Below are positions 1-32,000 of a stretch of DNA of 32,000 nt, piece after piece. The notes under the pieces were generated by a model. That model saw only the letters and a list, made by a program, of their open reading frames with translations, had not been told where the DNA came from and did not search any database. The position numbers were made by a program, and so were the translations under genes. Numbering within the stretch: position 1 is the stretch's first letter; every line of letters starts with the position of its first letter. Origin of the DNA: Candidatus Saccharimonadota bacterium (GTDB lineage: Archaea > Micrarchaeota > Micrarchaeia > Micrarchaeales > Micrarchaeaceae); NCBI RefSeq assembly GCF_002214165.1, contig NZ_CP019964.1, positions 720,001 through 752,000 on the forward strand, read 5' to 3'.

Positions 1-1
1 A

Positions 2-718
2 ATAAAGATTCCGCAATTGAAGGACACAAACCCTGTCGGCATAGATATGGGTTTGCATTCATTTATTGGGATGTCATCTAGAATGAAGATAGAGAAGCCA
101 AGGTTTGTTAGGAAGAGGGCAAAGCATCTTGCAAGATGGCAAAGAAGAATTGCAAAGAGGGAAAAAGGCAGCAAAAGAAGGGAAAATGCAAAGAATCATC
201 TACAAAAGGAATGGGAACACGTTACAGAGCAATCTGATGACTTCTCCCATAAACTTTCTAACAAATTGGTAAATTCAGGATATACTTCATTCGCAGTAGA
301 GGATTTGCACATTCAAAACATGGCAAAAAACCATAATTTTGCGCAGGCAATCTATAATGCTTCATGGAACAGGTTCATCCAAATGCTCTCATACAAGGCT
401 GAAAGTGCCGGCATGAAGGTAATAAGGGTGGATGCAAGAAACACGACACAGGAATGCAGCAACTACCACTGCATAAAGGAAGGCGGCGAAAGGCTGGCTC
501 TAAAAGATAGAGTCTACAACTGCAATAGATGCGGTATGCAGTTAGACAGAGATATAAATGCATCAATAAACATATTGCACAGAGCAACTACCCTCGGACA
601 GAGGGGAAGTCACGCTCAGGGAGATATGGCCTCTGCAGTTCAACAGGAACTGAAAAGTCGCATCGCTGAACTGAGAACCGATAAAACACATCCTTTGCGG
701 GATGCAGTGTTTGCATGA
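2..718 (+). CDS. tnpB: TnpB-like RNA-guided endonuclease (IS200/IS605-family OrfB), 5'-truncated by the window edge
   Basis: The frame is open from nt 2. Motifs occur in canonical order: RuvC-I 'GIDMG', RuvC-II 'AVEDL', zinc ribbon 'CSNYHC...CNRCG', RuvC-III 'DRDINASINI'. Confidence 0.85.
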   Translation: MKIPQLKDTNPVGIDMGLHSFIGMSSRMKIEKPRFVRKRAKHLARWQRRIAKREKGSKRRENAKNHLQKEWEHVTEQSDDFSHKLSNKLVNSGYTSFAVEDLHIQNMAKNHNFAQAIYNASWNRFIQMLSYKAESAGMKVIRVDARNTTQECSNYHCIKEGGERLALKDRVYNCNRCGMQLDRDINASINILHRATTLGQRGSHAQGDMASAVQQELKSRIAELRTDKTHPLRDAVFA

Positions 719-775
719 ATGCAGAGGAAGCCCACACCGCTTGCGGGTGGGAGGATGTCACTTACAGAATCCTTT
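590..775 (+). ncRNA. Candidate omega-RNA (reRNA) scaffold overlapping the tnpB 3' end; extent is a guess
   Basis: In characterised TnpB systems the guide RNA scaffold overlaps the 3' end of tnpB and runs to the IS right end. Local hairpins are present here (ATGCA-GTGTT-TGCAT near 700-715, and the strong hairpin at 731-751). The last ~45 aa of the ORF after RuvC-III look non-conserved. Confidence 0.3.
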
Positions 776-866
776 GATTAGTGGTTTTATTTCAGCAGAA
801 GCTAAGCTTAGTGGCATGGAAGAGTCCTCCCTACCTAAAGGTTCTTTTAGTCACAAGGAAAAATTG

Positions 867-2057
867 ATGTCTCTGGCTTTTACTTCATTTGGCCATTTCT
901 CAAATGACTTCACTATTTTATTATTCTCGCTTCTAATCGTTTATTATTCGCAGGATTATGGTATAAGTTTGGCAGTGCTAGGAGCCGTAGCAATAATATA
1001 CAACGTACTTTCAGGCCTTTTGAGCACTCCAATTGGAAGCTATGCAGACAGAACTGGCCAGTACCGGACATTGATTGCTATTGGGATTGCTATAATAGGC
1101 ATAGCGGTAATTCTCTTTGCACTTTCATTTCAGTTCTCGCATTATGTACTCCCTCTTATGCTTATCTCTGCGGTAGTGATTGGTACAGGGCAAGCTTTTT
1201 ACCATCCGTTAGGTGCATCGGTTTTGAGGGTAACGTATGAAGCAAAAACATCCTCTGCGTTAGGAATAAATGGGGCTTTTGGCAGTGTGGGCCGTTCAGT
1301 ACTGCCAGTATTGCTTGTGCCAATGATAATCTTATATGGTGAATTCCATGCGCTTCTTTTTATTGCAGGCTACCTTTTCATAGTAGCATTGATTATATTC
1401 TTAGGTCTTGACTTCATCAAGCCTCAAAATGGCTCTATAGAGAGAAAGTCTGAGAAGTCTTCAGATGACAAATTAGGTCAAGGCGGCATAGAGAGGTATG
1501 AGAGGGCAATTTTCATCTTGGTACTTATAGTATTCATAAGGGCTATGTTCCTTACTGGAACTACTACTTATATTTCTGAATACCTGGTAAGCCGCGTGCA
1601 TTCTGATATTATCATGAGCTATATAATGGCGATAAGCTTTATCACTGCAGTGGCTGGTCAACCAATCTTCGGTAGGATAACTGAGATTAAAGGAGGAAAG
1701 TTCAGCATAATAGTGACAACGGTTTTATCCACGATATTCTTCATATTGTTCATGCTGTCGGGATCAAATGCAATACTTGATACTATAACATATGCGTCTT
1801 TTGTATTCATGGGATTCACTGGATTTCCAGTACTGCTTGGTTATGTAAGCCAGATAGTGCCTAAAAAAGTAGCAACAAAATCAAATGGGCTTGTATGGGG
1901 ATTGGGAAACACAGTAGGAGGGGGAGTTGGATTGGCGATCATGTCAATAGTTCTGTTCTTGAAGATAACTCTTGTTGACACAATGTGGATTATGGTTATC
2001 TTTGGAATTGTATCGTGCATACTTCTTCCATTGCTTCCAAGAAAGGCCAAATCATGA
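867..2057 (+). CDS. Major facilitator superfamily (MFS) transporter
   Basis: About 12 hydrophobic segments and an MFS motif-A-like 'GSYADRTGQYR'. The ATG at 867 is preferred; 816 is possible. The 702 start in the ORF track would read through the IS end. Confidence 0.75.
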   Translation: MSLAFTSFGHFSNDFTILLFSLLIVYYSQDYGISLAVLGAVAIIYNVLSGLLSTPIGSYADRTGQYRTLIAIGIAIIGIAVILFALSFQFSHYVLPLMLISAVVIGTGQAFYHPLGASVLRVTYEAKTSSALGINGAFGSVGRSVLPVLLVPMIILYGEFHALLFIAGYLFIVALIIFLGLDFIKPQNGSIERKSEKSSDDKLGQGGIERYERAIFILVLIVFIRAMFLTGTTTYISEYLVSRVHSDIIMSYIMAISFITAVAGQPIFGRITEIKGGKFSIIVTTVLSTIFFILFMLSGSNAILDTITYASFVFMGFTGFPVLLGYVSQIVPKKVATKSNGLVWGLGNTVGGGVGLAIMSIVLFLKITLVDTMWIMVIFGIVSCILLPLLPRKAKS

Positions 2058-2141
2058 TTAATAGTTTTGCTTGGATATAATCATACCCGTTTGCGACCTG
2101 CCGCTTTTCATTTTTACAACACAAATAAATTATTATAACGG

Positions 2142-2149
2142 TTATAATA
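2142..2149 (+). promoter_or_regulatory. TATA-box candidate for tRNA-Arg
   Basis: 'TTATAATA' is centred about 25 nt upstream of the first tRNA nucleotide (2171), matching archaeal TATA spacing. Confidence 0.35.
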
Positions 2150-2170
2150 GCTATTAAACAGCTATGATGA

Positions 2171-2244
2171 GCCTTTGTAGTATAACTTGGATAGAACGCG
2201 GGCTTCCGGAGCCTGTGATCCGGGTTCAAATCCCGGCAAAGGCG
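2171..2244 (+). tRNA. tRNA-Arg (anticodon CCG), no intron, CCA not encoded
   Basis: Manual cloverleaf. Acceptor GCCTTTG/CAAAGGC plus discriminator G; anticodon stem CGGGC/GCCTG with loop TTCCGGA; T arm CCGGG-TTCAAAT-CCCGG; D loop contains GG. Confidence 0.9.
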
Positions 2245-2382
2245 TATATTTTGAGAACATTAATTACCTTATTTTTCTTTAATCCATGCAAGGTGATTGG
2301 CTTATTGCTCTATAAGGTTCAATTTCTATGTTAATAATTTATATTTCTATATTCATAATTCAATACCGAAGCAGGGATTTTA

Positions 2383-3312
2383 TTGAATGAGTATAAAAAG
2401 AACGCCTTTCTGGTAAAGATATACAAAGGCGAATTGATGCATCACTATGTCTATAGCAGGCTTAGCGTGATGGAGACTGACAAAGAACTGAAAGAGATAC
2501 TTAAGAAATTGTCAAAAACTGAAGAACAGCACGCTGAACTGTGGAAGGAGGTACTTGACATAGAGCATATTCATCTACGGAAGACCAAAGCAACCCCAAC
2601 CCTGGCTTTGATACTGTTTTTGAGGAAGATCTTTGGATTGACCCTGCTTATAAATCTCATTGAATATGGTGAAAGGGACCTTTATAGCAAGCTTAAGTAT
2701 ATTATCAAGGAAAACAATTTTTCGGAGAAAGAAAAAAAGATAATAGGAAAAATTGAAGAGGATGAACGAGAGAATGAAAAGCCTATAGAGGACAAGATAC
2801 TTAAAATGAGTCCTGTGCTGAACAATATAAGAGATATAATATTTGGAATGAATGATGGGCTTGTAGAGGTTACTGCTGCCGTCGCAGGATTAGGATCTGC
2901 GTTGTATTATGCCAACTACATACTTTTAGGTGGATTTATAATTGCATTGTCCGGCACAATGTCTATGGCGGGAGGTGCATTTCTGTCTACAGAATACGAG
3001 AAAAACCTCAATATTAAGAAGGATGACAACAAGCCCAAAAGTTCTGCAATGTATGTCGGACTTGCCTATATATTAGGATCGCTATTCCCACTATCTCCAT
3101 TTATCTTTGGAATTAATGGATACTTTGGAATAGCAATCTCACTGATTATTACGGCCATAGTTTTATCAATAGTTGCATCTATAATATCGATAATAAGCAA
3201 CAAAAGCATATCAAAGAGCGTGACCAAAACACTGATAATATCTATGGGTGCTGCGACTGTCACAATAATACTTGGATATTATGCAAGAGTATTCCTGCAT
3301 ATAACAATTTGA
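2383..3312 (+). CDS. VIT1/CCC1-family iron/manganese transporter with N-terminal ferritin-like domain
   Basis: The N-terminal helical region carries 'EEQHAELW' (ferritin-like). The C-terminal membrane domain carries the 'GMNDGLVEVTAAVAGL' motif typical of VIT1/CCC1. The start may instead be the ATG at 2437. Confidence 0.75.
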   Translation: MNEYKKNAFLVKIYKGELMHHYVYSRLSVMETDKELKEILKKLSKTEEQHAELWKEVLDIEHIHLRKTKATPTLALILFLRKIFGLTLLINLIEYGERDLYSKLKYIIKENNFSEKEKKIIGKIEEDERENEKPIEDKILKMSPVLNNIRDIIFGMNDGLVEVTAAVAGLGSALYYANYILLGGFIIALSGTMSMAGGAFLSTEYEKNLNIKKDDNKPKSSAMYVGLAYILGSLFPLSPFIFGINGYFGIAISLIITAIVLSIVASIISIISNKSISKSVTKTLIISMGAATVTIILGYYARVFLHITI

Positions 3313-3406
3313 TGTTATATGCTGGGTATACTTTTAGGCTTATTCATGGTTAGTAATATATATCTTTAATTTCTAATACTAAAAGTGCAATTCCTAAGGT
3401 GTTAAT

Positions 3407-3679
3407 ATGGCAGATAATAAAGATTTGGAAGAGAAGATAAAACAGATTAATGGGCAAATGGATATGTTAATAAATGATACATCAGTCCCAAAGAATGTCA
3501 GAGGGGCAATATCAGAGGCTAAAGAGAAGCTTAATTCTGATGGAGAGTATACAATACGTGTTTCCTCAGCAATATACAACTTGGATTCTGTTAGCAACGA
3601 TATAAATCTTCCTCCTCAGGCTAGGACAATGATATGGGGAGTGTTGAGTCTGCTTGAATCTATAAAAGAAGGATATTGA
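3407..3679 (+). CDS. UPF0147-family small helical protein (function unknown)
   Basis: A 90-aa protein with 'DTSVPKNVRGAISEAKEKL...' and 'PPQARTMIWGVLSLLE' resembles the archaeal UPF0147 family as I recall it. Its stop lies 1 nt before the DP1 start. Confidence 0.5.
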   Translation: MADNKDLEEKIKQINGQMDMLINDTSVPKNVRGAISEAKEKLNSDGEYTIRVSSAIYNLDSVSNDINLPPQARTMIWGVLSLLESIKEGY

Positions 3680-3680
3680 A

Positions 3681-5201
3681 ATGGAGGATAGTAGGATAAA
3701 AGAGTTTTCCGAAAGGTTATCCAAGGTGAAAATGCTCCCTAAATCTGAGATTAATTCTGAGGTCATAGGGAATGTGGATTTGGATAGGCTTGTAGACAGG
3801 TTAATTCTAGATATTGGTAGCTTTGTAGGGTTCCATTTTGTAACACTGGAAGAAGTGACGCAAGCAATAGGGGAGATTAACAATGCAAAAATACCTATGC
3901 CTGTTGAGGTTATAAAATCAAGCAGTTTCAAGCCAATAGCATCAGAGTACCATGAGAAATTTGAGATCGAGAACAGGGACGTTGAGCATGCGAATGGGAA
4001 TGTCAACGACTTTGTGGATTATTTTAGGGACCGGCTGCATAGAATAAGAAGGATCCTTGAAACTCACGTGTCTACAGATGGAATACCTGTAGGCAACTTG
4101 AGCCTCCTTAAGGATATGGTTGGCAGAGATGTGTATATAACAGGGATAGTTTCCAGCAAGATAACCACCAAAAAGGGCAACATAATGGTTGTCATGGAGG
4201 ATGAAACAGACAGTGTAAAGGTGATTTTCTCTAATTCGCCTTCAGAGATAGGAAAGAGGCTTTACAATGAGGCTTCTACATTGGTTGATGATGAAGTCAT
4301 AGCAGTAAAGGGCAAGCTGATCAACCAATTCGTAATAGCAAAACAGATTATATGGCCCGATGTTACTATAACAGAAAGGAAGAATGTTGAGGAGGACCTT
4401 GGGATTGCTTTTATATCAGATGTACATGTTGGGAGCAAGCTGTTCCTGGAGCAGAATTTTGAGAACATGATTAAATGGCTGAACGGCGGTGCGCAGGATG
4501 AAAGAAGCAAGGAGATGGCAGGCAAAGTTAAATACTTGGTAGTATCTGGAGATGTTGTTGATGGGATAGGTGTTTACCCCAACCAAGATAGAGACCTTTC
4601 AGTTCCAGATATGTACATGCAGTACCAGATGTTTTTTGACTTGATAGAGGATATTCCCGATTACATACATGTGTTTGTATTGCCTGGAAATCACGATTCG
4701 GTCAGGAGAGCAGAGCCCCAGCCGGCTTTTCCTTCAACTATAATAAAGGACTACAAAAAGGACAACATACATTTTGTTTCAAATCCCTCATATTTAACAT
4801 TGAATGGGATACAGGTGCTTGCTTACCATGGGACCTCTTTGGATTCGATTATAAGCTCTATACCTGGAATGAGTTATGACAAGCCGGAATACCCTATGCT
4901 CGAGCTGCTGAAGCGCAGGCATCTCTCCCCGATATATGGAGGAAATGTCATAGTACCTAGCAAGACCGACAAACTGGTTATAGACAAGGTCCCTGATATA
5001 CTGACGATGGGGCATGTACACAAGAATGCAATTTCCAAGTACAAGGGTGTTACAATTATAAACTCTGGCACATGGCAGGCCAGGACGGCGTTCCAAGTCA
5101 AGTATGGGCAGATACCAACCCCTGCAAGGATGCCGGTATTCGAGATGAAGACCTATAAAGTTACGACTGTAAATTTCAGCAGTGATTCCAATGTATATTG
5201 A
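3681..5201 (+). CDS. polB: DNA polymerase II (PolD) small subunit DP1
   Basis: OB-fold-like middle region plus calcineurin-type phosphoesterase motifs 'ISDVHVGS', 'SGDVVDG', 'PGNHD', 'GHVH'. It is directly followed by DP2. Confidence 0.9.
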   Translation: MEDSRIKEFSERLSKVKMLPKSEINSEVIGNVDLDRLVDRLILDIGSFVGFHFVTLEEVTQAIGEINNAKIPMPVEVIKSSSFKPIASEYHEKFEIENRDVEHANGNVNDFVDYFRDRLHRIRRILETHVSTDGIPVGNLSLLKDMVGRDVYITGIVSSKITTKKGNIMVVMEDETDSVKVIFSNSPSEIGKRLYNEASTLVDDEVIAVKGKLINQFVIAKQIIWPDVTITERKNVEEDLGIAFISDVHVGSKLFLEQNFENMIKWLNGGAQDERSKEMAGKVKYLVVSGDVVDGIGVYPNQDRDLSVPDMYMQYQMFFDLIEDIPDYIHVFVLPGNHDSVRRAEPQPAFPSTIIKDYKKDNIHFVSNPSYLTLNGIQVLAYHGTSLDSIISSIPGMSYDKPEYPMLELLKRRHLSPIYGGNVIVPSKTDKLVIDKVPDILTMGHVHKNAISKYKGVTIINSGTWQARTAFQVKYGQIPTPARMPVFEMKTYKVTTVNFSSDSNVY

Positions 5202-8200
5202 CGATTATTTCAGATCTATAAACGAGGGTGTCAAAAAAGCTTATGAGCTGGCAGAGAGGGCAAGATCAAAAGGTTATGACCCGGAAACCTTTGTTGAGAT
5301 AAAGCCCGCCCCCGATCTGGCTTCAAGAGTTGAAGGTATTATAGGTATAGACGGATTGGCAAAGATAATAGAAAAGGAGGCTGAAGGAGTAAAATCCAAT
5401 GAGGAGCTTGCATTCAACGTTGCAAGGTATATCTGCAAAGATACAAGATTTGATGATAGGAGCATTGAAAAAAGGCTTTTGCTTGCGGCAAGGGTCGGCT
5501 TGGCTATACTTACCGATGGAATCCTGGTTGCACCAACAGAAGGGCTGCAGAACGTAGAATTGCACAAAAATCTGGATGGCACAACTTATGCCGCAATACT
5601 GTATGCCGGCCCTATAAGGGGCGCAGGAGGGACCAGCGCGGCGCTTTCCGTAGCGCTTCTGGATGCCGCAAGACGGGAATTTGGTATAGGGGATTATAAG
5701 CCAACACAGACTGAAATAGAGAGATTTATTGAAGAGGTGGGTATATATAATTCAAGGGTGGCAAGGCTGCAATATCTGCCTCCTGATGAGGATATACGTA
5801 CCATATTGCAGAACTGTCCTGTATGCATAGATGGATTGCCAACGGAGGATATAGAGGTCACAATGCATCGCAATATAGAGAGGCTTGATGCCAATGGAAA
5901 TCCGCAGCTGATGACAAACAGGGTCAGGAGCGGTATCTGCCTTGTGTCGTGCGAAGGGATAGCCCAAAAAGCAAAGAGCGTGCTGAAGCATACCAAGAAT
6001 TCTGGACTCCCTTGGGATTGGCTTACAAAGATAATAAAAGTTGACAAAGGAACAACAACTACATCATCTGCTGCTCCGAAGACTGCTGTATTCCTGCAGG
6101 AACTTGTGGCGGGAAGGCCTGTTTTCTCTTACCCTGATCATCCAGGGGCATTCAGATTGCGTTATGGAAGATCACGGTTTACTGGTATAGCCTCAAAAGG
6201 GTTTAACCCTGTAACAATGTCCATGATGAATGGATTTATAGCTACAGGAACACAGCTAAAAGTTGAAAAGCCTGGAAAGGGCTGTGTTGCCGTTCCGGTG
6301 ACATCTATTGAGGGGCCATTCGTCAAGCTTGATACTGGAGAGGCATTCAGGATAGACAAATATCAGGAGTACCTAAAGTACAAGGACAGAATCCAAAAGA
6401 TAATGTCCGTGGGGGATATTTTGGTAACGTATGGGGATTTCAAAAAGACAAATACCCCAATGCAGCCGACAAGTTATGTGGAGGAATACTGGTACTTGCA
6501 GCTTACAGCAAATGGTTATTCGGGAGGGATCCCAGAAGTCAATTCCTTTAAGGATGCATATGAATTCTCAAAGAAGTACAATGTGCCTATACATCCAAAA
6601 TATCTGTATGATTATTCTGATATAAACATTTCAGACATGAAGTTTCTAATAAATAAGTTGAAGGGACTGAAGTTTGAATCTGATAACCTTTTTGATGTCA
6701 AGTCTATTGAGTTCTCTGGAACCGACCTTGAAAGAGCAAGGAACATCCTTGAAGTCATCTGCATACCCCACTTCGACAAATCAGATAAGATTATAATAGA
6801 ACAAGATGACGCACAGAGCCTTATATTATCAGCTGGGCTTGTAGATGATGAAAAGGTGAACCTCAATAAGTATGACTTAAGCAGCTATAATGACAAAGTT
6901 GATTCTCTGAGCCTATTAAACAGTGTAAGCCCGATAAAGATAATGAGAAGGTCAACAAGGATAGGCGGAAGGATGGGAAGGCCTGAGAAAGCTAAAGAAC
7001 GTATGATGAAGCCTTCTCCTAACGTTCTTTTCCCAATATCTGATTATGGTACAAGGGAGAGGAGCATATACAAAGCATTGATGCAGGAGTACAAGAACCT
7101 TGGCAATAAATATATTAACGTGGAGATGGCGAACTTCATATGCGATAAAGGAGGAGAGCCAGTCACCTCTTTCTACTGCACTAAGCATAAATGCAGGGCA
7201 CATATAGAGAAGATATGCAAGAACTGCGGAAACAAGGTTGAAGGCGACAAATGTGAAAAATGTGGAGGAAGCCCTATATCTTATAGTTCAAGATCCATCA
7301 GCTTGGTTGGACTTATGGAAGAGGCAATGAAAAATGTGGATGTCAATATAGCTCCTAAGAACTTGAAAGGTGTTATGGGATTGGTCAGCGGGAGCAAAGT
7401 TCCTGAAAGCTTGGACAAAGGCATACTTAGGGCAATACACAATATAACAATTTTTAAGGACGGGACATCTAGGTTTGATGCCACGGATACACCTCTAACC
7501 CACTTCTATCCACGCGAAATGAACGTTTCCGTGGAAGCGCTGAAAAAGCTCGGATATGATAAGGATTACTTAGGCAATCCTTTGGAGAAGGATGACCAGC
7601 TAGTGGAGATGATGCACCAAGACGTTATAATGAACAACAGGGGCGCGGAGTACCTTTTGCACATTGCTCAGTTTATCGATGACCTTTTGGTCAGATTTTA
7701 CCGCCTTGAACCTTATTACAATATAAAAACTGCAGAGGACCTTCTTGGCCATTATGTAATAACCCTATCACCACATACTTCCGCAGGCGTGGTCGGAAGG
7801 ATAGTTGGTTTTACCAAGGCGAATGTTGGCTTTGCACACCCCTATTACATATCTGCAAGGAGAAGGAACTGCGATGGTGATGAGGACACAACAATGCTGA
7901 TGATGGATGCCCTTCTTAACTTCTCGAAAAGCTACCTGCCTACAACCATAGGGGGAACTATGGATGCGCCATTAATTCTCACGGTAAACGTTAAGCCGGA
8001 GGAGGTTGACGATGAAGTTCACAACATGGAGATAACAAAGAGTTATAGCAAGGAATTTTATGATAAGACCTTTGATTACGTTTCCCCATCTGATGAAAAA
8101 GTGCTTATAGTGGAGGATAACCTTGATACTGACAAAGTCTATAGCCATGTGGAATTTACCCATCTGAGCGATATAAATTCCATTGATGAGGCTCCCCTTA

Positions 8201-8637
8201 AAAGCGCTTACACTACCCTTAAAACCATGCAGGATAAGATAGACATGCAGTTTGAACTTATGGACAAGCTTTACACGATAGATAAGAAGGACACCGCAAG
8301 GAGACTTATAATGAGCCACTTTATACCCGACCTTATGGGAAACCTGCACTCGTTTTCGAAACAAACCTTTAGGTGCGTTACATGCAATGCCAAATATAGG
8401 AGGGTCCCGCTGTCTGGGAAGTGCACCAAGTGTGGTGGCAAACTGGTGCTCACAATATCGAAAGGAGGAATAGAGAAATACTTAAATGTCACGCTAAGCC
8501 TTATAGCGAGATATAGCTTGGAGGATTACATCAACCAGAGAGTTCTCCTTATAAAGGATGAGATTGAGACAGTCTTTGGAGGGATAGGCGAGGAGAGCCT
8601 TCCCACTAACCAATTCAATCTGTCAAAATTCCTGTAA
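5191..8637 (+). CDS. polC: DNA polymerase II (PolD) large subunit DP2
   Basis: About 1150 aa. N-terminus 'YF..I...VKKAYELAERARSKGYDPE..VEI', multiple CxxC zinc modules, 'NCDGDED' catalytic-type motif. The ATG at 5191 overlaps the DP1 stop by 11 nt (GTG at 5182 also possible). The size is normal, so no intein is evident. Confidence 0.92.
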   Translation: MYIDDYFRSINEGVKKAYELAERARSKGYDPETFVEIKPAPDLASRVEGIIGIDGLAKIIEKEAEGVKSNEELAFNVARYICKDTRFDDRSIEKRLLLAARVGLAILTDGILVAPTEGLQNVELHKNLDGTTYAAILYAGPIRGAGGTSAALSVALLDAARREFGIGDYKPTQTEIERFIEEVGIYNSRVARLQYLPPDEDIRTILQNCPVCIDGLPTEDIEVTMHRNIERLDANGNPQLMTNRVRSGICLVSCEGIAQKAKSVLKHTKNSGLPWDWLTKIIKVDKGTTTTSSAAPKTAVFLQELVAGRPVFSYPDHPGAFRLRYGRSRFTGIASKGFNPVTMSMMNGFIATGTQLKVEKPGKGCVAVPVTSIEGPFVKLDTGEAFRIDKYQEYLKYKDRIQKIMSVGDILVTYGDFKKTNTPMQPTSYVEEYWYLQLTANGYSGGIPEVNSFKDAYEFSKKYNVPIHPKYLYDYSDINISDMKFLINKLKGLKFESDNLFDVKSIEFSGTDLERARNILEVICIPHFDKSDKIIIEQDDAQSLILSAGLVDDEKVNLNKYDLSSYNDKVDSLSLLNSVSPIKIMRRSTRIGGRMGRPEKAKERMMKPSPNVLFPISDYGTRERSIYKALMQEYKNLGNKYINVEMANFICDKGGEPVTSFYCTKHKCRAHIEKICKNCGNKVEGDKCEKCGGSPISYSSRSISLVGLMEEAMKNVDVNIAPKNLKGVMGLVSGSKVPESLDKGILRAIHNITIFKDGTSRFDATDTPLTHFYPREMNVSVEALKKLGYDKDYLGNPLEKDDQLVEMMHQDVIMNNRGAEYLLHIAQFIDDLLVRFYRLEPYYNIKTAEDLLGHYVITLSPHTSAGVVGRIVGFTKANVGFAHPYYISARRRNCDGDEDTTMLMMDALLNFSKSYLPTTIGGTMDAPLILTVNVKPEEVDDEVHNMEITKSYSKEFYDKTFDYVSPSDEKVLIVEDNLDTDKVYSHVEFTHLSDINSIDEAPLKSAYTTLKTMQDKIDMQFELMDKLYTIDKKDTARRLIMSHFIPDLMGNLHSFSKQTFRCVTCNAKYRRVPLSGKCTKCGGKLVLTISKGGIEKYLNVTLSLIARYSLEDYINQRVLLIKDEIETVFGGIGEESLPTNQFNLSKFL

Positions 8638-8731
8638 TGGTGTGGCAGGTTTAAACTCTTTTGGGCTCCATTTTGGTCCTCGCAAAGGCAGTGAGGCAAT
8701 GGTATCACTGCTATATCCATAAGTATACTGT

Positions 8732-9166
8732 TTATCTATACTGTTCCTCGGACTTAAGCTTAACCTTGTTTTGATAAGCAATCCTGTGCTTTAGCTTGCT
8801 TATATATGGCTTACCATTTTTCAAGTACTTCTCATATTGTATAGGGCTTACCAAAATTCCATATTTATATGGTATTGTCTTCTTCAGGAATCCCTCTATT
8901 GCTTGTGGCTTTGAATCATTGAAGAACTTTGTTTTTACCAATATCCCGGAATCTCCTTCCGTAAGATATACCTCCGCAACTTCTTTGAATGACATAATCT
9001 GCATTGACAGTTCCTGCAGGTCTGTATTGAAATTTGGCTTTACCAAATAGAATCTATAATATACAGTCCTTTGCCTTATTGAAGATGTACTTCTCACAAC
9101 CCTGGCTTTTTTCACCCTAGACCCTTCTAAACCCTCTTTCGATCTTTTTTCTTCCAAGAAAATCAC
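8732..9166 (-). CDS. Hypothetical protein; possible stand-alone Lrp/AsnC-type RAM (ACT-like) fold with a basic N-terminus
   Basis: The ORF has good coding character. 'YYRFYLVKPN...FKEVAEVYLTEGDSGILVKTKF' resembles a beta-alpha-beta-beta-alpha-beta RAM domain. The start codon is uncertain (GTG at 9166). Confidence 0.3.
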   Translation of the reverse strand: MIFLEEKRSKEGLEGSRVKKARVVRSTSSIRQRTVYYRFYLVKPNFNTDLQELSMQIMSFKEVAEVYLTEGDSGILVKTKFFNDSKPQAIEGFLKKTIPYKYGILVSPIQYEKYLKNGKPYISKLKHRIAYQNKVKLKSEEQYR

Positions 9167-9352
9167 TCGTTGTTTAAAAATTTATTTATTAGTTTTATGA
9201 TTAATTTAACCTATTGATATATAAGCTTTTTGCAATTGAAAAATTGAGAAAGTTCGTACAATAAATTAACATTTCAGTAAAAATCTATATTTTTATAATT
9301 TATTTTACTCTATATTATGAAATTTTAATTAAAAAAAGCATTTTTAGACATA

Positions 9353-11095
9353 TTACACATTTTTCTGTTTTTTCAGTATTTCGCGCAACTTGTTCAAAGG
9401 GAGGGAATTTGCAACCCTTTCTTTTGTGAGCCATCCTCTCCTGGCCGTTCCCACTCCATATCTCATGAAGTCCATATGGATAGTGCTATGCGCATCGGTA
9501 TTTACTGAGTATATTACTGGATATTTGGAGGTCAAAAGTATGTTTGTATCGTTAAGGTCAAGTCTTTGGGGCGATGCGTTTATCTCAAGCATCGTGCGCA
9601 TGTCCGCACATGCTTCTGCGACTTTTGGCAGGTTGACTGGATAAGGCTCTCGCTCGTTGATCAGCCTGCCTGTTGGATGGGCCAGGACATTGACTTGGTT
9701 GGATCCTATCGCCTTCACTATCCTGCTCGTCATCTGTTCTTCGGTCATATTCGTAGAAGAATGCACTGCCGCTACAACACAGTCCATTGATTCCAGAGTT
9801 TTGTCTAGGAGGTCAAGTGAACCATCCTTTAGTATATCAACTTCTGCGCCTTTCAATATTGTGAGCTTTCCTTTTAGCCTGTCATTTAACTCATCCACCT
9901 TTGAGAAGTATTCTTCAAATTGCTTGTCGTCCATCCCATGTGCTACTTTAAGGCTTTTCGTGTGGTTAGTTGTAGCTATATATTCATACCCTTTGCGCAT
10001 GGCATAATCCGCCATTTGCTCCATCGTATTTATTCCATCTGTCTCCTTGGTGTGGGTGTGCAAATCCCCTTTTATGTCCTTGAGCTCTAAAAGGTCTGGT
10101 ATCTGACCCTTCTCCGCAAGCTCAATCTCTCCGCGATTCTCCCTCATCTCTGGGGGGATGTAGCTCATGCCCAACTTTTCGTATATGTCTTTTTCGTTCA
10201 GCTTTGATATCAGTTGGTCGGACCTGCCAAAAAGGCCATACTCGTTGAGCTTGTATCCTTTTCTAACAGCGATGGTCCTCACTTTTATGTTGTGGTCCCT
10301 GCTGCCTGTAAAATACTGCAGAGCAGCACCAAAGCTATCAGGATCTATTACGCGCAGGTCGCAGGTAGTGCCTATGTTTAAGGCAACTGTTGTTTTGGTT
10401 GGCCCTTTCACTATTATAGAGGTAACATCCGCCATCTTGGAGAACAGATCCATAACCTCTGTCTTGTTATCGGATAATGCCAGTATGTCTAAGTCCCCTA
10501 AAGTTTCTCTCATCCTCCTAGTAGAGCCGGCTATAACTGCTTCTTTTACCAAATTGCTTCCTTTCAAGATGGATATTATCTTTTCTGCTTCGGGCAGTCC
10601 TTCGCTTAACAGAATGCGTCCCTTATTGGACTCTGCAAGGGTTACCCCTTTTGCTATTTCACTTTCGCTCTTCTCCCCAAATCCTTGAAGATCCTTTAGT
10701 TTATGCTTTTCCAGCGCATCCTTCAACGTCGGTATATCAGTTACGCCTAACTTTTCGTATAGCTCAATTGCCTTTTTAGGCCCTATCCCCTCTATTGAAA
10801 GCAAGGATGTGAAGTCTATTGGATATTTTTTCTTTAGTTCGTCATACTCCTTTATGTGGCCTGTTGTAAGGTATTCGCTTATCTTCTCTGCCAGACCTTT
10901 CCCTATACCTGGTAGTTCCATCAATGCTTTTATACCTCCTTGCTTATATATGTCGGATATATCCTGCTGCAAGGTGCCTATGGTCAATGCCGCCCTTTTA
11001 TAGGCTCTTGATTCAAAATTAGAAGTCGATGTCTTCTCTATGCCTATTATGTTTGACATCTCCTCAAAAATCTCTGATATCCTTTTATTTTCCAT
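9353..11095 (-). CDS. polX: Family X DNA polymerase (PolX) with C-terminal PHP phosphoesterase domain
   Basis: HhH motifs 'LPGIGKGLAEKI' and 'IEGIGPKKA', nucleotidyltransferase 'GSTRRMRETLGDLDIL', PHP start 'GDLHTHT'. Length 580 aa. Confidence 0.88.
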   Translation of the reverse strand: MENKRISEIFEEMSNIIGIEKTSTSNFESRAYKRAALTIGTLQQDISDIYKQGGIKALMELPGIGKGLAEKISEYLTTGHIKEYDELKKKYPIDFTSLLSIEGIGPKKAIELYEKLGVTDIPTLKDALEKHKLKDLQGFGEKSESEIAKGVTLAESNKGRILLSEGLPEAEKIISILKGSNLVKEAVIAGSTRRMRETLGDLDILALSDNKTEVMDLFSKMADVTSIIVKGPTKTTVALNIGTTCDLRVIDPDSFGAALQYFTGSRDHNIKVRTIAVRKGYKLNEYGLFGRSDQLISKLNEKDIYEKLGMSYIPPEMRENRGEIELAEKGQIPDLLELKDIKGDLHTHTKETDGINTMEQMADYAMRKGYEYIATTNHTKSLKVAHGMDDKQFEEYFSKVDELNDRLKGKLTILKGAEVDILKDGSLDLLDKTLESMDCVVAAVHSSTNMTEEQMTSRIVKAIGSNQVNVLAHPTGRLINEREPYPVNLPKVAEACADMRTMLEINASPQRLDLNDTNILLTSKYPVIYSVNTDAHSTIHMDFMRYGVGTARRGWLTKERVANSLPLNKLREILKKQKNV

Positions 11096-11191
11096 AATAC
11101 TAATTCGAACGAAAAATTTAACTAATATTTTATTGGATTAAATTTTACTCTTAATCGTTTATATTTAAATATGTAAATTTATAAAATTCCA

Positions 11192-11782
11192 ATGAGTGAA
11201 TCTATGAATGATGAAGATCTTGACTATCTAAGCAGAGTCAATAAGCTTTACTCATTCATAATTAAAAAATATCAGGATTATATTGAAAAATCCGAAACGC
11301 GGTCAATCGCTGACATGCCCAGGCTGATAACCCCTGAAAGCGAAAGGGTGTCGGATATTGCGAGCTTTATAAAAAGCAAGTTTCCTTCCTATTTATATGA
11401 AAACGACTTTTATGGGGCAAGCATACAGGCCCTTGAGTACTTGAAGAGCAATATTAAGGAAGTTGCCATGCCAGTGCAGTTTTGGCTGAAGCCGGATGAT
11501 GTAATCAATGTCGGCTTGGGTGAGGATATAGATAAAAACGTGCTGCTTTGCAGCCTTCTCGTTGCTTTGGGCAACTACTCCTCAAAGGTGCTTGTTGTAT
11601 CCAATGATAACAGGAAAGAGGTTTTTGTATACTACGAGTTCAATTACAGGTTCTTTTTAATAGATATTAAAGGGAAGATTGAGCTATTTGACTCTAACAA
11701 GGACCTTTTTAGCTATGCAGGAATAGATGACAACTCTGAAGCCTATGAATTCAATAACCTATCTTACTTCAAGATAGTCTAA
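11192..11782 (+). CDS. Hypothetical protein (weak transglutaminase-like / cysteine-protease-fold resemblance)
   Basis: 196-aa ORF. A TATA-like 'TTTATATTTAAATA' lies about 25-35 nt upstream. The fold resemblance ('NVLLCSLLVALGNYSSKVLVV') is weak. Confidence 0.4.
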   Translation: MSESMNDEDLDYLSRVNKLYSFIIKKYQDYIEKSETRSIADMPRLITPESERVSDIASFIKSKFPSYLYENDFYGASIQALEYLKSNIKEVAMPVQFWLKPDDVINVGLGEDIDKNVLLCSLLVALGNYSSKVLVVSNDNRKEVFVYYEFNYRFFLIDIKGKIELFDSNKDLFSYAGIDDNSEAYEFNNLSYFKIV

Positions 11783-11802
11783 TGGCGCCTAAGAAGGCAG
11801 AA

Positions 11803-11925
11803 TCAGTATTTCGCTTTTACCTTTTTCATCCTTTTCCTGCTTTCCTTCCTAAGCTTTGCACGCTTCTTTGATCTATAGTAGGATTTGCCAATTTTTCTGT
11901 TTGATTCTGGTATTGTTTTCTGCAT
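11803..11925 (-). CDS. Unlisted 40-aa highly basic small protein (MQKTIPESNRKIGKSYYRSKKRAKLRKESRKRMKKVKAKY)
   Basis: Translated by hand; it is below the ORF-track size cutoff. It runs from ATG to TGA, fills an otherwise empty 230-nt gap, and has an AT-rich TATA-like tract upstream. About half its residues are K/R, like small ribosomal or RNA-binding proteins. Confidence 0.4.
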   Translation of the reverse strand: MQKTIPESNRKIGKSYYRSKKRAKLRKESRKRMKKVKAKY

Positions 11926-11976
11926 GTTAACCACTCACTTTTATCAATAATATATTTTATCTAAACACTTAAAATA

Positions 11977-11999
11977 GTTGCGTTGACAATTCACGCAAC
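11977..11999 (-). terminator. Hairpin plus T-tract downstream of hsp20
   Basis: GTTGCGT-(9 nt)-ACGCAAC gives a perfect 7-bp stem 13 nt after the hsp20 stop. On the minus strand it is followed by TATTTT. Confidence 0.3.
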
Positions 12000-12011
12000 T
12001 TGGATTTGGAT

Positions 12012-12689
12012 TTACCCTATTTTTATCTGGGCTTTTGCCGGCCTTTTCCTTTCGTTTTCGGAAATCTCCATCTCCAGTACCCCATTCTTGTAAGTCGAGA
12101 TTATTTTTTCCGGGCTTATCAAAAATGGCAGGTTTATTTCCTTGTGGAACTTTACCTTTTCGGTATCAACATCAAATGATATCTCTGATCCGTCTACATA
12201 TATATTTATGTCTGAGCTGCTCACGTTTTTCATATCCGCAACAATCGAGACGCCCTTAGGCTTCGACAGAACATCGAATATTGGCTCATTATTTGAGTAT
12301 GTTGGATTATATGGATCTAATGTAATTTCGTGAGGGTAATCAGGCACATTCGCTTCTCCATTGTTGAATGTCAGCTTGCTTGAGTTAACCGCCCCGTGCT
12401 TATTGTCTTTATGGTCCATGTCATCATGATTCTTAATCTCCACCCTTATTTTAAGCTCTGGGAGGCCGGGATTTATGTCTTTTTCCTCTTCTGCTGCGAA
12501 TAGGTATCTGAACTCGTTTATGATATTGTTGAGCGTATCCGGATTCTCCTTTATCATGTCTTTTAAGGCATTAAGGTATTCAGGGTTTGACTTTAGCATT
12601 TCATTGAGGGTTTTAATAAGATCATTTAAAGAATCTGGATTGTTTAGGTCTATTGACCAACTTTTCTTTTTGGGCATCGCCATCACCAC
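12012..12689 (-). CDS. Small heat-shock protein (Hsp20/alpha-crystallin family) with extended repeat-containing N-terminus
   Basis: C-terminal alpha-crystallin domain pattern 'FDVLSKPKGVSIVADM..V...DINIYVDG.EISF...' ending 'STYKNGVLEMEI'. The N-terminus has three 'NP(D/E)xLNxL' motifs. Confidence 0.8.
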   Translation of the reverse strand: MVMAMPKKKSWSIDLNNPDSLNDLIKTLNEMLKSNPEYLNALKDMIKENPDTLNNIINEFRYLFAAEEEKDINPGLPELKIRVEIKNHDDMDHKDNKHGAVNSSKLTFNNGEANVPDYPHEITLDPYNPTYSNNEPIFDVLSKPKGVSIVADMKNVSSSDINIYVDGSEISFDVDTEKVKFHKEINLPFLISPEKIISTYKNGVLEMEISENERKRPAKAQIKIG

Positions 12690-12781
12690 ATTAGGTTATT
12701 ATTTGGTGATATATAAATAACTTTCCACAACAGGTTTGTAAGGGCATACCTATAGTATTTTTGCTTAGAACTGTACTGGCT

Positions 12782-13831
12782 CTACATCCAGTTGCTTATT
12801 CCTTTCTGGTTTAAAGACCCCTTTGCTTTAGAGAGCAATTCTGCATATCTCCTGATCCTATCCTCTGAGAATTCGTGTTTCCTGCACATGAAATCAACTA
12901 TTCCACCGACATCGGGTTTTAGTGAATTCAGATTGCTTATATCTAAATCACTCAATTCCTTCACTTCTGGGTTCAGGAACAGGTTTTCAACTTCATTGAC
13001 ATCAAATTCAAATTCTAGCTTATACTTTGACTTGATATATTCTATTACTTGGTCTAGTGATTCGCATTGCTTGACTATCTTCACTGCCGTCTTTGGACCA
13101 ATGCCTTTTATCCCTTTGTTGAAGTCCGTGCCAAGCATTATCCCTACCCATATTAGCTGCCTCCTGCTTATACCTATGGAGCTTAGTGTTTCGTCAAGAT
13201 TTACAAGCTCGGTATTCACGTTTATGTAGATGTTCTTCTTTGGCAGCTTCCTTTTGCCTGATATCGCTATGTTCCTGACTATGTTCCTGGCACCGAAAAG
13301 CAATGTGTCATAATCTTGGCTTACTGCGGAGAATACCAGACCTTTCATGGATAGGTAGCTCGCTTCTGCTTCTCCTTCGCTCGGTGCATTTATGTAGCCT
13401 ATGCCCATCAGGCTTAAAAGCTCCTTTGAAGATGCTACTATCTCCTTGTTTATCCTGGTACTTCTCTCAGCATAGGAATGTGCTTCTTCCACATTTCCTT
13501 TCTCTACCGCCTCCTGCCATGCTTTATATGCCTCGTTCCTTTTCTGGATCCTTGCCTCTATTGTTTTCTGCTTTAGCATTGATGGTATCCCATCGTAAAC
13601 GTATATCGGTTTTATTCCGTGCTGTATAAGCTCTATCGTGCGGTAGAATAGCCCTGAAAGGTGGCTTGTCACATTGCCATTGGAGTCGGCCAACGGGGTG
13701 CCGTCCGGCTGCCTTATTATGGATAAGAACTGGTAGATTGTATTGTATGCATCAATGGCTACGGTCCTGTCCTTCAAGTCGTCTAGGTTTATAACCTTCT
13801 TTACAATCAACTTGCTTAGATCAACTGACAT
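12782..13831 (-). CDS. fen: Flap endonuclease 1 (FEN1)
   Basis: N-terminus 'VAIDAYNTIYQFLS', XPG-I 'PSEGEAEASYL', 'SQDYDTLLFGA', H3TH 'GIKGIGPKTA'. Length 349 aa. Confidence 0.93.
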   Translation of the reverse strand: MSVDLSKLIVKKVINLDDLKDRTVAIDAYNTIYQFLSIIRQPDGTPLADSNGNVTSHLSGLFYRTIELIQHGIKPIYVYDGIPSMLKQKTIEARIQKRNEAYKAWQEAVEKGNVEEAHSYAERSTRINKEIVASSKELLSLMGIGYINAPSEGEAEASYLSMKGLVFSAVSQDYDTLLFGARNIVRNIAISGKRKLPKKNIYINVNTELVNLDETLSSIGISRRQLIWVGIMLGTDFNKGIKGIGPKTAVKIVKQCESLDQVIEYIKSKYKLEFEFDVNEVENLFLNPEVKELSDLDISNLNSLKPDVGGIVDFMCRKHEFSEDRIRRYAELLSKAKGSLNQKGISNWM

Positions 13832-13846
13832 TCAAACCGCTTGCTT

Positions 13847-14332
13847 TCAATCTTTCTTTTTTATGTAGTCTTCCAATGTCGACGCCTTTGACTTTGGCAG
13901 TGCTACTTTTTCTATTTTGGCACGCTTTGACATTGTGAGCTTTATTCCAAGCGTCTTCTCAAGCTTGCCTACCAATTCCTGTGGAGGTGTTGTTTTATCT
14001 TCTATAACCCTCTTTAGATAGCTCTCCTGCTCGCTTATCATCTCAGCCAGTACCTTCAATGGCAGCTTCTCCCTTTCCAATGCCTGCCTTATTTTCTCAC
14101 CGTAATTATCTACAAGCTCGATATCGTCTTCGGCAGGCTGCTCTCTCTTATAGTCTGATGCAAAATACGAAGGCTTTGGGGATTTTGGGATGTCAAGCTG
14201 CTCCTTTCCTATTATTTTCTTTCCTGCTGCACACTTGGAGCAAACTCTTAAACTTACGCCTTCAACTTCTATCGTGTATACTATATCTGATATAGGCTTG
14301 CCGCATAGTTCACATTCTTCCATTTTATCCAC
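13847..14332 (-). CDS. mbf1: Archaeal multiprotein bridging factor 1 (aMBF1): zinc ribbon plus HTH
   Basis: N-terminal 'CELCGKPI...CSKCA' zinc ribbon and a C-terminal Cro/C1-type HTH region ('LKVLAEMISEQESYLKRVIEDKTTP'). It lies 15 nt upstream of fen, so co-transcription is probable. Confidence 0.8.
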   Translation of the reverse strand: MDKMEECELCGKPISDIVYTIEVEGVSLRVCSKCAAGKKIIGKEQLDIPKSPKPSYFASDYKREQPAEDDIELVDNYGEKIRQALEREKLPLKVLAEMISEQESYLKRVIEDKTTPPQELVGKLEKTLGIKLTMSKRAKIEKVALPKSKASTLEDYIKKKD

Positions 14333-14412
14333 CAGCTTAACTGCTTATGGATATTATTTGCTTTTAGATTATATAAACCTATTTGTGGACGTTTAAAGAA
14401 TCAGGGTATAAT

Positions 14413-15435
14413 TTATATGCTATAGAGATTGGATAGGAATTCTGAGCTAGCTGGCTTGCTTTTATTGGCTGAAGGGTCGTACAATTTAGGCTTTACACCA
14501 GTTATTACGGAAACCACTTTGACCTGATCTCCAAGATCATTGGACAGTCTGGCGCCGAATATGACATTTGCCTTGTTGTCCATTCCTTCTGTCACTCCCT
14601 CTCCTAATCTGGTGGCATCCGCTATTGTAAGGTCCGGGCCTCCAGTTACATGCACCAAGGCACTCCTTGCGTTCTCCAATTCTGCATTGAGAAGAGGATG
14701 CTCTTTGTTGGAACGAATCGCTTTTTCAACCCTGTCTACACCTGAGCCGTAACCTATGCTTATCAATGCTGTACCACTATTTCCAAGAACGCTTTTTAAG
14801 TCGGCGAAATCGAGATTTATAAGGCTTGGCAGGCTTATCGTATCCGTTATGCCTTTTACTGAATTCAATATTACATTATCCACTATGCCAAGTGCTTTGT
14901 CAATTGGAAGGTTTGGGGCATAGCTCAACAGCTTCTCATTCTCAATTATTATCGTTGAATCTGAATTCTTGGAGAGCTTTTCTATTGACGCATCCGCACT
15001 TATTCTCCTGCTCCTTTCTAAGTGGAACGGGTAGGTGACAAAGGAAACTACAAGCGAACCTTGTTCTTTGCCTAATTTTGCCAGATATGGTATTGTCCCG
15101 CTTCCGGTTCCACCTCCCATTCCCGCAATCAAAAACAGTATATCGTACCCCTTTATCGCTGATCTTACCTCGTCTTCGCTTGATTCGGCAGCTTTCAGTG
15201 CTACTTCAGGGAACCCGCCTGCACCCAATCCGCGGGTTATGCTCTTGCCCAAGAGCAGCTTCTTCTGGGCATTTATTATGCTTAGGTGCTTTATGTCCGT
15301 ATTCATTGCTATCGTATCCGCGCTCTTGATGCCTGCATTGAATAGATGGTTGATTGCATTGCTGCCCATCCCTCCAAGACCTACGATTCCTATCTTGGCT
15401 GAAAGGTCATCAATTCTATCATCTGCAGGCATCAA
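14413..15435 (-). CDS. ftsZ: FtsZ paralog (downstream copy, 340 aa)
   Basis: 'GLGGMGSNAINHL', 'GKSITRGLGAGGFPE', tubulin signature 'GMGGGTGSGTIP'. The SD-like AAGGTGA lies 7 nt before the ATG. Confidence 0.9.
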   Translation of the reverse strand: MMPADDRIDDLSAKIGIVGLGGMGSNAINHLFNAGIKSADTIAMNTDIKHLSIINAQKKLLLGKSITRGLGAGGFPEVALKAAESSEDEVRSAIKGYDILFLIAGMGGGTGSGTIPYLAKLGKEQGSLVVSFVTYPFHLERSRRISADASIEKLSKNSDSTIIIENEKLLSYAPNLPIDKALGIVDNVILNSVKGITDTISLPSLINLDFADLKSVLGNSGTALISIGYGSGVDRVEKAIRSNKEHPLLNAELENARSALVHVTGGPDLTIADATRLGEGVTEGMDNKANVIFGARLSNDLGDQVKVVSVITGVKPKLYDPSANKSKPASSEFLSNLYSI

Positions 15436-15446
15436 AGTTCACCTTT

Positions 15447-16541
15447 TCATCCTATCATTTCCAGGTCGGAGTAAGGGTCGCTTGCAGATTCTCTCTGCTT
15501 TGTATCAAGCTTCCCTATTATGCTGGAACCCTTGACTCCCGTAACTATTGCGACAATTTCTATTCCATCATCAAATCCTGGAATTATCCTTGCGCCGAAC
15601 TTTACGTTTGCCTTAGGATCCATCCTCTCGGTTATTATCTCTCCAGCCTTTGTAGCATCTCCCAATGATAGCGAAGATCCGCCAGATACGTGTATTATTG
15701 CACCTCCTGCGCCTTCAAAGTCTACGTCAAGAAGCTTGTTCTTCAGTACGCTCTCTGCAGCGAGATTCACCTTGTCCGTGCCTCTTCCTGTTCCTATTGC
15801 TATGAAGCCTACATCGCCATGGCCCATTATAGATCTTACATCTGCAAAGTCTATGTTTATCATGCTTGGCTGTGTTATGGTCCATACCAGTCCTCCTATC
15901 GCTTTTGCTATTACCTCATCCGCCAATGCAAAAGCCTTATCCATAGGCAGATTTGGGACAAGCTGCACTAACCTGTTGTTGTCCAGTATTATGACGCTGT
16001 CGCTGTATTTCCTAAGCTCCTGGATTCCTTCTTCAGCCTTTACTTTCCTTACTCTTTCAAGATTGAAAGGATAAGTGACCATTGATATTACAATTGCCCC
16101 CTGGTCCTTTGCTATCTGTGCAGCTACTGGAAGTGCACCTGTAGCGGTTCCTCCTCCCATTCCTCCGCACAGGAATACCAACTGCGCATCCTGGAATTCC
16201 TTTTCTATCAAGGACCTATCGACTTCTGCAGCCTTCTTTCCTACTGCTGGATCACCGCCTGCACCCAATCCGCGGGTTATGCTCTTGCCTATCATTACCT
16301 TTCTAATGCGGTCATCAATTATCTTAAAATGCTGAGAATCTGTATTGAATGATACAAATTCAGTGCCTTTAACTCCAGCTTTTATAAGCCTGTTTACACT
16401 GTTTGCACCTCCTCCACCAAACCCTGCAGTAACAATCTTTATCTCTGAAGAACTGAATTCATCAGAAACTGCACCCTTATCTGCATTGTCGTCTCCCACA
16501 CTTGCGTTCCCACCTAGAAGGTCACTTACCAAATCTGTCAT
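15447..16541 (-). CDS. ftsZ: FtsZ paralog (upstream copy, 364 aa)
   Basis: 'GFGGGGANSVNRL', 'GKSITRGLGAGGDPA', 'GMGGGTATGALP'. There is an 11-nt gap to the downstream paralog. Confidence 0.92.
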   Translation of the reverse strand: MTDLVSDLLGGNASVGDDNADKGAVSDEFSSSEIKIVTAGFGGGGANSVNRLIKAGVKGTEFVSFNTDSQHFKIIDDRIRKVMIGKSITRGLGAGGDPAVGKKAAEVDRSLIEKEFQDAQLVFLCGGMGGGTATGALPVAAQIAKDQGAIVISMVTYPFNLERVRKVKAEEGIQELRKYSDSVIILDNNRLVQLVPNLPMDKAFALADEVIAKAIGGLVWTITQPSMINIDFADVRSIMGHGDVGFIAIGTGRGTDKVNLAAESVLKNKLLDVDFEGAGGAIIHVSGGSSLSLGDATKAGEIITERMDPKANVKFGARIIPGFDDGIEIVAIVTGVKGSSIIGKLDTKQRESASDPYSDLEMIG

Positions 16542-16646
16542 TTTATCGCCAGATTAAAATGTGATAGATAGATATTAAAATCTTTACTCTTTCACATTAT
16601 ACTAAACAATTAGGTTTTTATCTCGTGGATCAAAATTTCTTGATAG

Positions 16647-17288
16647 TTACTTTGGAATTTTGAATGAATTAATTATATAACCAGATTTATTCATAACGAC
16701 AATAAGATTGTAGTTGGACAGGTTTGAGCTGTAATTGAGCAGCCAAATGTTCCGGTAATATGCCTTAGGCTGCGTTAAGTTTAGGTTGCTATAGAACTTC
16801 GCAGACGCCGTTATGTTTTTTAAGCCGTAATCTGTTATGTAGCTGTTGAGGTCTGACGTGTTTTCTATATAGGCGCATGTTAATGCCACAGGGCCCATCG
16901 TTATATCGGAATATGGTGTTTCACAGGTTTGATTTCCATATATGGAGCAATCGCTTGAGTAAACGCTTATCACTGTGGGCACCAAAGTGACAGCTGGATA
17001 GTTGTAAGACTCTATCTCTAGGGTAGGGCATACGGAATTTGAGTAGTTTATCAGCCTTAATGTTATATCCCAGCTATCATTCGCAAGCTTTGATTTTGTT
17101 ATGTTCATTATCGTGATATTGGAATTGGGATTTTCCAGCTTAATGTCCTTTGTCACAATCGATAGGGCTTCATTCTCTGTAATATAATTGGGTTTTACCT
17201 TGACAAAATAGCTGTGTACTATGAATATTATTGCAATCACCGCTATCAGTATAATAGCCATGACCATTACTTTGAGAATTATGTCCAT
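16647..17288 (-). CDS. N-terminally membrane-anchored extracellular protein, sequon-rich, function unknown
   Basis: A single N-terminal TM helix ('VMVMAIILIAVIAIIFIV') is followed by a Cys-containing region with more than 10 N-x-S/T sequons. Confidence 0.55.
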   Translation of the reverse strand: MDIILKVMVMAIILIAVIAIIFIVHSYFVKVKPNYITENEALSIVTKDIKLENPNSNITIMNITKSKLANDSWDITLRLINYSNSVCPTLEIESYNYPAVTLVPTVISVYSSDCSIYGNQTCETPYSDITMGPVALTCAYIENTSDLNSYITDYGLKNITASAKFYSNLNLTQPKAYYRNIWLLNYSSNLSNYNLIVVMNKSGYIINSFKIPK

Positions 17289-17331
17289 AATCCTATATTA
17301 GTAGATAAAATTTAAAAATTAGTTGAAATTA

Positions 17332-17802
17332 TCAACCGAATAGGAATCCCACTCCAGCATTGGCATTTGATTCTTCCTCGTTCAGCCTTTTTATCACTAT
17401 TCCCCCTTTTTCGGCATCTGCACGCTTTATTGTCTTGAATTTTCTCTTGAACATGTCTTCTGCCCTGTCCAAAAATTCTTCGTTTGCTTTTATGTAAAGG
17501 TAGTATTTGTCGTCTTCAAAACCATAGTAGGAACTCTCCTTTAGCTCGCATTGCTCCCTAGCAAATATGGTATTGAGATCCTTATCTGTCTTTATTTTCT
17601 CCAATGCCTCTGCCCTTTTCTTGTTTAACTCCTCTGCCTGCTGCTTGAATTCTGGATGCTTCTCCAAGTAGTCCTCTTTGTTCCATTGCTCAGGAATAGG
17701 TGGTATAAGGGTATTGTCAAGGTAAGGATCATATGAGAGCAATTTGGACAAAGATTCGACTTCTTCCTTGTCTACCGAATACACTCTTTCAGTCATGCTC
17801 AC
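17332..17802 (-). CDS. Hypothetical acidic protein with ribosomal P-stalk-like C-terminal tail (…EEESNANAGVGFLFG)
   Basis: The start ATG overlaps the rps8e stop (ATGA, 4-nt overlap). The C-terminal 15 aa resemble the conserved archaeal aP1/aP0 tail (acidic run followed by G-x-G-x-LFG). Confidence 0.6.
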   Translation of the reverse strand: MSMTERVYSVDKEEVESLSKLLSYDPYLDNTLIPPIPEQWNKEDYLEKHPEFKQQAEELNKKRAEALEKIKTDKDLNTIFAREQCELKESSYYGFEDDKYYLYIKANEEFLDRAEDMFKRKFKTIKRADAEKGGIVIKRLNEEESNANAGVGFLFG

Positions 17803-18197
17803 TCATCCAGAAGTTTTGCGTTTATGAATCCTTCCCTTCCAGGGCGATTCAAGACTACAGCTTTTCCGACGTCTGTGTTTATTATTGTGCCTTTTGTTAT
17901 AGTATTCAGCCTAGCAAAGTTTCTGTTATCTTTGGATTCTACAACGACTTTTATCTTTGCTTTCTTGTACCCCTCTTTGGTAAGTACGTTTGCTGTTGCT
18001 GCTTTCTTCAGCTTTGATGTGATCTTTCCCCCTCTGCCCCTGTAATTGACTCTGACATCCTCTTCAGACATCTTTGTAGATATAAAATAGTTTCCTATCT
18101 CGTACCTCTTTTTGTCCCTAAACTTTACTTTGCGCTTTCCGCTGCCTGTGCGTATTGTTTTTGACTTCGAATGCATCTGCTTGCTAAGTAAACTCAT
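17799..18197 (-). CDS. rps8e: 30S ribosomal protein S8e
   Basis: Basic N-terminus 'RTGSGKRKVKFRDKKRYEIG' and C-terminus 'VLNRPGREGFINAKLL', characteristic of eS8. Confidence 0.88.
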   Translation of the reverse strand: MSLLSKQMHSKSKTIRTGSGKRKVKFRDKKRYEIGNYFISTKMSEEDVRVNYRGRGGKITSKLKKAATANVLTKEGYKKAKIKVVVESKDNRNFARLNTITKGTIINTDVGKAVVLNRPGREGFINAKLLDE

Positions 18198-18339
18198 TTT
18201 ATCACTAAATTAAGAATTTTATAAGGTAAATTCTACAGCCTGTAAAAATAATGCAATAAATGTTTTGGTGGGAAATTATAAATATCTTTCACTTAGGATA
18301 AGCTTAAATTTTAAAATGTAAATATTCTTGTGTGAATTT

Positions 18340-18666
18340 ATGGCTACTATAGACGATTTGAAGAAGATCGAACTCAGGGTTGGGACAATTGTGGATGTTG
18401 AGGTTCATGAAAAGGCAATCAAGCCTATATACAAGCTTAAGGTTGATTTAGGAGAACTTGGCATAAGGGAAATTGCCGCTGGAATAAGAGACAAGTACAG
18501 CAAGGAGGATTTGGTAAACAAGCAGATTATCGTGGTGGCTAATTTAGAGCCTAAGGATATAGCGGGATTTGTTTCGAATGGGATGCTGCTTGCTGCGGAA
18601 GATGATGAAAATATATCCCTTTTGACTCCCGATAGAAAGATGAAGCCAGGAAGCAAGATAAGGTAA
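18340..18666 (+). CDS. tRNA-binding domain protein (Trbp111/CsaA-like OB fold)
   Basis: 'IELRVGTIVDVEVHE', 'YKLKVDLGE', 'IVVANLEPKDIAGFVSNGMLLAAE' match the tRNA-binding (EMAP/MetRS C-terminal-like) domain. The ATG at 18340 is preferred over the TTG at 18328. Confidence 0.8.
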   Translation: MATIDDLKKIELRVGTIVDVEVHEKAIKPIYKLKVDLGELGIREIAAGIRDKYSKEDLVNKQIIVVANLEPKDIAGFVSNGMLLAAEDDENISLLTPDRKMKPGSKIR

Positions 18667-18683
18667 GGGGTTTTTAGGAATTC

Positions 18684-19259
18684 TTATCTCTTCTTTGCCG
18701 TTTTTGTGAAAAACTTGTCAATCATAATGTTTATCGATCTTTCTGCGCTTTCCCTCTTATAATCGTTGATTATCTCGTAATCGCACTTTATCTTATTCAG
18801 CTCCGTTTCAGTAGAATCATTTGATTCTGTTGTGGTTGGCTTCCTTCCATAAAGCCTCTTGTATATATTGTCCCTGGCATCTTTGCTGCTCCTTATCTTT
18901 ACCGTTATTGTGTTAGGGAAATTCCTTTTTATCTCACTATACTCGTGCAAAAATCTTAAATCGTCTATTATGAACGGCTCCAAGTTCCTCCTTTTTATCT
19001 TGTTAACCGCGTAATTTATCCAGACCATCTTGTCTATATCGCGCATCTTTGCTCCTAGAACCTGCAGGAGCCTTCTGTTTTTCTTTTTCATTCCAAAAAG
19101 GTCCCTTGCAAGCCTTTTTATCTCATCCGCTATAGAGAGCTTATGTGCCTTTATATTGCGCCTTTTCAGCTCCTGCACCAGTAGTTTTGACATATAGGTT
19201 TTACCGGATGCGAAAGGGCCGACAAACGCTATATTTACAGTACCATAAGATTTCTTCAA
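18684..19259 (-). CDS. P-loop NTPase, (d)NMP-kinase-like
   Basis: Walker A 'GPFASGKTY'. The 'LLQVLGAKMRDIDKMVWINY...FIIDDLRF..E' layout resembles small dNMP kinase-like proteins. The assignment is tentative. Confidence 0.4.
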   Translation of the reverse strand: MKKSYGTVNIAFVGPFASGKTYMSKLLVQELKRRNIKAHKLSIADEIKRLARDLFGMKKKNRRLLQVLGAKMRDIDKMVWINYAVNKIKRRNLEPFIIDDLRFLHEYSEIKRNFPNTITVKIRSSKDARDNIYKRLYGRKPTTTESNDSTETELNKIKCDYEIINDYKRESAERSINIMIDKFFTKTAKKR

Positions 19260-19500
19260 TCTGCATCACTAGTAATATTTAAAATTTTTATATTTTATAG
19301 CTATCGCTTGTAAGTTCAATGCTTTATCTGGCTGCTAATGATATGAAAAACTCTTGTGCTCCATTCAAAATAAGTTTTTATACAATAGATAGCTTGCCGT
19401 AGGGATTATGTATTATTTGGACTAAATGTGAATCCCAACGCTAAAGTAAGCAAGCCTTAAACTGCTTTTAACAAAAATAATAAAAATAGGATTAAAAATT

Positions 19501-20025
19501 TCACTTTCCTCCTTTCATCTGATTCAAAAAGTCTTTCATCTTGCTTTTATCTGAAAGTGTGTTAAAGACTTTATTATAATCGCTTATGATTTCATCCAAT
19601 TGCTTGGTTATATTTTCATTTATCTCGGAATTGGATTTGCTGATCTTGTCATTGAATTCTTTTATTTTGTTGTCAACTCCTTTTATCCCTAGGGACTGCA
19701 TATCATTTGACTGAACTGACAGTTTTTCAGTTTCCTTATAGGCTTGCCTGAATTTATTATATATGGAATCTGTAAGGTGCTTAACACTGTAATATTCCTT
19801 TTGTCCTTCGTAAGATTCGACTAGCTTATCCCTTTTGTTCAAAAGGTCTGTTATCTTATTTTCCTGGTCCTTCTTATACTCCTTAGGTAGATGATATGTC
19901 AATAGATCTGCTGTTTCTTCATTTAGTTTTTCATTTTTTGATTTGAATATTCCCACCATGTTATCACAATTATATCTATCCCTATTTATATATTTAATAA
20001 TTCGCATTTGATGGGAACTGTTCAT
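19501..20025 (-). CDS. Hypothetical coiled-coil protein
   Basis: The ORF is K/E/N-rich with heptad-like character. An alternative start is 19959 ('MVGIFKSKNEK'). No recognisable motif. Confidence 0.4.
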   Translation of the reverse strand: MNSSHQMRIIKYINRDRYNCDNMVGIFKSKNEKLNEETADLLTYHLPKEYKKDQENKITDLLNKRDKLVESYEGQKEYYSVKHLTDSIYNKFRQAYKETEKLSVQSNDMQSLGIKGVDNKIKEFNDKISKSNSEINENITKQLDEIISDYNKVFNTLSDKSKMKDFLNQMKGGK

Positions 20026-20106
20026 AGATTATTACCGTTTTTGTAATAGCGGTTTATTTTTATTTTGGGCAATTTTTATTGTGATTTGTTGCAACATGCC
20101 AAAAAT

Positions 20107-20649
20107 TTACCTTATTCCGGATTTGTTCTGCTTCTCGTTTTTGTATATGCTTAGTATTTCGTTAATTCTGGAATCTATCTCAGACCAGTGTGAACCTCTC
20201 CAGTAGGTTTTTCCGCATTTGGGGCACTTGTAAAATTTATCGTACGCATCCAGTGAATTTTTAGGTATTTTATCGCTTTCAAGGCTGGCCTTGTTTATCC
20301 TTATAAGTCTGGCTCCGCAAGAAGTGCATAGGCTGCCCGCTTTGATCCTGCTTGCATCTATGTCCATGCGCTTTAGAACATATGCTACTTGGTGGTTCAG
20401 GTCAATATTGGAAGGCACGCATATTGCTTTTACCCTTATCTTCTCTGCCCTCCGTGAAAACTCGACATCGCTTGTCAATAGCACAGGGTGCCGATAGCGC
20501 TTTATATAATTAAGTATCTGGGTGTCGTCAATATACTTGGCGTCGTTAACCTTTATTCCAAGCAGTCTCATCCATCGGGCAACCTTTGCCATCATTATAT
20601 CTGCCACTATGTTAAGCCTGTATAGTGGGACGGGTTGGGATTCATGCAT
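20107..20649 (-). CDS. Mut7-C RNase-domain protein (PIN-like fold plus C-terminal zinc ribbon; DUF82 family)
   Basis: 'VADIMMAKVARWMRLLG', 'LLTSD', 'CTSCGARL', 'FYKCPKCGKTYWRGSHW' match the Mut7-C pattern. Confidence 0.75.
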   Translation of the reverse strand: MHESQPVPLYRLNIVADIMMAKVARWMRLLGIKVNDAKYIDDTQILNYIKRYRHPVLLTSDVEFSRRAEKIRVKAICVPSNIDLNHQVAYVLKRMDIDASRIKAGSLCTSCGARLIRINKASLESDKIPKNSLDAYDKFYKCPKCGKTYWRGSHWSEIDSRINEILSIYKNEKQNKSGIR

Positions 20650-20797
20650 AATTAGGTTTTGTATATATTGTTATTTATATCTAAACCTTATTTATACATG
20701 CCCGTTCCATAGATCTTTGGGATTTTTAGTACATTTGGTTTGCCTAATTAGAGGCATTGAAAAAGCATAATAAGTTTAATCTGAAAAGTTAATTCAG

Positions 20798-23095
20798 ATG
20801 ATAAAGTCTATAGATTTGAAGAATTGGAAGGTCCACAGTGATACCCATCTTGATTTTGACAAAGGGGTAAACATACTCATAGGTATAATGGGTGCAGGGA
20901 AAAGCTCAATAGTTGATGCGATATCATTTGGCTTGTTCGGCACATTCCCTGCTCTAAATTCGGGCAGGGTGAAGCTTGACAATTTGATATCGAATTCCGC
21001 CAATGTAAACGAAGCCTCCGTAAAACTGGAATTTGATATAGACAATAACAGTTATACAGTTACAAGGAAAATAAAGAGGGAAAAGGGGGCAGATGCATTG
21101 CTGGAAAAGAATGGGAAATTCCTGCAGACACAGCCTAAAAGAGTCAATGAAGAGATAGAGTCGTTGCTCAAATTGAACTACGACACCTTTATTAAGGCAA
21201 TATATGCTGAGCAGAACAAGCTCGACTATTTTTTGGACATACGCAAAGGCGAGAGAAAGAAAAGCATAGATGAGATGCTTGGGCTTGACCGTTTCACCAA
21301 TGTGGATGAAAATGCGACCTCAGTAATAGGTATGATAAACCGCATAATCAAGGAAGATGAACAGCTAATAGGCAATATAGATGTCAGATCGATAAAACAG
21401 CAGATAGAGGACTTGTCGGTGAAGAAGCAGGATATTTTAGGAGAGATAGGCTCTTACAAATCCGAATTTGGAAAGCTTAGTTTAGAAGTTGAGAAATATG
21501 CAAATTCGCTCAAGGAGATGAAGGAAAAGAGATTGAAGAAGTTGAAACTGAAAGAGGAAATGGCAAGCATATCGTCAAAAATCAATACCCTTAAGGCAGA
21601 GATGGAAAAAATCAGTGTACCTATGCAAAAGGAGGAACTGGAGAACAATTACCTGATTGCAAAAAATAAGTTTGAATCGCTGTCTGCTGATTTAGAGAAG
21701 TCTAGGAAACAGCAGATGGACCTTGCGAGGGATATTGCAACCGCCAAATCAGATTTTGAGGCAAACAGCAAAAAGCTTAAGGAGAATGAGGAAATATTAC
21801 TTAAAGTAAAAGAATTTGAGAAGCTTGATCTCGATAAGGCAATAGCTGAGGCTGAGGATAGAATAAACAAGGAGAATCTTGAGATTGCATCTGATGAAGG
21901 AAGCGTTAAGGAGCTTTCAAAGTGGGTGGCCGAACTTTCAAAAGATATAAGCAAATGCCCTGTATGTGACAGGGAGATTGGCACTGACCTTAGGCTAAAG
22001 CTCCTTGAAGAAAAAAACAGCTCAATAGCAGATTACAAATCGAAGATATTATTGCACAAGAATGAACTGAACGCATTAAAGGAAAAGTTCAATGCTTTCA
22101 ATGAGGATAAAAGAAAGCTTGACATATTGAGGGGAAAACTTGAGGATATTGATAAGATTAAGCAGATAATTGATCTTCTATCTTCAAAGAGTCAGAACTT
22201 GAAATCGCAGTATGAGTTAGTGGCAAAAACTGTAGAGGGATATAATTCAAATAGAGAGCAGGCAAGGGAGGATGTCAATAAGATTGAAAAATATATAGAG
22301 GACTTGAAGAGGCAGGAAACCTTAAAAAAGTCAATAGATACAGAGAATAAGGCTCTCAAGGAAAAGAATGGGGAATTCCAATCGATAGATATATCTGAAG
22401 ACAGGATAGAGAATTTACAGAACGAATACAACAACCTTTACTCAAAGCGCAATGAGATAAAGATAAGGTATGAGACAGGCAAAAAGCGCTACGATGACAT
22501 ACTTCTGCAGATAGCCGATAAGATAAATCAGGTAAACAGGGTTGAGGAAAGCGAAGAAAGGGTAAGCAGCAGAAAGCGCCTTGTTTCTTCGTTGGAAAAA
22601 TTCAGGACCGCGCTCAAGGAAACGGAATCTGGTTTAAGGAACCGGCTTGTTTCCTCAGTAAATGATGTTATGGCAGACTTATGGCCCAAGATCTATCCTT
22701 ATGGTGACTATGAATACATAATGCTCAATACGTATAAAGATGACTATCTGCTTGAAGGTATTGTAAATATAAATGGGAAAAAGGAAAAAGTTTCGATTGA
22801 CTCATTTGCAAGCGGAGGTGAAAGGAGCACAGCAAGCCTTGCTCTCAGGATTGCATTGGGAATGGTCATAGTTCCGAACCTAAAATGGATAATACTTGAT
22901 GAGCCGACGCATAATTTGGATGCTGCAGGGATAAGCAGGCTCGTATCCGTTTTTAGTGAAACACTGCCAGATATAGTAGAGCAGATTTTCATAATAACGC
23001 ATGATGACAGCTTAAAGCAGGTACATCCGGCGAAAATATATATGGTTGAAAGGGACAAGGAAGCAAGAGCACCTGCTGCCATATCTGAATTATAA
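20798..23095 (+). CDS. rad50: Rad50-type SMC-like ATPase (765 aa) with central zinc hook
   Basis: Walker A 'GIMGAGKSSIVDAISFGLFG', Q-loop 'AEQNKL', CPVC hook at 21956-21967 (aa 387-390, mid coiled-coil), signature 'SGGERSTASLALRIAL', Walker B 'IILDEPTHNLD', H-loop 'ITHD'. Confidence 0.85.
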   Translation: MIKSIDLKNWKVHSDTHLDFDKGVNILIGIMGAGKSSIVDAISFGLFGTFPALNSGRVKLDNLISNSANVNEASVKLEFDIDNNSYTVTRKIKREKGADALLEKNGKFLQTQPKRVNEEIESLLKLNYDTFIKAIYAEQNKLDYFLDIRKGERKKSIDEMLGLDRFTNVDENATSVIGMINRIIKEDEQLIGNIDVRSIKQQIEDLSVKKQDILGEIGSYKSEFGKLSLEVEKYANSLKEMKEKRLKKLKLKEEMASISSKINTLKAEMEKISVPMQKEELENNYLIAKNKFESLSADLEKSRKQQMDLARDIATAKSDFEANSKKLKENEEILLKVKEFEKLDLDKAIAEAEDRINKENLEIASDEGSVKELSKWVAELSKDISKCPVCDREIGTDLRLKLLEEKNSSIADYKSKILLHKNELNALKEKFNAFNEDKRKLDILRGKLEDIDKIKQIIDLLSSKSQNLKSQYELVAKTVEGYNSNREQAREDVNKIEKYIEDLKRQETLKKSIDTENKALKEKNGEFQSIDISEDRIENLQNEYNNLYSKRNEIKIRYETGKKRYDDILLQIADKINQVNRVEESEERVSSRKRLVSSLEKFRTALKETESGLRNRLVSSVNDVMADLWPKIYPYGDYEYIMLNTYKDDYLLEGIVNINGKKEKVSIDSFASGGERSTASLALRIALGMVIVPNLKWIILDEPTHNLDAAGISRLVSVFSETLPDIVEQIFIITHDDSLKQVHPAKIYMVERDKEARAPAAISEL

Positions 23096-23141
23096 CCGGC
23101 AATTGCATTGTTATACCGGAGTTTGGCCGGCCAATGTTGGA

Positions 23142-23852
23142 TTAACCTCTAAATGCAGCAATTGGAGGCTTGCTTAAATGGCTTAATGACAGGCCGCTTC
23201 CCACAGATGATGCCAGATATGCAAATCCGAATAGCAGCATCATAAGCATCATTGCTATTGCTATGATTACAATGCCTGTCACAACCATACCTCCGAATGC
23301 ACGCCAGGGGTCCATCTTCATCTGCCTGCCCATCACAATCGATACTACTGCTATGCCCCATATTGAAAGCGCTATTGATGCAGCTATTGAAACTATTGGT
23401 ATGAATACAAGGAAGAAAAATATCACTATCAGAAGGTTTCCATACATGAAGCTTACAAGGACCTCTTCATAGCTGCCTTTCCATATCTTCAATGCAAGAT
23501 CGGCAAAAATATAGTATATTGCAGCATATATAATCAGGCTCAATGGAATTATTACCAAAATAGCTATGATTGCATATGCAGAGTTCAATGCACCTCCTAT
23601 AAAACCTGCAGCGATTGCACTTCTGTGCCTGAGAATAAAACTGAAAGGCCCGAATAGATATCCAGCCGCGAACCCGATTACAACGGCTATTATCAATGGT
23701 ATAATTGAAGCCTTGTAGTATGTGGACATTATCTGGCTGAAAGATTTATGCTTGGAGTTTATTTTTGGATTTATGACTGAGTTAACCGCGGAGATAAATT
23801 CATTTTTAAAAAGCATATGGTCACTTATATCAGAAAAATACCAAATATTCAA
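23142..23852 (-). CDS. Integral membrane protein (about 5 TM; possibly Yip1-domain-like), no cysteines
   Basis: Hydrophobicity pattern. It starts 8 nt after the upstream disulfide oxidoreductase gene. Confidence 0.5.
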   Translation of the reverse strand: MNIWYFSDISDHMLFKNEFISAVNSVINPKINSKHKSFSQIMSTYYKASIIPLIIAVVIGFAAGYLFGPFSFILRHRSAIAAGFIGGALNSAYAIIAILVIIPLSLIIYAAIYYIFADLALKIWKGSYEEVLVSFMYGNLLIVIFFFLVFIPIVSIAASIALSIWGIAVVSIVMGRQMKMDPWRAFGGMVVTGIVIIAIAMMLMMLLFGFAYLASSVGSGLSLSHLSKPPIAAFRG

Positions 23853-23860
23853 ACTCTAGA

Positions 23861-24532
23861 TTATTTGGCTTCATCCTTGAGCTCCTCTTTGATGTATTCC
23901 ATGAACACCTGCTCTGGCTGTGCACCTTCAAAGTAGCTCTTGTCATTAATGACTATCCTTGGGACTGCCATCACTTTGTATTTTGTTGACATCTCTTCAA
24001 ACTCCGATGCCTCTATCATGCTGCTTGTTATCATAGGGTTTTCTATTGCAAGCTGATGTGCTGTCCTTACCGCCCTTGGGCACCATGGGCAGGTAGGGGT
24101 GACAAATACCTTTATATCTATGGGCTTGCTTACCTCTTTGAGCTCTGCCTTTGTCTTTTCAGAAAGCCTTGTAGTTCCATTTGAGACGTCTACTATATCC
24201 TCAAGCAGGGATGCAAACTCGTATCCTGCAGGTATGCCGAAGTAGTAAAGGTTGTATATCTTCTTCCCTCCAAGCACCAATGCGGGAACCTGGTCATTTA
24301 TTTTAAGGAACTTCCTCTCTTTCTCTGTGGATTCGTCTGCGGCATTATATTTTGTAAGCTTTAATTTTGGGCTCAGGCCTACAAGGTCTTCGAGCAGCTC
24401 CGTCATCTCGGAACAGTAGGGGCAAACCTTCTTGTCAGAGTCGTAGAAGTACATTATGTTGACGTCTCCTTTCAATTCTTTGCTAAATTTCTCAGTTATT
24501 GCCTTTTTGTCATCATCTTTAAGTTTTACCAT
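23861..24532 (-). CDS. Protein disulfide oxidoreductase (two thioredoxin-fold units, glutaredoxin-like PDO type)
   Basis: Two CxxC sites ('CPYC', 'CPWC') about 110 aa apart, and 'VMAVPRIVIN' (cis-Pro loop). Length 223 aa, as in archaeal PDOs. Confidence 0.8.
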   Translation of the reverse strand: MVKLKDDDKKAITEKFSKELKGDVNIMYFYDSDKKVCPYCSEMTELLEDLVGLSPKLKLTKYNAADESTEKERKFLKINDQVPALVLGGKKIYNLYYFGIPAGYEFASLLEDIVDVSNGTTRLSEKTKAELKEVSKPIDIKVFVTPTCPWCPRAVRTAHQLAIENPMITSSMIEASEFEEMSTKYKVMAVPRIVINDKSYFEGAQPEQVFMEYIKEELKDEAK

Positions 24533-24790
24533 TTGCTCACCATTTTATAAAATAAGTTATTTTTATTTTGTATTTTCGAATATTTAATATTAACTGTGTT
24601 TTGTTGGTAGCTAGTTACTTGGAATTATTCGGAATAATTAAGGAAAAGATGCAGAGGTGATGCAAATCGCATTTAAAAGTTACATGCTTGATTTTTTGAC
24701 TTAGCTTTGCAATATTTACAGATATTAATAAATACCTTAACATAAGAATTTATTATAACTCAAATTCTTAAAGATTATTAGGTGTAAAAA

Positions 24791-25312
24791 ATGGCAAGAT
24801 TAAGACCTGCAAGGACAGTTAGAGATATAAGTTCTCAACCATGGGCTAGATATTCGCAGAAAAAACCGAAGAAAAATTATATAAGGGCACTACCTCATAC
24901 AAGCCTTCTTGTATTCAATATGGGAGTTGACAAGGAAAATTATGACCTGAAGGTTACCTTAAATACCACATATCCAATACAACTAAGGTCAAATGCGCTT
25001 GAAGCAGCAAGGCAGATAATAAACAAGTACCTTGAAATAAAGATACCTGGAGGATATTACTTCAAAGTGCTTGTATATCCACACAACGTTATAAGAGAAC
25101 ACAAGATGGCTACGGGTGCAGGAGCAGACAGAATATCACAGGGAATGAGCCATGCATTTGGGAAGCCTATTGGATTGGCCGCAAGATTGATAAGGGGACA
25201 GCCAGTCTTTATGATAAAGACAACAAAGCAGAACATGCCTATAATAAGAGAGGCATTTGATAGGGCAAGATCAAAGCTTTCAGGACAGTATAAGGTCGTA
25301 ATAGCGTCCTAA
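24791..25312 (+). CDS. rpl10e: 50S ribosomal protein L10e (uL16)
   Basis: 'MARLRPARTVRDISSQPWARYS', 'GAGADRISQGM..AFGKP'. SD-like AGGTG lies about 10 nt upstream. A T-rich tract (TTTCTGTTTTTG) follows the stop. Confidence 0.9.
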   Translation: MARLRPARTVRDISSQPWARYSQKKPKKNYIRALPHTSLLVFNMGVDKENYDLKVTLNTTYPIQLRSNALEAARQIINKYLEIKIPGGYYFKVLVYPHNVIREHKMATGAGADRISQGMSHAFGKPIGLAARLIRGQPVFMIKTTKQNMPIIREAFDRARSKLSGQYKVVIAS

Positions 25313-25531
25313 TTCTATTTCTGTTTTTGAATTTTACTTTATATTAAAGAATTTTGCAGTGGAATCCTACCTCTGGTAAATGGTTGGTTTTACGCCACTT
25401 TTGATAAACAGTGGCTTATATATTTTATTCCTGCCTTATTGTCGTTTTATAATCTGATTTGCATTTAACTATTTTTATATTACGGGCTTCATTCAGAGCA
25501 TTTATGATATAAAAATCAATGAACTCTATTT

Positions 25532-28500
25532 TCATGTTAGATAAGAGTAGGTATCGAAATTTGCTGTCTCCGACATGTTGTTGTAAACCGTCACATTTAT
25601 TGTGTATGGAGGAGGGTTTGGCGTGTATGGTGGATGGTCTCCTGGATAACTATAACACCCATTGCCACTGCAGGTCCAGTTATTAAGGTAGTTTACATAA
25701 CAGGTGCGGCCACTGCAGCTTGGAGGCTTTTTGAGTAGCGCTTCTATTTCTATGGTGCTTCCGCAATTGACTTCTTCACTGCTTGGGGATACGGACCCCG
25801 GACCGGATGAGCTTAATCCAAGTTCATATGTTTTAAGGCTGAAAGTTGCAGCTTCTACTATAGGGCTTGACATCACAACAAAGGCAGATGTATATGGATA
25901 TGTGGTCTGCTGCTCTGGCCCACTCCAACAGTTATTTCCACTGCAGGTCCAACCATTAAATGTTGCACAGCTATTTGAAGTGGAATATGAAAGTGATATA
26001 TCAGAATATGGGGTTTCCCAATAAGTTGACGATGATGTGGTTGATCCTCCGGGTGAAGCAGTAGCTGTCCCATCACCAGATGGGCTTACTAGAAGTATTA
26101 ATGCGACATCGTAGTTCGCCTGCTCCATGAACGGTACAGTTGGAACTTTAACCGTCAAGGTTGTATTATATGTGTAGTAGGTACACAAAACTACATTACA
26201 CTCACCCTGAACCGTTGTGTAACAATCGCTGGATGAAATACCTGATGGACAATCAGACCCACCACAGGAATCATATTGAGTACACTGATTAGCAACATGG
26301 CTTGGATTATAATAGCCAGTCCAGTTGACAAACTTGTAGCCTGTATTGTTAACTTCTGAAAAAGTGATTGAAGATCCGGGGAAGTACCAGCCACTGCCAG
26401 GCGAAAGGGAGTAAGCTGCACCTGAAGGCGATGAGAGCTCAGTTAGGTATACATCGTAGTTGGCCTGCTCTTTGAAGTCCACACTTGGTACAGTCAAGCT
26501 GAATTGGGATAAAGTACTCTTCTCGTAGCCAGTCCAATTGACAAACTTATATCCTGTATTGTTCTTTCCGGATAAAGTGATTGAAGATCCGGGGAAGTAC
26601 CAGCCACTGCCAGGATTTAATGAGGAAACCCCACTTGATGGGTAGGAGAGCTCAGTTAGGTATACATCGTAGTTGGCCTGCTCCGTGAACGGTACTGTCG
26701 GAACTGTCATGCCAAATGAGGATGAAGTACTCTTCTCGTAGCCAGTCCAGTTGACAAACTTATATCCTGTGTTGTTCTTTCCGGATAAAGTGATCGAAGT
26801 TCCAGGTGCGTACCAGCCGCTGCCAGGTGATAATGAATAAGCCGCATTTGATGGGTATGAAAGCTCAGTTAGGTATACATCGTAGTTGGCCTGTTCGGTA
26901 AATGGTTCTGTCGGAACTGTCATGCCAAAGGATGAAGAAGTGCTGCCTTCATATCCTGTCCAGCCTATAAATAAGTATCCTGTATTGTTCGTCTCGGACA
27001 ATGTGATTGAATTTCCAGGGAAGTACCAGCCACTGCCAGGCGAAAGCGTCTTTGCACCCCCTGAAGGGAATGAGAGCTCTGTAAGGTATATATCGTAGTT
27101 GGCCTGCTCCGTGAAGTCTGTATTTGGAACTGCCATCGTGAAAGATGAAGAAGTGCTCTTCTCGTATCCTGTCCAATTGACAAACTTGTATCCTGTGTTG
27201 TTAGTCTCGGACAATGTTATTGATGAGTTTGGTAGATACCAGCCACTGCCAGGCGAAAGCTTCTTTGCACCTCCTGAAGGGAATGAGAGCTCAGTTAGGT
27301 ATACATCGTAATCAGCGGTTTCGTTGAAAGGAGAATTTGGTGCAGTCATTGTAAAGTTTGAAGAATTGCCGCTATCATATCCTACCCATTTCGCAAATTT
27401 GTATCCTGTTGTATTGGTCTCTGTGAAATACAGGGAAGCTCCGGGTGTTTCCCAGAAAATAGAGGATGAATTAGTTGATCCTCCTGGAGACACTGTTGCC
27501 TTTCCATCTCCGTGTTCATATACTGATAGTTTTAGGGCAACTGCGTATTCCGCAGTTTCCGTGAATGGGGTACTTGGCACAGTTATTGATAATTGGTTAT
27601 TGGTTGAGCTGAACTGGCCTGTCCAATTGACAAACTTGTAGCCTGTGTTGTTCACTTCTGTTAGTGTAATTGATGAATCCGGTGCGTACCATCCAGTTCC
27701 AGGTGAAAGCGTCTTTGCACCATTTGATGGTGATGAGAGCTCTGTAAGGTATACATCATAGTTGGCCTGCTCCGTGAAGTCTGTATTCGGCACTACCATT
27801 GTAAATGATGAGGATGCATTGTTCTCATATCCTGTCCATCCTGCAAACTTATATCCAGTATTATTTACTTCTGTTAGTGTAATTGATGAATCCGGTGCGT
27901 ACCAGCCGCTTCCGGGCAATAATGATGAAGCCGCACTTGAAGGTGATGCAAGTTCATTTAAATATACATCATATTCTGCAGTTTCGTTTATAGGATAATC
28001 CATTGTTACAGTTGGTGATGTGTTGTCTCCCGTATAGTTGCCTGTACCCAATCCGGAATATCCATAAAACTTGAATGTTGAATTTGCAGGTGACTCTCCT
28101 AGTGTTACCTTTGATCCATAAGATTCAGGATAACTTTTGAATGTTGATGAATTTGTGGATGTGCCAGAGGGAGTTGACGCGGTTATTGTCCCATCGCCTC
28201 CTGGGATTACTCTCAATGAAAGCATAGGGTCAAAATTTGCTGTCTCGTTTACTGGATTAGACATTATAATTGTTGGGGATTGGCTGTTTCCAGAATAACA
28301 TGTGCTTCCTATTGATGTGGATGCAGCACATGTCCAGTTTGCGAAAACCCATTCTTTTGGATTGGAGGATTTCGCGGAAAGCTGCAATGATGAATCCTTC
28401 TTGTAATACCCGTTCGAGGATAATGGGGACGATGATACAACACCTGAAGAATATGATGGATTGACATTTTCATTTAGCTTGTAGTAAGTTGTGTAATTGA

Positions 28501-29629
28501 ATGAAACTGTCGTTGAATTGCAGTATATTGGTATTGATCCTGTCGAATTGTAGTACTTTACGCCGTTTGATTCCGCATATGTGAAGTTCTCGTATGCCTC
28601 GTTTGATACCAGTGTAACCTGTGATGGCGTTGAGTAGTTAAGTTCGGAATTGCATATTGTGGTCCCAGTTGCATTCTTTGTGAATGTGGTGCTGTTGATT
28701 GGAGTTGTTATGGTAACCTTACCATAAGGGACATTGAATATCAAGTGGTACTGGGTTACAGGTGAAAAGTTTATGTATACGTAATGGCTTGTGTAATTTC
28801 CAAAAGTCGCATTCACTTTTATGTTGCCAATAGTTGTTCCATATACAAATGAGTGTGCGATTCCCTGCGACGAGGTAGATGCATAAGTAGGGAACAATGT
28901 TTCCTCATCTGGAACCTCTGTGAAATTCACAGTTGATCCTGCAAGAGGATATCCGAGGAATATGACATTTGCGGTCAGTTCGTCAGGATAATTATCAGCA
29001 GGCCATCTTCCGTTGTGACCACTTGATGCATTAAGTGAAATTGTCAATGAAGGCTTTACCACCAATGCGACATGTGCATTGAATTTTCCTGCATAAATCT
29101 GCTTTGGTGCATTTGTACATGAGGAAGAATTTGATAGTGCACAGTCATCAGAATTTAAATAAAGGTTTCCATATGCATAGGCATTTGTTGGTAAGTACGT
29201 CGACATATTTGCAATGCATATTATGGATCCTCCAGGAAGCACATAACTTGGATAGCAAGAATGGGTAACATTAACCTTGTTATATTCTACAGTAATTGAT
29301 GGATCTTTTATAGCGTAATCTTTGCTATTTGTAAGAAGCAGAGATATTGTAGATGTATGGGATATTGAATTTGATCCAAGTTCCATGTCCTCGCAGTTTG
29401 CTCCTGTTGTAAACGAGCAACTGTTTGGAATCACACTAGATGGGACCGCAACGAAAAAGTATAGGAGTGACACTATTATTGCAATTATAAGTATTGCCCA
29501 ACCATAAGTAACAAGGTATTCAAGAGCAGATTGCGCTTCACTGTGCTCTTTTATGGAGTCAGTTTCAATCTTTTTCTCTAGCCTTTTCATGCTCTTTTTG
29601 CTATCTCTCTTATTACGGCGATCCGCCAT
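25532..29629 (-). CDS. Giant (1365 aa) surface protein: class III (type IV pilin-like) signal peptide plus about 12 InlB-B-repeat-like (YxFxxW) beta domains
   Basis: 'AQSALEYLVTYGWAILIIAIIVSLLYF' (aa 32-58) matches the archaeal class III signal / pilin N-terminal motif. Downstream modules repeat as 'YDVYLTELS.PS....L.PGSGWY.P.SSITLSE.NNTGYKF.NWTGY.....F.M.VP...FTEQAN'. There is no C-terminal anchor. Sequons are dense. Confidence 0.85.
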   Translation of the reverse strand: MADRRNKRDSKKSMKRLEKKIETDSIKEHSEAQSALEYLVTYGWAILIIAIIVSLLYFFVAVPSSVIPNSCSFTTGANCEDMELGSNSISHTSTISLLLTNSKDYAIKDPSITVEYNKVNVTHSCYPSYVLPGGSIICIANMSTYLPTNAYAYGNLYLNSDDCALSNSSSCTNAPKQIYAGKFNAHVALVVKPSLTISLNASSGHNGRWPADNYPDELTANVIFLGYPLAGSTVNFTEVPDEETLFPTYASTSSQGIAHSFVYGTTIGNIKVNATFGNYTSHYVYINFSPVTQYHLIFNVPYGKVTITTPINSTTFTKNATGTTICNSELNYSTPSQVTLVSNEAYENFTYAESNGVKYYNSTGSIPIYCNSTTVSFNYTTYYKLNENVNPSYSSGVVSSSPLSSNGYYKKDSSLQLSAKSSNPKEWVFANWTCAASTSIGSTCYSGNSQSPTIIMSNPVNETANFDPMLSLRVIPGGDGTITASTPSGTSTNSSTFKSYPESYGSKVTLGESPANSTFKFYGYSGLGTGNYTGDNTSPTVTMDYPINETAEYDVYLNELASPSSAASSLLPGSGWYAPDSSITLTEVNNTGYKFAGWTGYENNASSSFTMVVPNTDFTEQANYDVYLTELSSPSNGAKTLSPGTGWYAPDSSITLTEVNNTGYKFVNWTGQFSSTNNQLSITVPSTPFTETAEYAVALKLSVYEHGDGKATVSPGGSTNSSSIFWETPGASLYFTETNTTGYKFAKWVGYDSGNSSNFTMTAPNSPFNETADYDVYLTELSFPSGGAKKLSPGSGWYLPNSSITLSETNNTGYKFVNWTGYEKSTSSSFTMAVPNTDFTEQANYDIYLTELSFPSGGAKTLSPGSGWYFPGNSITLSETNNTGYLFIGWTGYEGSTSSSFGMTVPTEPFTEQANYDVYLTELSYPSNAAYSLSPGSGWYAPGTSITLSGKNNTGYKFVNWTGYEKSTSSSFGMTVPTVPFTEQANYDVYLTELSYPSSGVSSLNPGSGWYFPGSSITLSGKNNTGYKFVNWTGYEKSTLSQFSLTVPSVDFKEQANYDVYLTELSSPSGAAYSLSPGSGWYFPGSSITFSEVNNTGYKFVNWTGYYNPSHVANQCTQYDSCGGSDCPSGISSSDCYTTVQGECNVVLCTYYTYNTTLTVKVPTVPFMEQANYDVALILLVSPSGDGTATASPGGSTTSSSTYWETPYSDISLSYSTSNSCATFNGWTCSGNNCWSGPEQQTTYPYTSAFVVMSSPIVEAATFSLKTYELGLSSSGPGSVSPSSEEVNCGSTIEIEALLKKPPSCSGRTCYVNYLNNWTCSGNGCYSYPGDHPPYTPNPPPYTINVTVYNNMSETANFDTYSYLT
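26114..27973 (-). repeat. In-frame tandem coding repeats, unit 213 nt (71 aa), 8 units with two expanded variants
   Basis: The marker '(G/A)AGCTC' recurs at 26435, 26648, 26861, 27074 and 27287 with an exact 213-nt spacing. In protein coordinates the units start at aa 553, 624, 695, 774, 845, 916, 987 and 1058. Confidence 0.95.
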
Positions 29630-29644
29630 TTATATCTTATATAA

Positions 29645-29660
29645 GATTATATTTATATTA
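29645..29660 (-). promoter_or_regulatory. TATA-box candidate for the giant surface-protein gene (implies a leaderless or short-leader mRNA)
   Basis: On the minus strand, 'ATAAATATAATC' lies about 20-30 nt upstream of the ATG at 29629. No SD-like sequence intervenes. Confidence 0.3.
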
Positions 29661-29729
29661 TTTAATAGTTTCTTTTAAAAGTCGCTCGACCCTACTATTT
29701 AAATATTATTATAACTTATTCTTAATATT

Positions 29730-30695
29730 ATGAAGATTTTAATTCAATTCCCTGAAGGGCTCAAGGACAAGGTTTTTGACTATGCCAAGAAATTGGAGGA
29801 GGAAGGCAACGAAGTTTACATAGATGCACATCCAACATTTGGTGCATGCGACCTTGCTATAGAAGAAGCAAAAACGCTTAAAGTGGATAAATTGATACAT
29901 TTTGGGCACGCGGAATATGGTCATGACAGGCTTCCAAAAGATTTGGGGTTCGAAGTAGAATACAACGAATACAAGATAGAAGCCCCGCTTAACTTGCTCC
30001 CTGAATCTCTTGATTATTTAAAAGATTATGGAGTGATAGGTCTAGTTACTACAGTACAGCACCAGCACCAGCTTAGTGAGATAAAAGAATTTTATGAGAA
30101 AAATGGAAAATCGATTATGATAGGCAAGCCCTATGGGCTGGCTAGGAAAGAAGGCCAAGTATTAGGGTGCGATGTTGGTAGCGCTACAACCATAGATAAA
30201 AGCGTTGATGCATTTGTGTACTTCGGTGGAGGGGTATTCCACCCATTGGGGGCTGTGATAGCGACCACCAAGCCCTTCCTGATAATTGATCCATTCAACG
30301 GAGAGGTCAAATTCATAGACTACATGAGAGAGCAGTACAGCAAGAGACGCAAAGGCCTTATAATGTCTTCGATTAATGCAAAGAAGTTTGGGCTTCTGGT
30401 AAGCACAAAGAATGGCCAGTACAACAAAGCACTTGCCGACTTGTTGAAGAAAAAGATAGAGTCTTCCGGACTGCAGGCAGAGATTCTTATAACGAATACC
30501 TTTGATTTTGGATCAATAGACAATATGATTGATATAGATGCTTTTGTAAATACAGCTTGCCCAAGAATAGCTATCGATGATGTTGACAGAATAAGGAAAC
30601 CTTTATTGGATGCAAATGAGCTTATGGAAGTGCTTAAGATAAAGGAGGATTCAGAAAAGCTTAAAGAAATAGCGGAATCAGGATCACGGTCCTGA
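29730..30695 (+). CDS. dph2: Diphthamide biosynthesis protein Dph2 (2-(3-amino-3-carboxypropyl)histidine synthase)
   Basis: Three conserved Cys contexts 'FGACDLA', 'LGCDVGS', 'NTACPRIA' and an overall three-domain layout. Length 321 aa. Confidence 0.85.
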   Translation: MKILIQFPEGLKDKVFDYAKKLEEEGNEVYIDAHPTFGACDLAIEEAKTLKVDKLIHFGHAEYGHDRLPKDLGFEVEYNEYKIEAPLNLLPESLDYLKDYGVIGLVTTVQHQHQLSEIKEFYEKNGKSIMIGKPYGLARKEGQVLGCDVGSATTIDKSVDAFVYFGGGVFHPLGAVIATTKPFLIIDPFNGEVKFIDYMREQYSKRRKGLIMSSINAKKFGLLVSTKNGQYNKALADLLKKKIESSGLQAEILITNTFDFGSIDNMIDIDAFVNTACPRIAIDDVDRIRKPLLDANELMEVLKIKEDSEKLKEIAESGSRS

Positions 30696-30718
30696 GTTTA
30701 AAATAAAAAACAGAAAAA

Positions 30719-31225
30719 TCAGATTTTTGATTCTTTTAAGTTTTCTATTGCTACTTCTTTGGAATCAAATTTTTCGAATTTCATGAACTTCCCTTTTTCA
30801 AGCTCTTTGTAATGCTCAAAGAAGTGCTTAATCTTGTCCTTCATATATTGTGGGAAATCCTCTATGTCCTTTATGCTTGAAAAAGACGGGTCAACCTTGT
30901 CCACTGGGACTGCTATTACCTTGTTGTCGGACCCTTCTTCATCGGACATTATAGCTATACCTATTGGTCTGCATTTTATTATGTTTCCGGACCCTATAGG
31001 CTGCTGGGAGATTACAAGAATGTCCAATGGGTCTCCATCCTTTGCTTTTGTGCCTAATGCAAATCCGTAGTTTGTCGGATATACCATTGACGTAAAAAGA
31101 AATCTGTCTACGACTACATTGTCCAATTCTGGCTTGTATTCATACTTTATTCCACTTCCCATTGGAATTTCTATAAAGGAGTAGAAGGTTTCAGGAAAAT
31201 CGTCTGTTTGCTTAGAAAAATTCAT
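30719..31225 (-). CDS. ppa: Inorganic pyrophosphatase (family I)
   Basis: '[13 protein letters not shown]', 'VVDRFL', 'YPTNYGF', 'DGDPLDILV'. The ATG at 31225 is preferred (the GTG at 31234 is in the ORF track). Confidence 0.9.
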
Positions 31226-31740
31226 TTGATGCACCTAAATACAAGAAGAATTCAGCTTCGAGAATTAATGCAGGTACCTTAACAACGTTTAATTTTTTGA
31301 GGTGATCTATCCGCAGGTTCCCCTACGGATACCTTGTTATACCTTAGCCCTCCTCGCGAAACCCTAACTCGAAAATGCCTAATGGCATCGCCTCGTTAAA
31401 ACCTCACTTGGGTGACTTGGTAGGCAGTGTGTGCAAGGAGCAGGGACAAATTCACCGCTCGATAGTGACAAGCGATTACTAGGGATTCCATCTTCATGAG
31501 GGCGAGTTGCAGCCCTCAATCCGAACTTAGGTCAGTTTTAGGGGATTTGCTTTGCCTTTCGGCATTGCGTCCCATTGTGCTGATCTTTGTATGCCGCGTG
31601 TAGCCCGGGAGATTCGGAGCATACTGACGTATCGTCGCTCTCTCCTTCCTCCTCTTTAAACAGAGGCGGTCTCAACAGAGTGCTCAACCTATCTCTAAGC
31701 TGGTGGCAACTGTTGACAAAAGTCTCGCTCGTTTCCGGGT

Positions 31741-31998
31741 TCAATGAATGACACGTGCAACCTTTAAGCTATAACCCTTTATAAGTGCTATAAACAGATT
31801 AGGGTTCAGCATAAATGATTTACTCTTTCCATTTGAATGTATGTTGAGCTTTTCCAATAATAGGGAATCACCCGCATCCAAACGATTGATATAAATCCTG
31901 CCATTGCTAGTCCTTCCTCCATTGTAATCAAATATCGCTGCAAAATATGCAGATGAATATTCATTCAGGTATTTGAATATAAAGGATTTCCTTTCTAA
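31741..31998 (-). CDS. C-terminal 85 aa of an intron-encoded ORF, LAGLIDADG-like homing endonuclease candidate (N-terminus outside the window)
   Basis: Hand translation gives ...FIFKYLNEYSSAYFAAIFDYNGGRTSNGRIYINRLDAGDSLLLEKLNIHSNGKSKSFMLNPNLFIALIKGYSLKVARVIH*. The frame is open to the window edge. 'YFAAIFDYNGG' followed by beta-strand-like segments resembles a degenerate second LAGLIDADG motif. Confidence 0.4.
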   Translation of the reverse strand, partial: LERKSFIFKYLNEYSSAYFAAIFDYNGGRTSNGRIYINRLDAGDSLLLEKLNIHSNGKSKSFMLNPNLFIALIKGYSLKVARVIH

Positions 31999-32000
31999 GG
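31746..32000 (-). other. Putative 16S rRNA intron (the 3' boundary is good to about 30 nt; the 5' part is outside the window)
   Basis: rRNA-like sequence stops just upstream of the AACGAGCGAGAC block. It is replaced by AT-rich sequence carrying a long open frame. Confidence 0.55.

Follow-up and report, generated by a model that had tools for sequence, protein, structure and literature searches.

On archaeal and eukaryotic ribosomes, the C-terminal tail of the stalk acts as a universal handle for aEF1A, aEF2, aIF5B and ABCE1. The consensus of the archaeal tail consists of an acidic run followed by G-L-(G/S)-A-LFG, and the archaeal stalk bears seven such tails. The stalk genes are organized in an L11-L1-P0-P1 cluster, with one P1 per genome. 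To our knowledge, and in line with the literature searched, this tail has so far been found on P0, P1 and P2 alone.

The way in which the tail contacts its partners has been described for aP1 of P. horikoshii, of which the C-terminal domain (CTD) was crystallized in complex with aEF1A. In this structure the binding helix extends from E96 to G108, its hydrophobic face is formed by L100, L103, S104 and F107, and the carboxylate of G108 makes a salt bridge with K324 of aEF1A (PMC4267659). The substitutions L103S, L106S and F107S abolished aEF1A binding, while L100S made it moderately weaker, and L103, L106 and F107 were reported to be responsible for the binding of aEF2 as well (PMC4267659). Synthetic peptides that mimic the stalk CTD have been shown to rival the P stalk for binding proteins such as the ricin A chain (PMC6162817). 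They share with the protein described below the concept of a tail copy that is free of the ribosome and that competes with, or stands in for, the tails bound to it, and no natural equivalent of these mimics was found in the literature searched. In contrast to these artificial peptides, the protein described here is natural, conserved and encoded in the genome, and it has a folded domain of its own. Judging from its sequence, it presents the stalk-CTD motif on an unrelated folded scaffold, which is new.

The stalk-tail protein is encoded on the minus strand of the window (the whole stretch of DNA that was analysed, 32,000 nucleotides in length and belonging to a DPANN archaeon of the Micrarchaeota) by an open reading frame at 17332..17802, which yields 156 aa when read from a GTG codon. 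Its C-terminus is ...NEEESNANAGVGFLFG, also written ...RLNEEESNANAGVGFLFG, and is followed by a TGA stop (17332-17334). The gene immediately upstream on the same strand is rps8e (17799..18197, minus strand), the first gene of what would be a bicistronic unit, annotated as eS8 on the basis of both Pfam (Ribosomal_S8e, 3.3e-24) and NCBIfam (TIGR00307 eS8 equivalog, scoring 89.6 bits where the cutoff is 78.25). At the junction of the two genes (17794..17802, minus strand), which reads CTG GAT GAG TGA gc ATG ACT GAA AGA GTG, the S8e TGA occupies 17799-17801 and two in-frame starts are present: a GTG at 17802 (17800-17802), giving a 4-nt GTGA overlap with the S8e stop, and an ATG at 17796 (17794-17796), located 2 nt past that stop. 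The latter is the start common to all homologs (M-x-E-R-V-Y), so that the coding sequence most likely comprises 17332..17796 on the minus strand, stop codon included, and the protein 154 aa.

The original prediction had described a protein of 156 aa, starting with an ATGA overlap on the S8e stop codon. The reading frame itself could be confirmed, on the minus strand and with GTG as its outermost start, whereas the length is shortened to 154 aa by the conserved ATG. The ATGA overlap proved to be absent: the ATGA contained in GGATGAG belongs to another frame, and the alternative GTG gives GTGA. The tight linkage to rps8e, on the other hand, was found to extend well beyond the window, as tblastn with S8e placed its gene immediately upstream, in the same orientation, at each of the 16 Micrarchaeota loci examined, with the conserved start placed 0-12 nt past the S8e stop or overlapping it by 1 nt.

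A TATA-like box (TTATAAAA; 18217..18224, minus strand) could be read from the sequence at 19 nt from the S8e ATG, and it is likely to act as promoter for an rps8e-X mRNA with a short leader or none. The stop codon of the stalk-tail gene is followed by a T-rich spacer of 43 nt (…AATTTTTAAATTTTAT…; 17289..17331, minus strand), which may plausibly represent an oligo-T terminator and/or the TATA box of the next gene. Given the TATA-like box 5′ of S8e and the T-rich spacer 3′ of the reading frame, the simplest reading is that rps8e and the stalk-tail gene share a two-gene transcript.

The putative stalk-CTD-like tail (EEESNANAGVGFLFG-COOH) corresponds to positions 17335..17379 of the minus strand. 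All full-length Micrarchaeota homologs end in [DE]E..x.N.G[VFI][GS].[IL]FG(G), while the near-universal ending of the family as a whole can be written as acidic-x-A-x-x-G-Φ-G-x-[IL]-F-G. Tail statistics were obtained from 154 family sequences, with positions anchored on the last F, a residue that is present in all of them (154/154). Glycine is found at position -5 in 152/154 and at -3 in 149/154 sequences, and a hydrophobic residue (F, M, V, I or L) lies between them at -4 in 153/154; position -1 is I, L or V in 146/154. Further upstream, A occupies -8 in 124/154 sequences and E is found at -12 in 119/154 and at -11 in 99/154. The residue that follows the final F is G in 135/154 sequences, and this G is the C-terminal residue in 101/154. 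In some members the tail resembles that of P1 still more, as in ...EENVAAGLSLFG and ...ASGISLFD.

When counted from the C-terminus, the conserved positions of the tail coincide with A99, G102, L103, S104, L106, F107 and G108 of P. horikoshii aP1, the S104 position being G in the family, and the acidic run is located immediately upstream of the motif. The alignment of the family profile to full-length aP1 by hhalign placed columns 95-107 on aP1 residues 96-108, end to end and with 54% identity, and nothing outside these last 13 residues aligned; the P-value is modest (0.01) because the motif comprises only about 13 residues. The aP1 query was verified: its N-terminal domain agreed fully with PDB 3A1Y, and the 32 residues at its C-terminal end correspond to the full 3WY9 chain. 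The motif is thereby shared with the C-termini of aP1/P1/P2 and aP0/uL10, which likewise carry an acidic run and A-x-x-G-Φ-(G/S)-x-(L/I)-F-G at the extreme C-terminus. In the Pfam and NCBIfam scans of the family, the sole faint signal came from the tail of one member (P0030) against the C-terminus of an archaeal L10/P0 model (E 0.015). The ribosomal P-stalk-like tail for which the protein had been singled out is therefore recovered by both the family logo and the end-to-end alignment to aP1 96-108, and it is present in every full-length homolog, whereas loss of the LFG tail in homologs would have spoken against the prediction. One position differs from aP1: the hydrophobic L100 has a polar or small equivalent in the family, N in each of 15 listed Micrarchaeota tails and, in the family at large, mostly A, N or E.

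A chance reading frame as the source of this ending was ruled out by conservation and synonymous codon variation. Across the Micrarchaeota homologs, the stalk-tail protein shows 34-89% identity, and at the invariant tail residues (G, N and F) the synonymous codons vary (GGA/GGT/GGG/GGC, AAT/AAC and TTC/TTT, respectively), so that the tail is under purifying selection at the protein level. In addition, when all six frames of the window and of the homolog loci L001-L028 (about 0.35 Mb) were scanned, this family alone emerged as a source of acidic reading frames ending in ΦF(G).

In the reading that we prefer, the stalk-tail protein would carry, outside the stalk, a mimic of the stalk tail with aEF1A, aEF2, aIF5B or ABCE1 as its binding partners, a proposal for which we see as much reason for belief as for doubt. 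The shortness of the motif and the polar residue at the L100 equivalent would also suit a convergent resemblance unrelated to translation factors, the tail being employed instead in self-association, in docking to an unfoldase, a protease or another partner, or in a membrane or structural contact. Outside Micrarchaeota, members are often adjoined by nucleotide kinases and not by translation genes, and the nearest fold analogues are, weakly, PII-like signalling trimers, both of which would fit such convergence. We nevertheless regard it as rather unlikely, as the agreement with the aP1 CTD comprises seven conserved positions, the acidic run in front of them and the precise spacing from the C-terminus. 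Moreover, the segment just before the tail is acidic, in contrast to the basic and amphipathic one of anchors of the MinD or FtsA type, and neither HbYX nor a strict di-glycine is present in the tail, which shows only the single C-terminal G after the final F in the proportion of sequences given above. A MinD-like membrane-targeting helix (...LFGG) and an HbYX motif or ubiquitin-like di-Gly end were considered as specific candidates, and were rejected in view of the composition and of the residue-by-residue agreement with aP1.

The body of the protein was modelled with AF2. The model of the window protein has a mean pLDDT of 82.5, which drops below 50 over the last 7 residues, and it predicts a globular, ferredoxin-like α/β domain (β1-α1-[insertion]-β2-β3-α2-short β4) encoded at 17416..17796 on the minus strand. 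Between α1 and β2, both the alignments and the model (helices H38-80) indicate a helical insertion of about 50 aa (17563..17715, minus strand), which is specific to Micrarchaeota, shorter in their 125-aa forms and absent from the members of ~100 aa. A long C-terminal helix, α3, bears the tail (17335..17415, minus strand; H130-155 in the 156-aa numbering). The same core, without the insertion and with a long helix H71-91, was predicted for a member of 97 aa (pLDDT 89.8). In these models, a confidently predicted α/β domain thus carries a long helix that runs out, at low confidence, into the tail. The modelled 97-aa member belongs to the group that includes the Thermoplasmatota-named P0176. The stalk-tail protein is acidic: its pI is about 4.9 (family median about 5.0), and its first 128 residues bear a net charge of about -7.

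Since the tail is stalk-like and the protein is acidic, as aP1 is, with a tail predicted to be flexible or helical in both, it could be supposed that the stalk-tail protein is merely a highly divergent P1 ortholog, or even the only one, and hence an ordinary stalk protein. The original prediction had left room for a highly divergent stalk component, while pointing out that the rest of the protein does not resemble the aP1 dimerisation domain. The latter statement agrees with all comparisons made. The helical, P0-binding N-terminal dimerisation domain of aP1 is absent and is replaced by the predicted α/β ferredoxin-like body, no match to Ribosomal_60s (PF00428) was obtained even at E<=1, and the hhalign similarity is confined to the tail. 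The Ala/Pro/Glu/Lys hinge of aP1 is also absent, and no A/P-rich low-complexity segment is present. Instead, the tail runs straight on from a confidently predicted helix (AF2), and without a long flexible Ala/Pro/acidic hinge its reach should be short.

The gene context points in the same direction. In contrast to the stalk genes with their L11-L1-P0-P1 cluster, the stalk-tail gene follows rps8e in Micrarchaeota and has variable neighbours elsewhere. No other tail of the P0/P1 type was found in the window or in the homolog loci L001-L028 (tail scan, and Pfam on the large reading frames of the window), which indicates that no L11-L1-P0-P1 operon is located there. There is also indirect evidence: for the complete Micrarchaeota genome of Ca. 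Mancarchaeum acidiphilum Mia14, one arCOG04287 (L12E/P1) and one arCOG04288 (L10/P0) have been reported, along with aEF1A, aEF2 and aIF5B (PMC5498576 Suppl. Data 3), and a Ca. Mancarchaeum genome also bears the stalk-tail gene (L010). The supplement of a paper on 163 Micrarchaeota genomes gave no match for L12/K02869. It is unlikely that the stalk-tail protein is the organism's only P1 ortholog, and the idea of an ordinary, if highly divergent, stalk protein is in our judgement very improbable indeed; fold, missing hinge, lack of a Ribosomal_60s signal and a non-stalk gene context all speak against that part of the original prediction.

As for other folded relatives of the body, a Foldseek comparison of both AF2 models with the PDB, a check that had been recommended together with the original prediction, returned no significant structural match, the hits being PII-like, PstA, GlnK and S6 analogues at non-significant values (E 0.04-0.3, TM about 0.45). 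PII-like proteins, PstA (DarA) and GlnK share with both models the βαββαβ topology and a length of about 100 aa. They differ from them in that the identity in the Foldseek alignments is 7-25%, no sequence similarity was detected and no Pfam P-II match was obtained, and also in that the PII proteins have neither the long C-terminal helix nor the tail, both of which are found in the stalk-tail protein. A T-loop of the PII type is not seen, because the connection between β2 and β3 in the 97-aa model comprises only about 10 residues. Membership of the PII-like signalling proteins was rejected on the strength of the non-significant Foldseek values, the Pfam result and this short connection. A relationship to aEF1B (EF1_GNE) was rejected as well, with an hhalign probability of 0.3% and no Pfam match. 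aEF1B is another small α/β archaeal translation protein, one of which is encoded near the homolog in L001, but unlike the stalk-tail protein it does not have a stalk-like tail.

A family profile was built from Micrarchaeota sequences only and run with HMMER, exhaustively, against 1.84 billion representative proteins, and this identified 149 representatives at E<1e-3, of which 38 at E<1e-10. The hits outside Micrarchaeota are mostly 97-110 aa long and match the core and the tail, with the insertion being absent, whereas the Micrarchaeota homologs occur in two size classes, about 125 aa and about 150 aa, that differ in the helical insertion between α1 and β2. The family as a whole (about 97-155 aa) can be described by β1 (M-x-x-[RV]-[VI]-[YF]), α1 and β2 ([FV]-[AS]-R-x-x-[YIC]) in its N-terminal part, followed by β3 (Y-L-Y-I-K-A-like), α2, the long α3 and E-E-x-x-A-x-x-G-Φ-G-x-[IL]-F-G in its C-terminal part, and all of these elements were recognized in the window protein through alignments and AF2. 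By sequence comparison, the window protein is thus not an orphan: it represents the Micrarchaeota branch of a wider, unannotated archaeal family, a branch characterized by its lineage-specific helical insertion and by the linkage to S8e, which was seen in Micrarchaeota only.

With regard to taxonomy, a GTDB genome scan yielded 14 loci, of which 11 are titled as Micrarchaeota-lineage MAGs (including Ca. Mancarchaeum), two carry the label Marsarchaeota and one the label Acidoferrum, the latter possibly through an error in binning. Beyond Micrarchaeota, family members could be given a lineage name only for Thermoplasmatota and for the MAGs labelled Marsarchaeota, and the other contigs with family members have an archaeal gene content (RpoH, split RpoB, LSm, FEN1, KEOPS Cgi121 and PolD). 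No relatives of the stalk-tail protein were found in a scan of viral contigs.

In the source databases, the members of the family carry the label "hypothetical protein". Eleven members, namely the window protein and 10 diverse others, were compared with Pfam and NCBIfam, and no family was assigned to any of them. The family profile did not match any PDB sequence, ribosomal chains included, and a tail-only profile, which with its 22 columns is ill-suited to HMMER, retrieved nothing relevant from the PDB sequences either. In the literature searched, neither a family of this kind nor a naturally occurring mimic, adaptor or decoy of the stalk tail in archaea is described. That no family with this architecture has been described, as suspected at the outset, is consequently supported by Pfam, NCBIfam, PDB sequences and folds, and the literature alike.

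The neighbourhoods of the family members differ outside Micrarchaeota, and the linkage to S8e is absent in all non-Micrarchaeota contexts examined. In the Thermoplasmatota-named locus L022 and in the related L025, a P-loop dNMP-kinase-like gene comes next, and in L022 the family gene is preceded by the gene for the KEOPS subunit Cgi121. In another lineage a dTMP kinase comes next and rpoH is located about 3 kb downstream, while in a further lineage the family gene is found immediately 5′ of rpoH-rpoB-rpoA. The remaining members adjoin AlaX/LSm or unannotated genes. These neighbourhoods are of a housekeeping nature and inconsistent, and they do not indicate a single partner. Taken over the whole family, the genomic setting is one of information processing, with coupling to rps8e in Micrarchaeota and with rpoH, Cgi121, AlaX/LSm and nucleotide kinases elsewhere.

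A stoichiometry like that of ribosomal proteins, as implied by the coupling to rps8e in 16/16 Micrarchaeota loci, could also be explained if the protein were an accessory, ribosome-bound protein, whose α/β domain would attach to the particle, possibly in the vicinity of eS8 on the small subunit, and so equip it with one further factor-recruiting tail. This explanation, which draws on the same tail evidence and on an acidity like that of P1, can be considered as a sub-variant of the non-stalk tail carrier and is compatible with it. We consider it unlikely as a full account. The low pI and the negative net charge given above are unlike those of ribosomal proteins that bind rRNA, the S8e linkage does not extend to the other lineages examined, and neither the profile search of PDB chains nor Foldseek produced a significant ribosomal or other counterpart.

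Returning to the preferred reading of a non-stalk carrier, a possible course of events can be outlined. The tail would be disordered until a partner is bound; upon binding, the Φ, I/L and F residues and the terminal carboxylate would enter the grooves that receive the aP1/aP0 tail on aEF1A, aEF2 and aIF5B, and possibly on ABCE1. The α/β domain would add a second surface for binding, and this surface, together with a factor-binding tail, would allow the protein to operate off the stalk, not as one of its subunits but as an adaptor or a buffer for the pool of translation factors. In Micrarchaeota, it would be produced from one mRNA with eS8, through translational coupling or re-initiation, and its output would hence be at the level of ribosomal proteins. 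As each protein has one tail, compared to seven on the stalk, and as its expression would be constitutive and at that same level, we prefer the role of an adaptor, a buffer or a ribosome-associated protein over that of a potent inhibitor.

The presence of the same handle on an unrelated domain raises the question whether factors are recruited in trans, off the ribosome. In genome-reduced Micrarchaeota, the obligatory coupling to rps8e suggests a core component of the translation apparatus. More broadly, it is conceivable, although we would sooner doubt than assert it, that Archaea (at least Micrarchaeota, Thermoplasmatota and several metagenomic lineages) encode a free stalk-tail mimic which regulates or redistributes the translational GTPases and ABCE1. 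Such a mimic might sequester factors, pass them on to small subunits or pre-ribosomes, or rival the stalk under stress. If this were true, it would be the first natural trans-acting mimic of the stalk CTD and would add a new layer of translation control. The proposal would also offer a hypothesis and a name for about 150 clusters of "hypothetical protein" that fall outside Pfam and NCBIfam.

On the far side of the T-rich spacer, the window contains a gene for a membrane protein of 213 aa with many N-x-S/T sequons (16647..17288, minus strand), which is a conserved downstream neighbour in Micrarchaeota; its counterparts are located at 10524-11165 in L001 and at 2288-2956 in L005. With respect to the dNMP-kinase-like genes mentioned for L022 and L025, a weakly related gene of this kind is also found in the window, three genes from the stalk-tail gene.

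Within the family of small acidic archaeal proteins to which the stalk-tail ORF belongs, a minority of members (P0110, P0144, P0071, P0146 and P0043) present C-termini reading ...AAGLSLFG, ...ASGISLFD, ...ATGLSLFE, ...ASGVALFDL or ...ASGISLF. The tails of archaeal and eukaryotic P1/P2 proteins are nearer to these minority tails than to the family consensus, G-Φ-G-x-I-F-G.

In one non-Micrarchaeota lineage (locus L032, 4249-5312), the gene for the family member shares 4 nt with the end of the gene upstream, which encodes 251 aa and is unannotated; this overlap suggests that in this lineage it is translationally coupled to a different partner. The pair formed by rps8e and the stalk-tail gene was found in Micrarchaeota-type loci only, apart from its presence on contig DATJLP010000014.1 (L015), whose record title reads 'Candidatus Acidoferrum sp.'. 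Since Acidoferrum is a bacterial genus, this contig has possibly been mis-binned.

Downstream of the stalk-tail gene, the window encodes a 213-aa protein (16647-17288, minus strand) that has a TM helix at its N-terminus, is rich in N-x-S/T sequons and belongs to no Pfam family; this protein is conserved at the same place in Micrarchaeota (L001 10524-11165, L005 2288-2956). In loci outside Micrarchaeota, the gene directly downstream of the family member was annotated as P-loop dNMP-kinase-like (L022 6230-6829 and L025 6317-6835) or as dTMP kinase (L034 5397-5996). A kinase-like gene of weak similarity (pairwise E 0.002-0.01) is located in the window at 18684-19259 (minus strand), three genes from the stalk-tail ORF. 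These kinase-like genes may represent a recurring neighbourhood, or chance.

The kinase-like gene at 18684-19259 is one of two (the other at 19501-20025) inserted between tRNA_bind and Mut7-C when window 18684-23095 is compared with 5721-9043 of L001, a 66%-identical relative. The Mut7-C / Rad50-SMC-like block is inverted in the window relative to L001, and the aS21-EF1B pair, which adjoins Mut7-C in L001, is absent at the corresponding place.

Two FtsZ paralogs (14413-15435 and 15447-16541, both minus strand) are arranged in tandem 12 nt apart, and the tandem arrangement is conserved in L001-L004. A probable cell-surface protein of the DPANN archaeon is encoded at 25532-29629 (minus strand); it is 1365 aa long and contains a Big_1-like segment as well as six divergent InlB-type B-repeat (Flg_new_2) domains. 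Finally, a TnpB/Cas12f-like ORF of 233 aa (17-718, plus strand; OrfB_IS605 and TNB domain), whose N-terminal part is apparently missing, is either a fragment or truncated at the edge of the window; the ORF and the beginning of an MFS transporter gene overlap.

Follow-up and report, generated by a model that had tools for sequence, protein, structure and literature searches.

Gene and genomic setting

The locus described here raises the question of what to make of a protein that begins like an archaeal type IV pilin and then continues as a very long string of β-domains. In the window analysed, a 32,000-nucleotide stretch of contig NZ_CP019964.1, the protein is encoded by a single ORF with an ATG start on the minus strand. 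It is 100% identical to ASI14087.1 / WP_124216905.1 (P0001), annotated as 'cell surface protein' in Candidatus Mancarchaeum acidiphilum Mia14. This DPANN archaeon lives as an ectosymbiont of Cuniculiplasma. The first-pass annotation, made from the letters alone, had guessed an episymbiotic archaeon, which this organism is. Its observation as a whole, a giant pilin-headed protein with repeats, was confirmed, and all parts of its interpretation that could be computed passed. The features, all on the minus strand, are as follows.

25532..29629 (-): complete gene, 1365-aa modular pilin-like surface protein (ORF list; 100% identical database protein)
29650..29657 (-): TATA-like element, TATAAATA (read directly from the sequence)
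29534..29629 (-): leader peptide, aa 1-32, basic (11 K/R, 7 D/E), ending E-A (sequence, AF2, site context of relatives)
29432..29533 (-): predicted mature N-terminus and hydrophobic α1 helix, aa 33-66, QSALEYLVTYGWAILIIAIIVSLLYFFVAVPSSV (alignments A1 and A2, AF2, identity with an operon pilin)
29015..29431 (-): pilin globular β-domain, aa 67-205, three conserved Cys pairs (Cys columns, alignment, AF2, profile, Foldseek)
28754..29014 (-): Big_1-like Ig domain, aa 206-292 (Pfam, Foldseek, family occurrence)
28487..28753 (-): third β-domain, aa 293-381 (C326, C370), without family assignment (AF2)
27971..28486 (-): divergent InlB-B-type repeats R1-R2, aa 382-553 (homologue-derived HMM)
26114..27970 (-): eight canonical repeats of about 71 aa, R3-R10, InlB-B / Flg_new_2 type, aa 554-1172 (Pfam, own HMM, DNA repeat)
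26165..26302 (-): Cys-rich insert (6 Cys) within R10, aa ~1110-1155 (Cys positions, repeat alignment, HMM gap)
25535..26113 (-): divergent Cys-containing repeats R11-R12, aa 1173-1365, distal end, no hydrophobic anchor (homologue HMM, hydropathy)

The TATA-like element lies 21-28 nt 5' of the ATG, a position consistent with a leaderless transcript beginning at this first ATG. The gene is an orphan surrounded by housekeeping genes; no pilus genes were found in the 32-kb window, nor within 10 kb of two relatives.

The N-terminal head

The protein begins with MADRRNKRDSKKSMKRLEKKIETDSIKEHSEA followed directly by QSALEYLVTYGWAILIIAIIVSLLYFFVAVPS, as quoted in the earlier annotation, and the prepilin-peptidase site is predicted to lie between A32 and Q33. 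In the AF2 model the leader is disordered (pLDDT <50). At 32 aa it is long for a family whose median is 14, and position -2 is occupied by E where K or R is usual; among relatives, A, G or S is found at -1 in 82% and K or R at -2 in 70%. The model places α1 at aa 35-66, some 32-33 residues. E37, Y38, Y42, G43 and P63 are invariant in the subfamily (alignment A1, 12 sequences), and E37, Y42 and G43 are still invariant in a wider set (alignment A2, 21 sequences). Q+1, E+5 and Y/F+6 are kept in 23/23 and 105/105 relatives, and the motif TYGWA is near-invariant across thousands of proteins bearing the Q+1/E+5/Y+6 head.

Kyte-Doolittle windows of 19 residues exceed 1.6 only where they start at aa 34-51, which makes this the sole hydrophobic segment of the protein. 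The hydrophilic C-terminus offers no anchor, as had been claimed from the first reading; C-terminal anchors are also absent in all 102 long relatives. Pfam PF04021 and PF07790 and NCBIfam TIGR02537 gave no match to the N-terminus of this protein or of three relatives, and the weak Pfam matches found there are to unrelated transmembrane families. The claim of an archaeal type IV pilin-like head nevertheless held up against these silent curated profiles: the conserved positions, the operon-encoded pilins with the same head and the homology of the module to pilins, both described below, support a pilin-type signal over a generic membrane anchor.

The pilin module

Residues 33-205 align over their full length with stand-alone proteins of about 200 aa, and C71/C79, C125/C138 and C163/C171 form invariant columns in the alignment. 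A profile of this module retrieved 3510 proteins at E<=1e-5 in a word-indexed search, the best new matches being 160-230 aa long, and 8805 cluster representatives at E<=1e-3 in an exhaustive search. Its sole sequence match in the PDB is AapB (8q30), from the Sulfolobus Aap type IV pilus (E=0.0019), and this match spans both the helix and the β-domain; in structural alignment the likeness of AapB to the head is weak (14% identity). AF2 modelling of the head, proposed as a check in the first-pass annotation, gave a 33-residue helix and an 8-strand β-sandwich (pLDDT 84.9). Foldseek matched this model to FlaF/FlaG and AapB amid many generic Ig-like folds, with low TM-scores, and the fold therefore does not discriminate. 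The sequence comparisons support the view that aa 33-205, α1 together with the β-domain, constitute a true pilin module.

Relatives and pilus loci

Pilin-sized genes with the same type of head occur in two other Micrarchaeota genomes (L019, 133 aa; L007, 154 aa), in both cases directly downstream of genes for a T2SSE ATPase and two T2SSF/TadC proteins. The first 15 residues of the predicted mature protein are identical in the L007 pilin (15/15) and nearly so in the L019 pilin (14/15). A neighbouring gene scores 23.2 bits on PF04021 (Class_IIIsignal).

The statement that the motif is normally found on small pilins stood only in part. Of 116 head-bearing ORFs in an unbiased genome sample only two reach 700 aa or more, but the median is 282 aa, and large proteins are common in the subfamily of the Mia14 protein, where 21 of the best 150 members have at least 1000 aa. 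Fusions of the head to DUF2341 also occur, among others in the cultured Micrarchaeum A_DKE, and C-terminal cargo is freely swapped among relatives. The Mia14 protein is a member of a large undescribed DPANN family that combines the pilin module, Big_1 and variable cargo.

According to the genome paper on Mia14, this archaeon has two type IV pilus loci (MIA14_0118, MIA14_0254-0260) and a single A24 prepilin peptidase (MIA14_0570). The search for a peptidase and machinery elsewhere in the genome was thus answered by published analysis, and a pilin-type head does not founder on their absence. By a published rule, Q+1 and E+5 mark the Epd pilins processed by EppA, and pilin genes are commonly scattered round the chromosome.

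The Ig-like region and the repeats

The Cys-containing region of about 320 aa noticed at the outset is real, with 8 Cys between aa 71 and 370, and divides into the pilin β-domain, a Big_1-like Ig domain and a third β-domain. Pfam Big_1 matches aa 206-292 with E=1.9e-6 and 28.3 bits, under its cutoff of 34.9; Foldseek matches of this domain include intimin D00-D0 and invasin, and Big_1 is found in 41 of 45 long family members. The third domain has no Pfam match, and AF2 predicts β-strands over aa 294-391 (pLDDT ~57-87).

Eight stretches match Pfam Flg_new_2 (divergent InlB B-repeat, PF18998), with a score of 120.4 bits where the cutoff is 23.6 (E=3e-35). A literal search for GY.F..W.G gives exactly eight occurrences, and the canonical repeats match their own HMM at 1e-27 to 4e-45; at the DNA level they form a tandem array with a period of 213 nt. 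Scanned alone, the four flanking repeats (R1, R2, R11, R12) are not detected by Pfam. A profile built from the repeats of homologues alone, with the Mia14 protein left out, yields 12 units (eight canonical, four divergent) with independent E-values of 2e-20 to 1e-6, so the earlier count of about 12 was right. Its flanking matches are aa 382-466 (2e-20), 483-553 (5e-14), 1188-1263 (4e-12) and 1273-1329 (1e-6). R1 carries a W-T-C...C-Y-S-G Cys loop, and the R11-R12 region is unrelated in the paralogue P0003.

The protein is rich in Ser, Thr and Asn and contains 45 N-x-S/T sequons, as against 27.5 ± 4.3 expected; none of 2000 shuffles reached 45. That NNT and NWT recur in nearly every repeat was somewhat overstated: NNT is present in 7/8 canonical repeats, NWT in 5/8. 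AglB is found in all DPANN genomes compared, and with the sequon excess this suggests that the protein is probably N-glycosylated.

A probable modular pilin and its alternatives

We favour, with a probability of roughly 0.68, the interpretation that the protein is a type IV pilin of modular build, in which a long adhesive rod is attached to a complete pilin module. With its long Ig/InlB rod it would most likely act in host contact as an adhesin, either borne on a pilus or anchored by its pilin part, and we predict it to be an archaeal counterpart of the bacterial 'modular pilins'.

The steps envisaged are these. The class III signal peptide would bring the precursor into the membrane, and the single A24 peptidase of Mia14 would cut after A32, as motif conservation suggests, exposing Q33 and an Epd/Flp-like head (Q+1, E+5, Y+6). 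Helix α1 and the disulfide-stabilised β-domain (aa 33-205), whose role as the pilin module is supported by homology, could then be taken up by one of the two pilus machineries, likely one of 'system 1' type, which combines an ATPase gene with two TadC genes. Because about 1160 residues come after it, the module cannot pack into a filament shaft; it may occupy the tip of the pilus, where bacterial modular pilins have been proposed to lie, or be held in the membrane by α1. The rod, probably N-glycosylated and by rough estimate some 40-50 nm long, comprises a Big_1-like Ig domain, one more β-domain and the 12 InlB-B repeats; in either position it would reach past the S-layer and might attach to Cuniculiplasma, the wall-less host, or to other cells.

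The placement in the membrane leads to a serious, if rather unlikely, alternative, raised already in the first-pass annotation, in which the protein is a free-standing fibril held in the cytoplasmic membrane by α1 and passing through the S-layer, and the pilin module is an anchor or sorting device, not a filament subunit. The computed results do not separate this from display at a tip. It would suit an orphan gene outside pilus loci and a cargo far too big for a filament shaft; a rod of tens of nm would cross the pseudoperiplasm, which measures 20-25 nm in a related Micrarchaeon, and membrane retention of this kind has been proposed for the bindosome of Sulfolobus, whose sugar-binding proteins carry class III signal peptides. 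However, it is not the helix alone that is conserved but also the globular β-domain with its three invariant Cys pairs, which a mere membrane anchor would not need. The head is the same as that of operon-encoded pilins (15/15 with L007), and E+5 is invariant. In type IV pilins this residue has a role in subunit-subunit packing.

It is quite improbable that the helix is an ordinary uncleaved signal anchor of a type II membrane protein, its pilin likeness amounting to a hydrophobic segment only. The silence of the curated class III and pilin N-terminal profiles, the unusually long charged leader with E at -2 and the weak matches to transmembrane families would fit such an anchor, but invariance of Q+1, E+5 and Y+6 across thousands of proteins would be unexpected for it; moreover, stand-alone proteins of pilin size are homologous in the β-domain as well as in the helix, pilus operons contain genes with this head, and the module profile matches a solved pilin. 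Least probable of all is a structural S-layer or envelope protein that is not an adhesin. In the Mia14 paper, surface-layer architecture is a category that takes in several large 'surface proteins' specific to the strain, and the protein is large and rich in Ser/Thr/Asn and sequons like many S-layer glycoproteins. Against this, the Micrarchaeota S-layer protein belongs to another family (PF05123, ~101 kDa, 38/49 genomes), a domain that a Pfam scan did not find here, and Mia14 has a separate S-layer gene (MIA14_0342). The linear string of small β-domains is of the fibrillar-adhesin type (Foldseek: intimin, invasin, PitA, ice adhesin), and its free exchange among relatives makes the cargo ill-suited to a lattice-forming protein.

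Comparison with known systems

Modular pilins and pilus adhesins are already known as a kind; the combination of an archaeal head with Big_1 and InlB-B cargo is a variant. The bacterial modular pilins, PilB and PilC of Streptococcus sanguinis (Raynaud et al. 2021, PMC8179133), are experimentally established, and their site at the tip was proposed on steric grounds. The same survey, which did not include archaea, lists an 860-aa modular pilin with 12 repeats from the CPR lineage Candidatus Falkowbacteria, ultrasmall episymbionts. The Mia14 protein differs in being archaeal, in having a Q+1/E+5/Y+6 head instead of the N-methylation motif IPR012902, in its globular domain (an Ig-like β-sandwich with three Cys pairs) and in its much longer cargo of ~1160 aa.

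With the Epd pilins, EppA substrates of the 'system 1' pili of Methanococcus maripaludis, it shares the conserved Gln +1 and Glu +5, and loci of its relatives combine an ATPase gene with two platform (TadC) genes. Epd pilin genes are spread over several chromosomal loci and encode 67 to ~200 aa with leaders of 5-13 aa ending in Gly and no Tyr at +6, whereas the Mia14 leader has 32 aa and ends in Ala, Y+6 is present as in Flp pilins, the cargo is giant and PF04021 (DUF361 / Class_IIIsignal) does not match. AapB (Sulfolobus acidocaldarius, PDB 8Q30), the only solved structure detected by the module profile, is a 141-aa major pilin without cargo and without Q+1 and E+5.

Large class III signal peptide adhesins of archaeal pilus loci (DUF2341 / PilY-like; Makarova, Koonin and Albers 2016, PMC4858521) are predicted at pilus tips. 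They too are large and secreted or pilin-like, and DUF2341 is itself fused to the present type of head; unlike the orphan Mia14 gene with its Big_1 and InlB-B cargo, they lie inside pilus loci, carry other cargo and were described in non-DPANN archaea. CofB and TcpB, initiator minor pilins of type IVb pili, likewise consist of a pilin module followed by β-repeat and β-sandwich domains and are displayed at the pilus tip, as summarised in the survey of modular pilins; they are bacterial, ~500 aa, trimeric, encoded within the pilus operon and not related in sequence. The sugar-binding bindosome proteins of Sulfolobus also have class III signal peptides and need a pilus-like assembly system without forming filaments, but they are solute-binding proteins and not adhesins, with no globular pilin domain and no sequence relation to the Mia14 protein.

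The repeat family and its surface tandem arrays are shared with Listeria and Bacteroides InlB B-repeat (Flg_new, Flg_new_2) proteins. Those use Sec signal peptides with LPXTG, GW or T9SS anchors, whereas the Mia14 array hangs off a pilin module, and several of its repeats have Cys loops and conserved sequons.

The gene and its product

25532-29629, minus strand: uninterrupted open reading frame of 1365 aa, ASI14087.1 / WP_124216905.1

The database protein is 100% identical to the product of this reading frame and is annotated as a 'cell surface protein' of Mia14 (Candidatus Mancarchaeum acidiphilum), whose chromosome measures 952,257 bp. Mia14, a Micrarchaeon of the DPANN, grows only with Cuniculiplasma divulgatum, a wall-less Thermoplasmatales archaeon (Mia14 genome paper). 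The best-supported reading of ASI14087.1, judged from its sequence, is that of a modular type IV pilin that would display an adhesive rod. A TATA-like element, TATAAATA, lies 21-28 nt 5' of the first ATG, a position that would fit a leaderless transcript starting at this codon.

The other genes of the window are archaeal housekeeping genes, encoding PolD DP1 and DP2, PolX, FEN1, two FtsZ proteins, Rad50, L10e, S8e, Dph2, a pyrophosphatase and tRNA-Arg, together with the 3' part of the 16S rRNA gene. No pilus genes were found within the 32-kb window, and the gene is therefore an orphan. We do not count this location against a pilin identity, because the pilin genes of Methanococcus maripaludis are spread over four or more loci (PMC3875500). 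A set of plus-strand reading frames of 64-106 aa at 25704-28464, three of them near-copies beginning MACSV, was considered and rejected; they have no support as genes and are antisense shadows of a 213-nt repeat.

Domain architecture

The N-terminus carries the pilin-like motif just as the first-pass annotation had quoted it. The leader is charged, 32 aa long and ends in a small residue, ...HSEA↓QSAL (the arrow marks the predicted cleavage site, A32↓Q33), with Glu at position -2. Hydropathy analysis (Kyte-Doolittle windows >1.6) finds a single hydrophobic segment, at aa ~34-69, and a hydrophilic C-terminus, so there is no second anchor, in agreement with the original claim that a C-terminal anchor is missing. 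The 24 cysteines are clustered in the N-terminal 450 aa and the last 260 aa.

The N-terminal region (~380 aa), whose Cys-containing part of ~320 aa was at first left unassigned, can now be divided into domains on the basis of an alignment of 12 relatives, an AF2 model and Pfam. In the alignment E37, Y38, Y42, G43 and P63 are invariant, and three conserved Cys pairs, C71/C79, C125/C138 and C163/C171, fall within aa 67-205. In the AF2 model the leader (aa 1-33) is disordered, aa 35-66 form a helix, and a β-domain modelled with confidence reaches to aa ~202; an Ig domain (aa 216-290) and a third β-domain (aa 294-391) follow. The Ig domain matches Big_1 (PF02369) with 28.3 bits and E=1.9e-6, against a Pfam cutoff of 34.9. 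A Foldseek search with the 556-aa model returned only generic tandem-Ig fibrillar adhesins (intimin D00-D0, invasin, PitA and others).

Beyond this region the protein consists largely of repeats. The divergent InlB B-repeat family Flg_new_2 (PF18998) scores 120.4 bits against a cutoff of 23.6 over eight stretches of the protein, and the literal pattern GY.F..W.G also occurs eight times. Four divergent repeats flank the canonical ones and have no Pfam match when scanned alone. A repeat HMM built from homologues, with ASI14087.1 itself excluded, detects 12 units (independent E-values between 2e-20 and 1e-6), which agrees with the 'about 12' modules counted by eye. At the DNA level the tandem array has a period of 213 nt. 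The protein contains 45 N-x-S/T sequons, compared with 27.5 +/- 4.3 in shuffled sequences, and none of 2000 shuffles reached 45. The earlier statement that NNT and NWT stand in nearly every repeat holds for NNT, present in 7 of the 8 canonical repeats, but not for NWT, present in 5 of the 8.

Evidence for a pilin head

In relatives that carry a leader, the first mature positions hardly vary: +1 is Gln, +5 is Glu and +6 is Tyr or Phe in 23/23 of them and in 105/105 drawn from the best 150 matches of an exhaustive search. Among these 105, position -1 is Ala, Gly or Ser in 86 (82%), position -2 is Lys or Arg in 73 (70%), and the median leader is 14 aa long, compared with 32 aa in ASI14087.1. The hydrophobic stretch directly after A32↓Q33, together with the helix modelled at aa 35-66, would provide the α1 segment of an archaeal type IV pilin, for which at least ~20 hydrophobic residues are expected. 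Gln at +1 and Glu at +5 are the residues that mark the EppA-processed Epd pilins of M. maripaludis (PMC3875500).

We also searched a genome collection with a degenerate DNA pattern for Q-S-A-x-E-Y-x-x-T-Y-G-W-A. The pattern carries ~48 bits, so that well under one match would be expected by chance. It was found in more than 120 stretches, nearly all of them, among the matches listed, in DPANN bins, which include Micrarchaeota, Iainarchaeum, Parvarchaeota/ARMAN-4, Nanoarchaeota/Woesearchaeota and the cultured Micrarchaeum A_DKE. In 120 loci there was no match to a strict Walker A pattern for secretion ATPases; a looser one gave three candidates, and both of those that were checked were confirmed by Pfam. 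In two Micrarchaeota genomes (loci L019 and L007), a T2SSE ATPase gene and two T2SSF/TadC genes are followed directly downstream by genes for head-bearing proteins of pilin size (133 and 154 aa). Over the first 15 mature residues the L007 pilin is identical to ASI14087.1 at all 15 positions and the L019 pilin at 14, and the gene adjacent in the L019 operon scores 23.2 bits on PF04021 (Class_IIIsignal), for which the cutoff is 23.7. Methanogens, Thermococcales and DPANN are reported to have this layout, an ATPase gene with two platform genes, in pili of the system 1 (Epd-like) type.

The segment that follows the cleavage site also exists on its own. Stand-alone proteins of ~200 aa align end to end with aa 33-205, and a profile of this pilin module matched 8805 cluster representatives at E<=1e-3 in an exhaustive search and 3510 proteins at E<=1e-5 in a word-indexed search. 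The best new matches of the latter lack annotation and are 160-230 aa long; some are encoded as neighbours in tandem. The only PDB sequence matched by the profile is AapB, the subunit of the Aap type IV pilus of Sulfolobus acidocaldarius (8Q30, E=0.0019), and this match spans both the helix and the β-domain. AlphaFold modelling had been suggested in the first-pass annotation as a check on the head. The AF2 model of aa 33-210 (pLDDT 84.9) has a ~33-residue helix and an 8-strand sandwich, as a pilin fold would; Foldseek, however, returned generic Ig-like β-sandwiches for the isolated head, with FlaF/FlaG and AapB among many others, so the structural evidence is consistent with a pilin but does not discriminate.

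On the other side, PF04021, PF07790 (Pilin_N) and NCBIfam TIGR02537 gave no match at E<=10 with the N-termini of ASI14087.1 and three relatives, and the weak matches that these isolated N-termini did give were all to unrelated transmembrane families. These unmatched curated profiles, the unusually long leader and the Glu at -2 count against a pilin head. Nevertheless, five independent lines (conservation, the published rule, the operons, the homology of the module and the PDB match) bear out the pilin-type assignment, and we conclude that the head is indeed that of a pilin.

The head-bearing family

The 116 complete head-bearing reading frames of an unbiased genome sample had a median mature length of 282 aa; 41% were shorter than 200 aa and only two reached at least 700 aa. 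ASI14087.1 is thus an extreme case, as the first-pass annotation had supposed. Its own subfamily, which shares the three-disulfide module, is rich in large proteins: among the best 150 matches the median was 552 aa, 21 proteins had at least 1000 aa, and a C-terminal anchor was absent from all 102 proteins of more than 400 aa. A Big_1-like domain directly follows the pilin module in 41 of 45 long members (E<=1e-3). Beyond it the cargo varies, with InlB-B repeats in 14 of the 45 and β-propellers, Kelch, Gly-rich, Hint-type domains or DUF2341 in others. More distant head-bearing proteins carry LamG, DUF2341 or PT-HINT cargo.

Several individual members deserve mention. Three relatives, P0006 (locus L004, 10001-17098), P0009 and P0027, have the same head and a C-terminal Hint, Vint or PT-HINT domain, in some cases with duplicated Hint modules. 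Such domains usually belong to self-cleaving proteins and polymorphic toxins, so that some of the cargo on these pilin modules may be released or processed by autocatalysis. The cultured Candidatus Micrarchaeum sp. A_DKE (NZ_CP060530.1; locus L028, 2653-4308) encodes a 552-aa protein in which the head is fused to DUF2341, a domain proposed to act as a PilY-like pilus-tip adhesin; the A_DKE cultivation paper says nothing on pili. In five Micrarchaeota loci (L052 at 1585-3458, L013, L033, L071 and L079), two or three head genes lie on the same strand ~900 bp apart, a spacing that suggests tandem arrays of ~300-aa pilin-like genes. The DPANN-type head was also seen in bins with other labels: one named Candidatus Saccharimonadales, a CPR bacterium, where a LamG protein of 317 aa carries it (L032, DATJMH010000029.1), and several named Marsarchaeota (L009, L033, L035 and L073); these occurrences could reflect mis-binning or horizontal transfer between co-occurring ultrasmall organisms.

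A second copy in Mia14

Mia14 encodes a paralogue, ASI13657.1, of 1577 aa. Over aa 186-485 of ASI14087.1 (28175-29074 of the window) the two proteins are 100% identical for 300 aa, with roughly 80-96% identity in the flanking sequence, and after aa ~1100 they are unrelated: the distal end of ASI14087.1 consists of Cys-rich InlB-like repeats and that of ASI13657.1 of a Kelch propeller. An identical run within diverged flanks, combined with unrelated ends, points to dispersed adhesin genes that have recently undergone gene conversion or recombined, with exchange of cargo. An orthologue on a syntenic metagenome contig is 80% identical to ASI14087.1, while the housekeeping neighbours are 92-99% identical. 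The gene evolves moderately fast, without being the fastest in the region.

Pilus machinery, display and alternative explanations

Absence of a prepilin peptidase or of pilus machinery from the genome had been named as grounds for giving up the pilin interpretation. Both are reported in the Mia14 genome paper. It describes two type IV systems, MIA14_0170-0177 and MIA14_0252-0260, and counts seven pilins with class III signal peptides in the second; the annotated pilins are MIA14_0118 and MIA14_0254-0260. The paper lists only one A24 prepilin peptidase, MIA14_0570, and reports no archaellum. In our word-indexed module search, no small pilin named as Mancarchaeum was present among the 120 matches listed, and no pilus genes were found within 10 kb of the head-bearing relatives P0029 and P0006. 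Glycosylation of the protein is plausible, since AglB occurs in every DPANN genome compared (Mia14 genome paper) and a related Micrarchaeon expresses an N-glycosylation system.

We propose that the precursor would be processed at A32↓Q33, that the pilin module would then be handled by the pilus machinery, and that the ~1160-aa rod of Ig and InlB-B domains would be displayed outside the S-layer. The pilus tip is the most likely place, because a cargo of ~1160 aa cannot pack in the shaft. The wall-less, glycoprotein-covered membrane of the host would be the obvious candidate for the ligand.

The main rival to assembly into a pilus is that the protein, processed in the same way, is held in the membrane by α1 like the proteins of the bindosome. 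That the globular pilin domain is conserved and Glu at +5 invariant would favour competence for assembly. If the helix were an ordinary uncleaved signal anchor, one would not expect an invariant head, a β-domain homologous to that of pilins, or pilins with the same head in pilus operons, and we regard this explanation as unlikely. A role in the S-layer is also unlikely: the Micrarchaeota S-layer protein belongs to a different family (SLP_Mh) with an N-terminal S-layer domain, PF05123, which is absent from the Pfam matches of ASI14087.1, and we rejected this identity.

Comparison with known systems and implications

The conserved Gln at +1 and Glu at +5 (Q33 and E37) are shared with the Epd pilins of the Methanococcus system 1. 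Epd pilins, however, match DUF361 / PF04021 and have leaders of 5-13 aa ending in Gly, whereas ASI14087.1 lacks a PF04021 match and its leader of 32 aa ends in Ala. The Flp/Tad pilins have the motif G↓XXXXEY, with Glu at +5 and Tyr at +6, and resemble ASI14087.1 (A↓QSALEY) and its relatives, in which Glu and Tyr/Phe are conserved at these positions. On the other hand, mature Flp/Tad pilins are ~50-80 aa long and have no globular domain, while mature ASI14087.1 would have 1333 aa and its stand-alone relatives are 160-230 aa long with a β-domain. The order of domains, a pilin module (aa 33-205) followed by a Big_1-like domain and 12 Flg_new_2-type repeats, corresponds to the definition of a modular pilin (Raynaud et al. 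2021), and a constant carrier with exchangeable cargo is the logic of the bacterial modular pilins. That survey relied on the bacterial prepilin N-terminal methylation motif, IPR012902; the present head is of the archaeal/Flp type, and a match to IPR012902 is therefore not expected. Modular pilins have been established experimentally only in bacteria (Raynaud et al. 2021, PMC8179133), where alone the concept has been surveyed so far, and ASI14087.1 would extend it to archaea.

It is possible, although we consider it rather less than an even bet, that ASI14087.1 belongs to a very large DPANN-wide family (the 8805 cluster representatives, from stand-alone pilin-sized proteins to giants) whose large members join the three-disulfide pilin module and a Big_1 'adaptor' to interchangeable cargo (InlB-B arrays, β-propellers, Kelch, PKD, LamG, DUF2341, Hint) and form the host-recognition repertoire of ectosymbiotic archaea. 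Host range would then be set by type IV pili with swappable adhesins at their tips, and the paralogues of one genome would trade cargo by recombining. The two Mia14 copies, with their shared 300-aa stretch and unrelated distal ends, fit such a repertoire. Large class III signal peptide adhesins have been predicted in archaeal pilus loci (PMC4858521) and are treated in general terms in a 2026 preprint, and the Mia14 genome paper, which counts eight surface proteins, notes surface proteins and LamG proteins with a link to pili. In the literature we found no description of this DPANN family, of the pilin-Big_1-cargo architecture or of ASI14087.1 as a pilin fusion.

ASI14087.1, its paralogue and many relatives are concrete, testable candidates for the contact between DPANN archaea and their hosts. 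In each of them the pilin module is a tie to the type IV pilus machinery and carries a long, probably glycosylated rod, and the distal domains of the rods differ between paralogues and species. Connections resembling pili have been imaged between ARMAN cells and Thermoplasmatales. The CPR bacteria, likewise ultrasmall episymbionts, attach to their hosts by type IV pili, to which the candidate pilin-adhesins of DPANN would offer a parallel. Mia14, in co-culture with Cuniculiplasma, and A_DKE provide two experimental systems for pilin-fused adhesins; both are cultured, which makes antibody labelling, cryo-ET and shearing of the surface followed by proteomics feasible.

Other features of the window

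17-718, plus strand: 233-aa reading frame at the window edge; judged by eye, similar to a TnpB/OrfB-type transposon nuclease in its C-terminal part, with a CxxC...CxxC zinc ribbon
702-2057: putative multi-pass membrane transporter, by eye
2171-2244: tRNA-Arg(CCG)
14413-15435, minus strand: FtsZ-like protein, 340 aa
15447-16541, minus strand: FtsZ-like protein, 364 aa
16647-17288, minus strand: 213-aa protein
31297-32000, minus strand: 3' part of the 16S rRNA gene

The nuclease-like reading frame adjoins the putative transporter and the tRNA gene. The two FtsZ-like paralogues stand back to back, and the second is 97.5% identical in a related strain. The 213-aa protein has no match in Pfam. A hydrophobic segment lies at its N-terminus, N-x-S/T sequons are numerous, and the protein is 84% conserved in the syntenic contig (L001); it would be another small surface protein, probably glycosylated. 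The 16S rRNA segment scores 341 bits against the archaeal model. A 68-aa reading frame within it (31538-31744) is probably spurious. Near model position ~1030 (~31.72-31.98 kb of the window), the rRNA gene has a 262-nt insertion in place of 10 model positions, possibly an intron of the rRNA or else an expansion segment.
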